Shown piece by piece: positions 1 through 40,000 of a stretch of DNA of 40,000 bases. The stretch lies in contig NZ_CP050831.1 of the NCBI RefSeq assembly GCF_012113595.1, positions 4,173,504 through 4,213,503 on the forward strand, written 5' to 3'. Numbering within the stretch: position 1 is the first letter of the stretch; the number at the start of each line of letters is the position of its first letter. The position numbers and the translations under genes were made by a program. Below the pieces are notes generated by a model. The model was not told where the DNA came from, did not search any database, and worked only from the letters and a program-made list of their open reading frames with translations. Source of the DNA: Bacteroides faecium (GTDB lineage Bacteria > Bacteroidota > Bacteroidia > Bacteroidales > Bacteroidaceae).

Positions 1-402
1 AATTCCCCCTGCAACTGCGTCTTTGGGAGTTTTGGTAAAAGGTACGGAGATGACGTACTTCTCGGAACGTTCACGGTCGGTCAATGACATCGTGCTTCGT
101 TTGACACGGTCACTGAGCAGGAATGTCCAGTTCTGTTTCCGTACCATACTGTCCAGTTGTTCCGGCGTGTAGCCGATGGCGTAAAGACCGCCCACGATAG
201 CACCCATACTGGTTCCGGCTATGTAGTCAATAGGGATTCCAGCTTCCTCAATCACTTTCAATGCTTTGATGTGCGCCATTCCTTTGGCGCCGCCACCGCT
301 CAAAACTACTCCCACCTTTTTGCGTTGCTCCTGTGAATGCAAAGAAAAAGGCAATAAGATGCAGATTGACAAAACTAATGTTGAAAAGATTTGTTTTTTC
401 AT
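1..402 (-). CDS. Patatin-like phospholipase, N-terminal part (gene runs off the window start)
   Basis: Not in the ORF track because it is truncated by the window. The minus-strand frame is open from ATG 402..400 down to position 1. Translation: [86 protein letters not shown]... It carries the GGGxKG oxyanion motif and the GTSMG (GxSxG) nucleophile motif, and has a signal-like N-terminus. Confidence 0.85.
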
Positions 403-439
403 TAGGACATGGTCTAGTGTTGTTGTTTTTATTATAATA

Positions 440-447
440 CAAATGTA
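440..447 (-). promoter_or_regulatory. Candidate -7 promoter box TACATTTG for the patatin-like gene
   Basis: The minus strand reads TACATTTG, matching the Bacteroides TAnnTTTG -7 consensus, about 38 nt upstream of ATG 402. Confidence 0.4.
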
Positions 448-678
448 GGGCATAATTTGTTTAGTTGTTGAAATGCGAATTAAAAAAAATGTTCCAAAAG
501 TCGGAATTGTGGATTATTTCTACACATCACCCGGCAAATTCCACATTTATACATCCGGTATGACGGAATATAAAAGGCTGAACGCCAGTAAATAGGTAGA
601 ATAAGGAGTTTTGGCATGAGAATTGCATAAAAAGGAGTATAGAACAAACATAAGTTAAATTTAATAATAAGATTCGAT

Positions 679-1935
679 ATGAGATTATTCTTTTCGAAAC
701 ATGAGTTGAAACTGAGGAGAAAGAGAACCATTGCTGCTATTATCTGTGTGGTAGTTGTGTTGGGCGTGTATTGGATACTGACCCGACCTCAGAAGGCTGA
801 GCCGGAGATGCCGACAGTCATTGTTGAACCGGTAGTGAAAGACGATGTAGAAATATATGGGGAATATGTGGGACGTATCCGCGCCCAGCAGTTCGTCGAA
901 GTACGTGCCCGTGTGGAAGGCTATCTGGAGAATATGCTTTTTGCCGAAGGTACGTATGTAAATAAGAACCAGGTCTTATTTGTGATTAACCAGGACCAGT
1001 ATCGTGCCAAAGCAGATAAAGCCAGAGCCCAGTTGAAAAAAGACGAGGCGCAGGCTTTGAAAGCGGACCGTGACTTGAAACGTATCCGTCCTTTGTTTGA
1101 ACAGAACGCTGCGAGCCAGTTGGACTTGGATAATGCGGAAGCTGCCTATGAGAGTGCGGAAGCAACCGTAGCGATGAGTGAAGCAGACTTGGCACAGGCG
1201 GAACTTGAATTGGGGTATACCATTGTTCGTTCGCCCCTGGCCGGACATATCAGTGAAAGAAATGTGGACTTGGGTACATTGGTCGGTCCCGGCGGAAAAT
1301 CATTGCTTGCTACCATTGTGAAGAGTGATACGGTGCTGGTAGACTTTAATATGACGGCACTTGATTATCTAAAGAGTAAGGAAAGAAACATTAATTTGGG
1401 ACAGCAGGATTCCACCCGTTCCTGGCAGCCGAATATTACTATTACATTGGCTGATAACACCGTTTATCCATATAAAGGTTATGTAGACTTTGCCGAGCCG
1501 CAGGTCGACCCGCAGACCGGTACTTTCTCCGTTCGTGCGGAAATGCCTAATCCGAAACAAGTATTATTGCCCGGACAGTTTACGAAAGTGAAATTACTGT
1601 TGGATGTCCGTGAGGGTGCGCTTGTTGTTCCTATGAAAGCGGTTACCATCGAAAAGGGTGGAGCTTATATTTATACTATGCGTAAGGATAATACGGCAGA
1701 AAAACGTTTTATCGAATTGGGACCTGAAGTAGGGAATAATGTAGTGGTGGAAAGAGGACTGGCAGAAGGAGAAATGGTTGTTGTAGAAGGCTTCCATAAA
1801 TTGACTCCGGGGATGAAAGTACGGGTAAGCCAGCCGGATGTAGAAGCCGGAGATAGTATAGTAACGACAAAAAATGAAGTAGTTGGGGTAGAAGACAGTA
1901 CTACCGGAATGAAGGATAACGCGAAAGGAGAATAG
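679..1935 (+). CDS. RND efflux pump periplasmic adaptor (membrane fusion protein, HlyD/AcrA family)
   Basis: 418-aa ORF with an N-terminal TM anchor, a coiled-coil hairpin (QYRAKADKARAQLKKDEAQALKADRDLKR...) and beta-barrel/MP domains. Its stop is 3 nt before the RND permease start. Confidence 0.9.
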   Translation: MRLFFSKHELKLRRKRTIAAIICVVVVLGVYWILTRPQKAEPEMPTVIVEPVVKDDVEIYGEYVGRIRAQQFVEVRARVEGYLENMLFAEGTYVNKNQVLFVINQDQYRAKADKARAQLKKDEAQALKADRDLKRIRPLFEQNAASQLDLDNAEAAYESAEATVAMSEADLAQAELELGYTIVRSPLAGHISERNVDLGTLVGPGGKSLLATIVKSDTVLVDFNMTALDYLKSKERNINLGQQDSTRSWQPNITITLADNTVYPYKGYVDFAEPQVDPQTGTFSVRAEMPNPKQVLLPGQFTKVKLLLDVREGALVVPMKAVTIEKGGAYIYTMRKDNTAEKRFIELGPEVGNNVVVERGLAEGEMVVVEGFHKLTPGMKVRVSQPDVEAGDSIVTTKNEVVGVEDSTTGMKDNAKGE

Positions 1936-1938
1936 ACG

Positions 1939-4900
1939 ATGAAAGTTACTTTTTTTATAGACAGGCCGGTCTTTTCGGCTGTAATCTCCATCGTGATTGT
2001 AATTGTTGGCATTATCGGTCTGACAATGCTTCCGGTGGATCAATATCCGCAGATTACGCCCCCGGTGGTGAAAATCAGCGCATCCTACCCCGGCGCGAGT
2101 GCGCTTACCGTGTCACAAGCGGTAGCCACCCCGATTGAGCAGGAAATTAACGGTACGCCGGGGATGCTTTATATGGAATCGACCAGTTCCAACTCCGGTG
2201 GTTTTTCGGCAACGGTTACGTTCGATGTTTCTGCCGATCCGGATTTGGCGGCTGTTGAGATTCAGAACCGTGTGAAGTTGGCGGAATCCCGTTTGCCGGC
2301 GGAAGTGATTCAGAATGGTATTTCAGTAGAAAAGCAGGCTCCCAGTCAGTTGATGACTCTCTGTCTGACTTCTACCGACCCGAAGTTCGACGAAATTTAT
2401 TTGAGTAACTTTGCTACAATCAACGTGCTCGATGTGATTCGTCGTATTCCGGGAGTAGGGCGTGTCTCGAATATCGGTAGCCGTTACTATGCGATGCAGA
2501 TATGGGCACAACCCGATAAACTGGCAAATTTCGGACTGACCGTACAGGATTTGCAGAATGCATTGAAAGACCAGAACCGTGAATCGGCGGCAGGTGTGCT
2601 CGGACAACAACCGGTGCAGGGATTGGATATTACGATTCCTATTACGACACAGGGACGTCTTTCCACAGTCGGACAGTTTGAAGATATTGTGGTGCGTGCC
2701 AATGCGAACGGTTCCATCATCCGATTGAAAGATGTGGCGCGTGTATCACTGGAAGCTTCTTCTTATAATACGGAGAGTGGTATCAACGGTGAAAATGCCG
2801 CTATACTTGGCATTTATATGTTGCCGGGCGCCAATGCTATGGAAGTTGCCGGGAGAGTGAAAGAAGCGATGAATGAGATTAGCAAAAACTTTCCCGAAGG
2901 ATTAAGCTATGAGATTCCGTTTGATATGACGACTTATATTTCCGAATCAATTCATGAAGTATATAAGACGTTGTTTGAAGCATTGGCATTGGTGGTGCTT
3001 GTTGTTTATCTGTCCTTACAGAGTTGGCGTGCAACGCTGATTCCGGTAGTGGCAGTACCTATTTCATTAATTGGCACTTTCGGGTTTATGCTGATTTTCG
3101 GTTTCTCACTGAATATCCTGACATTGCTCGGATTAATCCTTGCCATCGGTATCGTTGTTGATGATGCGATTGTGGTAGTGGAAGGCGTGGAGCATATTAT
3201 GGAAACGGAAAAGTTGAGCCCTTACGAAGCCACAAAGAAAGCAATGACCGGGCTGTCAAGTGCATTGATTGCCACTTCGCTGGTTTTGGCGGCAGTATTT
3301 GTTCCGGTTAGTTTTCTGAGTGGAATAACGGGACAGCTATACCGTCAGTTTACGGTGACGATTGTGGTGTCCGTGCTTATCTCTACGGTGGTGGCGTTGA
3401 CACTTAGTCCTGTCATGTGTTCTCTGATATTAAAGCCGGATAGTGGAAAAAAGAAAAATATTGTTTTCAGGAAAATCAATGAATGGCTGGGCATTGGCAG
3501 CAATAAATATGTAGCTGCCGTAACCCGTACTATCAAACATCCACGTCGGGTATTGAGTGCTTTCGGAATGGTATTGATTGCGATTTTGCTGATTCACCGT
3601 TTTATTCCGACCAGTTTTCTGCCGGTAGAAGACCAGGGATATTTCAAGATTGAACTCGAATTGCCTGAGGGAGCTACTTTGGAACGTACGCGCATCGTAA
3701 CAGAACGTGCCATTGCTTACTTGGAAAAGAATCCATATATCGAATATATACAGAATGTGACGGGAAGCAGCCCGCGTGTAGGAAGCAACCAGGGACGTGC
3801 CGAACTGACGGTTATTCTCAAGCCTTGGGAAGAACGCAAGAACACCAGTATTGAAAAGATAATGGATACGGTGGAAAAGCACCTCAGGGAATACCCGGAA
3901 TGTAAAGTTTATCTTTCCACTCCGCCGGTAATACCGGGATTGGGTAGCTCGGGTGGTTTTGAAATGCAGTTGGAAGCCCGTGGCGAAGCAACTTTTGATA
4001 ATTTGGTGGATGCGGCGGATACATTGATGTATTACGCGTCCAAGCGCAAGGAACTGGCAGGTTTGTCCTCTTCCCTGCAATCGGAGATACCGCAACTCTA
4101 CTTTGATGTAGACCGTGACAAAGTGAAGATGCTGGGTGTACCTTTGGCCGATGTGTTTTCTACAATGAAAGCCTATACCGGTTCGGTGTACGTGAATGAC
4201 TTTAATATGTTCAACCGTATATATAAGGTATATATCCAGGCGGAAGCTCCTTATCGTGAACATAAGGATAATATCAATTTATTTTTTGTGAAGGCGTCCA
4301 ATGGAGCTATGGTGCCGCTGACTTCTTTAGGAAACGCGTCCTATACCACAGGACCGGGCAGTATCAAGCGTTTTAATATGTTTACTGCAGCCGTCATTCG
4401 CGGAGCAGCTGCGCAAGGATACAGTTCCGGACAGGCTATGGAGATAATGGAGCAGATTGCCCGTGACCATCTTCCCGATAATATCGGTTTGGAATGGAGT
4501 GGACTTTCTTATCAGGAAAAGCAGGCTGGCGGTCAGACAGGTATGGTGATGGCGTTAGTGTTCCTGTTTGTTTTTCTTTTCCTTGCCGCACAATATGAGA
4601 GTTGGACAGTGCCTATCGCGGTATTGCTTTCTTTGCCGGTTGCCGCTTTGGGAGCCTATTTGGGAGTTTGGATTTGCGGGTTGGAAAACGATATTTATTT
4701 CCAAATCGGATTGGTAATGTTGGTAGGGCTTGCCGCCAAGAATGCGATTCTGATTGTAGAGTTTGCCAAGGTACAGGTGGATAAGGGAGAAGATTTGGTG
4801 CAGTCGGCCATTTATGCAGCCCGGTTGCGTTTCCGTCCGATTCTGATGACATCCCTTGCGTTCGTTCTTGGTATGCTTCCGATGGTATTGGCAAGCGGTC

Positions 4901-5043
4901 CCGGTTCGGCAAGCCGGCAGGCAATTGGTACGGGTGTATTCTTCGGAATGATATTTGCCATTGTATTCGGTATCATTCTCGTACCGTTCTTCTTTGTGAT
5001 GGTATATAAGACGAAGTCGAAAATCTTAAGACATAAGAAATAA
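1939..5043 (+). CDS. RND multidrug efflux permease (AcrB/MexB family, HAE1)
   Basis: 1034-aa ORF. The N-terminus FFIDRPVFSAVISIVIVIVGI is typical. It has 12-TM architecture with two large periplasmic loops, and the conserved GIVVDDAIVVVE motif in TM4. Confidence 0.95.
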   Translation: MKVTFFIDRPVFSAVISIVIVIVGIIGLTMLPVDQYPQITPPVVKISASYPGASALTVSQAVATPIEQEINGTPGMLYMESTSSNSGGFSATVTFDVSADPDLAAVEIQNRVKLAESRLPAEVIQNGISVEKQAPSQLMTLCLTSTDPKFDEIYLSNFATINVLDVIRRIPGVGRVSNIGSRYYAMQIWAQPDKLANFGLTVQDLQNALKDQNRESAAGVLGQQPVQGLDITIPITTQGRLSTVGQFEDIVVRANANGSIIRLKDVARVSLEASSYNTESGINGENAAILGIYMLPGANAMEVAGRVKEAMNEISKNFPEGLSYEIPFDMTTYISESIHEVYKTLFEALALVVLVVYLSLQSWRATLIPVVAVPISLIGTFGFMLIFGFSLNILTLLGLILAIGIVVDDAIVVVEGVEHIMETEKLSPYEATKKAMTGLSSALIATSLVLAAVFVPVSFLSGITGQLYRQFTVTIVVSVLISTVVALTLSPVMCSLILKPDSGKKKNIVFRKINEWLGIGSNKYVAAVTRTIKHPRRVLSAFGMVLIAILLIHRFIPTSFLPVEDQGYFKIELELPEGATLERTRIVTERAIAYLEKNPYIEYIQNVTGSSPRVGSNQGRAELTVILKPWEERKNTSIEKIMDTVEKHLREYPECKVYLSTPPVIPGLGSSGGFEMQLEARGEATFDNLVDAADTLMYYASKRKELAGLSSSLQSEIPQLYFDVDRDKVKMLGVPLADVFSTMKAYTGSVYVNDFNMFNRIYKVYIQAEAPYREHKDNINLFFVKASNGAMVPLTSLGNASYTTGPGSIKRFNMFTAAVIRGAAAQGYSSGQAMEIMEQIARDHLPDNIGLEWSGLSYQEKQAGGQTGMVMALVFLFVFLFLAAQYESWTVPIAVLLSLPVAALGAYLGVWICGLENDIYFQIGLVMLVGLAAKNAILIVEFAKVQVDKGEDLVQSAIYAARLRFRPILMTSLAFVLGMLPMVLASGPGSASRQAIGTGVFFGMIFAIVFGIILVPFFFVMVYKTKSKILRHKK

Positions 5044-6419
5044 TGAAACGAAAGAAACTATATATTGCTGTCTTATTGCTTGCAGGAGTCTTGACTTCCT
5101 GCAAGGTAGGAAAAAGCTATGTCCGTCCCGACCTTCATCTGCCCGATAGTCTGGCGCAACATCAGGATTCAGCCAGCTTCGGCGACCAGGATTGGAAAGA
5201 TATATACACGGATTCTACTTTGCGAAGCTTGATAGAACGTGCATTGAATCATAATAAAGATATGCTGATAGCCGCCGCCCGTGTGCAGGAAATGGCTGCT
5301 CAGAAACGAATCTCTACCGCGGCACTGCTACCGGACATTAAAGGGAAAGTGACCGCAGAACGTGAACTGGAGAATCATGGGGGAGATGCTTTCAAGAGAT
5401 CGGATACGTTCGAAGCCCAGTTCCTGGTTTCGTGGGAACTCGACCTTTGGGGAAACTTGCGTTGGGCGCGTTCCGCCAGTGTTGCCGAATACCTGCAATC
5501 CATAGAAGCGCAACGGGCACTTAGGATGACGATTGTAGCGGAAGTGGCACAGGCTTATTATGAACTGGTGGCTTTGGATACGGAACTGGATATTGTAAAA
5601 CAGACTTTGAAAGCCCGTGAAGAAGGTGTCCGCCTGGCGCGTATCCGTTTTGCCGGGGGATTGACTTCAGAGACTTCTTACCGTCAGTCACAAGTGGAAT
5701 TGGCGCGTACGGCAACATTAGTGCCGGACTTGGAACGTAAAATCTCTCTGAAAGAAAACGATATTGCTTTTCTTGCAGGTGAGTATCCTAACAAGATAGC
5801 CCGTTCCCGTTTGCTTCAGGAGTTCAATTCTCCGAAGATGCTGCCGGTAGGCTTACCGTCCACTTTGTTGGAACGTCGTCCCGACGTTCGCCAAGCAGAA
5901 CAGAAATTGATTGCCGCCAATGCGAAAGTGGGAGTGGCTTATACGAATATGTTCCCTCGCCTGGCACTGACCGGTGGTTTCGGTACGGAAAGTACTTCTC
6001 TGTCCAGCCTCTTGAAATCTCCCTATGCCGTTATGGAAGGAGCTCTGTTGACTCCTATCTTTGGTTGGGGCAAGAATCGTGCGGCACTGAAAGCGAAGAA
6101 AGCGGCTTATGAAGCCGAAGTACACAATTATGAGAAGTCTGTATTACAAGCCTTTAAGGAAACACGCAACGCAATTGTAAATTTCAATAAGATAAAAGAG
6201 GTATATGAGCTTCGAGCCAACCTTGAACGTTCGGCGAAGAGTTACATGGATCTTGCGCAACTTCAATACATTAATGGCGTTATCAATTATCTGGATGTGC
6301 TGGATGCCCAGCGTGGATACTTCGATGCCCAGATTGGTTTGAGCAATGCGATTCGTGACGAGTTGATTACTGTCGTGCAACTTTATAAAGCTTTAGGTGG
6401 TGGTTGGAAAAATGATTAG
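5043..6419 (+). CDS. Outer-membrane efflux lipoprotein (TolC/NodT family)
   Basis: 458-aa ORF with a TAATG overlap onto the permease stop. Lipoprotein signal LLAGVLTSC. The duplicated alpha-helical/beta-barrel repeat and the C-terminal LYKALGGGW are typical of NodT-type outer-membrane factors. Confidence 0.9.
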   Translation: MKRKKLYIAVLLLAGVLTSCKVGKSYVRPDLHLPDSLAQHQDSASFGDQDWKDIYTDSTLRSLIERALNHNKDMLIAAARVQEMAAQKRISTAALLPDIKGKVTAERELENHGGDAFKRSDTFEAQFLVSWELDLWGNLRWARSASVAEYLQSIEAQRALRMTIVAEVAQAYYELVALDTELDIVKQTLKAREEGVRLARIRFAGGLTSETSYRQSQVELARTATLVPDLERKISLKENDIAFLAGEYPNKIARSRLLQEFNSPKMLPVGLPSTLLERRPDVRQAEQKLIAANAKVGVAYTNMFPRLALTGGFGTESTSLSSLLKSPYAVMEGALLTPIFGWGKNRAALKAKKAAYEAEVHNYEKSVLQAFKETRNAIVNFNKIKEVYELRANLERSAKSYMDLAQLQYINGVINYLDVLDAQRGYFDAQIGLSNAIRDELITVVQLYKALGGGWKND

Positions 6420-6579
6420 AAGTATAGTATTTCAAATGTTCCGAATAATCGAAATCAGAAGTTGAGACTTACGGATAAGGGCAGACAACTTATTTCATGA
6501 GAGTGTTTTGATAGTATTGAAATGTTTCATATTCAAGATACTCTAGCCAATTTTTTGATCTGCTTTTTGGAGAATGAAT

Positions 6580-6627
6580 AATGCAGTGTTATGAACTTTT
6601 TGTATGAAAAGTTCGTATCACTGCATT
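6580..6627. terminator. Long hairpin between convergent genes (terminator-like)
   Basis: aatgcagtgttatgaactttt / tgtatg / aaaagttcgtatcactgcatt: a 21-bp stem with one mismatch and one G-U pair, and a 6-nt loop. It lies between the efflux operon stop (6419) and the minus-strand lipoprotein stop (6650). No clean U-run on either side. Confidence 0.45.
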
Positions 6628-6649
6628 ATATATTTATAGAGTGGAAATT

Positions 6650-7450
6650 TTATTTAAAAGTATAATTATAGGAAGAAACATCACCTTTGTTGTCTGTTAT
6701 TGTACAGGATTTCACGTATTTATCAGCATCTAATTCATATTCATAGGTTTCTTCATTGCTTCTGTAGCCGAATTTATCTTTTTGTGATGCAATCAGGTGT
6801 TTTGTGGGTTTACCCAAGATTCCTGCATAATATGCAATATGAAGTTCTGCTTCCATATTAAGCCAGCCGTTATCAACCGGAAGGATTCCGCCTTTGTTTA
6901 TATTTGAAGTATAGGTATATGTATATTGACTGTCATCGTAACTGAATGATAGTACGTCACCGTCATTTCGCTCTATTTCTATTATTTCCGGTTCTTCTCC
7001 ATCGTTTCCTTCCGTAATTTGGATTAGATAACCATTTGCGTCATATTCGAAAGTATAATGCGTATTCCATACATCCTCATCTTCTTTAGTGACTAATATT
7101 GCAGAGGTTGCAAAGCCGTTTTCATTTAAGGAGTATGTGCAAATTTCACTGTCATTGCCGTCTTTCCATGAAATTCGAACTTGATTATTTTCATAATCGA
7201 TGGTATATTTATCTTCAATAGTTTCTTTGTTACTAATCTCATACTCACTATAAGAGATGAGCTTTCCGTTACTGTAGCTATACGCATTTCTATAACCGTT
7301 GGCTGTAGATTCGCATTGAGTGATTCTTTTACCTTCGAATATTGTTGGCAATGTTACTTCTTGCTTATCATCATCATTACCACAAGCCGTAAATCCGGCA
7401 CAAATTACGAGAGTTAATCCAATTACAAATAAATTCTTCATTGATTTCAT
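6650..7450 (-). CDS. Hypothetical surface lipoprotein with YD-like repeats (possibly DUF4595-like)
   Basis: 266-aa ORF with lipobox LVICAGFTAC-GNDDD. Repeated Y-x-Y/F-D-x-N-G motifs, for example FEYDANGYLIQI and YSYSNGKLISY. The gene is AT-rich. The family name is from memory only. Confidence 0.65.
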   Translation of the reverse strand: MKSMKNLFVIGLTLVICAGFTACGNDDDKQEVTLPTIFEGKRITQCESTANGYRNAYSYSNGKLISYSEYEISNKETIEDKYTIDYENNQVRISWKDGNDSEICTYSLNENGFATSAILVTKEDEDVWNTHYTFEYDANGYLIQITEGNDGEEPEIIEIERNDGDVLSFSYDDSQYTYTYTSNINKGGILPVDNGWLNMEAELHIAYYAGILGKPTKHLIASQKDKFGYRSNEETYEYELDADKYVKSCTITDNKGDVSSYNYTFK

Positions 7451-7515
7451 ACTTTTAATGGTTTTATAGTTAATAAATAGTTCTTTGTTTATATTGATTG
7501 AGAAAATAACAACTT

Positions 7516-8640
7516 TTATTCTTCAATGATGTCATAAAACAATGACCAATAGTTTGTCTTTTTATAGGCAGCTAGTGAACCTTTTGGTATAAATAGTGTA
7601 CAATGACTCATATAGTCATTTGACCAATATGAAATATCAGGAGGGGTTGTTCCTTTTAGGTGAATTTCCTGTAAGTTATTACAACCTTGAAATGTATTAT
7701 ATTCTATTTTATTAACGTTTTGAGGAATAGTTATAGTTTTTAGACTGAGGCATCCTTCAAAGGCTGAGATAGATATTGCATTAAGTGAAGTGGGCAAGTT
7801 GACTGATGAAAGATTGACACAATTTCTAAAGGTGCCATATTGTATTTCGGTGATGCCTTCAGATATTGTTATTGTTGATAAGTTGGAGCATCCGTCGAAT
7901 GCACTCTGGCCTATCGAACTTAATGACTTGGGAAAGTTTACATTTGTAAGTGACTTGCAATTTATGAATGCATGAATACCTATTTTTTGCAAGGAATTAT
8001 TAAATTGAATGGAGGCAAGCTCTTGGCAATTTTGAAAACAAAAGTCTCCAATACTTAGTAAAGAACTAGGAAAAATTACAGATTTCAGACTTAAACAGTT
8101 ATATAATGCTACATTATCTATTTCTTCTAATGCATTAGGTAGCTCTACAAAAGAAAGATTAGTAAGACTAGCTAATGAATACTTTCCTATACGTGTGCAG
8201 TCTTTAGGAAGATGGATGGTTTGTAATTTAGGGTATGAATGGGTAGAAAAAAAATAATCGGAGATTTCATCATTTTTCGTATAATATTTTTCTGTTACCA
8301 TTGCATACGGTTCACCTCCTTCTACGATTTTCGCATCTGATAAATTTAATTTCAGCAATGTTTTGCTTAATTCCTCCTTCAAATACAAGATGTCACTCCC
8401 GTTCAAATAGCCGGATAATGTTAAGTCTTCTATCTTGTTTTTTTCATAACCATTCATTAACTCAGATAAAGTCCCGGCCTGTGTCACGTGGATTCGTGCC
8501 ACATTTGCTTCAACGAATATATCAGACTCAATTTCATGGTTATCGCTGCTGCATGCTATTATGTTTATACAAGTAATAGCTGTAAAAAATAATTTTTTAA
8601 GTAAAGATAGGTGTTTCATGTTACATAATTTATTTATCAT
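7516..8640 (-). CDS. BspA-type leucine-rich-repeat surface protein (LRR_5-like)
   Basis: 374-aa ORF with about 23-aa repeats of the form F.GC..L..I.IP..V..I....F..C..L, for example AFEGCLSLKTITIPQNVNKIEYNTFQGCNNLQEI. The lipoprotein-like signal ends in NIIAC-SS. An alternative start is M8 at 8619. Confidence 0.8.
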   Translation of the reverse strand: MINKLCNMKHLSLLKKLFFTAITCINIIACSSDNHEIESDIFVEANVARIHVTQAGTLSELMNGYEKNKIEDLTLSGYLNGSDILYLKEELSKTLLKLNLSDAKIVEGGEPYAMVTEKYYTKNDEISDYFFSTHSYPKLQTIHLPKDCTRIGKYSLASLTNLSFVELPNALEEIDNVALYNCLSLKSVIFPSSLLSIGDFCFQNCQELASIQFNNSLQKIGIHAFINCKSLTNVNFPKSLSSIGQSAFDGCSNLSTITISEGITEIQYGTFRNCVNLSSVNLPTSLNAISISAFEGCLSLKTITIPQNVNKIEYNTFQGCNNLQEIHLKGTTPPDISYWSNDYMSHCTLFIPKGSLAAYKKTNYWSLFYDIIEE

Positions 8641-8650
8641 GGTCTAAGTT

Positions 8651-10165
8651 TTATCTCAATTTATTGATAAACCTCAACGCATTGGTTGCTGTTCTGTTTA
8701 TTTTATCTATATTCTTTTCTTTTTTCGAACTGGATATTGCCTTATCGCTTAGGTTGTAAACTTGATGCATATCGTGGGGAAGGCGATGGATTAAAACTCC
8801 GGCTTCATTCAGATAATCATTTCCGTTTATAAGTAATAAAATAAAGTTTTTGTCTGCAGAATAAGAAATAGTACAGTGTTCCATAAATCCACCTGTAGGT
8901 ACTTCTTCTTTTGAAACTAATTTGATGGGAGGTAATTCTGTATTATCTTTTAATGTGAAAGTAACGGCTTGCTGTTCTACAAATACTTTTTTAATAGTTT
9001 GAATACAGTTTGAAGTCTTATAGCGTTTGTATCCTCCTCCTGCTGAAATTCTCATAATGTTCTTTTTGAGTACAGTTTTTATTAGTTCATAGAATTTTTC
9101 TTTTTCATGACGGATGGAGTCTTGCAAGTGTTGGGCGATAGCTTTTTCTTTCTGTATCTGCCTTGCATGCTCAATTTTTTTATGATAGTCATTATGCTTT
9201 TGTTGTGCTTCCATTTGTTCTTGTTTTATATTTAGTAACCGTGCTTCTATTAGTTCGTCAGATGTATTCGCATATGTATATGTTCGTTCTATCCATTCTG
9301 TCATTTCATTTTTTTTGTATGTCTTTCGACAAATCCAATTTTGATGCGAATCGTATATATATTTGTATGTTTCAGTGGTGATATGGTGCTCATCCTTATG
9401 GTTGATCGTTAGTCCAATTTCGCTATTCTTTTGTAGTATGTCGCCATATTTATTATATTGATAGGTCGTTTGTGAAGCTGCAGAACCATTGTTTGTTCCT
9501 AAATATAATATTGATTTTAGAGGTTGGTCTATTGAATTGTATTCTGTTGCAACGAGTATTCCACCTGCATTTTCAGTATGTTTCTTACCATTTTGAGTAA
9601 TTATTTTTTTTGCGGACAATTCACCATTCCCGTTATAAGTTTCAATAGTGTTTTCAGCAAATGAGTAAGAGTATTTCACTTTCTGAGATAATGTTTTTTT
9701 GCTTGAATCCTTAAGGTCATAATCATAGGTGTTTGTCTCAATGAGTTTTCCGTTTGCATCATAAATATATTCTGTTTGTTGTAGGGTGTCTTTGACTATT
9801 TCTTCTATATGGGTTTCTTTATCCAAGATAGTTTTGTCTCTTAGGATAATAATGGTATTGAGTTTAAGACTTTTGTCATAGATATAATGTATAATATCCT
9901 CTTTATTGGTTATTTTGTCGTAGAAAGTTCTTTTTTCTATTTTATTTGCTGTTTTTTTATAGATATTACCATTTTCATCGTAAAATGTTCGACTATATTT
10001 GTCCATATCTTGCTTAATATACTCTCCGAATTTAAACGCGAAATTGTAGTATGTTTCTGTCATGGATATAACATGCCCTTTTATTTTTTCTTTTTGTAGG
10101 TCAGTCTTCTGTGCCATTACAAAAACGGTGAAAATCAATAAAATAGTCGTAATAATAGTTCTCAT
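8651..10165 (-). CDS. Hypothetical secreted protein: YD-like repeat N-region, coiled-coil, unknown C-terminal domain
   Basis: 504-aa ORF with signal peptide MRTIITTILLIFTVFVMAQ. YD-like motifs include FYDENGNIY, YIYDANGKLIET, YNGNGELS and YNKYGDIL. There is a K/E/Q-rich helical stretch (NIKQEQMEAQQKHNDYHKKIEHARQIQKEKAIAQ). The stop is 10 nt before the LRR gene. Confidence 0.7.
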   Translation of the reverse strand: MRTIITTILLIFTVFVMAQKTDLQKEKIKGHVISMTETYYNFAFKFGEYIKQDMDKYSRTFYDENGNIYKKTANKIEKRTFYDKITNKEDIIHYIYDKSLKLNTIIILRDKTILDKETHIEEIVKDTLQQTEYIYDANGKLIETNTYDYDLKDSSKKTLSQKVKYSYSFAENTIETYNGNGELSAKKIITQNGKKHTENAGGILVATEYNSIDQPLKSILYLGTNNGSAASQTTYQYNKYGDILQKNSEIGLTINHKDEHHITTETYKYIYDSHQNWICRKTYKKNEMTEWIERTYTYANTSDELIEARLLNIKQEQMEAQQKHNDYHKKIEHARQIQKEKAIAQHLQDSIRHEKEKFYELIKTVLKKNIMRISAGGGYKRYKTSNCIQTIKKVFVEQQAVTFTLKDNTELPPIKLVSKEEVPTGGFMEHCTISYSADKNFILLLINGNDYLNEAGVLIHRLPHDMHQVYNLSDKAISSSKKEKNIDKINRTATNALRFINKLR

Positions 10166-10229
10166 AATTTTGTTTTTTCATCCTCTAGTTCCAATAAGGA
10201 TTTTAGTGAAAAAAAGAAAACGCGGAACT

Positions 10230-10385
10230 GCGTGCTATTCATTGTTTTTGAAGGTCCTGAGAAAACCCGACACACTTATGAATAGACAGCAGACCCGCGC
10301 TGTTTAGCGCGAGAACCGCATATGTCATTCTTGTGTGTCGCGAAAATTTCTCAGGTTTTCAAAAACAAGAATGAAGCACAACGCT
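10230..10385 (-). other. Roughly 150-nt imperfect hairpin element (candidate structured 5' leader or MITE-like element)
   Basis: The arm at 10238..10275 (ttcattgtttttgaaggtcctgagaaaacccgacacac) pairs with 10333..10375 (gtgtgtcgcgaaaatttctcaggttttcaaaaacaagaatgaa) in blocks of 6, 9, 9 and 8 bp. An apical hairpin cgcgct-gttt-agcgcg lies at 10296..10311. The strand assignment is tentative. Confidence 0.4.
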
Positions 10386-10513
10386 TCTTACAATAACTTC
10401 TTTAAAAAAACAAATGTATCGCTATACATACTTTCACTTCGCAAAAATAGCCATATTTTTTCTAAGAAGCAAATAAAATGTAAGGTCTTTATTGGAGACT
10501 CAAAATATTATCG

Positions 10514-10521
10514 TATCTTTG
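10514..10521 (+). promoter_or_regulatory. -7 promoter box TATCTTTG for the HU-like gene
   Basis: Exact TAnnTTTG match 47 nt upstream of ATG 10568. Confidence 0.5.
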
Positions 10522-10567
10522 TCATCGGAGTTGCAAGTGAGCAATTTCATTTAATATATTATGCGCT

Positions 10568-11041
10568 ATGAGCGTTAAATATAGGAAAAGAAAAATCGTA
10601 CTTCAATTCGACAAGGAAAATCCGTTGTCAAAGTACGTTGCTACTAATGTAGTTATTGGTAGTATCGGTTACAACAAACTCTGTGATGAAGTAAACCAGC
10701 GTACTGGGATGCATCGGGGCATAGTAGATGTTGTATTAAAGGGTGTTCAAGACACTATGATTTCTTTTTTAGAAGAAGGCTTTTCGGTGAAGTTGGGAGA
10801 GTTCGGTTCATTCCGTCCGTCCATTCAAGCCAAAAGCCAGGATAAAGAAGAAGATGTAGACTCGGACACAATATCCAGAGTAAAGATTGTTTTTACTCCG
10901 GGAAACAAATTCCAGCAGATGCTGGGTGGAGTGAGTAAAGAATCTTTCTCTAATACGTCGAAAGATGGAGGGGAAGACAAAGGGAAACCCGATAATCCGG
11001 GTGGTGGCTCCGAAGGTGAAACACCGGACCCTTCTGTTTGA
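10568..11041 (+). CDS. HU-family DNA-binding protein with acidic Gly/Pro-rich tail (HU-HIG-like)
   Basis: 157-aa ORF. The HU-like core is LCDEVNQRTGMHRGIVDVVLKGVQDTMISFLEEGFSVKLGEFGSFRPSIQAK...VKIVFTPG. The tail is GGEDKGKPDNPGGGSEGETPDPSV. Confidence 0.75.
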   Translation: MSVKYRKRKIVLQFDKENPLSKYVATNVVIGSIGYNKLCDEVNQRTGMHRGIVDVVLKGVQDTMISFLEEGFSVKLGEFGSFRPSIQAKSQDKEEDVDSDTISRVKIVFTPGNKFQQMLGGVSKESFSNTSKDGGEDKGKPDNPGGGSEGETPDPSV

Positions 11042-11068
11042 TCTTTTTTATTTATTTTAAGCTAAACG

Positions 11069-11104
11069 AATGAGGGAAACTGGAAAGCTTCCCTCATTTT
11101 TTTT
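11069..11104 (+). terminator. Rho-independent terminator of the HU-like gene
   Basis: aatgagggaa / 10-nt loop / ttccctcatt: a perfect 10-bp stem followed by a run of eight T. Confidence 0.8.
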
Positions 11105-11133
11105 GTCATATTCGTCCGAAACCTTCCAAATCG

Positions 11134-11191
11134 CCGTTGGGCAACGGTGAATTCACGGTTGCCCAACGGTAAATTTGCCGTTGCCCAACGA
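11134..11191. repeat. Three 14-bp palindromic units at an exact 22-bp period (first unit flipped)
   Basis: The units are ccgttgGGcaacgg (11134), cggttgCCcaacgg (11156) and ccgttgCCcaacga (11178). Units 1 and 2 form a near-perfect 15-bp inverted repeat around tGAATTCa. Confidence 0.75.
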
Positions 11192-11236
11192 TGATTTTAT
11201 GGATAATGGCTATTTATTATCAAAATTGATGACATA

Positions 11237-11280
11237 ATATCTCTTGTTGGCTTTTAATGATATGTGTAGAATATTAACCG
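11237..11280 (+). repeat. 44-bp direct repeat, copy 1 (upstream of the AAA-ATPase-like gene)
   Basis: atatctcttgttggcttttaatgatatgtgtagaatattaaccg matches 12990..13033 at 37 of 44 positions with no gaps. Confidence 0.75.
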
Positions 11281-11376
11281 ATTAATCTGTGAGGTTTCTA
11301 TGAGAAAATTGTAGGATATAAATTGCGGAGAATAATCTTTTAACTTGCCATGATAAAGAGTTCTATTAAAAATATA

Positions 11377-11384
11377 TATCTTTG
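11377..11384 (+). promoter_or_regulatory. -7 promoter box TATCTTTG for the AAA-ATPase-like gene
   Basis: Exact TAnnTTTG match 34 nt upstream of ATG 11418. Confidence 0.5.
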
Positions 11385-11417
11385 CGAGACAGATGTTGAT
11401 TTATAAAGGAAGCGAAT

Positions 11418-12974
11418 ATGAGCAATAAAATATATCCTATCGGTATTCAGAATTTTGAAAAGATTCGTAATGACGGTTATTTCTATATTGATAAAACCGC
11501 CTTGATATACCAAATGGTCAAGACGGGAAGTTATTATTTCTTGAGTCGTCCGCGCCGTTTCGGAAAGAGTCTGCTCATCTCTACCTTAGAAGCCTACTTT
11601 CAAGGAAAAAAGGACTTGTTTGAAGGATTAGCAATAGAAAAGTTGGAAAAGGACTGGATTAAATATCCTATATTGCATCTGGATCTTAATATCGAGAAAT
11701 ATGATACACTGGAAAGTTTGGATAAGATATTGAATGATAATCTGGAATATTGGGAAAGCCAATACGGCAGCCGTCCGTCCGAGACTTCTTTTTCTCTACG
11801 TTTTGCAGGTATCATTCAGCGTGCTTGCGAGAAGACGGGACAGCGGGTAGTTATTTTGGTTGATGAATATGACAAGCCTATGCTGCAAGCTATAGGTAAT
11901 GAGGAATTACAGAAACAATTCCGAAATACCCTGAAACCATTCTATGGAGCTTTGAAGACTAAGGACGGTTGTATCAAGTTTGCCCTTCTCACTGGTGTGA
12001 CAAAGTTTGGCAAAGTCAGTGTATTCAGTGATTTGAATAATCTGGATGATATTTCAATGTGGAATGAGTACATCGAAATATGTGGTGTCAGCGAGCGTGA
12101 AATTCACGAAAATCTGGAAACGGAACTTCATGAATTTGCCGCAGCACGAGGAATAACGTATGACAAACTTTGTGAAGAACTGAGAGAGTGCTATGACGGC
12201 TATCACTTTACGCACAATTCAATCGGCATGTACAATCCGTTTAGTCTGCTTAACGCTTTCAAACGTAAGGAGTTCGGCAGTTATTGGTTTGAGACGGGTA
12301 CGCCTACCTATTTAGTGAAGTTACTGAAAAAACATCATTATGACCTGGAACGGATGGCGCATGAAGAAACCGATGCCCAGGTCTTGAACAGCATAGACTC
12401 TGAATCCACCAATCCCATTCCGGTGATTTATCAGAGCGGCTACCTCACTATTAAGGGATATGATGAACGTTTTGGCATGTATCGTTTAGGTTTTCCCAAC
12501 CGTGAAGTGGAAGAGGGTTTTATTCGTTTTCTGCTTCCTTTTTATGCGAATGTAAATAAGGTAGAGTCCCCGTTTGAGATTCAGAAGTTTGTCCGTGAAG
12601 TGGAATCGGGAGATTATAATTCTTTCTTTCGTCGCTTGCAGAGTTTCTTTGCGGATACCACTTACGAAGTGATCCGCGACCAGGAATTGCATTACGAAAA
12701 CGTGCTTTTCATCGTTTTCAAACTGGTCGGTTTCTATGTTAATGTGGAATATAACACGAATGACGGGCGCATCGACCTTGTCTTGCAGACTGATAAGTTC
12801 ATCTATATAATGGAATTTAAACTGAACGGTACGGCGGAAGATGCTTTGCAGCAGATTAACGACAAGCATTACGCCCTTCCTTTCGAAATGGACGGACGAA
12901 AACTCTTTAAAATCGGCGTAAACTTCAGTGCGGAAACCCGTAATATCGAGAAATGGATAGTGGAAGAAAAATAG
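11418..12974 (+). CDS. AAA-ATPase-like / PD-(D/E)XK nuclease family protein (AAA-ATPase_like plus PDDEXK_9 architecture)
   Basis: 518-aa ORF. The N-terminus is the family hallmark: YPIGIQNFEKIRNDGYFYIDKTALIYQMVKTGSYYFLSRPRRFGKSLLISTLEAYF. A Walker-B-like VILVDEYDKP is present. The C-terminal nuclease-like core is GRIDLVLQTDKFIYIMEFK. Confidence 0.85.
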   Translation: MSNKIYPIGIQNFEKIRNDGYFYIDKTALIYQMVKTGSYYFLSRPRRFGKSLLISTLEAYFQGKKDLFEGLAIEKLEKDWIKYPILHLDLNIEKYDTLESLDKILNDNLEYWESQYGSRPSETSFSLRFAGIIQRACEKTGQRVVILVDEYDKPMLQAIGNEELQKQFRNTLKPFYGALKTKDGCIKFALLTGVTKFGKVSVFSDLNNLDDISMWNEYIEICGVSEREIHENLETELHEFAAARGITYDKLCEELRECYDGYHFTHNSIGMYNPFSLLNAFKRKEFGSYWFETGTPTYLVKLLKKHHYDLERMAHEETDAQVLNSIDSESTNPIPVIYQSGYLTIKGYDERFGMYRLGFPNREVEEGFIRFLLPFYANVNKVESPFEIQKFVREVESGDYNSFFRRLQSFFADTTYEVIRDQELHYENVLFIVFKLVGFYVNVEYNTNDGRIDLVLQTDKFIYIMEFKLNGTAEDALQQINDKHYALPFEMDGRKLFKIGVNFSAETRNIEKWIVEEK

Positions 12975-12989
12975 ATAGTATAAAGTACC

Positions 12990-13033
12990 ATATCTTTTGT
13001 TAGCATTTAATGACATGTGCGGAATATTAACTG
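12990..13033 (+). repeat. 44-bp direct repeat, copy 2 (immediately downstream of the AAA-ATPase-like gene)
   Basis: atatcttttgttagcatttaatgacatgtgcggaatattaactg starts 16 nt after the stop codon and is 37/44 identical to copy 1. Confidence 0.75.
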
Positions 13034-13165
13034 CTTTGTATTTCTTGTGTCGGAAATAAAAGTTCACCGCCTACTTTCATAATTCGGAAAAAAGTGCGAA
13101 ATTTGCAACGCTTTTCAAGTTTGACAAGAAACTTACTAACACCTTTAAATAAAAAATTAAAGAAA

Positions 13166-14812
13166 ATGACTAAAAGTGCATTGCAAATCGCAAGGGCTGC
13201 TTATCAGCCCAAACTTCCGAAAGCATTGGCATCAGGAGCCGTTAAAGCTGTAGCGGGTGCTGCTACACAGTCCGTTGCCGATCAGGAAGCTATCAAAGCA
13301 TTATTCCCTAACACGTACGGAATGCCGTTAATTACATTCGAAGCCGGTGAAGCTGTTGCTCTTCCTGCTATGAATGTGGGTGTAATCCTTTCAGGCGGAC
13401 AAGCTCCCGGTGGACACAATGTAATCTCCGGTTTGTTCGACGGTATCAAGAAACTGAATCCGGAAAACAAATTATTTGGTTTCATCCTGGGTCCTGGCGG
13501 TCTGGTAGACCATAACTATATGGAACTGACTGCTGACATCATCGACGAATATCGTAATACAGGCGGTTTCGACATCATCGGTTCGGGACGTACGAAACTG
13601 GAAGCTGAAAGCCAATTCGAAAAAGGTCTTGAAATCATCAAGGAACTGGGCATCAAGGCATTGGTTATCATTGGTGGTGATGACTCCAACACAAATGCTT
13701 GTGTATTGGCTGAATACTATGCTGCCAAGAAGTATGGTGTACAGGTAATCGGTTGCCCGAAGACTATCGACGGTGACTTGAAGAACGATATGATTGAAAC
13801 TTCTTTCGGTTTCGATACAGCTTGTAAGACTTACGCAGAAGTAATCGGTAACATCCAACGTGACTGTAACTCTGCACGCAAATACTGGCACTTCATCAAA
13901 TTGATGGGTCGTTCGGCTTCTCACATCGCTCTGGAATGTGCTTTGCAGGTACAGCCTAACGTTTGTATCATCTCTGAAGAAGTGGAAACAAAAGATATGT
14001 CTTTGGATGATGTAGTAACATACATCGCTAAAGTGGTAGCAGACCGTGCCGCACAGGGACACAACTTCGGTACAGTGTTGATTCCTGAAGGATTGGTAGA
14101 ATTCATCCCGGCTATGAAACGCCTGATTGCTGAATTGAATGACTTCCTGGCTGCTAACGCGGAAGAATTCGCTCAAATCAAGAAGTCTCACCAACGTGAT
14201 TATATCATCCGCAAACTTTCTCCGGAAAACTCTGCTATCTATGCAAGTCTGCCGGAAGGTGTTGCCCGTCAGTTGACGTTGGATCGTGACCCGCACGGAA
14301 ACGTACAGGTATCACTGATTGAAACTGAAAAACTGTTGTCTGAAATGGTAGCTACCAAGTTGGCTACATGGAAAGAAGAAGGCAAGTATGTAGGTAAGTT
14401 TGCTGCACAGCACCACTTCTTCGGTTACGAAGGACGTTGCGCTGCTCCGTCAAACTTCGATGCTGACTACTGCTACTCTTTGGGTTACACAGCTTCTATG
14501 TTGATTGCTAACGGCAAGACTGGTTATATGTCTTCTGTACGCAACACAACTGCTCCTGCTGCCGAATGGATTGCAGGTGGTGTGCCTATCACAATGATGA
14601 TGAACATGGAACGTCGCCACGGTGAAATGAAACCCGTTATCCAGAAAGCATTGGTGAAACTGGACGGTGCTCCTTTCAAGGCATTCGCTGCACAACGTGA
14701 CCGTTGGGCTGTTGAAACGGATTATGTATATCCGGGTCCGATTCAGTACTTTGGTCCTACAGAAGTTTGCGACCAGGCAACCAAGACTTTGCAGCTGGAA
14801 CAAGCTAAATAA
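13166..14812 (+). CDS. pfp: Diphosphate--fructose-6-phosphate 1-phosphotransferase (PPi-dependent phosphofructokinase)
   Basis: PFK fold with PPi-type signatures: [11 protein letters not shown] (GGDDS rather than GGDGS) and [10 protein letters not shown]. The start is placed at MTKSALQ (ATG 13166); the track start at 13094 is a GTG-initiated extension. Confidence 0.9.
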
Positions 14813-14861
14813 ATATACTTCAGAGCGGTTGTGATACCACAGTTGCAATGAAAGTTTTTTC

Positions 14862-14940
14862 AGGCACGGATTACGCGGATTAACACGGTTTTTAGTTATC
14901 CTATTTCTTATAAACCGTGTATTCCGTGTAATCCGTGCCT
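14862..14940. repeat. Long imperfect hairpin built from CGGATTA-type words (REP-like intergenic element, possible terminator)
   Basis: aggcacggattacgcggattaacacggttt (14862..14891) pairs with aaaccgtgtattccgtgtaatccgtgcct (14912..14940), giving about 27 paired positions and a 20-nt loop. It lies 50 nt after the pfp stop. Confidence 0.7.
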
Positions 14941-14968
14941 ATCTCTAAATATTTATCATTTGAAGTAA

Positions 14969-15862
14969 ATGCCGCCACGCAACAACCCGATGTCTGCCGT
15001 ACAGAAGAAAAAAACTGTTTCCACTACCCGAAAGAAAGGAACGGCTTCTTCTTCCAAATCTCCCCGTACCCCGAAAAAGGTACAGGCGAAGCATAGTCAT
15101 ATTATGCCTGTTTGGCTTCGCAATATCCTGGCAGTGATGATTGTCGGTTGTTTCTCCATTGCTTTTTATTATTTCTTTATCCGTCCTTATGCTTACCGTT
15201 GGAAACCTTGTCACGGCTTAAAAGAATATGGCGTCTGTATTCCGGCAGGATATGATATTCACGGAATTGATATTTCCCATTATCAAGGAAAAATAGACTG
15301 GCCGAAACTCCGGCAGAACAAAGAAACGGTGACTCCTTTGCACTTCATCTTTATGAAGGCCACGGAAGGCGGGGACCATGGCGATACTACTTTCTCGGCT
15401 AACTTTGCCAATGCCCGTAATCACGGATTTATCCGGGGTGCCTATCATTTTTATATTCCGAGTACGGACGCTTTGAAACAAGCCGACTTTTTTATCCGTA
15501 CTGTAAAGTTGGATACCGGCGATTTACCCCCTGTACTTGATGTGGAAGTGACCGGACGAAAAGAAAAAACAGAATTGCAGCAAGGCATCAAACGCTGGCT
15601 CGACCGTGTGGAATCTCATTACGGGGTGAAGCCGATTCTTTATACCTCCTATAAATTTAAGACACGTTATCTGGACGATTCCATTTTCAACGCATATCCT
15701 TACTGGATTGCCCATTACTATGTTGACTCCGTGAGGTATCAGGGCAAATGGGACTTCTGGCAACATACGGATGTAGGAAATGTGCCCGGAATCAAGGAAG
15801 ACGTAGACCTGAATGTATTTAACGGCACATTGGAAGACCTGAGAAAGCTGACAATTAAATAA
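14969..15862 (+). CDS. GH25 family lysozyme (muramidase) with basic N-terminus and a TM anchor
   Basis: 297-aa ORF. GH25 motifs: HGIDISHYQGKIDW, FIFMKATEGGDHGD, GAYHFY and LPPVLDVE. The N-terminal region is K/R-rich and followed by the hydrophobic segment ILAVMIVGCFSIAFYYFFI. Confidence 0.85.
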   Translation: MPPRNNPMSAVQKKKTVSTTRKKGTASSSKSPRTPKKVQAKHSHIMPVWLRNILAVMIVGCFSIAFYYFFIRPYAYRWKPCHGLKEYGVCIPAGYDIHGIDISHYQGKIDWPKLRQNKETVTPLHFIFMKATEGGDHGDTTFSANFANARNHGFIRGAYHFYIPSTDALKQADFFIRTVKLDTGDLPPVLDVEVTGRKEKTELQQGIKRWLDRVESHYGVKPILYTSYKFKTRYLDDSIFNAYPYWIAHYYVDSVRYQGKWDFWQHTDVGNVPGIKEDVDLNVFNGTLEDLRKLTIK

Positions 15863-15939
15863 CAGGTATTTCCTTTCCAAACAACTTATCTCTTCTCTTA
15901 TTTGTTATAATCGTATTATTACTTAAAAAAAATACGATT

Positions 15940-17283
15940 ATGAACTTTGATATAGCTATTATTGGCGGCGGCCCTGCCGGTTATACAGCCGCCGAAAGGG
16001 CAGGGGCAAACGGATTGAAAGCCGTTCTTTTCGAGAAGAAAGCAATAGGTGGAGTATGTCTCAACGAAGGATGTATCCCTACTAAAACTTTGTTATATTC
16101 TGCTAAAATACTGGATAGCATAAAGACTGCTTCCAAATATGGCGTTTCCGCCGAATCTCCTTCTTTCGATTTATCCAAAATCATGAACCGTAAAGATAAG
16201 ACAGTGAAAATGCTGACAGGGGGTGTGAAGATGACTGTAAACTCTTATGGGGTGACAATCGTAGAGAAAGAAGCATTCATAGAAGGAGAGAAAGACGGAT
16301 TGATTCGCATCACTTGTGACGGCGAGACTTACTTCGCCAGATATCTGCTGGTCTGTACAGGTTCAGATACGGTGATTCCCCCGATACCGGGATTGTCGGA
16401 TGTCAGTTACTGGACTTCTAAAGAAGCATTGGAAATAAAGGAACTTCCCCAAACGCTAGTTATCATTGGCGGCGGAGTAATCGGGATGGAATTTGCCTCT
16501 TTCTTCAACAGCATGGGCGTAAAGGTACATGTTGTGGAAATGATGCCCGAGATTTTGGGAGCAATGGATAAGGAAACGAGTGGTATGCTCCGTACCGAAT
16601 ACGCCAAACGGGGAGTTACTTTCTACCTGAATACGAAAGTGGTGGAAGTGAAACCTGATGGAGTTGTGATAGAGAAAGACGGGAAAGCTTCTACTATTGA
16701 AGCGGAAAAGATATTACTTAGCGTAGGCCGTAAGGCAAATTTGTCCGGTGTAGGACTGGATAAACTAAACATTGAACTCCTGCGGAACGGAGTGAAAGTG
16801 GATGAATATCTACAAACTTCCCATCCCCATGTATATGCTTGCGGAGATATTACGGGATATTCCTTATTGGCGCATACCGCGATCCGCGAAGCGGAAGTTG
16901 CCATCAATCACATTTTGGGAGTCGAAGACCATATGAATTACAATTGTGTGCCGGGCGTAGTTTATACCAATCCCGAAGTTGCAGGAGTCGGAAAGACCGA
17001 AGAAGAACTGATAAAACTGGGACTTCCTTATCGTGTCTCTAAATTGCCTATGGCTTATTCAGGACGATTTGTAGCGGAGAATGAACAGGGCAACGGACTT
17101 TGCAAGCTGATTCAGGATGAAGAAGGAAAAATCATCGGTTGCCATATGTTGGGAAATCCTGCATCAGAACTCATTGTGATAGCCGGCATTGCCATTCAGA
17201 GAGGATATACGGTGGAAGAATTTCAAAAGACCGTATTCCCACATCCTACGGTTGGAGAGATTTATCACGAGATTATGTTTTAA
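15940..17283 (+). CDS. lpdA: Dihydrolipoyl dehydrogenase (E3)
   Basis: FAD-binding IIGGGPAGY, redox-active disulfide GGVCLNEGCIPTK, NAD-binding IIGGGVIGMEFA, and a C-terminal HPT..E dimerisation motif. Confidence 0.9.
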   Translation: MNFDIAIIGGGPAGYTAAERAGANGLKAVLFEKKAIGGVCLNEGCIPTKTLLYSAKILDSIKTASKYGVSAESPSFDLSKIMNRKDKTVKMLTGGVKMTVNSYGVTIVEKEAFIEGEKDGLIRITCDGETYFARYLLVCTGSDTVIPPIPGLSDVSYWTSKEALEIKELPQTLVIIGGGVIGMEFASFFNSMGVKVHVVEMMPEILGAMDKETSGMLRTEYAKRGVTFYLNTKVVEVKPDGVVIEKDGKASTIEAEKILLSVGRKANLSGVGLDKLNIELLRNGVKVDEYLQTSHPHVYACGDITGYSLLAHTAIREAEVAINHILGVEDHMNYNCVPGVVYTNPEVAGVGKTEEELIKLGLPYRVSKLPMAYSGRFVAENEQGNGLCKLIQDEEGKIIGCHMLGNPASELIVIAGIAIQRGYTVEEFQKTVFPHPTVGEIYHEIMF

Positions 17284-17302
17284 TTTTTATCCCGGCCAAT
17301 CT

Positions 17303-18025
17303 ATGATTCGATGTATATATAGTCCTTATACTGATATTTATTTTCACTTGGCGGCAGAAGAGTATTTGTTGAAGCAAGGAAACGATGACGTTTTTATGCT
17401 TTGGCAGGATACTCCCTCTGTAGTGATAGGTAAACATCAGCGTCTGCGGTCGGAAGTGGATACGGAGTGGGCGGAACAGGAACAGATACATATTGCCCGC
17501 CGTTTTTCGGGTGGGGGAACGGTGTATCATGATTTGGGTAATGTCAATCTGACTTTTATCGAAACGGCTCCGCGCCTGCCTGAGTTTATCACTTATCTTC
17601 AGCGGACATTGGACTTTTTGGCATCCATCGGTGTAATGGCAAAGGGGGATGAACGACTCGGTATCTATCTGGATGGAATAAAAATATCAGGAAGTGCACA
17701 ATGTGTACATAAAGCCAGGGTATTATATCATTGCACTTTGCTGTATGATACCAATCTTACGATGCTGAATAAGGTATTGAACCCGGAGCCGTTAGTTGAT
17801 GACGGAACTTTGTCTTCCGTATACGCCGTTCCGTCCGTTCGGAGTGAAGTGACCAATATTCGTAAGCACTTGTCGGTAGGGACTGTGGATGATTTTAAAG
17901 AAAATGCTTTTCAGTATTTCAGCAAATCGCAAAGGGTCAGTTCATTCAGTGGCGAAGAGATTGTGGCTATTAATCAGCTTCGGAAAGAAAAGTATATTCA
18001 GAAAGAGTGGATATATAATCGTTGA
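17303..18025 (+). CDS. lplA: Lipoate--protein ligase A family protein
   Basis: Motifs: YFHLAAEEYLL, VVIGKHQ, ARRFSGGGTVYHDLGN and KISGSAQ. The start is placed at MIRCIYS (ATG 17303), 20 nt after the lpdA stop. The track start at 17189 overlaps lpdA. Confidence 0.85.
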   Translation: MIRCIYSPYTDIYFHLAAEEYLLKQGNDDVFMLWQDTPSVVIGKHQRLRSEVDTEWAEQEQIHIARRFSGGGTVYHDLGNVNLTFIETAPRLPEFITYLQRTLDFLASIGVMAKGDERLGIYLDGIKISGSAQCVHKARVLYHCTLLYDTNLTMLNKVLNPEPLVDDGTLSSVYAVPSVRSEVTNIRKHLSVGTVDDFKENAFQYFSKSQRVSSFSGEEIVAINQLRKEKYIQKEWIYNR

Positions 18026-18134
18026 AATATAAGTTATGTTTATCAGCGTCCGGTTAAAAATACCTTAACATAAAACTTTCTATTTCAGCCCATTGTTCTA
18101 TTATATCAAGGTTGAATAAATAAATTTACTGTCT

Positions 18135-19475
18135 ATGTCAAGATTCGAAATAAAAATGCCCAAGTTGGGCGAGAGTATAACCGAAGGGACAATCGTCTCC
18201 TGGTCTGTAAAAGTGGGTGATATGATTCAGGAAGACGATGTTCTTTTTGAAGTAAATACTGCTAAAGTAAGTGCCGAAATACCTTCTCCGGTAGCGGGAA
18301 AGGTAGTCGAGATTTTATATAAAGAAGGGGATACCGTTGCGGTAGGTACTGTTGTAGCCATTATTGATTTGGATGGCGAAGGCACTGCCGAAGGGGAAAC
18401 TGCCCATGAAGAAACCGTCAAAGAAGAAGTTCCTGCAAGCCAGTCTCCGGCTCAACAAGAAGCTGCCAAACCGGTTGTTGCCGAGGAAGAACGTTGGTAT
18501 TCGCCGGTTGTGATTCAACTCGCAAGAGAAGCGAAGATTCCGAAAGAAGAACTGGACTCCATACAGGGAACCGGCTACGAAGGACGATTGAGCAAGAAGG
18601 ATATAAAAGATTATATCGACAAGAAGAAAAGAGGAGCCAGTGGGGATTCCAAACCGTCAGCATCCGTTGCTGCTCCGGTTGCAAGCAAACCATCGGTTGC
18701 TGCTTCCGCACCGGTAAGCCCGAAATCTTCTCCGGCTGCTCCGGTTGAGTCCAAATCATCCGCTCCTGTCACTATGCCGGGTGTGGAAGTGAAAGAGATG
18801 GACCGTGTCCGCCGGATTATTGCCGATCATATGGTCATGTCTAAAAAAGTATCTCCGCATGTCACTAATGTGGTAGAAGTAGATGTCACCCGTCTGGTGC
18901 GCTGGCGCGAAAAGAACAAAGACGCTTTCTTCCGTCGTGAAGGTGTCAAGCTGACTTATATGCCCGTGATTACGGAAGCCGTAGCGAAAGCATTGGCAAC
19001 CTATCCGCAGGTGAATGTATCGGTGGACGGATACAATATTCTTTTCAAGAAACATATCAATGTGGGTATTGCTGTCTCTTTGAACGATGGAAATCTGATT
19101 GTGCCTGTGGTACACGATGCCGACCGTCTGAATTTGAACGGACTGGCTGTTGCCATTGATTCCCTGGCTCTGAAAGCGAGAGATAACAAGCTAATGCCCG
19201 ACGACATTGACGGCGGTACATTTACCATCACCAACTTCGGTACATTCAAGAGTTTGTTCGGTACGCCGATTATTAATCAGCCCCAGGTGGCTATCTTGGG
19301 AGTAGGCTATATCGAAAAGAAACCTGCCGTCATAGAAACCCCTGAAGGAGATACGATTGCTATCCGTCATAAGATGTACCTTTCCCTGTCTTACGACCAT
19401 CGGGTAGTGGACGGAATGTTGGGCGGCAACTTCCTGCATTTTATAGCCGATTATCTGGAAAACTGGAAAGGCTGA
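18135..19475 (+). CDS. 2-oxoacid dehydrogenase E2 (dihydrolipoamide acyltransferase, branched-chain type)
   Basis: N-terminal lipoyl domain (EVNTAKVSAEIPSPVAGKV), a P/A/S-rich linker, the peripheral-subunit-binding domain (SPVVIQLAREAKI...GTGYEGRLSKKDI), and a catalytic domain with DHRVVDG. Confidence 0.9.
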   Translation: MSRFEIKMPKLGESITEGTIVSWSVKVGDMIQEDDVLFEVNTAKVSAEIPSPVAGKVVEILYKEGDTVAVGTVVAIIDLDGEGTAEGETAHEETVKEEVPASQSPAQQEAAKPVVAEEERWYSPVVIQLAREAKIPKEELDSIQGTGYEGRLSKKDIKDYIDKKKRGASGDSKPSASVAAPVASKPSVAASAPVSPKSSPAAPVESKSSAPVTMPGVEVKEMDRVRRIIADHMVMSKKVSPHVTNVVEVDVTRLVRWREKNKDAFFRREGVKLTYMPVITEAVAKALATYPQVNVSVDGYNILFKKHINVGIAVSLNDGNLIVPVVHDADRLNLNGLAVAIDSLALKARDNKLMPDDIDGGTFTITNFGTFKSLFGTPIINQPQVAILGVGYIEKKPAVIETPEGDTIAIRHKMYLSLSYDHRVVDGMLGGNFLHFIADYLENWKG

Positions 19476-19512
19476 TAACTGATTGTTTCATTCATTAAGA
19501 ACTTCATTAACC

Positions 19513-21546
19513 ATGAAAAAGTATGATATAAAAAATACAGATGTCGAAACCCTGAAGAAGTGGTATCATCTGATGGCATTGGGACGCGCCCTGGACGAAA
19601 AGGCTCCATCTTACCAGTTGCAATCTTTAGGTTGGTCTTACCATGCACCCTATGCGGGGCATGATGGTATCCAACTGGCGGTCGGGCAAGTCTTTACTCT
19701 CGGAGAAGACTTCCTGTTTCCCTACTACCGGGATATGCTGACCGTACTCTCCGCCGGAATGACTCCGGAAGAGATTATCCTGAACGGTATTTCCAAAGCG
19801 ACAGACCCCGGAAGCGGCGGACGTCATATGTCGAACCATTTCGCCAAACCGGAATGGCACATCGAAAACATTTCTTCCGCGACGGGAACACATGACCTTC
19901 ATGCGGCAGGCGTAGCCAGAGCGATGGTCTATTACGGACATAAAGGAGTTGCCATCACTTCTCACGGAGAATCGGCTACATCCGAAGGTTTTGTCTATGA
20001 AGCTATCAATGGTGCCAGCCTTGAACGTCTTCCGGTGATTTTTGTCATTCAGGATAACGGTTACGGCATCTCTGTTCCCAAATCGGAACAGACTGCCAAC
20101 CGCAAGGTAGCGGAAAACTTTTCCGGCTTCAAGAACCTGAAAATCATCTATTGCAATGGAAAAGATGTATTCGATTCGATGAACGCCATGACCGAAGCCC
20201 GCGAATATGCCATCAGTACCCGTAATCCGGTGATTGTACAGGCGAATTGTGTCCGTATCGGTTCTCATTCCAATTCCGACAAGCATACCCTTTACCGGGA
20301 TGAAAACGAACTGGAATACGTAAAGGAAGCTGACCCTTTGATGAAATTCCGCCGGATGCTGCTTCGCTATAAGCGTCTGACTGAAGAAGAACTGCAACAA
20401 ATAGAAGCGGCAGCCAAAAAAGAATTGTCTGCTGCCAACCGGAAGGCTTTGGCTGCTCCCGACCCTGACCCTAAAAGCATCTACGATTTCGTAATGCCCG
20501 AACCTTATCAACCACAGAAGTACAAAGACGGTACGCATGAGGCAGAAGGCGAAAAGACCTTCATGGTCAACGCCATTAATGAAACATTGAAATCCGAATT
20601 CCGTCACAATCCTGATACTTTTATTTGGGGGCAGGACGTAGCGAATAAGGAAAAAGGCGGTGTATTTAATGTGACGAAGGGGATGCAGCAGGAGTTTGGT
20701 GACTCCCGTGTATTCAGTGCGCCGATAGCCGAAGATTATATTGTAGGTACAGCCAACGGAATGAGTCGCTTTGACCCTAAAATTCATGTAGTAATAGAAG
20801 GGGCGGAGTTTGCCGATTACTTTTGGCCTGCCGTCGAGCAATATGTAGAATGTACGCATGAGTATTGGCGCAGCAATGGTAAGTTTGCTCCGAACATCAC
20901 TTTGCGTCTGGCTTCCGGCGGCTATATCGGTGGCGGACTTTATCATTCCCAAAATATAGAAGGCGCTTTGACGACTTTGCCGGGAGCACGTATCGTCTGT
21001 CCTTCCTTTGCGGATGATGCAGCCGGATTGCTCCGTACCAGTATTCGCTCCAAAGGATTCACTTTATTTCTCGAACCGAAGGCATTGTATAACTCCGTAG
21101 AAGCGGCTGCCGTTGTGCCGGAAGACTTTGAAGTACCTTTCGGTAAAGCGCGTATCCGTCGGGAAGGAACAGATTTAAGTATTATCACGTATGGCAATAC
21201 CACCCATTTCTGTCTGCACGCAGCGGAACGATTGGAGAAAGAGGGCGGCTGGAAAGTGGAAGTCATCGACATTCGTTCTTTGATTCCGTTGGATAAGGAA
21301 GCTATCTTTGAGTCGGTGAAGAAGACGAGTAAAGTGTTGGTTGTCCATGAGGATAAAGTATTCTCCGGCTTTGGTGCGGAACTTGCCGCAATGATTGGCG
21401 GAGAGATGTTCCGTTATTTGGACGGGCCTGTGCAACGTGTAGGTTCTACATTTACCCCTGTCGGCTTTAACCCGATTCTTGAAAAAGAGATTCTGCCGGA
21501 TGAGGCTAAAATCTATGAAGCCGCCAGGAAATTATTAGAATATTAA
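19513..21546 (+). CDS. 2-oxoacid dehydrogenase E1 component, fused alpha-beta subunits
   Basis: The N-terminal half is a TPP-binding E1-alpha (GSGGRHMSNHF, VIFVIQDNGYGISV). The C-terminal half is E1-beta/transketolase-like (FIWGQDVA..GGVFNVTKGMQQEFG..RVFSAPIAE). The start is placed at MKKYDIK (ATG 19513); the track start at 19483 is TTG. Confidence 0.9.
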   Translation: MKKYDIKNTDVETLKKWYHLMALGRALDEKAPSYQLQSLGWSYHAPYAGHDGIQLAVGQVFTLGEDFLFPYYRDMLTVLSAGMTPEEIILNGISKATDPGSGGRHMSNHFAKPEWHIENISSATGTHDLHAAGVARAMVYYGHKGVAITSHGESATSEGFVYEAINGASLERLPVIFVIQDNGYGISVPKSEQTANRKVAENFSGFKNLKIIYCNGKDVFDSMNAMTEAREYAISTRNPVIVQANCVRIGSHSNSDKHTLYRDENELEYVKEADPLMKFRRMLLRYKRLTEEELQQIEAAAKKELSAANRKALAAPDPDPKSIYDFVMPEPYQPQKYKDGTHEAEGEKTFMVNAINETLKSEFRHNPDTFIWGQDVANKEKGGVFNVTKGMQQEFGDSRVFSAPIAEDYIVGTANGMSRFDPKIHVVIEGAEFADYFWPAVEQYVECTHEYWRSNGKFAPNITLRLASGGYIGGGLYHSQNIEGALTTLPGARIVCPSFADDAAGLLRTSIRSKGFTLFLEPKALYNSVEAAAVVPEDFEVPFGKARIRREGTDLSIITYGNTTHFCLHAAERLEKEGGWKVEVIDIRSLIPLDKEAIFESVKKTSKVLVVHEDKVFSGFGAELAAMIGGEMFRYLDGPVQRVGSTFTPVGFNPILEKEILPDEAKIYEAARKLLEY

Positions 21547-21559
21547 AATAGTATGGATT

Positions 21560-22066
21560 ATGAAAAAGATAGGTTTATTTTATGCAGCGAAGGCTGAAAA
21601 GACGAGTTGGGTAGCAGAGAAGATTCAGCAGGAATTTGGTGAAGGTAAGATAGAAGTAGTACCCATAGAACAAGCCTGGGAGAATGATTTTGCCGCTTAT
21701 AATTGTTTTATAGTCGGCGCTTCCACCTGGTTTGACGGCGAACTTCCCACCTATTGGGACGAACTGTTGCCGGAACTTCGTACAATGGATTTAAAAGGAA
21801 AGAAAGTGGCTGTTTTCGGTTTGGGCGACCAGATACGTTATCCCGAAAACTTTGCGGATGGTATCGGACTGCTGGCGGAAGTTTTCGAAGGGGATGGGGC
21901 TACCTTGGTAGGTTTCACTTCTTCCGAAGGATATACTTTCGAGCGTTCCAAAGCATTGCGCGGCGATCATTGGTGCGGATTGGTTATTGACTTGGATAAT
22001 CAGTCGGAACAGGCGAAAAAGAAAATCAAGGATTGGTGTGAGCAGGTGAAGAAGGAGTTCAAGTAA
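21560..22066 (+). CDS. fldA: Long-chain flavodoxin
   Basis: 168-aa ORF. Features: IGLFYAAKAEKTS, FIVGASTW..GELP, VAVFGLGDQ..YPENF, and the long-chain insertion. Confidence 0.9.
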   Translation: MKKIGLFYAAKAEKTSWVAEKIQQEFGEGKIEVVPIEQAWENDFAAYNCFIVGASTWFDGELPTYWDELLPELRTMDLKGKKVAVFGLGDQIRYPENFADGIGLLAEVFEGDGATLVGFTSSEGYTFERSKALRGDHWCGLVIDLDNQSEQAKKKIKDWCEQVKKEFK

Positions 22067-22095
22067 TATTCTTTTTCATTAAAGGATACCATATG

Positions 22096-22180
22096 CCAGA
22101 TGCTCATCCCGTACATTACCGGATGAGCATCTGGAGCATGACGGGATGAGCATCCGGTATTGTACGGGATGAGCATCTCG
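22096..22180. repeat. Four 16-bp imperfect palindromes at an exact 23-bp period (first unit flipped)
   Basis: The units are ccagatgCTcatcccg (22096), ccggatgAGcatctgg (22119), cgggatgAGcatccgg (22142) and cgggatgAGcatctcg (22165). The 7-nt spacers are tacatta, agcatga and tattgta. Units 1 and 2 form a perfect 14-bp stem. The array lies between the convergent fldA and prmA genes. Confidence 0.8.
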
Positions 22181-22260
22181 TCTTTTGAATCTTAACGATT
22201 AGTTGCAGGCTTGTTTTAATGATAAGCCGTCTATGTCTTTGTGGAGCAGATAAAGAGCTA

Positions 22261-23109
22261 TCAGGCTTTATAAACAAACTTCACCTCTGCCCAACGGTTC
22301 TTCTCTTTGTAATGAACGTAAGTCAATCCGTTCTTTTCCGCTTCCTCACGAATAACTGTAATGTCATCTACATAGAATCCGCTCATATACAATTCAGACC
22401 CCGGATGCATACAGGCAACATAGTGTTTCATGTCATTCAACAGAATATTCCGGTTGATATTGGCAATAATAACATCAAACGGACCTTTCCCGGTAAGGGA
22501 CGAAGCGTCTCCTTGAAAAACGGCAATATCATCTACATGATTCAGTTCAATGTTTTCGATAGAGTTTCGCACACACCATTCGTCAATGTCGATAGCCGTA
22601 CACGGACGCGCACCTCTCATTCGTGCAAGGATGGCGAGAATTGAAGTGCCGCACCCCATATCGAGCAGAGATTTATCTTTCAACTCGCTATCCAGCAGTT
22701 CCTCAATGATAAGGCTTGTTGTTTCGTGATGTCCTGTTCCGAAAGCCATTTGCGGGTTAATGACAATATCATATTCCGCTTTAGGTACGTCCTGATGGAA
22801 AGTGCTGTGAATCACACAACGGTCACCAATGATAATCGGCTGGAAGAAATTCTTTTCCCATTCCTCGTTCCAGTCCTTGTCTTCCGCTTCTGCATAGGTA
22901 AATGTGATTTCCGTATCGGGCAGGGGGAACTCGGTGATTGCAATCTTAATAGCGGTTTCGTCATATAATGATTGTTGGATATAGGCGGTCAACCCGCTTT
23001 CACATTCAACAAAACTCTCGAATCCTACTTCGCCGAGCACGGCAGCCAGTACGTCATTAACTGTTTCAGTGCAAGGATTGGTATGGAATGTGAACTCAAA
23101 ATACTTCAT
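22261..23109 (-). CDS. prmA: Ribosomal protein L11 methyltransferase
   Basis: 282-aa ORF. PrmA N-terminal domain (MKYFEFTF...), INPQMAFGTGHHETT, and the SAM-binding motif LLDMGCGTSILAI. Confidence 0.9.
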   Translation of the reverse strand: MKYFEFTFHTNPCTETVNDVLAAVLGEVGFESFVECESGLTAYIQQSLYDETAIKIAITEFPLPDTEITFTYAEAEDKDWNEEWEKNFFQPIIIGDRCVIHSTFHQDVPKAEYDIVINPQMAFGTGHHETTSLIIEELLDSELKDKSLLDMGCGTSILAILARMRGARPCTAIDIDEWCVRNSIENIELNHVDDIAVFQGDASSLTGKGPFDVIIANINRNILLNDMKHYVACMHPGSELYMSGFYVDDITVIREEAEKNGLTYVHYKEKNRWAEVKFVYKA

Positions 23110-23139
23110 GGTTGTTTTCTTTTTCTAATAAATAATGTG

Positions 23140-23147
23140 CAAAGATA
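23140..23147 (-). promoter_or_regulatory. -7 promoter box TATCTTTG for prmA
   Basis: The minus strand reads TATCTTTG, 31 nt upstream of ATG 23109. Confidence 0.5.
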
Positions 23148-23213
23148 GTTAGAAATAGGGATTTCCCTATTATCCTTTGGGGAAAATCTCCCCCGGACGA
23201 AAAATCTCTTCCT

Positions 23214-23221
23214 TATCTTTG
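23214..23221 (+). promoter_or_regulatory. -7 promoter box TATCTTTG for the low-complexity protein operon
   Basis: Exact TAnnTTTG match 42 nt upstream of ATG 23263. Confidence 0.5.
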
Positions 23222-23262
23222 TAACGTGAATAAGTTTAAGTAATTACATAAACCGAGATGAT

Positions 23263-24582
23263 ATGAAAAAGATTGTTTACTTCTTGCTATTTGCCTTGTG
23301 CCTCCCGATAGGCTTGATGGCACAAAGCGTTGATGACGACCTTTACTTCGTACCTTCCAAAGACAAACAGGAGAAAAAAGAAACTCCAGTCCGGAAGGAA
23401 CCGAAGAAACAGGTGACCAACATCTATACTTCACCGGGTACTACCGTAGTTGTTCAGGACCGCAAGGGCAGAACACGGGACGTAGATGAATATAACCGCC
23501 GTTACGATGCACGTGAAAATGAATTCGTAATGGATAATGATACCTTATACATAAAAGAAAAATCTAATCCGGATTTGGACGGAGAATGGGTGACCGGCGA
23601 ATTCAATGGTACGCAAGACGACTATGAATACGCAGAACGTATCATCCGTTTCCGCAATCCGCGTTTCGCAATCAGCATCAGCAGCCCGCTCTACTGGGAC
23701 GTAGTTTACGGACCGAACTCCTGGGACTGGAACGTATATACCGACGGTATGTATGCTTACGCATTCCCGACGTTCAGTAACCCGATGTGGTGGGACTGGC
23801 GCTATGGTTCTTATGGCTGGGGTTGGAACTATGGTTGGGGATGGAATCGTCCTTACTATTCTTGGGGTTACTCTCCGGGTTACTGGGGCGGCGGCTACTG
23901 GGGTGGCTGGTATGGTGGCGGTGGCTACTGGGGACATCATCATCATTGGCACGGTGGTCCTAGCTGGGGCTGGGGCGGCGGTGGAAACCATTGGGCACGC
24001 AACACCTATACGAATCGTCGTTCTTATGGCTACAATAATTTCTCTTCTTCACGGAGAAGTGGATCATATTCAGACCGTAGATCGGCAATCGGTACAGATC
24101 GCCGTAGTTCTTCAAGCTCTTATACCGGTAGAACTGTTGGAACAAGACGTGAAGCAACCCGCGTCAGTACCGGACGTACTGGGGTAACTACCCGCAGTGA
24201 CGCTTCTTCTACTCGTAGAAGTAGTAACTACACACGTCCAAGCAGTACGCGTAGCTCCTCAACTTACAATAGTAATCGTGAAGGTTCCGTTCGTCGTAGT
24301 GCTTCGTCTCCTTCACGGTCATCATCTTCTTCTTCATCATACGGAACTACAAGAAGGTCTTCTTCTACTTACAATAGAGGGACTTCAACCAGCAGTCCGT
24401 CTACTAGAAGCAGTAGTAGAAGCTCTAGCCGTTCATACGATAGTGGTAGCCGTTCTTCTTCTCGTAGCAGCTATTCACCAAGTAGCAGTAGTAGCTCTCG
24501 TTCCAGTGGCAGCTATTCAGGTGGTGGTTCTTCACGCTCAAGTGGCGGTGGAGGCGGTTCTAGCAGAAGCGGAAGAAGATAA
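23263..24582 (+). CDS. Secreted low-complexity protein: structured N-region, W/G/Y-rich block with an HHHH run, long S/R/T-rich tail
   Basis: 439-aa ORF with signal peptide MKKIVYFLLFALCLPIGLMAQ. The middle block is WGWNYGWGWNRPYYSWGYSPGYWGGGYWGGWYGGGGYWGHHHHWHGGPSWGWGGGG. About 190 aa at the C-terminus are dominated by S, R and T, ending GGGGGSSRSGRR. It is taken as coding because of the frame length, the promoter box and the tight coupling to the next gene. Confidence 0.7.
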   Translation: MKKIVYFLLFALCLPIGLMAQSVDDDLYFVPSKDKQEKKETPVRKEPKKQVTNIYTSPGTTVVVQDRKGRTRDVDEYNRRYDARENEFVMDNDTLYIKEKSNPDLDGEWVTGEFNGTQDDYEYAERIIRFRNPRFAISISSPLYWDVVYGPNSWDWNVYTDGMYAYAFPTFSNPMWWDWRYGSYGWGWNYGWGWNRPYYSWGYSPGYWGGGYWGGWYGGGGYWGHHHHWHGGPSWGWGGGGNHWARNTYTNRRSYGYNNFSSSRRSGSYSDRRSAIGTDRRSSSSSYTGRTVGTRREATRVSTGRTGVTTRSDASSTRRSSNYTRPSSTRSSSTYNSNREGSVRRSASSPSRSSSSSSSYGTTRRSSSTYNRGTSTSSPSTRSSSRSSSRSYDSGSRSSSRSSYSPSSSSSSRSSGSYSGGGSSRSSGGGGGSSRSGRR

Positions 24583-24621
24583 TCAATACTATATATTAAC
24601 TCTGTAATATAAGACAACGTT

Positions 24622-26277
24622 ATGAAAAAGATAATCGCAGTTGCTTGCGCCTTGTGTTTTGTCGCAGGTGTCAGTGCACAGACAATATATGATGCAGCGA
24701 AGTTGGCAGAGCGAGACTTGAATGGAACCGCCCGTTTTGTAGGTATGGGCGGGGCGATGGGCGCTTTGGGTGGTGATATTTCTACGATGGGGACTAACCC
24801 TGCCGGTATCGGTATTTATCGTAGTAATGACATCATGACCTCTTTCAGCTATTCTGCTTACGGTACGGAGAGCAAATACTTGGGACAGACTTTTAATAAT
24901 GATAAGAACCAATGGTCGTTTGATAACATAGGCTTTGTGTTCGCTTCCAAAATAGGAAATCAGACGGCATTGCGTTATGTGAACTTTGGCTTTAACTATA
25001 AGCGCACCAAGTCTTTCTATAAGAATATGACAATGGGCGGATTGATGGGAGCCGTAGATGATAAGATTTTTGTATCTCAGGTTAATCAGATGGGGCAACA
25101 GGCTACAGACGTTGTATCATATGATAGAGAGAACTATGATTTTGGTAATTCTGACGCTTATAATAATAATCGACTTGGTTGGTTGGGAATTATGGGATAC
25201 CAAGGTTATCTGACAAATTCAGTCCGGGATGATAATGGTTATGATAGATACGTTCCTGTAGTCCCAGATGAGGCTGAAGCTTATTTCAACTCCAATGAAA
25301 AAGGGGGAATCAGTCAGTATGACTTTAATGTCGCGCTAAATGTGAACGATCGTGTTTATTTAGGATTAACGATTGGTGCATACGATGTGAATTATAAGAA
25401 AACCACTCTATATGATGAAGATTATGGAAATGGTGAAGGTTATGAATTGGCTTCATTCAATCGTATTAAAGGATCGGGAGTAGATGTGAAGTTTGGTGCA
25501 ATTTTCCGTCCGTTTGAGTCTTCTCCTTTCCGCATTGGTTTTGCGATACATACACCTGCATTTTATAATTTGACATACGAGAATGGTGCAAGTATGACCT
25601 CGGATGTTTACTTGAAAGAAGTACAAGATGACAATAAGACATTTTATGTACGTGACGATAAGCCTGGTAAAGATGCTATTACAACCAGAAAGTCTTTTGA
25701 TGCAAATGATGGAAGAAGGATAGAACAGGATTTCCGCCTGTCTACTCCGTGGAGATTTAATGCGAGTTTGGGTTATACGGTTGGCACTTCTTTAGCATTG
25801 GGAGCCGAGTATGAATATGAAGATTATTCATCTATGAAATTCAGTTATCCTGAAGGAGATGAAATGGTAGATCAGAATAGTACGATTAAAGACTTCATGA
25901 AAGGTGTACATACATTCCGTATCGGTGCTGAGTATAAAGTAATACCTGAGTTTGCCTTCCGTTTAGGTTATAATTACAGTACTACTGCTTTTAAAGAAGA
26001 TGATGCTTATAAGTGGATACCGGCTAATTCTACTTTGACAGATACAGACTTTGCAAATTCCCAGTCGCATAGTAATTATACAATCGGAATAGGATATCGT
26101 GGAAAGGCCTTTTATGCTGATTTAGCTTATCAATATTCTATGTATAAAGAGAAGTTCTACCCATTTTATAATGACTTGGAAACTTCACCGGGAGTTTGGG
26201 AAATAGTAACTCCGCAAGCAACCAAAGTAACCAATACACGTAGTCAAGTACTATTAACATTAGGTTTACGCTTCTAA
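24622..26277 (+). CDS. Outer-membrane beta-barrel protein, FadL/TodX-like
   Basis: 551-aa ORF with signal peptide ...AGVSAQ. The N-terminal GTARFVGMGGAMGALGGDISTMGTNPAGIG resembles the FadL-family hatch region. Alternating aromatic and beta-strand patterns run throughout, and the protein ends in a C-terminal aromatic residue (LTLGLRF). It starts 39 nt after the previous gene. Confidence 0.7.
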   Translation: MKKIIAVACALCFVAGVSAQTIYDAAKLAERDLNGTARFVGMGGAMGALGGDISTMGTNPAGIGIYRSNDIMTSFSYSAYGTESKYLGQTFNNDKNQWSFDNIGFVFASKIGNQTALRYVNFGFNYKRTKSFYKNMTMGGLMGAVDDKIFVSQVNQMGQQATDVVSYDRENYDFGNSDAYNNNRLGWLGIMGYQGYLTNSVRDDNGYDRYVPVVPDEAEAYFNSNEKGGISQYDFNVALNVNDRVYLGLTIGAYDVNYKKTTLYDEDYGNGEGYELASFNRIKGSGVDVKFGAIFRPFESSPFRIGFAIHTPAFYNLTYENGASMTSDVYLKEVQDDNKTFYVRDDKPGKDAITTRKSFDANDGRRIEQDFRLSTPWRFNASLGYTVGTSLALGAEYEYEDYSSMKFSYPEGDEMVDQNSTIKDFMKGVHTFRIGAEYKVIPEFAFRLGYNYSTTAFKEDDAYKWIPANSTLTDTDFANSQSHSNYTIGIGYRGKAFYADLAYQYSMYKEKFYPFYNDLETSPGVWEIVTPQATKVTNTRSQVLLTLGLRF

Positions 26278-26322
26278 TCTAACAAAGACAGTTTTCAATT
26301 TCTATAATAACTTTTGTGTGTG

Positions 26323-26369
26323 AAAAATCCCAGGAATGCTGAGTGTCTACAGCGGTTCCGGGGATTTTT
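26323..26369. terminator. Bidirectional terminator-like hairpin between convergent genes
   Basis: aaaaatcccaggaa / 19-nt loop / ttccggggattttt: a 14-bp stem with one mismatch. The A-run on the left and the T-run on the right give U-tracts for both strands. Confidence 0.6.
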
Positions 26370-26395
26370 ATTAGTATCACTTTTAATTTTTTGTT

Positions 26396-27199
26396 TTATC
26401 TGCGCAATGGAGTCCGTTCGTCAATAATACCACGACCTCTGTAAAGGCTGATGGCAATAGGAGTATCGGGAGTTAACTCGATATCCTTATCCACGATAAT
26501 AGGCTCTTCCTTATCATCTACGATAACCGTTCCTATCGTCTCGCCGGCCTTAATCCGTTGTGGGAGCAGGTTAGTCAGGATACCTTCCGATATTTTCCGG
26601 ATGTTAATGTATTCAGGTTTTGCATCCTTGTCTGCTTCGATTTTACCATTGAACAGGTCTTGTACACCTTTATTCTTCAGGAAAAGCTTAACGATTGCAT
26701 TACCTTCATACGGTTGTCTCTTCTCATCAAGCAGGATAACGGGCACCGTCATTCGCTTGAATTTAAGAGCAACGTTCCAGGAACCTTTGGCAGCTTGTGT
26801 CATTCCGAACAAAAACTCTTTACCACCTGTAATACCACGATAACGGCTACCGAACGAACGTGTAGCAACATCATCGGACAATTCGGGATAATGAGCATAA
26901 AAAGTAACAGCTTCCGCATCCGTATCTATCACATCCCAGGCTGGGTTCTCCATACCTATGGTAAACGGTAGATAATCCTGCTCGGAAGCAGACATCGAGA
27001 TGATATCTCCATCCGAGAAACTACTTTTTGCAGGAAGAGAAAGAGTGCTGCTACTACGTGTAAGAGCATCAGTGATACTTTCATTGTCGATAGAAGCAGA
27101 AAAGCTGAAAGCTTTCTTGCTGGGTTCTTGTTGTTCATCTTGTTGCTGACAACTAAACAGGCATGATGCCGCTAAAAAAAAGAGAAGGTTTTTCTTCAT
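26396..27199 (-). CDS. Fimbrillin-family-like lipoprotein (hypothetical)
   Basis: 267-aa ORF with lipobox AASCLFSC-QQQD. The N-terminal pattern FSFSASIDN...TRSS...F.DGD.I and the LFG motif resemble Bacteroidales FimA/Mfa-type fimbrillin-like proteins. The family call is tentative. Confidence 0.55.
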   Translation of the reverse strand: MKKNLLFFLAASCLFSCQQQDEQQEPSKKAFSFSASIDNESITDALTRSSSTLSLPAKSSFSDGDIISMSASEQDYLPFTIGMENPAWDVIDTDAEAVTFYAHYPELSDDVATRSFGSRYRGITGGKEFLFGMTQAAKGSWNVALKFKRMTVPVILLDEKRQPYEGNAIVKLFLKNKGVQDLFNGKIEADKDAKPEYINIRKISEGILTNLLPQRIKAGETIGTVIVDDKEEPIIVDKDIELTPDTPIAISLYRGRGIIDERTPLRR

Positions 27200-27242
27200 G
27201 TGAGGGGTAAATTAATAGGTTAATAATAGTGAGAGGTTTACT

Positions 27243-27713
27243 TTAATATTCTATCTTGTCTTCTTTGGCCGCCCAGGCTTTGAAGGCAGTAAGGGCTTCA
27301 TTGTGTAGTAAGATTTCAGAGGGGAGTTTTCTGTTTTCAGGTTTAAGTTCCAGTTCGTCATAAATAAAAGAGTCATCAAAACCGATATCTTTGGCATCCG
27401 TCTTATTATTGCCATAATACATCTTGTCCAGTCGTGCCCAATAGATAGCACCCAGACACATCGGACAAGGCTCGCAGGAAGTATATATTTCATATCCGCT
27501 AAGATTGAAAGTTCCGAGCTTCGCAGCCGCGGCACGTATGGCACTCACTTCAGCGTGAGCAGTAGGGTCGCAAGATGAAGTAACGCGGTTCACACCCGTT
27601 GCAACTATTTCCCCCTCTTTCGTAGCAATCACAGCGCCGAAAGGGCCACCACCATTTTCAATGTTCTCCTTAGAAAGCTCGATTGCTTTCCGCATTAATT
27701 CTTCTTTTGTCAT
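27243..27713 (-). CDS. CMP/dCMP-type zinc deaminase (guanine deaminase / nucleoside deaminase-like)
   Basis: 156-aa ORF. The zinc ligands are HAEVSAI and CEPCPMCLGAIYWARL. Its size and layout resemble small GuaD-type deaminases. Confidence 0.85.
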   Translation of the reverse strand: MTKEELMRKAIELSKENIENGGGPFGAVIATKEGEIVATGVNRVTSSCDPTAHAEVSAIRAAAAKLGTFNLSGYEIYTSCEPCPMCLGAIYWARLDKMYYGNNKTDAKDIGFDDSFIYDELELKPENRKLPSEILLHNEALTAFKAWAAKEDKIEY

Positions 27714-27718
27714 AGCAC

Positions 27719-27749
27719 AAAAAATATATTGTTAGTTTTATTCTAATCT
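27719..27749 (-). terminator. 3' arm plus U-run of a terminator hairpin split by the group II intron
   Basis: The minus strand reads AGA-t-TAGAA-t-AAAACTAACAATATA-TTTTTT. It is complementary to 29997..30019, and the U-run ends 5 nt before the deaminase ATG. Confidence 0.6.
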
Positions 27750-27790
27750 GTTATGTAGGTCAGCGAGGTTTCCCCCGCTTTCCCCATTAA

Positions 27791-27824
27791 GAACTGTACG
27801 TGCGAGTTTCCCCGCATACAGCTC
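27791..27824 (-). ncRNA. Group II intron domain V
   Basis: The minus strand reads GAGCUGUAUGCGGGGAAACUCGCACGUACAGUUC. It has a 9-bp lower stem containing the AGC triad, a 2-nt AC bulge, a 5-bp upper stem and a GAAA tetraloop. Confidence 0.9.
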
Positions 27825-27867
27825 CGATAATTCTAAATTTAATTCTCACAAAATTAAATCGGTTCAG

Positions 27868-29394
27868 TCACATTATTAATGCGCTTTCCGATAAAGTATC
27901 CACTTTCGCGGAACGAACCCGCCAACCTTTCTTTTGTCGTCTTTCAAAGTAGGCATCCCAAGTTGTGTCAAATGGATTGGCTTCTTTCTTTATCTTAATG
28001 TACCGTTCAATCGATATGTCTGCCAACTTCAATAATACAAAGGTATACTTTTTATCGCAATCCTCATAATTAAAGCCAAACATCCAGTCTCTTGAACCTA
28101 TCTTAATAAAGTATTTGTCCTTTATCCATTTCCTCGACTTGTTTGTATGCCTTCTATATGACCATCTCTTTAACTGTAAGGTCAAGATGTGGTCTGTCTT
28201 GCTGAACACTCGCTTTGATACTACATGTTTGTAATAGTTTCCCCAGCCTCTTAATACGGGGTTGAGTTCTTCTATCAAAACCTGCTGTGATACCGATTTA
28301 TGACTAAATATAATATCATGCAGCTTCTCTGTGAACCGTTTCTGACTCTTCTTCGATGGCTTGATTAATAATGTTCCGTTGTATTTCCGGATATTAAAGC
28401 CTAAAAAGTCAAAACCGTCTTTCACATGCGTAATCTTCGTCTTCTCCTGCGAGAGTGTCAATCCCCTTTCTGCCAGAAAGTCGTTCAGCAATGCCTTAAT
28501 CTCTTCCAGTGTCTTCCGTTTATCTGCCGTGACACAAAAATCATCGGCATACCTTACAAGATGCACTTTCGGATAGTATAACTTTCCATTCATATACTTT
28601 TTGGCATATCTTTCTTCCAGCAGCTTTTCCATTCCGTCCAGCGTGGTGTTCGCCAAGGTCGGGGAGATGATGCCTCCTTGCGGAGTGCCCTCCACGGTGG
28701 GGATAAGCAATTTATTGAATACCACACCACATTTGAGCCACTTCCTGAGTACGGTCTTGTCAGTTCGTACGTTACCGAGAAGCCATTCATGACTGATGTG
28801 GTCGAAGCATCCCTTGATGTCTCCTTCCAGTATCCACTGTGGGGAACAATCTCTGCTTAACCATCTATGCAGGGCATCTATCGCATCGGCGGTGCCACGG
28901 TACTTACGGAAACCGTAAGAATTGTCGTCTGCCGTTGTTTCTGTTATGGGTTCTAACGCCATCAGATAAAGCGCCTGCATGGCTCTGTCCCTCATGGTCG
29001 GTATTCCCAGCGGACGTTTCTTCCCGTTACTTTTGGCGATATACACTCTTTTCAGCGGACTGGGACGATACCCACGTCTTTTCAAAGAACGAATTGCGTT
29101 CAGCTTATCTGTAGGAGTAGCCCATTTTACTTTATCCACTCCCGATGTTCGTTTTCCTTTATTGGATGTCACTCGTTTTACAGCCAATGCCTTGGCTCCA
29201 AAAGAGATAACCAAGAGATGTTGCAGGGCTTGCACCTTGTTATATCTCTTTTCTTTCTGAGCCTTTGCTATGCGGACTTGCAGCTTTCGTACCTTGCGTT
29301 CGCATCTGTTCCAGTCAATACTGTTCCATCCGCTTGCGTTTCTGGTTGAAGACGCACACTTCGTTTTCACTCCGCCCATTTGCTGTTTCTTCAT
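27868..29394 (-). CDS. Group II intron reverse transcriptase/maturase (no endonuclease domain seen)
   Basis: RT motifs: KRPLGIPTMRDRAMQALYLMALEP, GTPQGGIISPTLAN and YADDFCV. Maturase/X domain: LNPVLRGWGNYYKH. The start is placed at MKKQQMGG (ATG 29394), because the track start at 29529 lies in intron RNA domains. The C-terminus has no CxxC or HNH motifs. Confidence 0.9.
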   Translation of the reverse strand: MKKQQMGGVKTKCASSTRNASGWNSIDWNRCERKVRKLQVRIAKAQKEKRYNKVQALQHLLVISFGAKALAVKRVTSNKGKRTSGVDKVKWATPTDKLNAIRSLKRRGYRPSPLKRVYIAKSNGKKRPLGIPTMRDRAMQALYLMALEPITETTADDNSYGFRKYRGTADAIDALHRWLSRDCSPQWILEGDIKGCFDHISHEWLLGNVRTDKTVLRKWLKCGVVFNKLLIPTVEGTPQGGIISPTLANTTLDGMEKLLEERYAKKYMNGKLYYPKVHLVRYADDFCVTADKRKTLEEIKALLNDFLAERGLTLSQEKTKITHVKDGFDFLGFNIRKYNGTLLIKPSKKSQKRFTEKLHDIIFSHKSVSQQVLIEELNPVLRGWGNYYKHVVSKRVFSKTDHILTLQLKRWSYRRHTNKSRKWIKDKYFIKIGSRDWMFGFNYEDCDKKYTFVLLKLADISIERYIKIKKEANPFDTTWDAYFERRQKKGWRVRSAKVDTLSESALIM

Positions 29395-29993
29395 TACAAA
29401 AGTTCCACATTCCTTTAGCAAAGAATTATCTTGCGGAAGTCTGCCCGTTTTCACGTGAGGTGATGTTTGAACCTCTATCCTCCTCATTACAAGGGGGCAT
29501 TCGCTTTCTCCGCAATCCTTTACCCGCATATCATTCGGCGTTCCTTACGGGCGGCTTACCCGCTCTTAAAAAGAACAGGAGATATACGGGCTTACCAAGT
29601 TTCGTACAAGTAACTCATGACCGACTTAGAACCCGTCTATCCACCGGCAGAACTGCATCCGTGTAGCCCTAAAAAAGAGAGGACTATCCTGTCTGCTTAC
29701 CTTTTGGTCAAGGCTTATTAATATCCGTAAGCCTTTTCTTTGTGACGATGGTGTAACGATTCACATCTGTTGTTCATATCGGTCAGCCTGGCCATCTCAA
29801 TTACAGGATATTTGTATTTGTTGAATGTACCTTACGGTTCATTCTTCCTCATCGAAGATGTCGTTGTCTGAAGGGCTTCGCACCAAGCCGTTACCAGCTA
29901 AGCACGCCTTCGTAGGCTACTATTGACGGAACAATAGGTTCGATTGTAATCTCGAACAATTACTTAGACGACCTCTTGTCGCACCTTCTTTTA

Positions 29994-30001
29994 CAAAGAT
30001 A
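29994..30001 (-). promoter_or_regulatory. -7 promoter box TATCTTTG, 9 nt upstream of the intron 5' end (inferred deaminase promoter)
   Basis: The minus strand reads TATCTTTG. In the reconstructed intron-less site it lies 48 nt upstream of ATG 27713, within the 31-48 nt range seen for the other boxes in this window. Confidence 0.45.
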
Positions 30002-30019
30002 GAAAAAACTAACAATATA
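29997..30019 (-). terminator. 5' arm of the terminator hairpin split by the group II intron
   Basis: The minus strand reads TATATTGTTAGTTTT-TTCTA-TCT, beginning 25 nt after the stop of the 30044..30946 gene. It is complementary to 27725..27749. Confidence 0.6.
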
Positions 30020-30043
30020 CAATGGAGTGTTTCTATTAATTTT

Positions 30044-30946
30044 TTACCAGTACCAGCAAACGCCGAAAGAGAACGGGTAAAGTTCGGGACCTTTATTCTT
30101 CTCAAAGAGTCCATAGGTAGAGTAGCGCATGTAGACCCCTAAATCAGCGTAGCCAGCCTGTGCCAACACATTTATTCCCAACGGGCGTACATTCAGTCCC
30201 TTATCAAAAGTCTTTTTTACGCCATTTATTTTTCCTTTCGATTTCACCCCATGACGGATTTCAGCTTCGGGGCCGACTGCGAAGAATAAAGGACCTCTGC
30301 CGTTAATCCTCGTTTGCCATTCGATAGAAAGCGGAATACGGAAATAGAAATAGCGCAAACGGCTTTTGCTATATTCTGTCGGCTCTTCAGCCATTTTACC
30401 GGGATAGATTTGAGTGATGCCATCTATCTCGCGGAAAGCATAATTACCGTCCAGACGCATGCTGCGGTAGCCCCATCCCAGTCCGATAGTGACACCCCAA
30501 TTATAGGTGGGAGCAAAGGCATGGTAACCCGTGAACAGGTTGCCGCCTATTTCCCAGGAATGTCCTGTATTCAGGCTGGCACGGTTGGAAGGATTGAAAG
30601 AGAAAAAGTCGTTCGACAGTTGCGTGTATCCGATATAGAGCCCGCCGGCATGAGGTTCGAATCGGTCTGTCTTTCTGTTACGTTTGGAGAAAGGAAGTGC
30701 ATCCAGAACAGTACGGCTTTCCATACTCTGACCGTTCAGGTAGACACCTTCGAAGATTTTGGTGTTGGCTATGGTATTTCCGTTCAATGTGCTTTCGTAG
30801 AGCTTTACCTTAATCTTGTCGCCATGTTCCTTGATAACGATTTTCCTTCCGTTGAGGTAGAGGGTCGTGTCTTGGGCGAGATTCTCATTTTGTGCCATAA
30901 TGCCCATTGGAGCGATTATGAATAGTAGTAATAATAACTGTTTCAT
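30044..30946 (-). CDS. Outer-membrane beta-barrel protein (hypothetical), last gene of the ECF sigma operon
   Basis: 300-aa ORF with signal peptide MKQLLLLLFIIAPMGIMAQ. It is rich in alternating aromatic/Gly strands (GLGWGYRSMRLDGNYAF, LAQAGYADLGVYMRYS) and has an aromatic C-terminus, FGVCWYW. Confidence 0.7.
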   Translation of the reverse strand: MKQLLLLLFIIAPMGIMAQNENLAQDTTLYLNGRKIVIKEHGDKIKVKLYESTLNGNTIANTKIFEGVYLNGQSMESRTVLDALPFSKRNRKTDRFEPHAGGLYIGYTQLSNDFFSFNPSNRASLNTGHSWEIGGNLFTGYHAFAPTYNWGVTIGLGWGYRSMRLDGNYAFREIDGITQIYPGKMAEEPTEYSKSRLRYFYFRIPLSIEWQTRINGRGPLFFAVGPEAEIRHGVKSKGKINGVKKTFDKGLNVRPLGINVLAQAGYADLGVYMRYSTYGLFEKNKGPELYPFSFGVCWYW

Positions 30947-30967
30947 AGATATTCTTTTAATGTGTTC

Positions 30968-31417
30968 TTATTCTTTCTTCATAAATAACATAGTAACCAA
31001 ATCGTCGGCATCCAGTTCCCCTTCAATATAAATAAGAGTGGCAGAACCTTTCTTCCCCGTTTTAAAGAGAATGAAGCGGTTAACATCTTCCTTGAGTTGC
31101 GGCAGTTGGTAATAGCCTGACTGGATTTGTCCGCCGGAAACAACTTCTTTTACCTTCTTAGCTTTCTTTTTATCAGCTTCCAGGCAGCGGAGAATGGTAG
31201 GGAGTGCGTCTCCTGCATCCTTGAAGACAAGGCTCTTATAGAGATTCATTTGATAGGCGTCCAACACTTCTTTGGACAATTCTACCATAGTCACTCCTTT
31301 TTGCTTCCCGTATTTCTGAAAGACGGTGGCAATTTGCAGTCCTTGCTGGGCTGCCGCATGAGTGGCAAAAGCAAGCAACAGGATGAGCAGGGCGGTACGA
31401 ATGAATTTATTCATCAT
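30968..31417 (-). CDS. Small secreted protein, DUF4252-like
   Basis: 149-aa ORF with signal peptide ...ATHAAAQ. Its size, its position after a sigma/anti-sigma pair and motifs such as KGVTMVELSKEVL recall DUF4252. The family is from memory. Confidence 0.6.
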   Translation of the reverse strand: MMNKFIRTALLILLLAFATHAAAQQGLQIATVFQKYGKQKGVTMVELSKEVLDAYQMNLYKSLVFKDAGDALPTILRCLEADKKKAKKVKEVVSGGQIQSGYYQLPQLKEDVNRFILFKTGKKGSATLIYIEGELDADDLVTMLFMKKE

Positions 31418-31437
31418 ATTCTTATGCTGTTTTTATA

Positions 31438-31872
31438 TTATTCCTCAAATAAGGTGACGAACACTTCCTCTTCACTGAAACTGACGTCACGGAAAGCGGC
31501 TTTCGCCTGTTCACGGATTAAGGCGGCATCTGTATATTGCTTGCCGTCGATGATGACATAACTGGACGATGCGGGGGACAAGTGGCGATAAACACCCGAT
31601 ACGCCTAATACTAATAATAAGGTGGCCGCCACAGTGCCCAAGCTGTAAGTCAGATAATACCTGAACGTCTTATTCTTTTTCTCAGACCGGGCGGTTGCGG
31701 ATGCCTGTACATATTGGGTATGTTCCGCTTCAAAGAAGGCAAACATCGGACGATACATCTGAAGATGTTCCGGCACGAGCCCTTCGGTAAAGAAACGGCG
31801 CAATTCGCGTTCTTCTTCACAGGTGGTTTCGCCTTCAAAATATTTATTCAATAATTCTTCTATATCTTTCAT
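31438..31872 (-). CDS. Putative anti-sigma factor (single-pass membrane protein)
   Basis: The start is placed at MKDIEELLNKYFEGETTCEEERELRRFF (ATG 31872..31870), which overlaps the sigma stop in an ATGA. A central TM segment is present (YLTYSLGTVAATLLLVLGVSGVY). The track start at 31974 lies inside the sigma gene. Confidence 0.6.
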   Translation of the reverse strand: MKDIEELLNKYFEGETTCEEERELRRFFTEGLVPEHLQMYRPMFAFFEAEHTQYVQASATARSEKKNKTFRYYLTYSLGTVAATLLLVLGVSGVYRHLSPASSSYVIIDGKQYTDAALIREQAKAAFRDVSFSEEEVFVTLFEE

Positions 31873-32390
31873 GCTTCGTTCCTCTTTTTTCGTTCTTGTA
31901 TGGTGAGCAAATAGATTTCTCTCACTTTCTTGCGGGCTCTCGATAGATTGCTTCGGATTGCTTCGGCATTGCATCCGGTAATCTCTGCAATCTCTTCCGT
32001 TTCATATTCCTCTATATCCTTCATGCGAATAATTGTTCGCTGCAATGTGGGTAAAGAGTCGATTATTTCCTGCATTAACTTGAATTCGTCCCTTTCTTCC
32101 AATAACCGTTCCGGAGTACCCGCGGATGCCGCTGCCTGTACCTGCTCGATCGGTACTGTGTCCGGACGCCTGGCCCGCCACATATCCATGCAAAGATGAT
32201 GCGTCATCGTCATGGCTACGGCTTCGATACTCCGGTATTCATCGAGCTTTTGGCGCAGGTTCCATAACTTCAGCATGACCTCTTGCACGGCATCTTCGGC
32301 ATCCGAAGAATCCTCAGTCAATCTTCGGGCATAATTCAACAGTTTGTCGCGAAGAGGTAGAACGGTTATTTTAAATTGCTTGAGTTCCAT
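31869..32390 (-). CDS. ECF-type RNA polymerase sigma-70 family factor
   Basis: 173-aa ORF. Region 2: DAEDAVQEVMLKLW. Region 4 helix-turn-helix: EEIAEITGCNAEAIRSNLSRARKKV. Confidence 0.9.
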   Translation of the reverse strand: MELKQFKITVLPLRDKLLNYARRLTEDSSDAEDAVQEVMLKLWNLRQKLDEYRSIEAVAMTMTHHLCMDMWRARRPDTVPIEQVQAAASAGTPERLLEERDEFKLMQEIIDSLPTLQRTIIRMKDIEEYETEEIAEITGCNAEAIRSNLSRARKKVREIYLLTIQERKKRNEA

Positions 32391-32456
32391 TTACACAGAT
32401 AAGACGGTAGGGAAAGCAAAACGTGACATCAAAAAGAATTTTTTTTGTAGTTGTGT

Positions 32457-32502
32457 AAAAAAAGTGCCGGCTAGTTGCTGTATCATGCAAAATGGCCGGC
32501 AC
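32457..32502 (-). terminator. Rho-independent terminator of the oxidoreductase gene
   Basis: The minus strand reads GTGCCGGC / 23-nt loop / GCCGGCAC followed by TTTTTTT, 38 nt after the stop at 32540. Confidence 0.75.
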
Positions 32503-32539
32503 TTTCTGTATGCTAAATAAAGATTTGCAGGGCGTTCTT

Positions 32540-33526
32540 TTAGAGTTTACCAAGAATCTTATCCATTACCCAATTGGTCAACGTGGCGCTTTCACCGTCG
32601 CAGGAGCAAACGGACTTACCTAATAGGTGGTCTACTACCGCCTGGATAAGCGGCTGTTGCACATGTTCAGGGTTGCCGATGCAGATTTCTTCGCGTCCCT
32701 TTTCGGTATGCAGTCCGATAGGCTCGTAAGTAAAGACAGAGAAACAAATCATTCCCTTGTCACCGATAATCTCTATACGGTCTTCGCGGGCGGAATCATG
32801 GGCGACGAAACACCATGAACCGCTACCCACCAATCCGTTGTCGAACTGGAAGCAGGCGCTCAATGTATCTTCGGCAGGATAGAGTCCGCCCCGATTGCTC
32901 TTGTATCCACTAGCTTCGAGGATACAACCGAACATATCCTGCAATAAATCAATCTGATGCGGGGCTAGGTCATAAAAGTAACCACCACCGGCAATATCCG
33001 CTTGTACGCGCCAGGGAAGATTTTCGCGATTATAATCCAAATCGCGCGGCGGTTGGGCAAAACGAATCTGTACATTGATAACATTACCGATAGTCCCGTT
33101 CTCTACCAGTTCCTTTACTTTCTGAAAATAAGGAAGATAACGACGGTAATATGCGACGAAACAGGGGACACCCGTTTCTTTGGATATGCGGTTGATGCGG
33201 GTACATTCTTCATAAGTGACGGCCATCGGCTTCTCAATATAGGCCGGCTTACCTGCTTTCATGGACATGATTGCATAAGTGGCATGTGAAGAAGGGGGAG
33301 TAGCGATATAAATAGCATTTACTTCCGGATCGTCTATCAACTCTTGTGCGTCATCATACCATTTCTTAATACCTCTCTCTTTGGCATAAGCCTTCGCTTT
33401 CGCACCGTCACGGCTCATTACTGCCACGACTTCCGAATGGTCTACTTTTTGGAAAGCAGGGCCACTTTTTGTTTTCGTAACTTCTCCGCAACCGATGAAG
33501 CCCCATTTAATAATCTTTTCACTCAT
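32540..33526 (-). CDS. Gfo/Idh/MocA family NAD(P)-dependent oxidoreductase
   Basis: Rossmann N-terminus KWGFIGCGEVTK, plus the family motifs YIATPPSSH and YIEKPMA. The start is placed at MSEKIIKWGFIGCG (ATG 33526), because the TATCTTTG box at 33571..33564 is only 5 nt from the track start at 33559. Confidence 0.85.
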   Translation of the reverse strand: MSEKIIKWGFIGCGEVTKTKSGPAFQKVDHSEVVAVMSRDGAKAKAYAKERGIKKWYDDAQELIDDPEVNAIYIATPPSSHATYAIMSMKAGKPAYIEKPMAVTYEECTRINRISKETGVPCFVAYYRRYLPYFQKVKELVENGTIGNVINVQIRFAQPPRDLDYNRENLPWRVQADIAGGGYFYDLAPHQIDLLQDMFGCILEASGYKSNRGGLYPAEDTLSACFQFDNGLVGSGSWCFVAHDSAREDRIEIIGDKGMICFSVFTYEPIGLHTEKGREEICIGNPEHVQQPLIQAVVDHLLGKSVCSCDGESATLTNWVMDKILGKL

Positions 33527-33563
33527 AATGTTATTACCTATTGTGCCTGTTTTAAACAAACCC

Positions 33564-33571
33564 CAAAGATA
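33564..33571 (-). promoter_or_regulatory. -7 promoter box TATCTTTG for the oxidoreductase gene
   Basis: The minus strand reads TATCTTTG, 38 nt upstream of ATG 33526. Confidence 0.5.
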
Positions 33572-33837
33572 AAGCTATTTTTTGTCAAGAGCAACTTTAT
33601 TGATTATTAACTTAGAAGAGAAGTTTGGGAAATGAACGTTGCATTTCACTGAAACAGATGTTCTGTTTTAGTAGAATAGACACTCCGTTTCGGGTGAACA
33701 GAGCCTCTGTTTGAGGGGAATACACACTCTATTGGTGATAAGAAGGAAGGTGAGTAGAGGTAAACCCAGGGGTGAGAAGCGGTAAGTCCGGGGGAAAGCA
33801 AGGCAGAAAGCCGGGGTGAGGGGAGATTTATTCCTTT

Positions 33838-33876
33838 TGGGAAAAAAGAAAGGCGGGAATGGCAATTCCCGCCTTT
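33838..33876 (-). terminator. Rho-independent terminator ending the SusC/SusD operon
   Basis: The minus strand reads AAAGGCGGGAAT / TGCC / ATTCCCGCCTTT followed by CTTTTTTCCC. The 12-bp stem is perfect, and the hairpin lies 83 nt after the stop at 33959. Confidence 0.8.
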
Positions 33877-33958
33877 ACGTGTAGTTTAATTGAAACTACT
33901 TTATCATTAACTCTGTAAAGATACGACATTCGGAAGCGAAAGTCAAGTCTTCGGGAGT

Positions 33959-35425
33959 TTATTTTTCGTAATATACATTCATGGAGATAGTATTAAGCTC
34001 CTTCTTTTCGCCAAGAGTAACACTCTTTATCCATATAATTCCCATTTTATTTTTGCTCGTATTTTTGAAGACAAGAACATTATTTTCGGCTACGGTAGGA
34101 GTGTTTGTTGTGGGATTTATGCTGCCAATATCTTCTTTTATATCTGTGATTTCTCCATTCAATACTTTCTGAATCAAGGCGTTTTCTGTTGTGTTGCCCG
34201 AACTTAATAACTTGAATTGAGTTTTTAGCGAAGTACGTACAGTTGAATAATCTTTGCCATCACTGAAAAGGGTTGATTCACCACATATTTGTGCCTTCAT
34301 GAAATTATCATTGATGTTGGCCGGGTTAAGCAGACGTGCTGCTGCGGTAGTAGTGGCATCCATGGCAAAGTCTACATTTGCTTGATTATCAAACAAATCA
34401 CAAGGGGTAATTGTATGGCCTGCAGAAGCATCGAAAAGAGCACATTCAGTTGCCGGAGCTCCTAATGTTACATTTTCCCAATGATAATAAGATAGTACTA
34501 CCGTGGCTTTCTTCACCTTCACCGTACCGATAGAAGCACTTTCTTTATCACTCTTTCCATAAATCAGCGTCACAGTAAATTCTGTATCCTCTTCCACTTC
34601 CGGAGCTTTAAAAGTAAATCCGGTTGCTTCAGGATTCGTAATAGTAATGTCAGATGATGCGCCACCCGCTTTTGTCAGGCGGACTGCTTTCACAACATTC
34701 AGATTTGTTCCTTCAATCGTGATGTCTTTTCCGGTTTCTACTTCCTGTGTTTCGCTGGTTACGCTGCCGCCGGGAACAACCTCTTTGACCGTAAACTTAC
34801 CCGGTACAACCAACTTCTGGTCGTTACCCAATGAATTATCATAAACAAGAATGATTGTAAATTCGGTATCCGTATCTACTTCCGGGGCTTTGAAAGTTAT
34901 TTCCGTTGCTTTCTTATTATCAATCGTAATCGACTCTCCGTTAGCTTGCAGAGCTTTGATGATACCTAAGTCTGTTCCAGTAATAGTGATAATATCGCCC
35001 GGTTTCACTTCACCCGATAGGGTAGTGGAAGTTGTAGGAATAACAGGTGCGATATAAACAGTCAGTTCCTCGCATACGACAAGACGATGCACGGAATTGT
35101 ACAATACAGCGAGAGGAACGACTTTTGTCTCTTCGAACACTTCGGTAGGTACATAAACCGTGAGTGATTGATGGTCACGCTCTGCTTGCGGTGTCTTGAT
35201 GTCAATCGTAGTGGCGTCACCGAAATACACTTTAGAGATAAGATGCATATTCGCACCTGTCAGAGTGATTGTCTCTCCCGGTTGCACGGTGGTTGCTCCT
35301 ATCGTGTTGATAGAGGTCTGCGGAATGTCAATGTCATTATCGCGGGTACATCCGTTCAGCAGGCATATCAGGCAGCACAGGGCTGCCGTCAATGCGGTGG
35401 TTAATGTATAATTTCTTTTTTTCAT
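33959..35425 (-). CDS. IPT/TIG-repeat surface lipoprotein (candidate surface glycan-binding protein)
   Basis: 488-aa ORF with lipobox LICLLNGC-TRDN. Repeated IPT/TIG-like modules: PGETITLTGANMHLISKVYFGD, PGDIITITGTDLGIIKALQANG and TGKDITIEGTNLNVVKAVRL. The C-terminal domain is distinct. Confidence 0.75.
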   Translation of the reverse strand: MKKRNYTLTTALTAALCCLICLLNGCTRDNDIDIPQTSINTIGATTVQPGETITLTGANMHLISKVYFGDATTIDIKTPQAERDHQSLTVYVPTEVFEETKVVPLAVLYNSVHRLVVCEELTVYIAPVIPTTSTTLSGEVKPGDIITITGTDLGIIKALQANGESITIDNKKATEITFKAPEVDTDTEFTIILVYDNSLGNDQKLVVPGKFTVKEVVPGGSVTSETQEVETGKDITIEGTNLNVVKAVRLTKAGGASSDITITNPEATGFTFKAPEVEEDTEFTVTLIYGKSDKESASIGTVKVKKATVVLSYYHWENVTLGAPATECALFDASAGHTITPCDLFDNQANVDFAMDATTTAAARLLNPANINDNFMKAQICGESTLFSDGKDYSTVRTSLKTQFKLLSSGNTTENALIQKVLNGEITDIKEDIGSINPTTNTPTVAENNVLVFKNTSKNKMGIIWIKSVTLGEKKELNTISMNVYYEK

Positions 35426-35437
35426 GTTCTTTCTTTT

Positions 35438-36982
35438 TTAGCGTTGATAGTAAAGGTCGAATGTGATGTAAGCAATACCCTGATTATTCTTATCGCCATT
35501 ATTGATGTTGTTGGCCTGACCATAATCTACGTGTACTTCCAGAATGTCGAGAATACCGTATTTATCCTTGTGGTTATTGTAGAATACAACTACACTGCCG
35601 GCATCAAATATCTGTTCGCTCACTGTACCCGCCGCTTCTGATGATTTACGTGTACGGGCAGAACTCTTGGTTATATTCAGACTGGTAAAGAGCGATGGAG
35701 TAATTTCCAACTGGTCTCTTCCTGCCCTGATTTGTTCGATAAGCGCTGCATGAGTTGTTGCGTTCAATACAAAGAACCTCGTTTGTACTGCCGTGAAAGG
35801 TGCGAATATCGTGAAGTTCTCCGCATTAGGTACAGCAGCCGTTCCACACCAGTAATTCTTCAGATTATTCTTCGTATTTGCCGGGTCGGGATTAAGAATG
35901 GCATCCGGTGAGTTGAATGCAAAGTCCAGTCCGCTGTTCACATAACCCGCAAAGTCTATCTTGTCAAAATTCTCTTCATCTTTCAGAACGCAAGGAGTAC
36001 AGATAGGATTGCCGTCGGCAGAATTACCATTCAGCATACTGCCATAACCATACTTACTGTTACGTGTCCCTATCGCCTGATTGGCACTGAACAAGTTCTT
36101 CATGCGAATCACCTGGCAAGCATCGGACAGAGTAATTTCCTTCGTCTCCTTATAATACGTCACTTTGATTTTCACTGTGCTTGTCTCCGCCAAAGTCGGC
36201 ACTCTGAACACAATTACATTCTCTTCCCGGCTGACCGGCGCACACTTTTCTTCTCCGAAATAAATATACTCAATCAGGTTGAGATATTTACCGCTCAATG
36301 TGAGCAGGCTTCTTTCCATCAGGCTTGCCTGGTCTATCTTCTCTATTTCCGGTTCATCTTTTTCTACGGCGAAGTCGTCGGATTCCCCTTTAACTTCAGA
36401 TTCACCACCTGTCTGATTCGTATATTTCAAAGCAACGGTTGCATTATCATCAATGATAAAAGGCACTTTTACAGCAATCTCTTTTTCACTCTGATAGATA
36501 ATTTCTCCCTCTTCTCCGCCCATAAGGACTTTGGAGATAATATCAAGATTGCTGCCTAGAATTTCAACATTGTTGCCCACTCTTCCGCTTTTCGGGAAAC
36601 TCGTCACACTTGGAGTCGGATAAATCACTGTGAACGATTGTGTGCTCTCCGCACGTGCGCCTTGGCTGGAGTCGTCTTTACGCGAAGTAGAAAGAACAAT
36701 CTTTCCGCTCTTTGTGCCTTCACGTGGCACTACGATAACAATTTCCTGCTGTGACAGCTTATAAAGTATCTGTGCTTCCACACCACCGACGGTGGCGGAC
36801 ACTATATCGCGCAAGTTACTACCTTTGACAGTCACCTCCGTACCGGCTTTCCCGCTTGCGGGAGCAAACTCGCTGATTTCCGGTGCGCCCTGTGTCTCAG
36901 TCTCAATATTTAACTTTTCGTTGCAACTCGTCAGCATGACAAGTACAAAGAGAACCAATAGATTATATAGTTTATTTTTCAT
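35438..36982 (-). CDS. IPT/TIG-repeat surface lipoprotein (candidate surface glycan-binding protein)
   Basis: The start is placed at MKNKLYNLLVLFVLVMLTSC (ATG 36982), which gives a lipobox and avoids overlap with the susD-like stop. IPT/TIG modules: GTEVTVKGSNLRDIVSATVGGVEAQILY, GNNVEILGSNLDIISKVLMGGEEGEIIY and LTLSGKYLNLIEYIYFGEE. Confidence 0.75.
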   Translation of the reverse strand: MKNKLYNLLVLFVLVMLTSCNEKLNIETETQGAPEISEFAPASGKAGTEVTVKGSNLRDIVSATVGGVEAQILYKLSQQEIVIVVPREGTKSGKIVLSTSRKDDSSQGARAESTQSFTVIYPTPSVTSFPKSGRVGNNVEILGSNLDIISKVLMGGEEGEIIYQSEKEIAVKVPFIIDDNATVALKYTNQTGGESEVKGESDDFAVEKDEPEIEKIDQASLMERSLLTLSGKYLNLIEYIYFGEEKCAPVSREENVIVFRVPTLAETSTVKIKVTYYKETKEITLSDACQVIRMKNLFSANQAIGTRNSKYGYGSMLNGNSADGNPICTPCVLKDEENFDKIDFAGYVNSGLDFAFNSPDAILNPDPANTKNNLKNYWCGTAAVPNAENFTIFAPFTAVQTRFFVLNATTHAALIEQIRAGRDQLEITPSLFTSLNITKSSARTRKSSEAAGTVSEQIFDAGSVVVFYNNHKDKYGILDILEVHVDYGQANNINNGDKNNQGIAYITFDLYYQR

Positions 36983-37001
36983 ACTATTTTCGTTTGATGG
37001 A

Positions 37002-38492
37002 TTAGTAATTCGGATTCTGGGTAACAATGCTCGGATTATTATCTATCACACTTTGTGGGATAGGAAGCAACAATTGCCAGTTATCAATCTTATTAACCGT
37101 GAAGGCATACTTGTCATAGAAGCCTTCTGTTTCCGTGATTTGTTTATTGATTGTTTCCACCGCTTTTCCCCAACGCACGAGGTCGAACCACCGCTGATTT
37201 TCGAAAGCCAGTTCCAGACGGCGTTCTTTTTCGAGTCTCTCGCGGAAAGCGGAGCGGACAGGTACTTCGGAAGCATCAATAGCATCCAATCCGGCACGTC
37301 GGCGCACTTCGTTGAGATATGGCAGTCCGGTGGCAGGGCCATCCGTTTCGTTCAGTACTTCGGCATACATCAACAGTACGTCTGCATGACGAATAACAGG
37401 CCAGTCGTTTTCAGCATCATAGCGTACGCTGACAGGAGAAACAAACTTCTTGATATACGCTGACTGGTCTGAAATGACCACCGGGTCTTTCTTGCCCGGG
37501 TCAATATAATGGTCGCTTACACTGGCATCTTTACGTAAATCTCCTTCCGGATAAATACCCAACACCTCGGTAGTCGGATAGTTACGTCCGTCACCATCAC
37601 CCGTCACTACATTCGCGCCACTTTTGGTCGGAGCGAAAGTATTGGCGAAAGGAGAGCCAATACCTAGACTACCCGATTTGTAACGGACAGCGAAGATAAT
37701 CTCATCATTCATTTCCTTGGATATGTCGAATACGTCGGAATAACTGATGGTTAACCGGTCACCTTTTACGTCTACTACTGATTTGAGCAATCCTTTGGCT
37801 TCCGTATATTTCCCGATAGTCAGATAGACTTTGGCTAATAGGGATTGAGCTGCTACCTGAGTGACACGTCCTAAATCGGCAACGTCATACGTTACGCCTT
37901 CCAGGTCGTCAACGGCTGTCTGAAGGTCGTCGATAATCTGCTTGTAAGTAGCTTCCACACTGCTACGGTCTTTCTTCATGGCTTCTGCCACGCTCAACTC
38001 TTCCGTCACGATGAAAGTAGGGCCGAAAAGACGCACCAGGTTGAAGTAATGATAGGCACGGATGAAACGTACTTCTCCCTCAAATTGTGCCCGTTTCTTC
38101 TCATTGGCTACAACAGCCAGGTTTTCAGGGGCGAGTACATTGTTGCAACTGTTGATATTGCTGTAAGTTGCTTCCCAATAAGTACGTATGTTCGCGTTGC
38201 TGGCATCCATTGTACCAAGGTCAAGCGCCTGCTGTTGCAGGAACGCATCGTTGGTGGAACTGTTGCTGTTCATGCGGGTATTGTCCGCACGCAGTTCGGT
38301 AAGCGTCCATTCGATGTTCAACGGAGCCTGCATTCCACCGTAGCAGCCGATAACGGCAGTATTCATTTCAGCTTCATTCTTGTAGAACGAACCGTCGGGG
38401 ATATAGGAGTCCGGCGTAATGTTGAGGTCACAGGAAGAGAGCCCCAGCAAGCAAGCGGACAGACTAGCGATAAATGTATGTTTTAGTTTCAT
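37002..38492 (-). CDS. RagB/SusD family nutrient-binding outer-membrane lipoprotein
   Basis: 496-aa ORF with lipobox LLGLSSC-DLN. SusD hallmarks: RFIRAYHYFNLVRLFG and ERRLELAFENQRWFDLVRWG. Confidence 0.9.
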   Translation of the reverse strand: MKLKHTFIASLSACLLGLSSCDLNITPDSYIPDGSFYKNEAEMNTAVIGCYGGMQAPLNIEWTLTELRADNTRMNSNSSTNDAFLQQQALDLGTMDASNANIRTYWEATYSNINSCNNVLAPENLAVVANEKKRAQFEGEVRFIRAYHYFNLVRLFGPTFIVTEELSVAEAMKKDRSSVEATYKQIIDDLQTAVDDLEGVTYDVADLGRVTQVAAQSLLAKVYLTIGKYTEAKGLLKSVVDVKGDRLTISYSDVFDISKEMNDEIIFAVRYKSGSLGIGSPFANTFAPTKSGANVVTGDGDGRNYPTTEVLGIYPEGDLRKDASVSDHYIDPGKKDPVVISDQSAYIKKFVSPVSVRYDAENDWPVIRHADVLLMYAEVLNETDGPATGLPYLNEVRRRAGLDAIDASEVPVRSAFRERLEKERRLELAFENQRWFDLVRWGKAVETINKQITETEGFYDKYAFTVNKIDNWQLLLPIPQSVIDNNPSIVTQNPNY

Positions 38493-38512
38493 TTCTGTAC
38501 GTTTTAAGATGA

Positions 38513-40000
38513 TTAGAAATTAAGTTCGAATCCGAAGTTGACGGTAGACTGAATCGGGAATCCGCCGCGTTGGTATCCGTTCACCAGTGGTGAAGCGTAC
38601 GAACCGCTTGTCACACGGGCTTCAGGATTGATACCCCGGTAGTCTTTTCCCCAGAAATAGAGCAAGTTCTGACCGGAAGCATACAGGCGAAGCGAGTTGA
38701 GTCCTGCCTTTTTCAGTTTCTTCTTATCAAATGTATAACCTAAAACCACGTCGCGCAGTGCAACGAATGAACCATTTTCAATCATATAGTCGGTGAATTC
38801 CCAGGAGATTCCGGCGGAACCTACTGTCGGAGTGCGTCCGTCGCCCGGATATTCGGCACTAATCCAACGGTCTTTCACGTAGTTGCGATTGAACTTCTTG
38901 GACTCGGTGTAGTATCCGTCACCGTTGAATACATCCAGTCCGCTGACACCCTGAATCAGGAAATAAAGGTCGAATCCTTTCCATCTGAAGGTGTTGGAGA
39001 TACCCCAGGTTGCTTTCGGGAACGGGTTGCCGATGACGGTACGGTCTTTGTCATTGATGACACCGTCGTCGTTGATGTCTACAATTTTAAGACTGCCCGG
39101 AGTGGCGCTTGCCAGGTGCGGTGAAGCATCCAGGTCGGCCTGACTGAGGTAAACGCCGTCCGTCTTGTATCCGAAGAATGAGATAGCGCGATGACCGACT
39201 TGTGCCAAATATGTTTCGTTACGCTCTCCGGTAGAAATCAGCCTTTCTTCGCCGGAGAGTTCGAGCAGCTTGTTGAAGTTGGACGAAATGTTGAACGAAG
39301 TAGTCCATTCGAAGTTCTTGGTGCGAATGTTGTGCGTGTTCAATTCGATTTCGATACCGCTGTTGCGGATACGTCCGATGTTGTTCCAGTAATCGCGGTA
39401 ACCCATGAAGGAAACGACCGGTTGCTTGAACAGAAGTTGCTTGGTGATAGAGTAGTAACCTTCCAGGGTCAGGCTGATACGGTTGTCCAGTGCGCTGAAG
39501 TCGATACCGGCATTGTATTCGTAGGTCTGTTCCCAGGTGATGTCGTAGTTACCTTTCGTAGAGGTCGTCTTGCCCAATCCGGGGACGAGAGCGCCCGTTC
39601 CGCTACCCAGTGCGTAGTTGCTGGCGTATAGCAGGTTGTAGTAAGAGTTGGCGGGGATATTATTGTTACCCGTCACACCGAAGCTGGCACGCAGTTTCAG
39701 CATATTCAGCCAACTGATACCTTTCAGGAAGGATTCTTCCGAAGCACGCCATCCGAGAGATACGGAAGGGAACCAACCCCATTGCTTACCGTCGGCAAAG
39801 AGAGAACTACCGTCTGTACGGATACTGGCGGAGAGCAGGTACTTGTCTGCATAGCTGTAATTGACACGTGCAAGGGCGGACATCATGGCGGTACGGAATT
39901 TTACCGTATTCGTCTGGCTGACATCAAAAGAAGTAGCCGCATTGAGTGTGTGGACATAATCGGTCGGGAAGCCCAAACCTACGATACTCGCAGTGGTTTC
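38513..40000 (-). CDS. SusC/RagA-type TonB-dependent receptor, C-terminal part (gene continues past the window end)
   Basis: The frame is open to position 40000. The barrel sequence has motifs such as SIRTDGSSLF, LKLRASFGVTGNN and GGFPIQSTVNFGFELNF at the C-terminus. The stop is 20 nt before the susD-like start. Confidence 0.9.
   Translation of the reverse strand, partial: ETTASIVGLGFPTDYVHTLNAATSFDVSQTNTVKFRTAMMSALARVNYSYADKYLLSASIRTDGSSLFADGKQWGWFPSVSLGWRASEESFLKGISWLNMLKLRASFGVTGNNNIPANSYYNLLYASNYALGSGTGALVPGLGKTTSTKGNYDITWEQTYEYNAGIDFSALDNRISLTLEGYYSITKQLLFKQPVVSFMGYRDYWNNIGRIRNSGIEIELNTHNIRTKNFEWTTSFNISSNFNKLLELSGEERLISTGERNETYLAQVGHRAISFFGYKTDGVYLSQADLDASPHLASATPGSLKIVDINDDGVINDKDRTVIGNPFPKATWGISNTFRWKGFDLYFLIQGVSGLDVFNGDGYYTESKKFNRNYVKDRWISAEYPGDGRTPTVGSAGISWEFTDYMIENGSFVALRDVVLGYTFDKKKLKKAGLNSLRLYASGQNLLYFWGKDYRGINPEARVTSGSYASPLVNGYQRGGFPIQSTVNFGFELNF

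Follow-up and report, generated by a model that had tools for sequence, protein, structure and literature searches.

What does a secreted protein that is predicted to be almost wholly disordered do in company with an outer-membrane barrel? The question is raised by a two-gene locus in a 40,000-nucleotide stretch of the Bacteroides faecium genome (contig NZ_CP050831.1, forward-strand positions 4,173,504 to 4,213,503; hereafter the window). Gene A (23263..24582) specifies this secreted protein, of 439 amino acids, and gene B (24622..26277) a 551-residue outer-membrane barrel that forms its own branch within the FadL superfamily; both genes, and all of their parts described below, lie on the + strand. 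An earlier note had read the locus as an operon coupling an exported substrate, or a surface coat, to its channel. The coordinates that it gave for the two open reading frames are confirmed; the pairing of the two is supported, and export of A or a surface coat is not.

A single promoter appears to serve both genes, as had been claimed. The Bacteroides-type -7 box TATCTTTG (23214..23221, + strand), 42 nt 5' of the start of gene A, is the only occurrence of TAnnTTTG on the + strand between 22900 and 26400; B starts 39 nt after the stop codon of A, and the gap between them (24583..24621) contains neither a promoter box nor a terminator. The same disposition is found in related loci: among 55 Bacteroides-type loci, 52 have a TAnnTTTG box no more than 150 nt 5' of A (the chance expectation is 0.08 per locus), and none has one in the A-B gap, the median length of which is 35 nt. 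A hairpin followed by a T run (26323..26369) terminates the unit 3' of B and ahead of a convergent gene (26396-27199); its fold energy is -23.3 kcal/mol (z-score -3.7), and 0 of 200 shuffled sequences fold equally well. Rfam has no match within or around the operon. Together with the conserved gene order that is documented next, the sequence indicates that A and B are a conserved pair that is probably co-transcribed.

The synteny on which the operon reading had been made to depend extends far beyond the Bacteroidales. Of 151 Bacteroidales genomes sampled, 148 have B, as do most other Bacteroidia. Sequence comparison detects A in 39 Bacteroidales genomes, and in about 35 of them it lies directly 5' of B on the same strand; in 20 Bacteroidales genomes without a detectable A, an A-type open reading frame nonetheless precedes B in all 19 that have upstream DNA, and it does so in 19 of 20 genomes from other orders and classes. 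In all, 38 of the 39 distant Bacteroidota loci inspected thus have an A-type gene directly 5' of a B-type barrel, and every Bacteroides and Mediterranea locus with a readable upstream gene has the same architecture. The A-B two-gene unit is thus found throughout the phylum Bacteroidota. A candidate third member, PrmA, is the neighbor on the 5' side at 64 of 80 Bacteroides loci; among distant loci the figure falls to 1 of 40, and PrmA is rejected; the gene downstream of the pair is not conserved.

The product of gene A is assembled from parts of very different composition, and those singled out in the earlier note (a Sec signal peptide, an aromatic-glycine block and a tail dominated by Ser, Arg and Thr) are all there. 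The signal peptide (residues 1-20; 23263..23322) ends in a signal peptidase I-type cleavage site, ...LMA|Q, read from sequence; the Ala-Gln junction is kept in the alignment of A homologues, and Cys13 is not a lipobox cysteine, since some homologues have S or A in its place. The family's most conserved stretch, D-D-D-L-Y-F (residues 24-29; 23332..23349), follows almost at once: D25, D26 and Y28 are invariant in the alignment, and most distant homologues have the motif in the form DD[IVL]Y[YF]. It opens an acidic head (residues 21-183; 23323..23811; net charge -7) that also bears the short conserved motifs DVDEYNRRY and YEYAERIIRFRNP and a D-T-L sequon at residues 93-95. The aromatic/glycine block (residues 184-246; 23812..24000), which includes a HHHH run, has 23 G, 13 W, 9 Y and 6 H among its 63 residues; in the aromatic-richest 60-residue segment of A, W, Y, F and H make up 40-62% in Bacteroides-type and 32-67% in distant homologues. 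The tail (residues 247-439; 24001..24579) is 193 residues long, ends ...GRR, and contains 76 S, 35 R, 21 T, 21 G and no K, for a net charge of +29. Homologues share the scarcity of lysine: the median K/(K+R) of the tail is 0 in 55 A homologues, as against 0.60 in the window's other genes. All 55 Bacteroides-type homologues retain the C-terminal RR, as do 17 of 38 distant ones, and short motifs such as Y-T-R-P-S are kept, but otherwise it is the composition of the tail that is conserved and not its sequence.

Little of this protein is expected to fold. The AlphaFold2 model of A has a mean pLDDT of 42, which predicts nearly complete disorder; residues ~130-170 alone reach 62-73, so that the region of about 170 residues that had been called ordinary-looking has no confident fold. 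A protein of this kind, encoded by a single gene in the source genome, invites the suspicion that it is not a real protein at all, or that A and B are neighbors with no joint function. Gene A has no match in Pfam, NCBIfam or the PDB, six distant homologues have none in Pfam, and its homologues, more than 1000 of them, are every one named 'hypothetical protein', as cluster look-ups and a search of Flavobacterium also returned; moreover, several other frames are open in its low-complexity DNA (23545-23991 on the - strand, 23753-24187 and 24197-24607 on the + strand). The reading frame of A is nevertheless under strong constraint: dN/dS relative to four close relatives is 0.02-0.07, and head, block and tail behave alike, which implies that the composition is held by selection on the protein. 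The earlier argument that the tail was selected and is not a product of slippage is borne out by this and by the DNA itself, in which the tail's serines use all six codons and Tandem Repeats Finder detects no repeat; the only two arrays in gene A (18 bp x 1.9 and 15 bp x 3.5) are both inside the aromatic block. Conservation of the signal peptide, the N-terminal motif and the C-terminal RR, the phylum-wide maintenance of A-B gene order, and the detection by mass spectrometry of a probable A orthologue, Fjoh_4940 (PMC12045153), bring the suspicion close to refutation.

That orthologue, together with its neighbor, is the only trace of the pair in the literature, and a passing one; the statement that no function has been described for A and B accordingly holds. 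In Flavobacterium johnsoniae, Fjoh_4940 (SPII; listed as a 'periplasm-facing lipoprotein' of unknown function) has no domain and adjoins Fjoh_4941, a barrel annotated as FadL/TodX; both are detected in membrane proteomes by mass spectrometry, and depletion of TamL, which is lipid-linked, raises them 2.6-fold and 5.6-fold, respectively (PMC12045153). A functional link between the two was suggested by the authors of that study on grounds of proximity (PMC12045153); the increase seen when TamL is depleted could reflect a general response to envelope stress. The likeness to A-B is that of a lipoprotein directly beside a FadL-type barrel; the Bacteroides A differs in having no lipid anchor and a head that is longer by ~100 residues. 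Two Flavobacterium loci show the A-B pair, and in a sampled Flavobacterium genome the B orthologue is the sole match to Toluene_X, which fits Fjoh_4941 as the orthologue of B. Fjoh_4940 and Fjoh_4941 are probably the A-B orthologues.

B is the more legible of the two proteins. Its AlphaFold2 model (pLDDT 81.6, pTM 0.81) retrieves FadL, TodX, TbuX and BamG in Foldseek at E ~1e-14 with target-normalised TM scores of 0.57-0.70, and matches to other barrel types are far weaker; on this model B has the FadL fold, with a hatch inside the barrel. The DSSP segments of the model are ambiguous as to strand count; the solved members of the fold have 14 strands. The FadL-like N-terminal segment that had been noticed in the sequence is present as the mature N-terminus and hatch (residues 20-69; 24679..24828), with an NPA motif at 24796-24804. 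In 37 homologues of diverse origin the hatch segment 36-69 never departs from a length of 34 residues, R38, G50, D52, N59 and P60 do not vary, and conservation of A61 is 90% or more. Against Pfam Toluene_X (PF03349, curated cut-off 29.7 bits) B scores 28.4 bits in a protein scan and 29.6 in a genome scan (30.3 with neighboring stretches); a precomputed PF03349 match is present in some close homologues and absent from others. The B family profile matches TbuX at 1.5e-11, a Pseudomonas FadL homologue at 6e-10 and PorV at 2.8e-5.

Within this superfamily B, which is single-copy in the source genome, is a branch apart from BamG, PorV/PorQ and canonical FadL. It shares the fold, the N-terminal hatch and the NPA motif with FadL, TodX and TbuX, but is 100-130 residues longer and only borderline by Pfam score, and canonical FadL lacks an A-type partner. 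One sampled genome (G231) makes the distinction directly: it has a canonical FadL (179 bits) alongside the B orthologue, and that FadL is without an A-type neighbor and has neighbors different from those of B. PorV and PorQ of type IX secretion are likewise Bacteroidota barrels of the FadL superfamily, with a weak profile match to B, and bind other proteins; B scores 28.4 bits as a protein and 17.9 by genome scan against NF033709, for which the curated cut-off is 90 bits and at which the source genome's true member scores 208.5. (In the search of the source genome for SprA_N, of the T9SS translocon, the control matched nowhere.) As for BamG, phmmer finds no match of B to the solved chains 9hiv_F, 9hjm_F and 9n2d_B at E <= 0.01, and the B family profile finds none to BamG chains at E <= 1; the source genome's own BamG matches 9hiv_F at 1e-229 and a second, BamG2-like paralogue does so at 8e-38.

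The BamG comparison nonetheless raises a rival function: B might be a further BamG-like subunit on BamA, with A in the role of BamH, serving a subset of clients. The best target-normalised TM score of B, 0.70, is to Bacteroides thetaiotaomicron BamG (9hiv_F), and remote profile homology links it to the source genome's BamG (probability 91%, 21% identity). BamG is also a FadL-fold barrel that grips its partner's N-terminal tail, and BamG2 and BamH2 are encoded by adjacent genes, an operon pair (PMC12611786, PMC12578637). However, B is of a different branch, without the phmmer match that a true BamG gives at 1e-229, in a genome that has BamG and a BamG2-like paralogue besides; the lipoprotein BamH is folded and exposed at the surface, and A differs in being disordered, in lacking the export signal and in being predicted to face the periplasm; and in neither published purification does another FadL-type subunit or a disordered lipoprotein appear (PMC12611786, PMC12578637). 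The supplement of the B. thetaiotaomicron BAM paper, searched for other FadL paralogues, yielded none. A role as BAM accessory is accordingly quite improbable.

On which side of the outer membrane does A reside? Outside Bacteroides A is usually a lipoprotein without a surface-export signal; the form in the window carries a signal of the signal peptidase I type and lacks a lipobox. According to the rule quoted in PMC12578637, surface export is specified by at least two acidic residues within six positions after the lipobox Cys, and 0 of 24 lipoprotein forms among the distant A homologues have them; in 17 of these 24 the DD-x-Y-Y motif lies 10-13 residues past the lipid-bearing Cys. Taking the absence of acidic residues after the Cys to mean periplasmic orientation, which is a rule of thumb, A is predicted to face the periplasm in its lipoprotein forms; the rule is inapplicable to the Bacteroides form because the lipid anchor is absent there. 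The proposal that A is a surface coat fits poorly with lipoprotein forms that predominate in most lineages and carry no export signal, and with the listing of its probable orthologue Fjoh_4940 as periplasm-facing.

The same evidence bears on the idea that B carries or threads A outward to generate a coat, an amyloid-like fibre or a polyanion-binding layer. A is unfolded in the AlphaFold2 model, as exported or threaded substrates must be, and sequences rich in aromatics and glycine, or in Arg, are sticky. There are known cases of lipoproteins threading through barrels: RcsF of Enterobacteria, which has a disordered positively charged segment, is complexed with the OmpA, OmpC or OmpF barrel. RcsF has no sequence relationship to A, possesses a folded signalling domain and uses general porins, whereas the barrel of A is dedicated and co-encoded; RcsF-like threading of A is only a possibility. 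We know of no member of the FadL family that passes polypeptides, and the B hatch, constant in length, fills its barrel. Foldseek places B only with FadL-type barrels, not with CsgG or FapF, and the tail of A is without amyloid-type imperfect repeats; the likeness to functional-amyloid export is not borne out. A FadL-type precedent for holding an unfolded segment does exist in BamG, which holds the N-terminal tail of BamH (PMC12611786); on the other side stand the missing surface-export signal (0 of 24) and the periplasm-facing Fjoh_4940 (PMC12045153). Export of A through B is improbable.

What these facts favor is that A is the dedicated partner of the hatch-bearing barrel B, kept on the periplasmic side. 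A would be kept at the outer membrane's inner face, by its lipid anchor in most lineages; in Bacteroides, the anchor having been lost, only the conserved DD-x-Y-Y motif could hold it there, through docking to B. The aromatic block would hang into the periplasm, together with the polycationic tail of 190 residues. B, like other FadL channels, would conduct a hydrophobic or amphipathic molecule by way of its wall or hatch, and A, situated at the periplasmic exit, would be the acceptor or a link to anionic envelope material; a channel with such an acceptor or link is proposed to serve the homeostasis of outer-membrane lipids or hydrophobic molecules. That A and B truly function together, as a barrel and a partner located in the periplasm, is highly probable; that the pair handles outer-membrane lipid or hydrophobic molecules is a tentative suggestion, less likely than not; and the composite proposition, a dedicated outer-membrane unit with A periplasmic and possibly so engaged, is given about even chances. 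Against a lipid role it may be observed that the Ser/Arg tail is no obvious lipid binder and that the sequences of A and B name no substrate.

The properties of A alone would also suit a structural element, a flexible spacer, cushion or gel between outer membrane and cell wall for which B is a mere membrane anchor; the Arg-only polycationic tail would bind peptidoglycan or other anionic periplasmic material and the aromatic block would self-associate. To our knowledge, Bacteroidota have no Braun's lipoprotein. A lysine-free tail of ~190-210 disordered residues with a net charge of +29, conserved in composition but not in sequence, a block that is 40-62% aromatic, and, in most lineages, a lipid anchor at constant spacing from the motif are all compatible with such a tether, as is the rise of Fjoh_4940 under outer-membrane stress (PMC12045153). 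The tether leaves the strict pairing of A with a FadL-type barrel unexplained, since the lipid anchor alone would suffice; the invariant hatch and NPA motif of B are expected of a working channel and not of a passive anchor; and Pfam finds no peptidoglycan-binding domain in A or in six distant homologues. This alternative is unlikely. Equally unlikely is a more elaborate version of the periplasmic partner, in which A is a 'sticker-and-spacer' protein that, with B as its anchor, forms a condensate or gel under the outer membrane, or is threaded through B, and organises or senses the envelope: the 40-60% aromatic block and the Arg-only, Ser/Gly-rich tail resemble phase-separating low-complexity domains of eukaryotes, and a mode of envelope organisation or sensing new to bacteria would be implied. 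On this reading the N-terminal motif of A, in the form D-D-I-Y-Y-S, is also similar to the mature N-terminus of B, D-A-L-R-Y-S, and A could, if the similarity is meaningful, compete with the tip of the B hatch and thereby gate the channel.

Whichever of these roles it plays, A is unusual for a bacterial protein: it occurs across the phylum, is under strong selection and is predicted to have almost no fold. Among the Bacteroidota are the dominant commensals of the human gut as well as pathogens of importance in the mouth and in animals, and the construction of their outer membrane departs from that of E. coli. The pair is missing from current accounts of that envelope and belongs in any such account, given how widespread it is and that its probable F. 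johnsoniae counterparts are detected as proteins and respond when a lipid-transport factor is lost. Genetic tools exist for B. thetaiotaomicron as well as F. johnsoniae, and the question of what A and B do is therefore directly testable.

Gene A (23263-24582, + strand), a 439-aa ORF for a disordered secreted protein, stands directly ahead of gene B (24622-26277, + strand), a 551-aa ORF for a FadL-type outer-membrane barrel. B is present in 148 of 151 sampled Bacteroidales genomes; A is detected by sequence in only 39 of the 151, and in about 35 of these the two matches are neighbors on one strand, with A immediately upstream. For 20 Bacteroidales genomes without detectable A the region ahead of B was examined, and 19 of them had upstream sequence: all 19 loci have an ORF of 360-556 aa there, each bearing a signal peptide or lipobox together with a DD-x-Y-Y motif, a body rich in S, G, Y, R and N, and a basic C-terminus, which in most of them ends in RR. 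An A-type ORF is likewise located upstream of B in 19 of 20 loci from other Bacteroidota orders and classes. The absence of co-conservation, which the earlier note had named as grounds for giving up its pairing of the two genes, is clearly not what is found. Against such conservation, the notion that A and B have no joint function is hardly credible.

A pattern search of reference genomes returned 80 loci, all from Bacteroides or Mediterranea; the closest, in Bacteroides sp. f07 and B. congonensis, have 94-95% identity in B, and the window's architecture recurs in these loci wherever the upstream gene is read in the right frame. The divergent upstream neighbor prmA (22261-23109, - strand) adjoins A in 64 of the 80 loci and in 1 of 40 distant ones; this is genus-level synteny, and prmA is rejected as a member of the module. 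The sole distant locus lacking an A-type gene upstream of B is L116 (G184:C1:1180418-1184360), where the nearest upstream ORF is 92 aa long and K/D/E/A-rich.

The signals for expression fit a probable operon. Between 22900 and 26400 the + strand has a single TAnnTTTG promoter box, TATCTTTG (23214-23221). Such a box lies at most 150 nt upstream of A in 52 of 55 Bacteroides-type loci (0.08 per locus expected) and in none of the 55 is there one in the A-B gap (median 35 nt); in the window B is, as had been supposed, without a promoter box of its own. A hairpin followed by a run of U (26323-26369; -23.3 kcal/mol, z = -3.7) comes after B, and the next gene is convergent. An Rfam search of the operon region matched no family.

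The A protein opens with a signal peptide (its end at ...LMA/Q), followed by an acidic head of net charge -7 (residues 21-183), a block rich in aromatic residues and glycine (residues 184-246; 23 Gly, 13 Trp, 9 Tyr and 6 His among 63 residues, with an HHHH run) and a 193-residue tail (24001-24579) of 76 Ser, 35 Arg, 21 Thr and 21 Gly, which has no lysine, a net charge of +29 and the ending ...GRR. All six Ser codons occur in the tail, and the sole output of Tandem Repeats Finder for A is two tiny arrays, both within the aromatic block. ORF reading and composition thus bear out the earlier description of signal peptide, block, S/R/T tail and mixed Ser codons. The head, previously called ordinary-looking, is no ordinary folded domain: the AlphaFold2 model of A, made from a 31-sequence alignment, has a mean pLDDT of 42, with 62-73 at residues about 130-170 only and values below 50 from residue 179 on. 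A has no match to a Pfam or NCBIfam model or to a PDB sequence, six distant homologues are likewise without a Pfam match, and public records name the homologues 'hypothetical protein'. Open frames that overlap A in other frames (23545-23991, - strand; 23753-24187 and 24197-24607, + strand) are by-products of its biased composition and can be mistaken for the upstream gene in related loci. The general O-glycosylation sequon of Bacteroidetes is D-(S/T)-(A/I/L/V/M/T). D-T-L at residues 93-95 of A (23539-23547) fits it, with D93 and T94 at least 90% conserved in the alignment of A homologues; as a candidate sequon it would suit a protein that is exported.

In comparisons with four close relatives (dS 0.16-0.45), the head of A has a dN/dS of 0.01-0.05, the block 0.00-0.07 and the tail 0.02-0.06; strong purifying selection therefore acts on the reading frame along its whole length, and the earlier surmise that the tail's composition is selected is supported. 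Over longer distances, comparison of the homologues indicates that A keeps composition rather than sequence. In 55 Bacteroides-type and 38 distant homologues, respectively, W/Y/F/H make up 40-62% and 32-67% of the richest 60-aa window, the median tail K/(K+R) is 0 (other genes of the window, 0.60) and 0.094, the tail is net positive in all 55 and all 38, and RR stands at the C-terminal end in 55/55 and 17/38. Short motifs are conserved inside the low-complexity sequence: DD-x-Y-[YF] right behind the signal peptide, DVDEYNRR, Y-T-R-P-S and a C-terminal GG..RR. In the closest relatives the tail is constrained as much as the head; compared with the Bacteroides loci L040 and L078 it diverges drastically where the heads are near-identical (dN 0.02), with a dN of about 0.6 and 25-35 gap columns in alignments that are unreliable there. 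Change in the tail seems to come in jumps that keep its composition. A purely structural tether or gel is a rather doubtful account of the pair.

Beyond Bacteroides and its near relatives, most A proteins are lipoproteins. PMC12578637 quotes a rule of thumb for surface export, at least two acidic residues within six positions after the lipid-bearing Cys, and none of 24 lipoprotein-type A proteins conforms to it. Of these 24, 17 have the DD-x-Y-Y motif at +10 to +13 from that Cys, a constant spacing which suggests that the motif makes contact with something at a set distance from the membrane. Export or threading of A through B, the substrate-plus-channel arrangement of the earlier note, is unlikely. 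The best reading would be a complex of the barrel with a dedicated partner, A, that lies on the periplasmic side. A would be anchored by its lipid and/or by docking of the DD-x-Y-Y motif on B, and its aromatic block and polycationic tail would extend into the periplasm. The A protein of the window has lost its lipobox, and its motif begins three residues past the mature N-terminal Gln; something other than lipid must therefore hold it, if it remains at the outer membrane, and B is the obvious candidate.

In loci L082-L121 the family consensus of the A motif (D-D-[IVL]-Y-[YF]-S; in the window residues 24-29, 23332-23349) resembles that of the mature N-terminus of B (Q-x-x-x-D-A-[LI]-R-[YF]-S; in the window 24679-24720), and both lie directly behind the signal peptide; the window's own B has diverged to Q-T-I-Y-D-A-A-K-L-A. 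These are short motifs, and the likeness may be chance or A mimicking the tip of B's hatch.

From 37 diverse homologues AlphaFold2 models B with confidence (pLDDT 81.6, pTM 0.81). Foldseek matches the model to FadL, TodX, TbuX and three solved BamG chains (E about 1e-14, target-normalized TM 0.57-0.70), other barrels being far poorer matches. The N-terminal hatch (residues 36-69) is the most conserved part of B: it has exactly 34 residues in 37 of 37 homologues, R38, G50, D52, N59 and P60 are invariant, and the NPA motif is present. Because the invariant hatch and NPA motif are kept, B would be expected to work as a channel of the FadL type, its cargo being hydrophobic or amphipathic. A loop of B (residues 454-476, 25981-26049) has 22-37 residues in Bacteroides and its near relatives, where the signal of the partner A is of signal peptidase I type, and 5-11 where A is of the lipoprotein type and in lineages further off; since each group is probably one clade, the correlation does not count as independent evidence.

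Within the superfamily, B scores 28.4 to 30.3 bits with Pfam Toluene_X (FadL/TodX; cut-off 29.7). Its family profile matches TbuX (1.5e-11), a Pseudomonas FadL homologue (6e-10) and PorV (2.8e-5). B is not BamG: phmmer finds no match to it in the PDB, its profile leaves the BamG chains unmatched among solved structures, and the genome has a true BamG (G000:C1 about 3299047-3300318, 423 aa; 1e-229 to 9hiv chain F, of the B. thetaiotaomicron BAM structure, and 1e-38 to 9n2d_B, F. johnsoniae 'Bam G'). Nor is it PorV/PorQ, scoring 18-28 bits with PorV_fam (cut-off 90), as against 208 bits for the genome's own PorV/PorQ-family protein (about 4613400-4614263, 323 aa). A reading of B as canonical FadL is rejected on the strength of genome G231, which carries one (179 bits) alongside its B orthologue. 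That canonical FadL has unrelated flanking genes and no A-type neighbor; B is therefore a separate superfamily branch, to which the A partner is specific. The PorV/PorQ-family protein is present although type IX secretion is generally taken to be absent from Bacteroides. A BamG2-like paralogue (about 6436445-6437650, 401 aa) is directly preceded on its strand by a 439-aa ORF, which overlaps the start of the paralogue by 14 nt. The census comes to four FadL-superfamily genes, B included, in agreement with the four FadL paralogues that PMC12578637 states for B. thetaiotaomicron.

The 2025 BAM papers describe a FadL-type BamG with its partner BamH (PMC12611786, PMC12578637). BamG-BamH resembles the present pair in joining such a barrel to a partner; A and B are unlisted, and the component lists in the texts as read hold neither a second FadL-type subunit nor a disordered lipoprotein. 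An alternative BAM accessory pair is quite improbable. The TamL paper (PMC12045153) on Flavobacterium johnsoniae terms Fjoh_4941 a 'likely FadL homolog' and the neighboring Fjoh_4940 an SPII 'periplasm-facing lipoprotein, function unknown'; both were detected by mass spectrometry, 5.6-fold and 2.6-fold up, respectively, on TamL depletion, and their proximity 'might indicate a functional link'. The A-B pair is present at Flavobacterium loci L111 and L113, and in the Flavobacterium genome that was sampled nothing but the B orthologue matches Toluene_X; this fits Fjoh_4940/Fjoh_4941 (A5FA28/A5FA29) being putative A/B orthologues. Their response to TamL depletion points weakly, and only tentatively, to outer-membrane lipid homeostasis. 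The passing remark in the TamL paper is the only trace found of a pair that remains otherwise undescribed, as the earlier note had it.

In public protein clusters (P0021, P0121, P0241, P0317 and P0393, for A and B together) B-type barrels are sometimes called 'TonB-dependent receptor', and UniRef at times names Flavobacterium A-type proteins 'Vitellogenin II' or 'Prolyl-tRNA synthetase'. Many members of the B. fragilis A cluster have about 200-219 aa, which suggests that the low-complexity tail is often where an assembly or a gene call breaks off. At L125 (G231:C1:3388432-3392631), a 433-aa lipoprotein gene, which we take from the look of its sequence to encode a putative GDSL/SGNH hydrolase, lies 26 nt downstream of the canonical FadL (410 aa); the two may represent another kind of FadL-plus-lipoprotein pairing, one perhaps concerned with lipids.

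Follow-up and report, generated by a model that had tools for sequence, protein, structure and literature searches.

Locus and intron anatomy

The window analysed here is a stretch of 40,000 nt of the Bacteroides faecium genome, and the features listed in Table 1 lie on its minus strand. A complete group II intron was found between a beta-barrel gene, the last of an ECF-sigma cluster, and a gene for a cytidine/deoxycytidylate-type deaminase, in the 5' UTR of which it is inserted. The intron was confirmed by Rfam matches to domain I (RF02012, group-II-D1D4-7; 29938-29793, 105 bits, E 3e-21, gathering score 34) and to domains V-VI (RF00029; 27826-27753, 55.6 bits). It has a conserved GUGYG-type 5' end (GUGCGAC, from 29984) and a domain V consisting of a 34-nt hairpin with the AGC triad; both had been placed at these positions by a first-pass annotation made from the sequence letters, which had also noticed an unpaired A in domain VI. 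This is the bulged A27756, which lies 7 nt from the 3' splice site if the intron ends at 27750, within the 7-8 nt typical of such introns. As in the other introns of this lineage, about 590 nt of ribozyme precede the ORF.

The 3' splice site follows position 27750 (...CCUACAUAAC) and not 27753, as annotated first. The correction of 3 nt came from seven intron-less contigs that encode an identical deaminase, from the introns of relatives, which terminate in ...CAUAAC/U, from a collapsed repeat contig (L012) spanning exactly GTGCGAC to CATAAC, and from the RF00029 match, which stops at the 27750-equivalent base in L008 and L014. The seven contigs also confirmed the 5' end. Their junction is ...GTAAAAGAAG^AGATTAGAA, and they read ...TATCTTTGTAAAAGAAG^AGATTAGAATAAAAC..., without the 'AAC' that had been assigned to the exon; the inverted repeat was present in them as foreseen, with the junction shifted by 3 nt. 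The presence/absence polymorphism is precise, the empty site being equal to the ligated exons. The boundaries and identity of the intron were established by computation. Since no empty sites for other clade members were found among the fetched loci, the 5' U with which introns of the second subclade unusually begin was assigned from the alignment and the EBS1 register only.

Table 1. Features of the intron locus (window positions, minus strand)
Feature	Position	Strand	Basis and remarks
Deaminase gene, downstream of the intron	27243..27713	-	Pfam PF00383; intron in its 5' UTR
3' arm of the inverted repeat	27725..27739	-	Repeat search, fold; followed by T6 (27719-27724)
Predicted ligated-exon junction …GUAAAAGAAG^AGAUUAGAA…	3' exon begins 27749	-	Predicted splice product
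Complete group II intron, 2235 nt (GUGCGAC...CCUACAUAAC)	27750..29984	-	Rfam; exact difference from seven empty-site contigs; 2235-nt unit recurs elsewhere
Domain VI and 3' end, bulged branch-point A at 27756	27750..27790	-	Sequence reading; 3' end set by empty sites
Domain V	27791..27824	-	RF00029 alignment
Intron-encoded protein (IEP), reverse transcriptase/maturase, 508 aa from the conserved ATG	27868..29394	-	Pfam RVT_N, RVT_1, GIIM; YADD intact; no endonuclease domain
Predicted EBS1, 9-nt loop CUCUUUUUU of hairpin 29665-29685	29671..29679	-	Covariation; loop positions 3-9 pair with exon -1..-7
Predicted EBS2 (CAAAGA)	29737..29742	-	Complementarity scan, compensatory variants; A29743 may extend it to 7 bp
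Conserved 5' part, domain I	29793..29938	-	RF02012
Predicted IBS1 (AAAGAAG), last 7 nt of the 5' exon	29985..29991	-	7/7 pairing with EBS1 loop; covariation at all 7 positions, 37 exon/intron pairs
Predicted IBS2, last six bases of the box (TCTTTG)	29994-29999	-	EBS2 complementarity
Sigma-A type -7 box TATCTTTG of the deaminase gene	29994..30001	-	Motif enrichment; covarying EBS2 pairing
5' arm of the inverted repeat (15 bp; outer stem of the hairpin present before insertion)	30005..30019	-	Repeat search, fold
Beta-barrel gene, last of the ECF-sigma cluster	30044..30946	-	OMP_b-brl_2, just below cut-off; ORF list

Intron-encoded protein and class

The public gene call for the IEP begins at 29529 and gives 553 aa; the IEPs of relatives align starting at residue 1 of the 508-aa version. 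An exact-sequence look-up with the 508-aa IEP or with the barrel protein returned no match, and the 553-aa gene call did match. The RVT_1 and GIIM domains were detected with E 1.5e-43 and E 3e-23, respectively, and the Pfam search revealed no HNH or other endonuclease domain. The closest solved structure was 6me0_C (E 9e-169, residues 2-488), which we take to be the T.el4h ribonucleoprotein of a IIB intron of Thermosynechococcus elongatus. The IEP scored 565 bits against the IIB intron protein and 117-131 bits against the IIC reverse transcriptases in PDB. The intron is of IIB type, not IIC: it is inserted inside a hairpin, 11 other sites of the lineage have no hairpin, an EBS2 was found, IBS1 is 5-7 nt long and the IEP is IIB-like. 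The earlier remark that the placement is not that of a class IIC intron was supported.

The hairpin at the insertion site

The inverted repeat flanking the intron is a perfect match of 15 nt, as had been described, and the long hairpin predicted earlier from the joined flanks does form in the true ligated exons (-27.7 kcal/mol, z = -7.6). Its loop sequence and the mid-loop position of the intron had to be revised owing to the 3-nt error in the 3' boundary; the insertion point lies two bases inside the 3' strand of the innermost helix. The hairpin has an AT-rich stem and a T6 tail and starts 24 nt past the stop of the barrel gene; a consensus terminator scan (at least 3 G-C pairs, loop of 3-8) does not call it. 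It is already present in the empty site and therefore predates the intron. Junction folds at 11 other sites of relatives gave z from -0.85 to +0.98, compared to -6.1 for the window site in the same test. Since none of the 11 forms a hairpin, the hairpin is incidental to targeting, and a junction hairpin was ruled out as a general target feature. The idea heading the first-pass annotation, that the loop of a terminator hairpin matters, was not borne out: the hairpin is peculiar to this locus, and what is conserved over 38 sites and base-paired with the intron is the -7 box. The promoter hit here happens to sit in a long AT-rich hairpin 3' of the beta-barrel gene, which makes the hairpin a bystander. 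The hairpin arm is also not a repeated element, as no further copies beyond chance occur in the window.

The predicted promoter box of the deaminase gene

The intron begins 9 nt downstream of a -7 box, as had been proposed. The window contains 9 copies of the 8-mer TATCTTTG, where 2.0 are expected, a count that was reached in 0 of 100 shuffles. Five further copies stand 31-47 nt 5' of start codons (10514, 11377, 23140(-), 23214, 33564(-)), which confirms the earlier reading. At an empty-site locus (L001), it is the sole TAnnTTTG within the 241-nt spacer. The -7 box occupies positions -12..-5 relative to the transcription start (PMC9723704), which would put the start of the deaminase transcript at about 29989 and the intron about 5 bases into it. 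In the empty site, the distance from the end of the box to the deaminase ATG is 45 nt and the predicted 5' UTR is about 41 nt long; Bacteroides 5' UTRs have a mode of 23 nt and a median of 32 nt (PMC7366714). A TTG is located 18 nt 5' of the window box. No clear enrichment of a -33 element (TTTG), which would be independent proof of a promoter, was seen upstream of the boxes at 32 sites; this element was also weak in published transcriptome work (PMC7366714).

Association with -7 boxes among relatives

In total, 38 independent sites from genomes, metagenomes and one viral contig had the 5' splice site 8-10 nt downstream of a sigma-A -7 box; Segatella copri HDE04 and Alistipes sp. i18-0019-D1 are among the hosts with complete genomes. 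A perfect TAnnTTTG ended 8-10 nt before the splice site in 32 of them; four of the others had a one-base variant (L112 and L119 being variants of one), and two matched more poorly. The background of TAnnTTTG in the window was about 5e-4 per position (40 matches per 80,000 strand positions). The DNA 5' of the box differs between sites and shows no relatedness, and the empty site of the window contains the box, so the box is host DNA and was not brought in by the element. Its 'TA', which is left unpaired by the intron, was correctly spaced in 36/38 sites; it might be read by the protein, or functional promoters alone may have been retained.

An ATG-initiated ORF began 6-63 nt past the 3' splice site in 17/28 sites and, by eye, in three more; no obvious ORF was present within 200 nt in 9/28. 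These distances fit the 5' UTRs reported for Bacteroides (PMC7366714), and wherever an ORF was seen, the intron had its orientation. The box-associated sites fill two adjacent clades of the IEP tree (neighbor-joining), which may form a single clade or a grade. Introns of sister clades, whose EBS sequences are different, are inserted in genes, and by inspection none of the gene-inserted relatives had a box at that offset.

EBS-IBS pairings

Both elements that the first-pass annotation had wished to see located, EBS1 and EBS2, were assigned in domain I. The loop of a covarying hairpin was identified as EBS1, and a single-stranded segment situated 5' of a covarying hairpin as EBS2; in the complementarity scan, EBS2 kept a constant distance of about 63 nt on the 5' side of EBS1. 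The EBS1-IBS1 and EBS2-IBS2 pairings, predicted from sequence, were demonstrated by covariation. In 37 exon/intron pairs, 87.3% of the cells of both pairings were paired vs. 68.2% after shuffling (0/500 shuffles reached the observed value), in an alignment (A1) where the box had been located by pattern, which conditions the IBS2 columns, and the EBS2 columns were chosen solely by their position. The covariation score for both pairings was 0.544 vs. 0.188, and slid registers gave 35-56% paired cells. Changes on both sides were found in 7/7 IBS1 pairs and 3/6 IBS2 pairs.

More than 15 distinct EBS1 loop sequences each matched their own exon. EBS2 stayed complementary to the box across the lineage, changing in step with box variants (TATCTTTG with CAAAGA, TATATTTG with CAAAUG, TA(T/C)TTTTG with CAAAAG, TATCTTTA with UAAAGA, TACCTTAG with CUAAGA), and EBS1 differed between introns. 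A few copies (L020, L074, L018) paired poorly with their present exon. The UACAAA stretch at 29813-29818, suggested earlier as a candidate EBS2, belongs to a stem conserved in the RF02012 model and is not EBS2. The motif GUGAA at about nt 220 of the intron was ruled out as well, being conserved in relatives with unrelated gene targets. The homologous EBS2 position accounts for the targets of some gene-inserted relatives (L039), and for others not clearly. A possible outward promoter at the 3' end of the intron (TAATTTTG, 27849-27856) was rejected; it is found in the window and in L018 only, and elsewhere this segment belongs to a conserved hairpin.

Mobility

The identical IEP is recorded in 27 blocks of public assemblies, 24 contigs of which were read. 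The same 2235-nt intron occupies at least six different promoter boxes in public assemblies, and the flanks of the five other sites of the identical intron differ. The intron is real and seemingly intact, and it appears to have been mobile recently. Mosaics of flanking sequence were seen between intron copies.

Proposed mechanism and alternative explanations

We consider the window intron to be an intact, recently mobile IIB-type intron of a Bacteroidales lineage that homes to sigma-A promoters via pairing of EBS2 with the -7 box (probability about 0.8). EBS2 (CAAAGA here) would pair with the last six bases of the box TAnnTTTG in the DNA target, and the 9-nt EBS1 loop with 7 nt spanning the transcription start. 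Reverse splicing guided by these two pairings would set the intron 8-10 nt past the box (about +4 to +6 in the transcript), so that it lands between promoter and start codon in the sense of the gene. Divergence of EBS1 would retarget individual introns to other promoters, and one intron could use several promoters with just 3-4 common bases beside the splice site. By analogy with other endonuclease-less introns, insertion would probably be primed in a replication-dependent manner. If the boxes are active promoters with transcription starting about 5 nt after the box, as is probable, then promoter-initiated precursors have a 5' exon of only 4-6 nt, without IBS2; the near-absence of a 5' exon had already been suspected, and the box position of -12..-5 supports it. 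EBS2 would then serve DNA targeting and probably not the splicing of promoter-initiated RNAs. In a bolder version, which is conceivable because IBS2 and IBS1 together span about -10 to +5, the ribonucleoprotein may exploit the non-template strand exposed in the transcription bubble.

Ordinary sequence-specific homing, in which an IBS2 containing TTTG is an accident of the lineage, the boxes are common AT-rich words and promoter activity is irrelevant, would account for the nnTTTG part by EBS2 pairing alone; the lack of a clear -33 signal also agrees with it. We regard it as unlikely, because it leaves unexplained the correct spacing of the unpaired 'TA', the constant orientation towards the downstream ORF and ATG distances suitable for real 5' UTRs. 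Furthermore, EBS2 is locked on the box, compensatory changes included, and EBS1 varies freely; sister clades with other EBS sequences reside inside genes.

Recognition of the terminator-like hairpin, with insertion into its loop as a variant of IIC targeting and re-formation of the terminator by splicing, is very improbable, strong as the hairpin is and although it encloses the intron and is followed by a T-run. Its presence in the empty site makes it older than the intron, the simple terminator scan passes over it, and its absence from 11 other sites of the lineage largely refutes this explanation; the differing flanks of the identical intron copies, the presence of EBS2 and a 7-nt IBS1 and the IEP scores speak against it too. 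We give equally little credence to a switch serving the host, with expression of the deaminase and fimbrillin-like genes dependent on splicing or on read-through from the ECF cluster. The 5' UTR position and hairpin arms 2.2 kb apart would suit such a switch, but the intron is missing from each of the seven public contigs that encode the identical deaminase, and the five of them that reach upstream (5/5) lack the ECF cluster. The intron is moreover identical to copies at unrelated promoters, which speaks for a selfish element inserted recently and against a fixed regulator. Splicing from ECF-operon read-through RNA alone is unlikely as a general rule, because the relatives share the promoter offset but have unrelated upstream DNA.

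Novelty and comparison with known introns

Reviews of group II introns name three strategies of DNA targeting, i.e., unique homing sites, terminators and attC sites, and stress that group II introns have no promoter of their own (PMC4424553, PMC12584367). Promoter targeting is absent from these three, and a search of open-access papers and preprints found nothing relevant on promoter-targeting group II introns in Bacteroides, Bacteroidetes or Bacteroidota. We lean towards a fourth target specificity, in which a Bacteroidales IIB lineage reads the -7 box by EBS2, inserts at +4 to +6 and captures host promoters for its own expression at the price of a 4-6-nt 5' exon, EBS2 then acting on DNA only and splicing relying on a minimal IBS1. 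If this is true, reading the standard promoter box of the host guarantees transcription and makes thousands of near-identical, non-coding landing sites available in each genome. It would also be a natural separation of the role of EBS2 (DNA targeting) from those of EBS1 (targeting and splicing) and would raise the question how splicing of a group II intron can proceed from so short a 5' exon. Such introns could change the expression of many genes of gut Bacteroidales, recombination between their copies could swap promoters, and they would break metagenome assemblies at promoters. For the development of promoter-proximal targetron tools in Bacteroides, they are natural starting points.

Class IIC introns (e.g., B.h.I1) and the IIC-attC sublineage resemble the present introns in having no endonuclease domain and in targeting a generic, abundant non-coding regulatory motif at many sites per genome, outside ORFs. 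They recognise a DNA hairpin together with an IBS1 of 3-4 nt, lack EBS2 and insert immediately past the hairpin (PMC4424553; PMC12584367). In contrast, the present lineage would read a linear -7 box by EBS2 pairing, its IBS1 is 5-7 nt long, its RNA and protein are IIB-like, and it sits at the start of transcripts, whereas IIC introns sit at their end.

The IIB introns of Thermosynechococcus elongatus share with it the similarity of the IEP (residues 2-488) and IIB-type EBS1/EBS2 recognition. They have reportedly spread to many genomic sites through EBS divergence; we know of no common promoter-box target among them. The difference is that in the present lineage EBS2 is held constant on a regulatory motif. 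RmInt1 and the endonuclease-less IIB-like introns of classes D, E and F also have no endonuclease domain and define the target mainly by EBS1/EBS2 pairing. These introns home to unique sites, often within insertion sequences, and to our knowledge no link to promoter elements has been reported for them. Self-splicing can do without their EBS2-IBS2 pairing, which is nevertheless conserved, presumably because it serves mobility (PMC3753933).

The IIB1 start/stop-codon family is likewise a IIB lineage associated with one particular kind of gene boundary; its domain I carries an insertion of 300-700 nt close to the 5' end, and its members lie within or at a start or stop codon (PMC12584367). In the window intron, the RF02012 match starts 46 nt from the 5' end, without a large insertion, and unlike in that family, the introns of the present lineage keep a fixed distance of 8-10 nt from the box, while the distance to the ATG is variable (6-63 nt or more).

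Boundaries and class of the intron

The exact deaminase protein sequence was looked up in public contigs; seven contigs carried it, and the intron was absent from all seven. Since their junction reads ...TATATTGTTAGTTTTTTCTATCTTTGTAAAAGAAG^AGATTAGAATAAAACTAACAATATATTTTTTGTGCTATG, the inserted DNA extends from 29984 down to 27750 (GUGCGAC...CCUACAUAAC). The intron call of the first-pass annotation was largely right except for its 3' end, placed at 27753: the empty-site contigs make the intron 3 nt longer there. Introns of relatives share the 3' end ...CAUAAC/U, one collapsed repeat contig spans exactly GTGCGAC...CATAAC, and in two relatives (L008 and L014) the RF00029 match stops at the final intron base. 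With the 3' end at 27750, the bulged adenosine of domain VI lies at the canonical distance of 7 nt from the splice site.

The intron-encoded reverse transcriptase/maturase (IEP) has an intact YADD motif, and no HNH endonuclease domain was found in a domain search of its ORF. Judged by its closest solved structure, 6me0 chain C (E 9e-169, residues 2-488), and by the low scores of PDB class IIC reverse transcriptases (only 117-131 bits), the intron is IIB-type, not class IIC.

Features of the intron and its insertion site in the window
Feature	Position	Strand	Evidence or description
Group II intron	29984-27750	minus	2235 nt, empty-site junction
Domain I, 5' part	29938-29793	minus	Rfam RF02012, 105 bits
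Domains V-VI	27826-27753	minus	Rfam RF00029, 55.6 bits
Bulged adenosine, domain VI	27756	minus	
IEP ORF	27868-29394	minus	between the two Rfam matches; domains RVT_N, RVT_1, GIIM
EBS1	29671-29679	minus	9-nt hairpin loop CUCUUUUUU, ~305 nt into the intron
EBS2	29737-29742	minus	CAAAGA, pairs with the final six bases of TATCTTTG
-7 box TATCTTTG	29994-30001	minus	motif match, over-represented 8-mer
Hairpin arms, 15 nt each	30005-30019; 27725-27739	minus	perfect complementarity

Insertion sites of related introns

Scans with the IEP covered species-representative genomes (80 loci), metagenomes (80), and viral contigs (16). Within two adjacent clades of the IEP tree, no two introns with a readable flank shared an insertion site, and nearly all had their 5' splice site (^) 8-10 nt 3' of a -7 box, the sigma-A type promoter box TAnnTTTG (e.g., TATCTTTGctaaaaaac^GUGCGAC in L008, TATATTTGtaattgagc^ in L014, TACTTTTGcatggaat^ in L017, TATCTTTGcaaccaaa^UUGCGAC in L041, and TATTTTTGcagagtgaa^ in L088). 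The box was perfect at 32 of 38 independent sites, differed by one base at four distinct sites (TATCTTTA in L090 and L099; TATCTTTT in L091; TACCTTAG in L112, with which L119 was counted as a variant of the same site), and matched more poorly at two (L094 and L110). The background of TAnnTTTG in the window is ~5e-4 per strand position. DNA upstream of the box showed no kinship between sites. A same-strand ATG ORF began 6-63 nt past the 3' splice site in 17 of 28 box-associated sites, and three further sites showed one by eye; these distances agree with Bacteroides 5' UTR lengths (mode 23, median 32 nt; PMC7366714). More distant relatives (57-62% IEP identity) occupied fixed positions inside conserved genes, and no box at the 8-10-nt offset was found in them.

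The sites of these distant relatives in conserved protein-coding genes were …GARGARGCNTGGCT^GTGACATG (L021-L028, L121-L167) and …GAYACNCCGTGG^GTGCGACATG (L071-L085). Such gene-inserted introns are common to many Bacteroidales genera, and their host genes may belong to conjugative elements. A 5' G is near-universal among group II introns; one box-associated subclade (L029, L035, L036, L041, L058, L060, L064, L074) begins with UUGCGAC or UUACGAC, a boundary set by alignment and EBS1 register, no empty site having been found for this subclade. The copy in L036 (~4600, Segatella copri F3-48) is probably decayed because its domain VI and 3' end are disrupted. A contig classed as viral (L178/L179, IMG/VR) has a box-associated intron, TATTTTTGctgtaaaat^GTGCGAC, whose 3' splice site is followed by an ATG at 11 nt.

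Pairing of the intron with the promoter box

Exon positions -1 to -7 (IBS1) pair with positions 3-9 of the EBS1 loop, and each of more than 15 different loops matched its own exon (e.g., GUUUUUU with AAAAAAC, GUUUAAU with AUUGAGC, UUUGGU with ACCAAA, UUUACUC with GAGUGAA, and GGGAUGU with GCAUUCC). EBS2, located by a complementarity scan at a constant offset of ~63 nt 5' of EBS1, pairs with the final six bases of the box and varies in step with it: beside the pair in the window, TATATTTG occurs with CAAAUG, TATTTTTG or TACTTTTG with CAAAAG, TATCTTTA with UAAAGA (L090, L099), and TACCTTAG with CUAAGA (L119). In an alignment of the four segments (A1; 37 rows, both pairings counted), 87.3% of cells were paired vs. 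68.2% after shuffling, a value reached by none of 500 shuffles. The covariation score was 0.544 vs. 0.188 shuffled, and sliding the registers by 1-3 columns gave 35-56% paired. Two-sided changes were present at 7/7 IBS1 pairs and 3/6 IBS2 pairs. RNAalifold with 16 introns assigned EBS1 to the loop of a covarying hairpin and left EBS2 unpaired on the 5' side of a second such hairpin, in line with expectation for domain I. We conclude that this intron is a member of a lineage in which EBS2 recognizes the promoter box, with high confidence for the comparative pattern and moderate confidence for its functional reading; the -7 box pointed out in the first-pass annotation turned out to be key. The 'TA' of the box is conserved though it does not pair with EBS2; either it is read by the intron-encoded protein, or insertions persist only where the promoter works.

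A 2015 review recognizes three target specificities of bacterial group II introns, namely homing sites, terminator motifs, and attC sites (PMC4424553), to which a 2025 paper adds a IIB1 family located at start or stop codons (PMC12584367). In open-access papers and preprints, neither targeting of a promoter box nor this Bacteroidales lineage was found described; an earlier description elsewhere is possible.

The same intron at several promoters

The public gene call of the IEP (553 aa) is recorded in 27 assembly blocks; 24 contigs were read, mostly 2-5 kb long, typical of collapsed repeats. The identical 2235-nt intron occurred at the window's own site and at TATCTTTGtaatacaag^, TATCTTTGtaataaag^, TAGCTTTGtgacaaag^, TAACTTTGtaaatcaaag^, and TATCTTTGtggaaaag^. 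Because the 5' exon ended with AAG at all sites and the 3' exon began with A at every readable one (all but L168/L170), the requirement of this intron appears to be nCTTTG plus the 3-4 bases adjoining the splice site. Among the boxes of the window, only the occupied one combines both.

The window contains nine copies of TATCTTTG vs. 2.0 expected. As noted at first pass, five others (10514, 11377, 23140(-), 23214, 33564(-)) lie 31-47 nt before start codons; by this position they are likely promoters too. None of the five is followed by AAG at 8-10 nt, perhaps the reason that no intron occupies them. The empty-site contig L001 has a 241-nt spacer before the deaminase gene, and TATCTTTG is the only TAnnTTTG in it.

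Flank mosaics surround near-identical introns (L014 vs. L015; L095 vs. L098; L171 vs. the window and L172), with one 5' exon joined to different 3' exons or one 3' exon behind different promoters. Their origin is either promoter swapping by recombination among intron copies or chimeric assembly; L015 comes from a complete genome.

Hairpin and predicted transcription start at the insertion site

The first-pass annotation had centered its interpretation on a terminator hairpin split by the intron. The inverted 15-nt arms are real, and the ligated exons, joined at the corrected junction, fold at -27.7 kcal/mol (z = -7.6). Since the stem is 15 + 5 + 5 bp, the insertion point lies two bases inside the innermost helix, on its 3' strand. 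The hairpin has a T6 tail, is located 24 nt after the stop of the barrel gene, and plausibly acts as a terminator; its AT-rich stem kept a simple terminator scan from calling it. The empty-site sequence already forms this hairpin, which is therefore older than the intron. When 45 nt of each flank were joined and folded, no junction hairpin was found at 11 other sites (z -0.85 to +0.98; window, z -6.1), so the hairpin-centered interpretation is not supported.

With the sigma-A box reported at -12 to -5 (PMC9723704), G29994 would be -5 and transcription would start at about A29989; the intron would begin after +5 in the window and, for the lineage as a whole, after +4 to +6. Insertion would leave the promoter core intact, and the entire intron would be transcribed; group II introns have no promoter of their own and depend on upstream host promoters (restated in PMC12584367). 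Promoter-initiated RNA would carry a 5' exon of 4-6 nt (AGAAG in the window) without IBS2, in agreement with the earlier remark that such transcripts have almost no 5' exon, and EBS2 would therefore act on DNA rather than in splicing of these RNAs. In work on IIE/IIF introns, the EBS2-IBS2 pairing proved dispensable for self-splicing despite its conservation (PMC3753933).

In one empty-site contig (L005, ~1269), C replaces G at position -1 of the exon (…AAAGAAC^AGATT), which would disrupt the EBS1 pair adjoining the splice site. In every empty-site contig reaching upstream (L001, L002, L003, L005, L006), the ECF-sigma/anti-sigma/DUF6108/beta-barrel cluster was wholly absent (window ~30125-32497, minus strand, vs. 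L001 3760-3935): ~125 nt of the 3' end of the barrel gene are left, and 241 nt separate a GFO/IDH/MocA gene from the deaminase ATG. By this comparison, these contigs look like a deletion variant.
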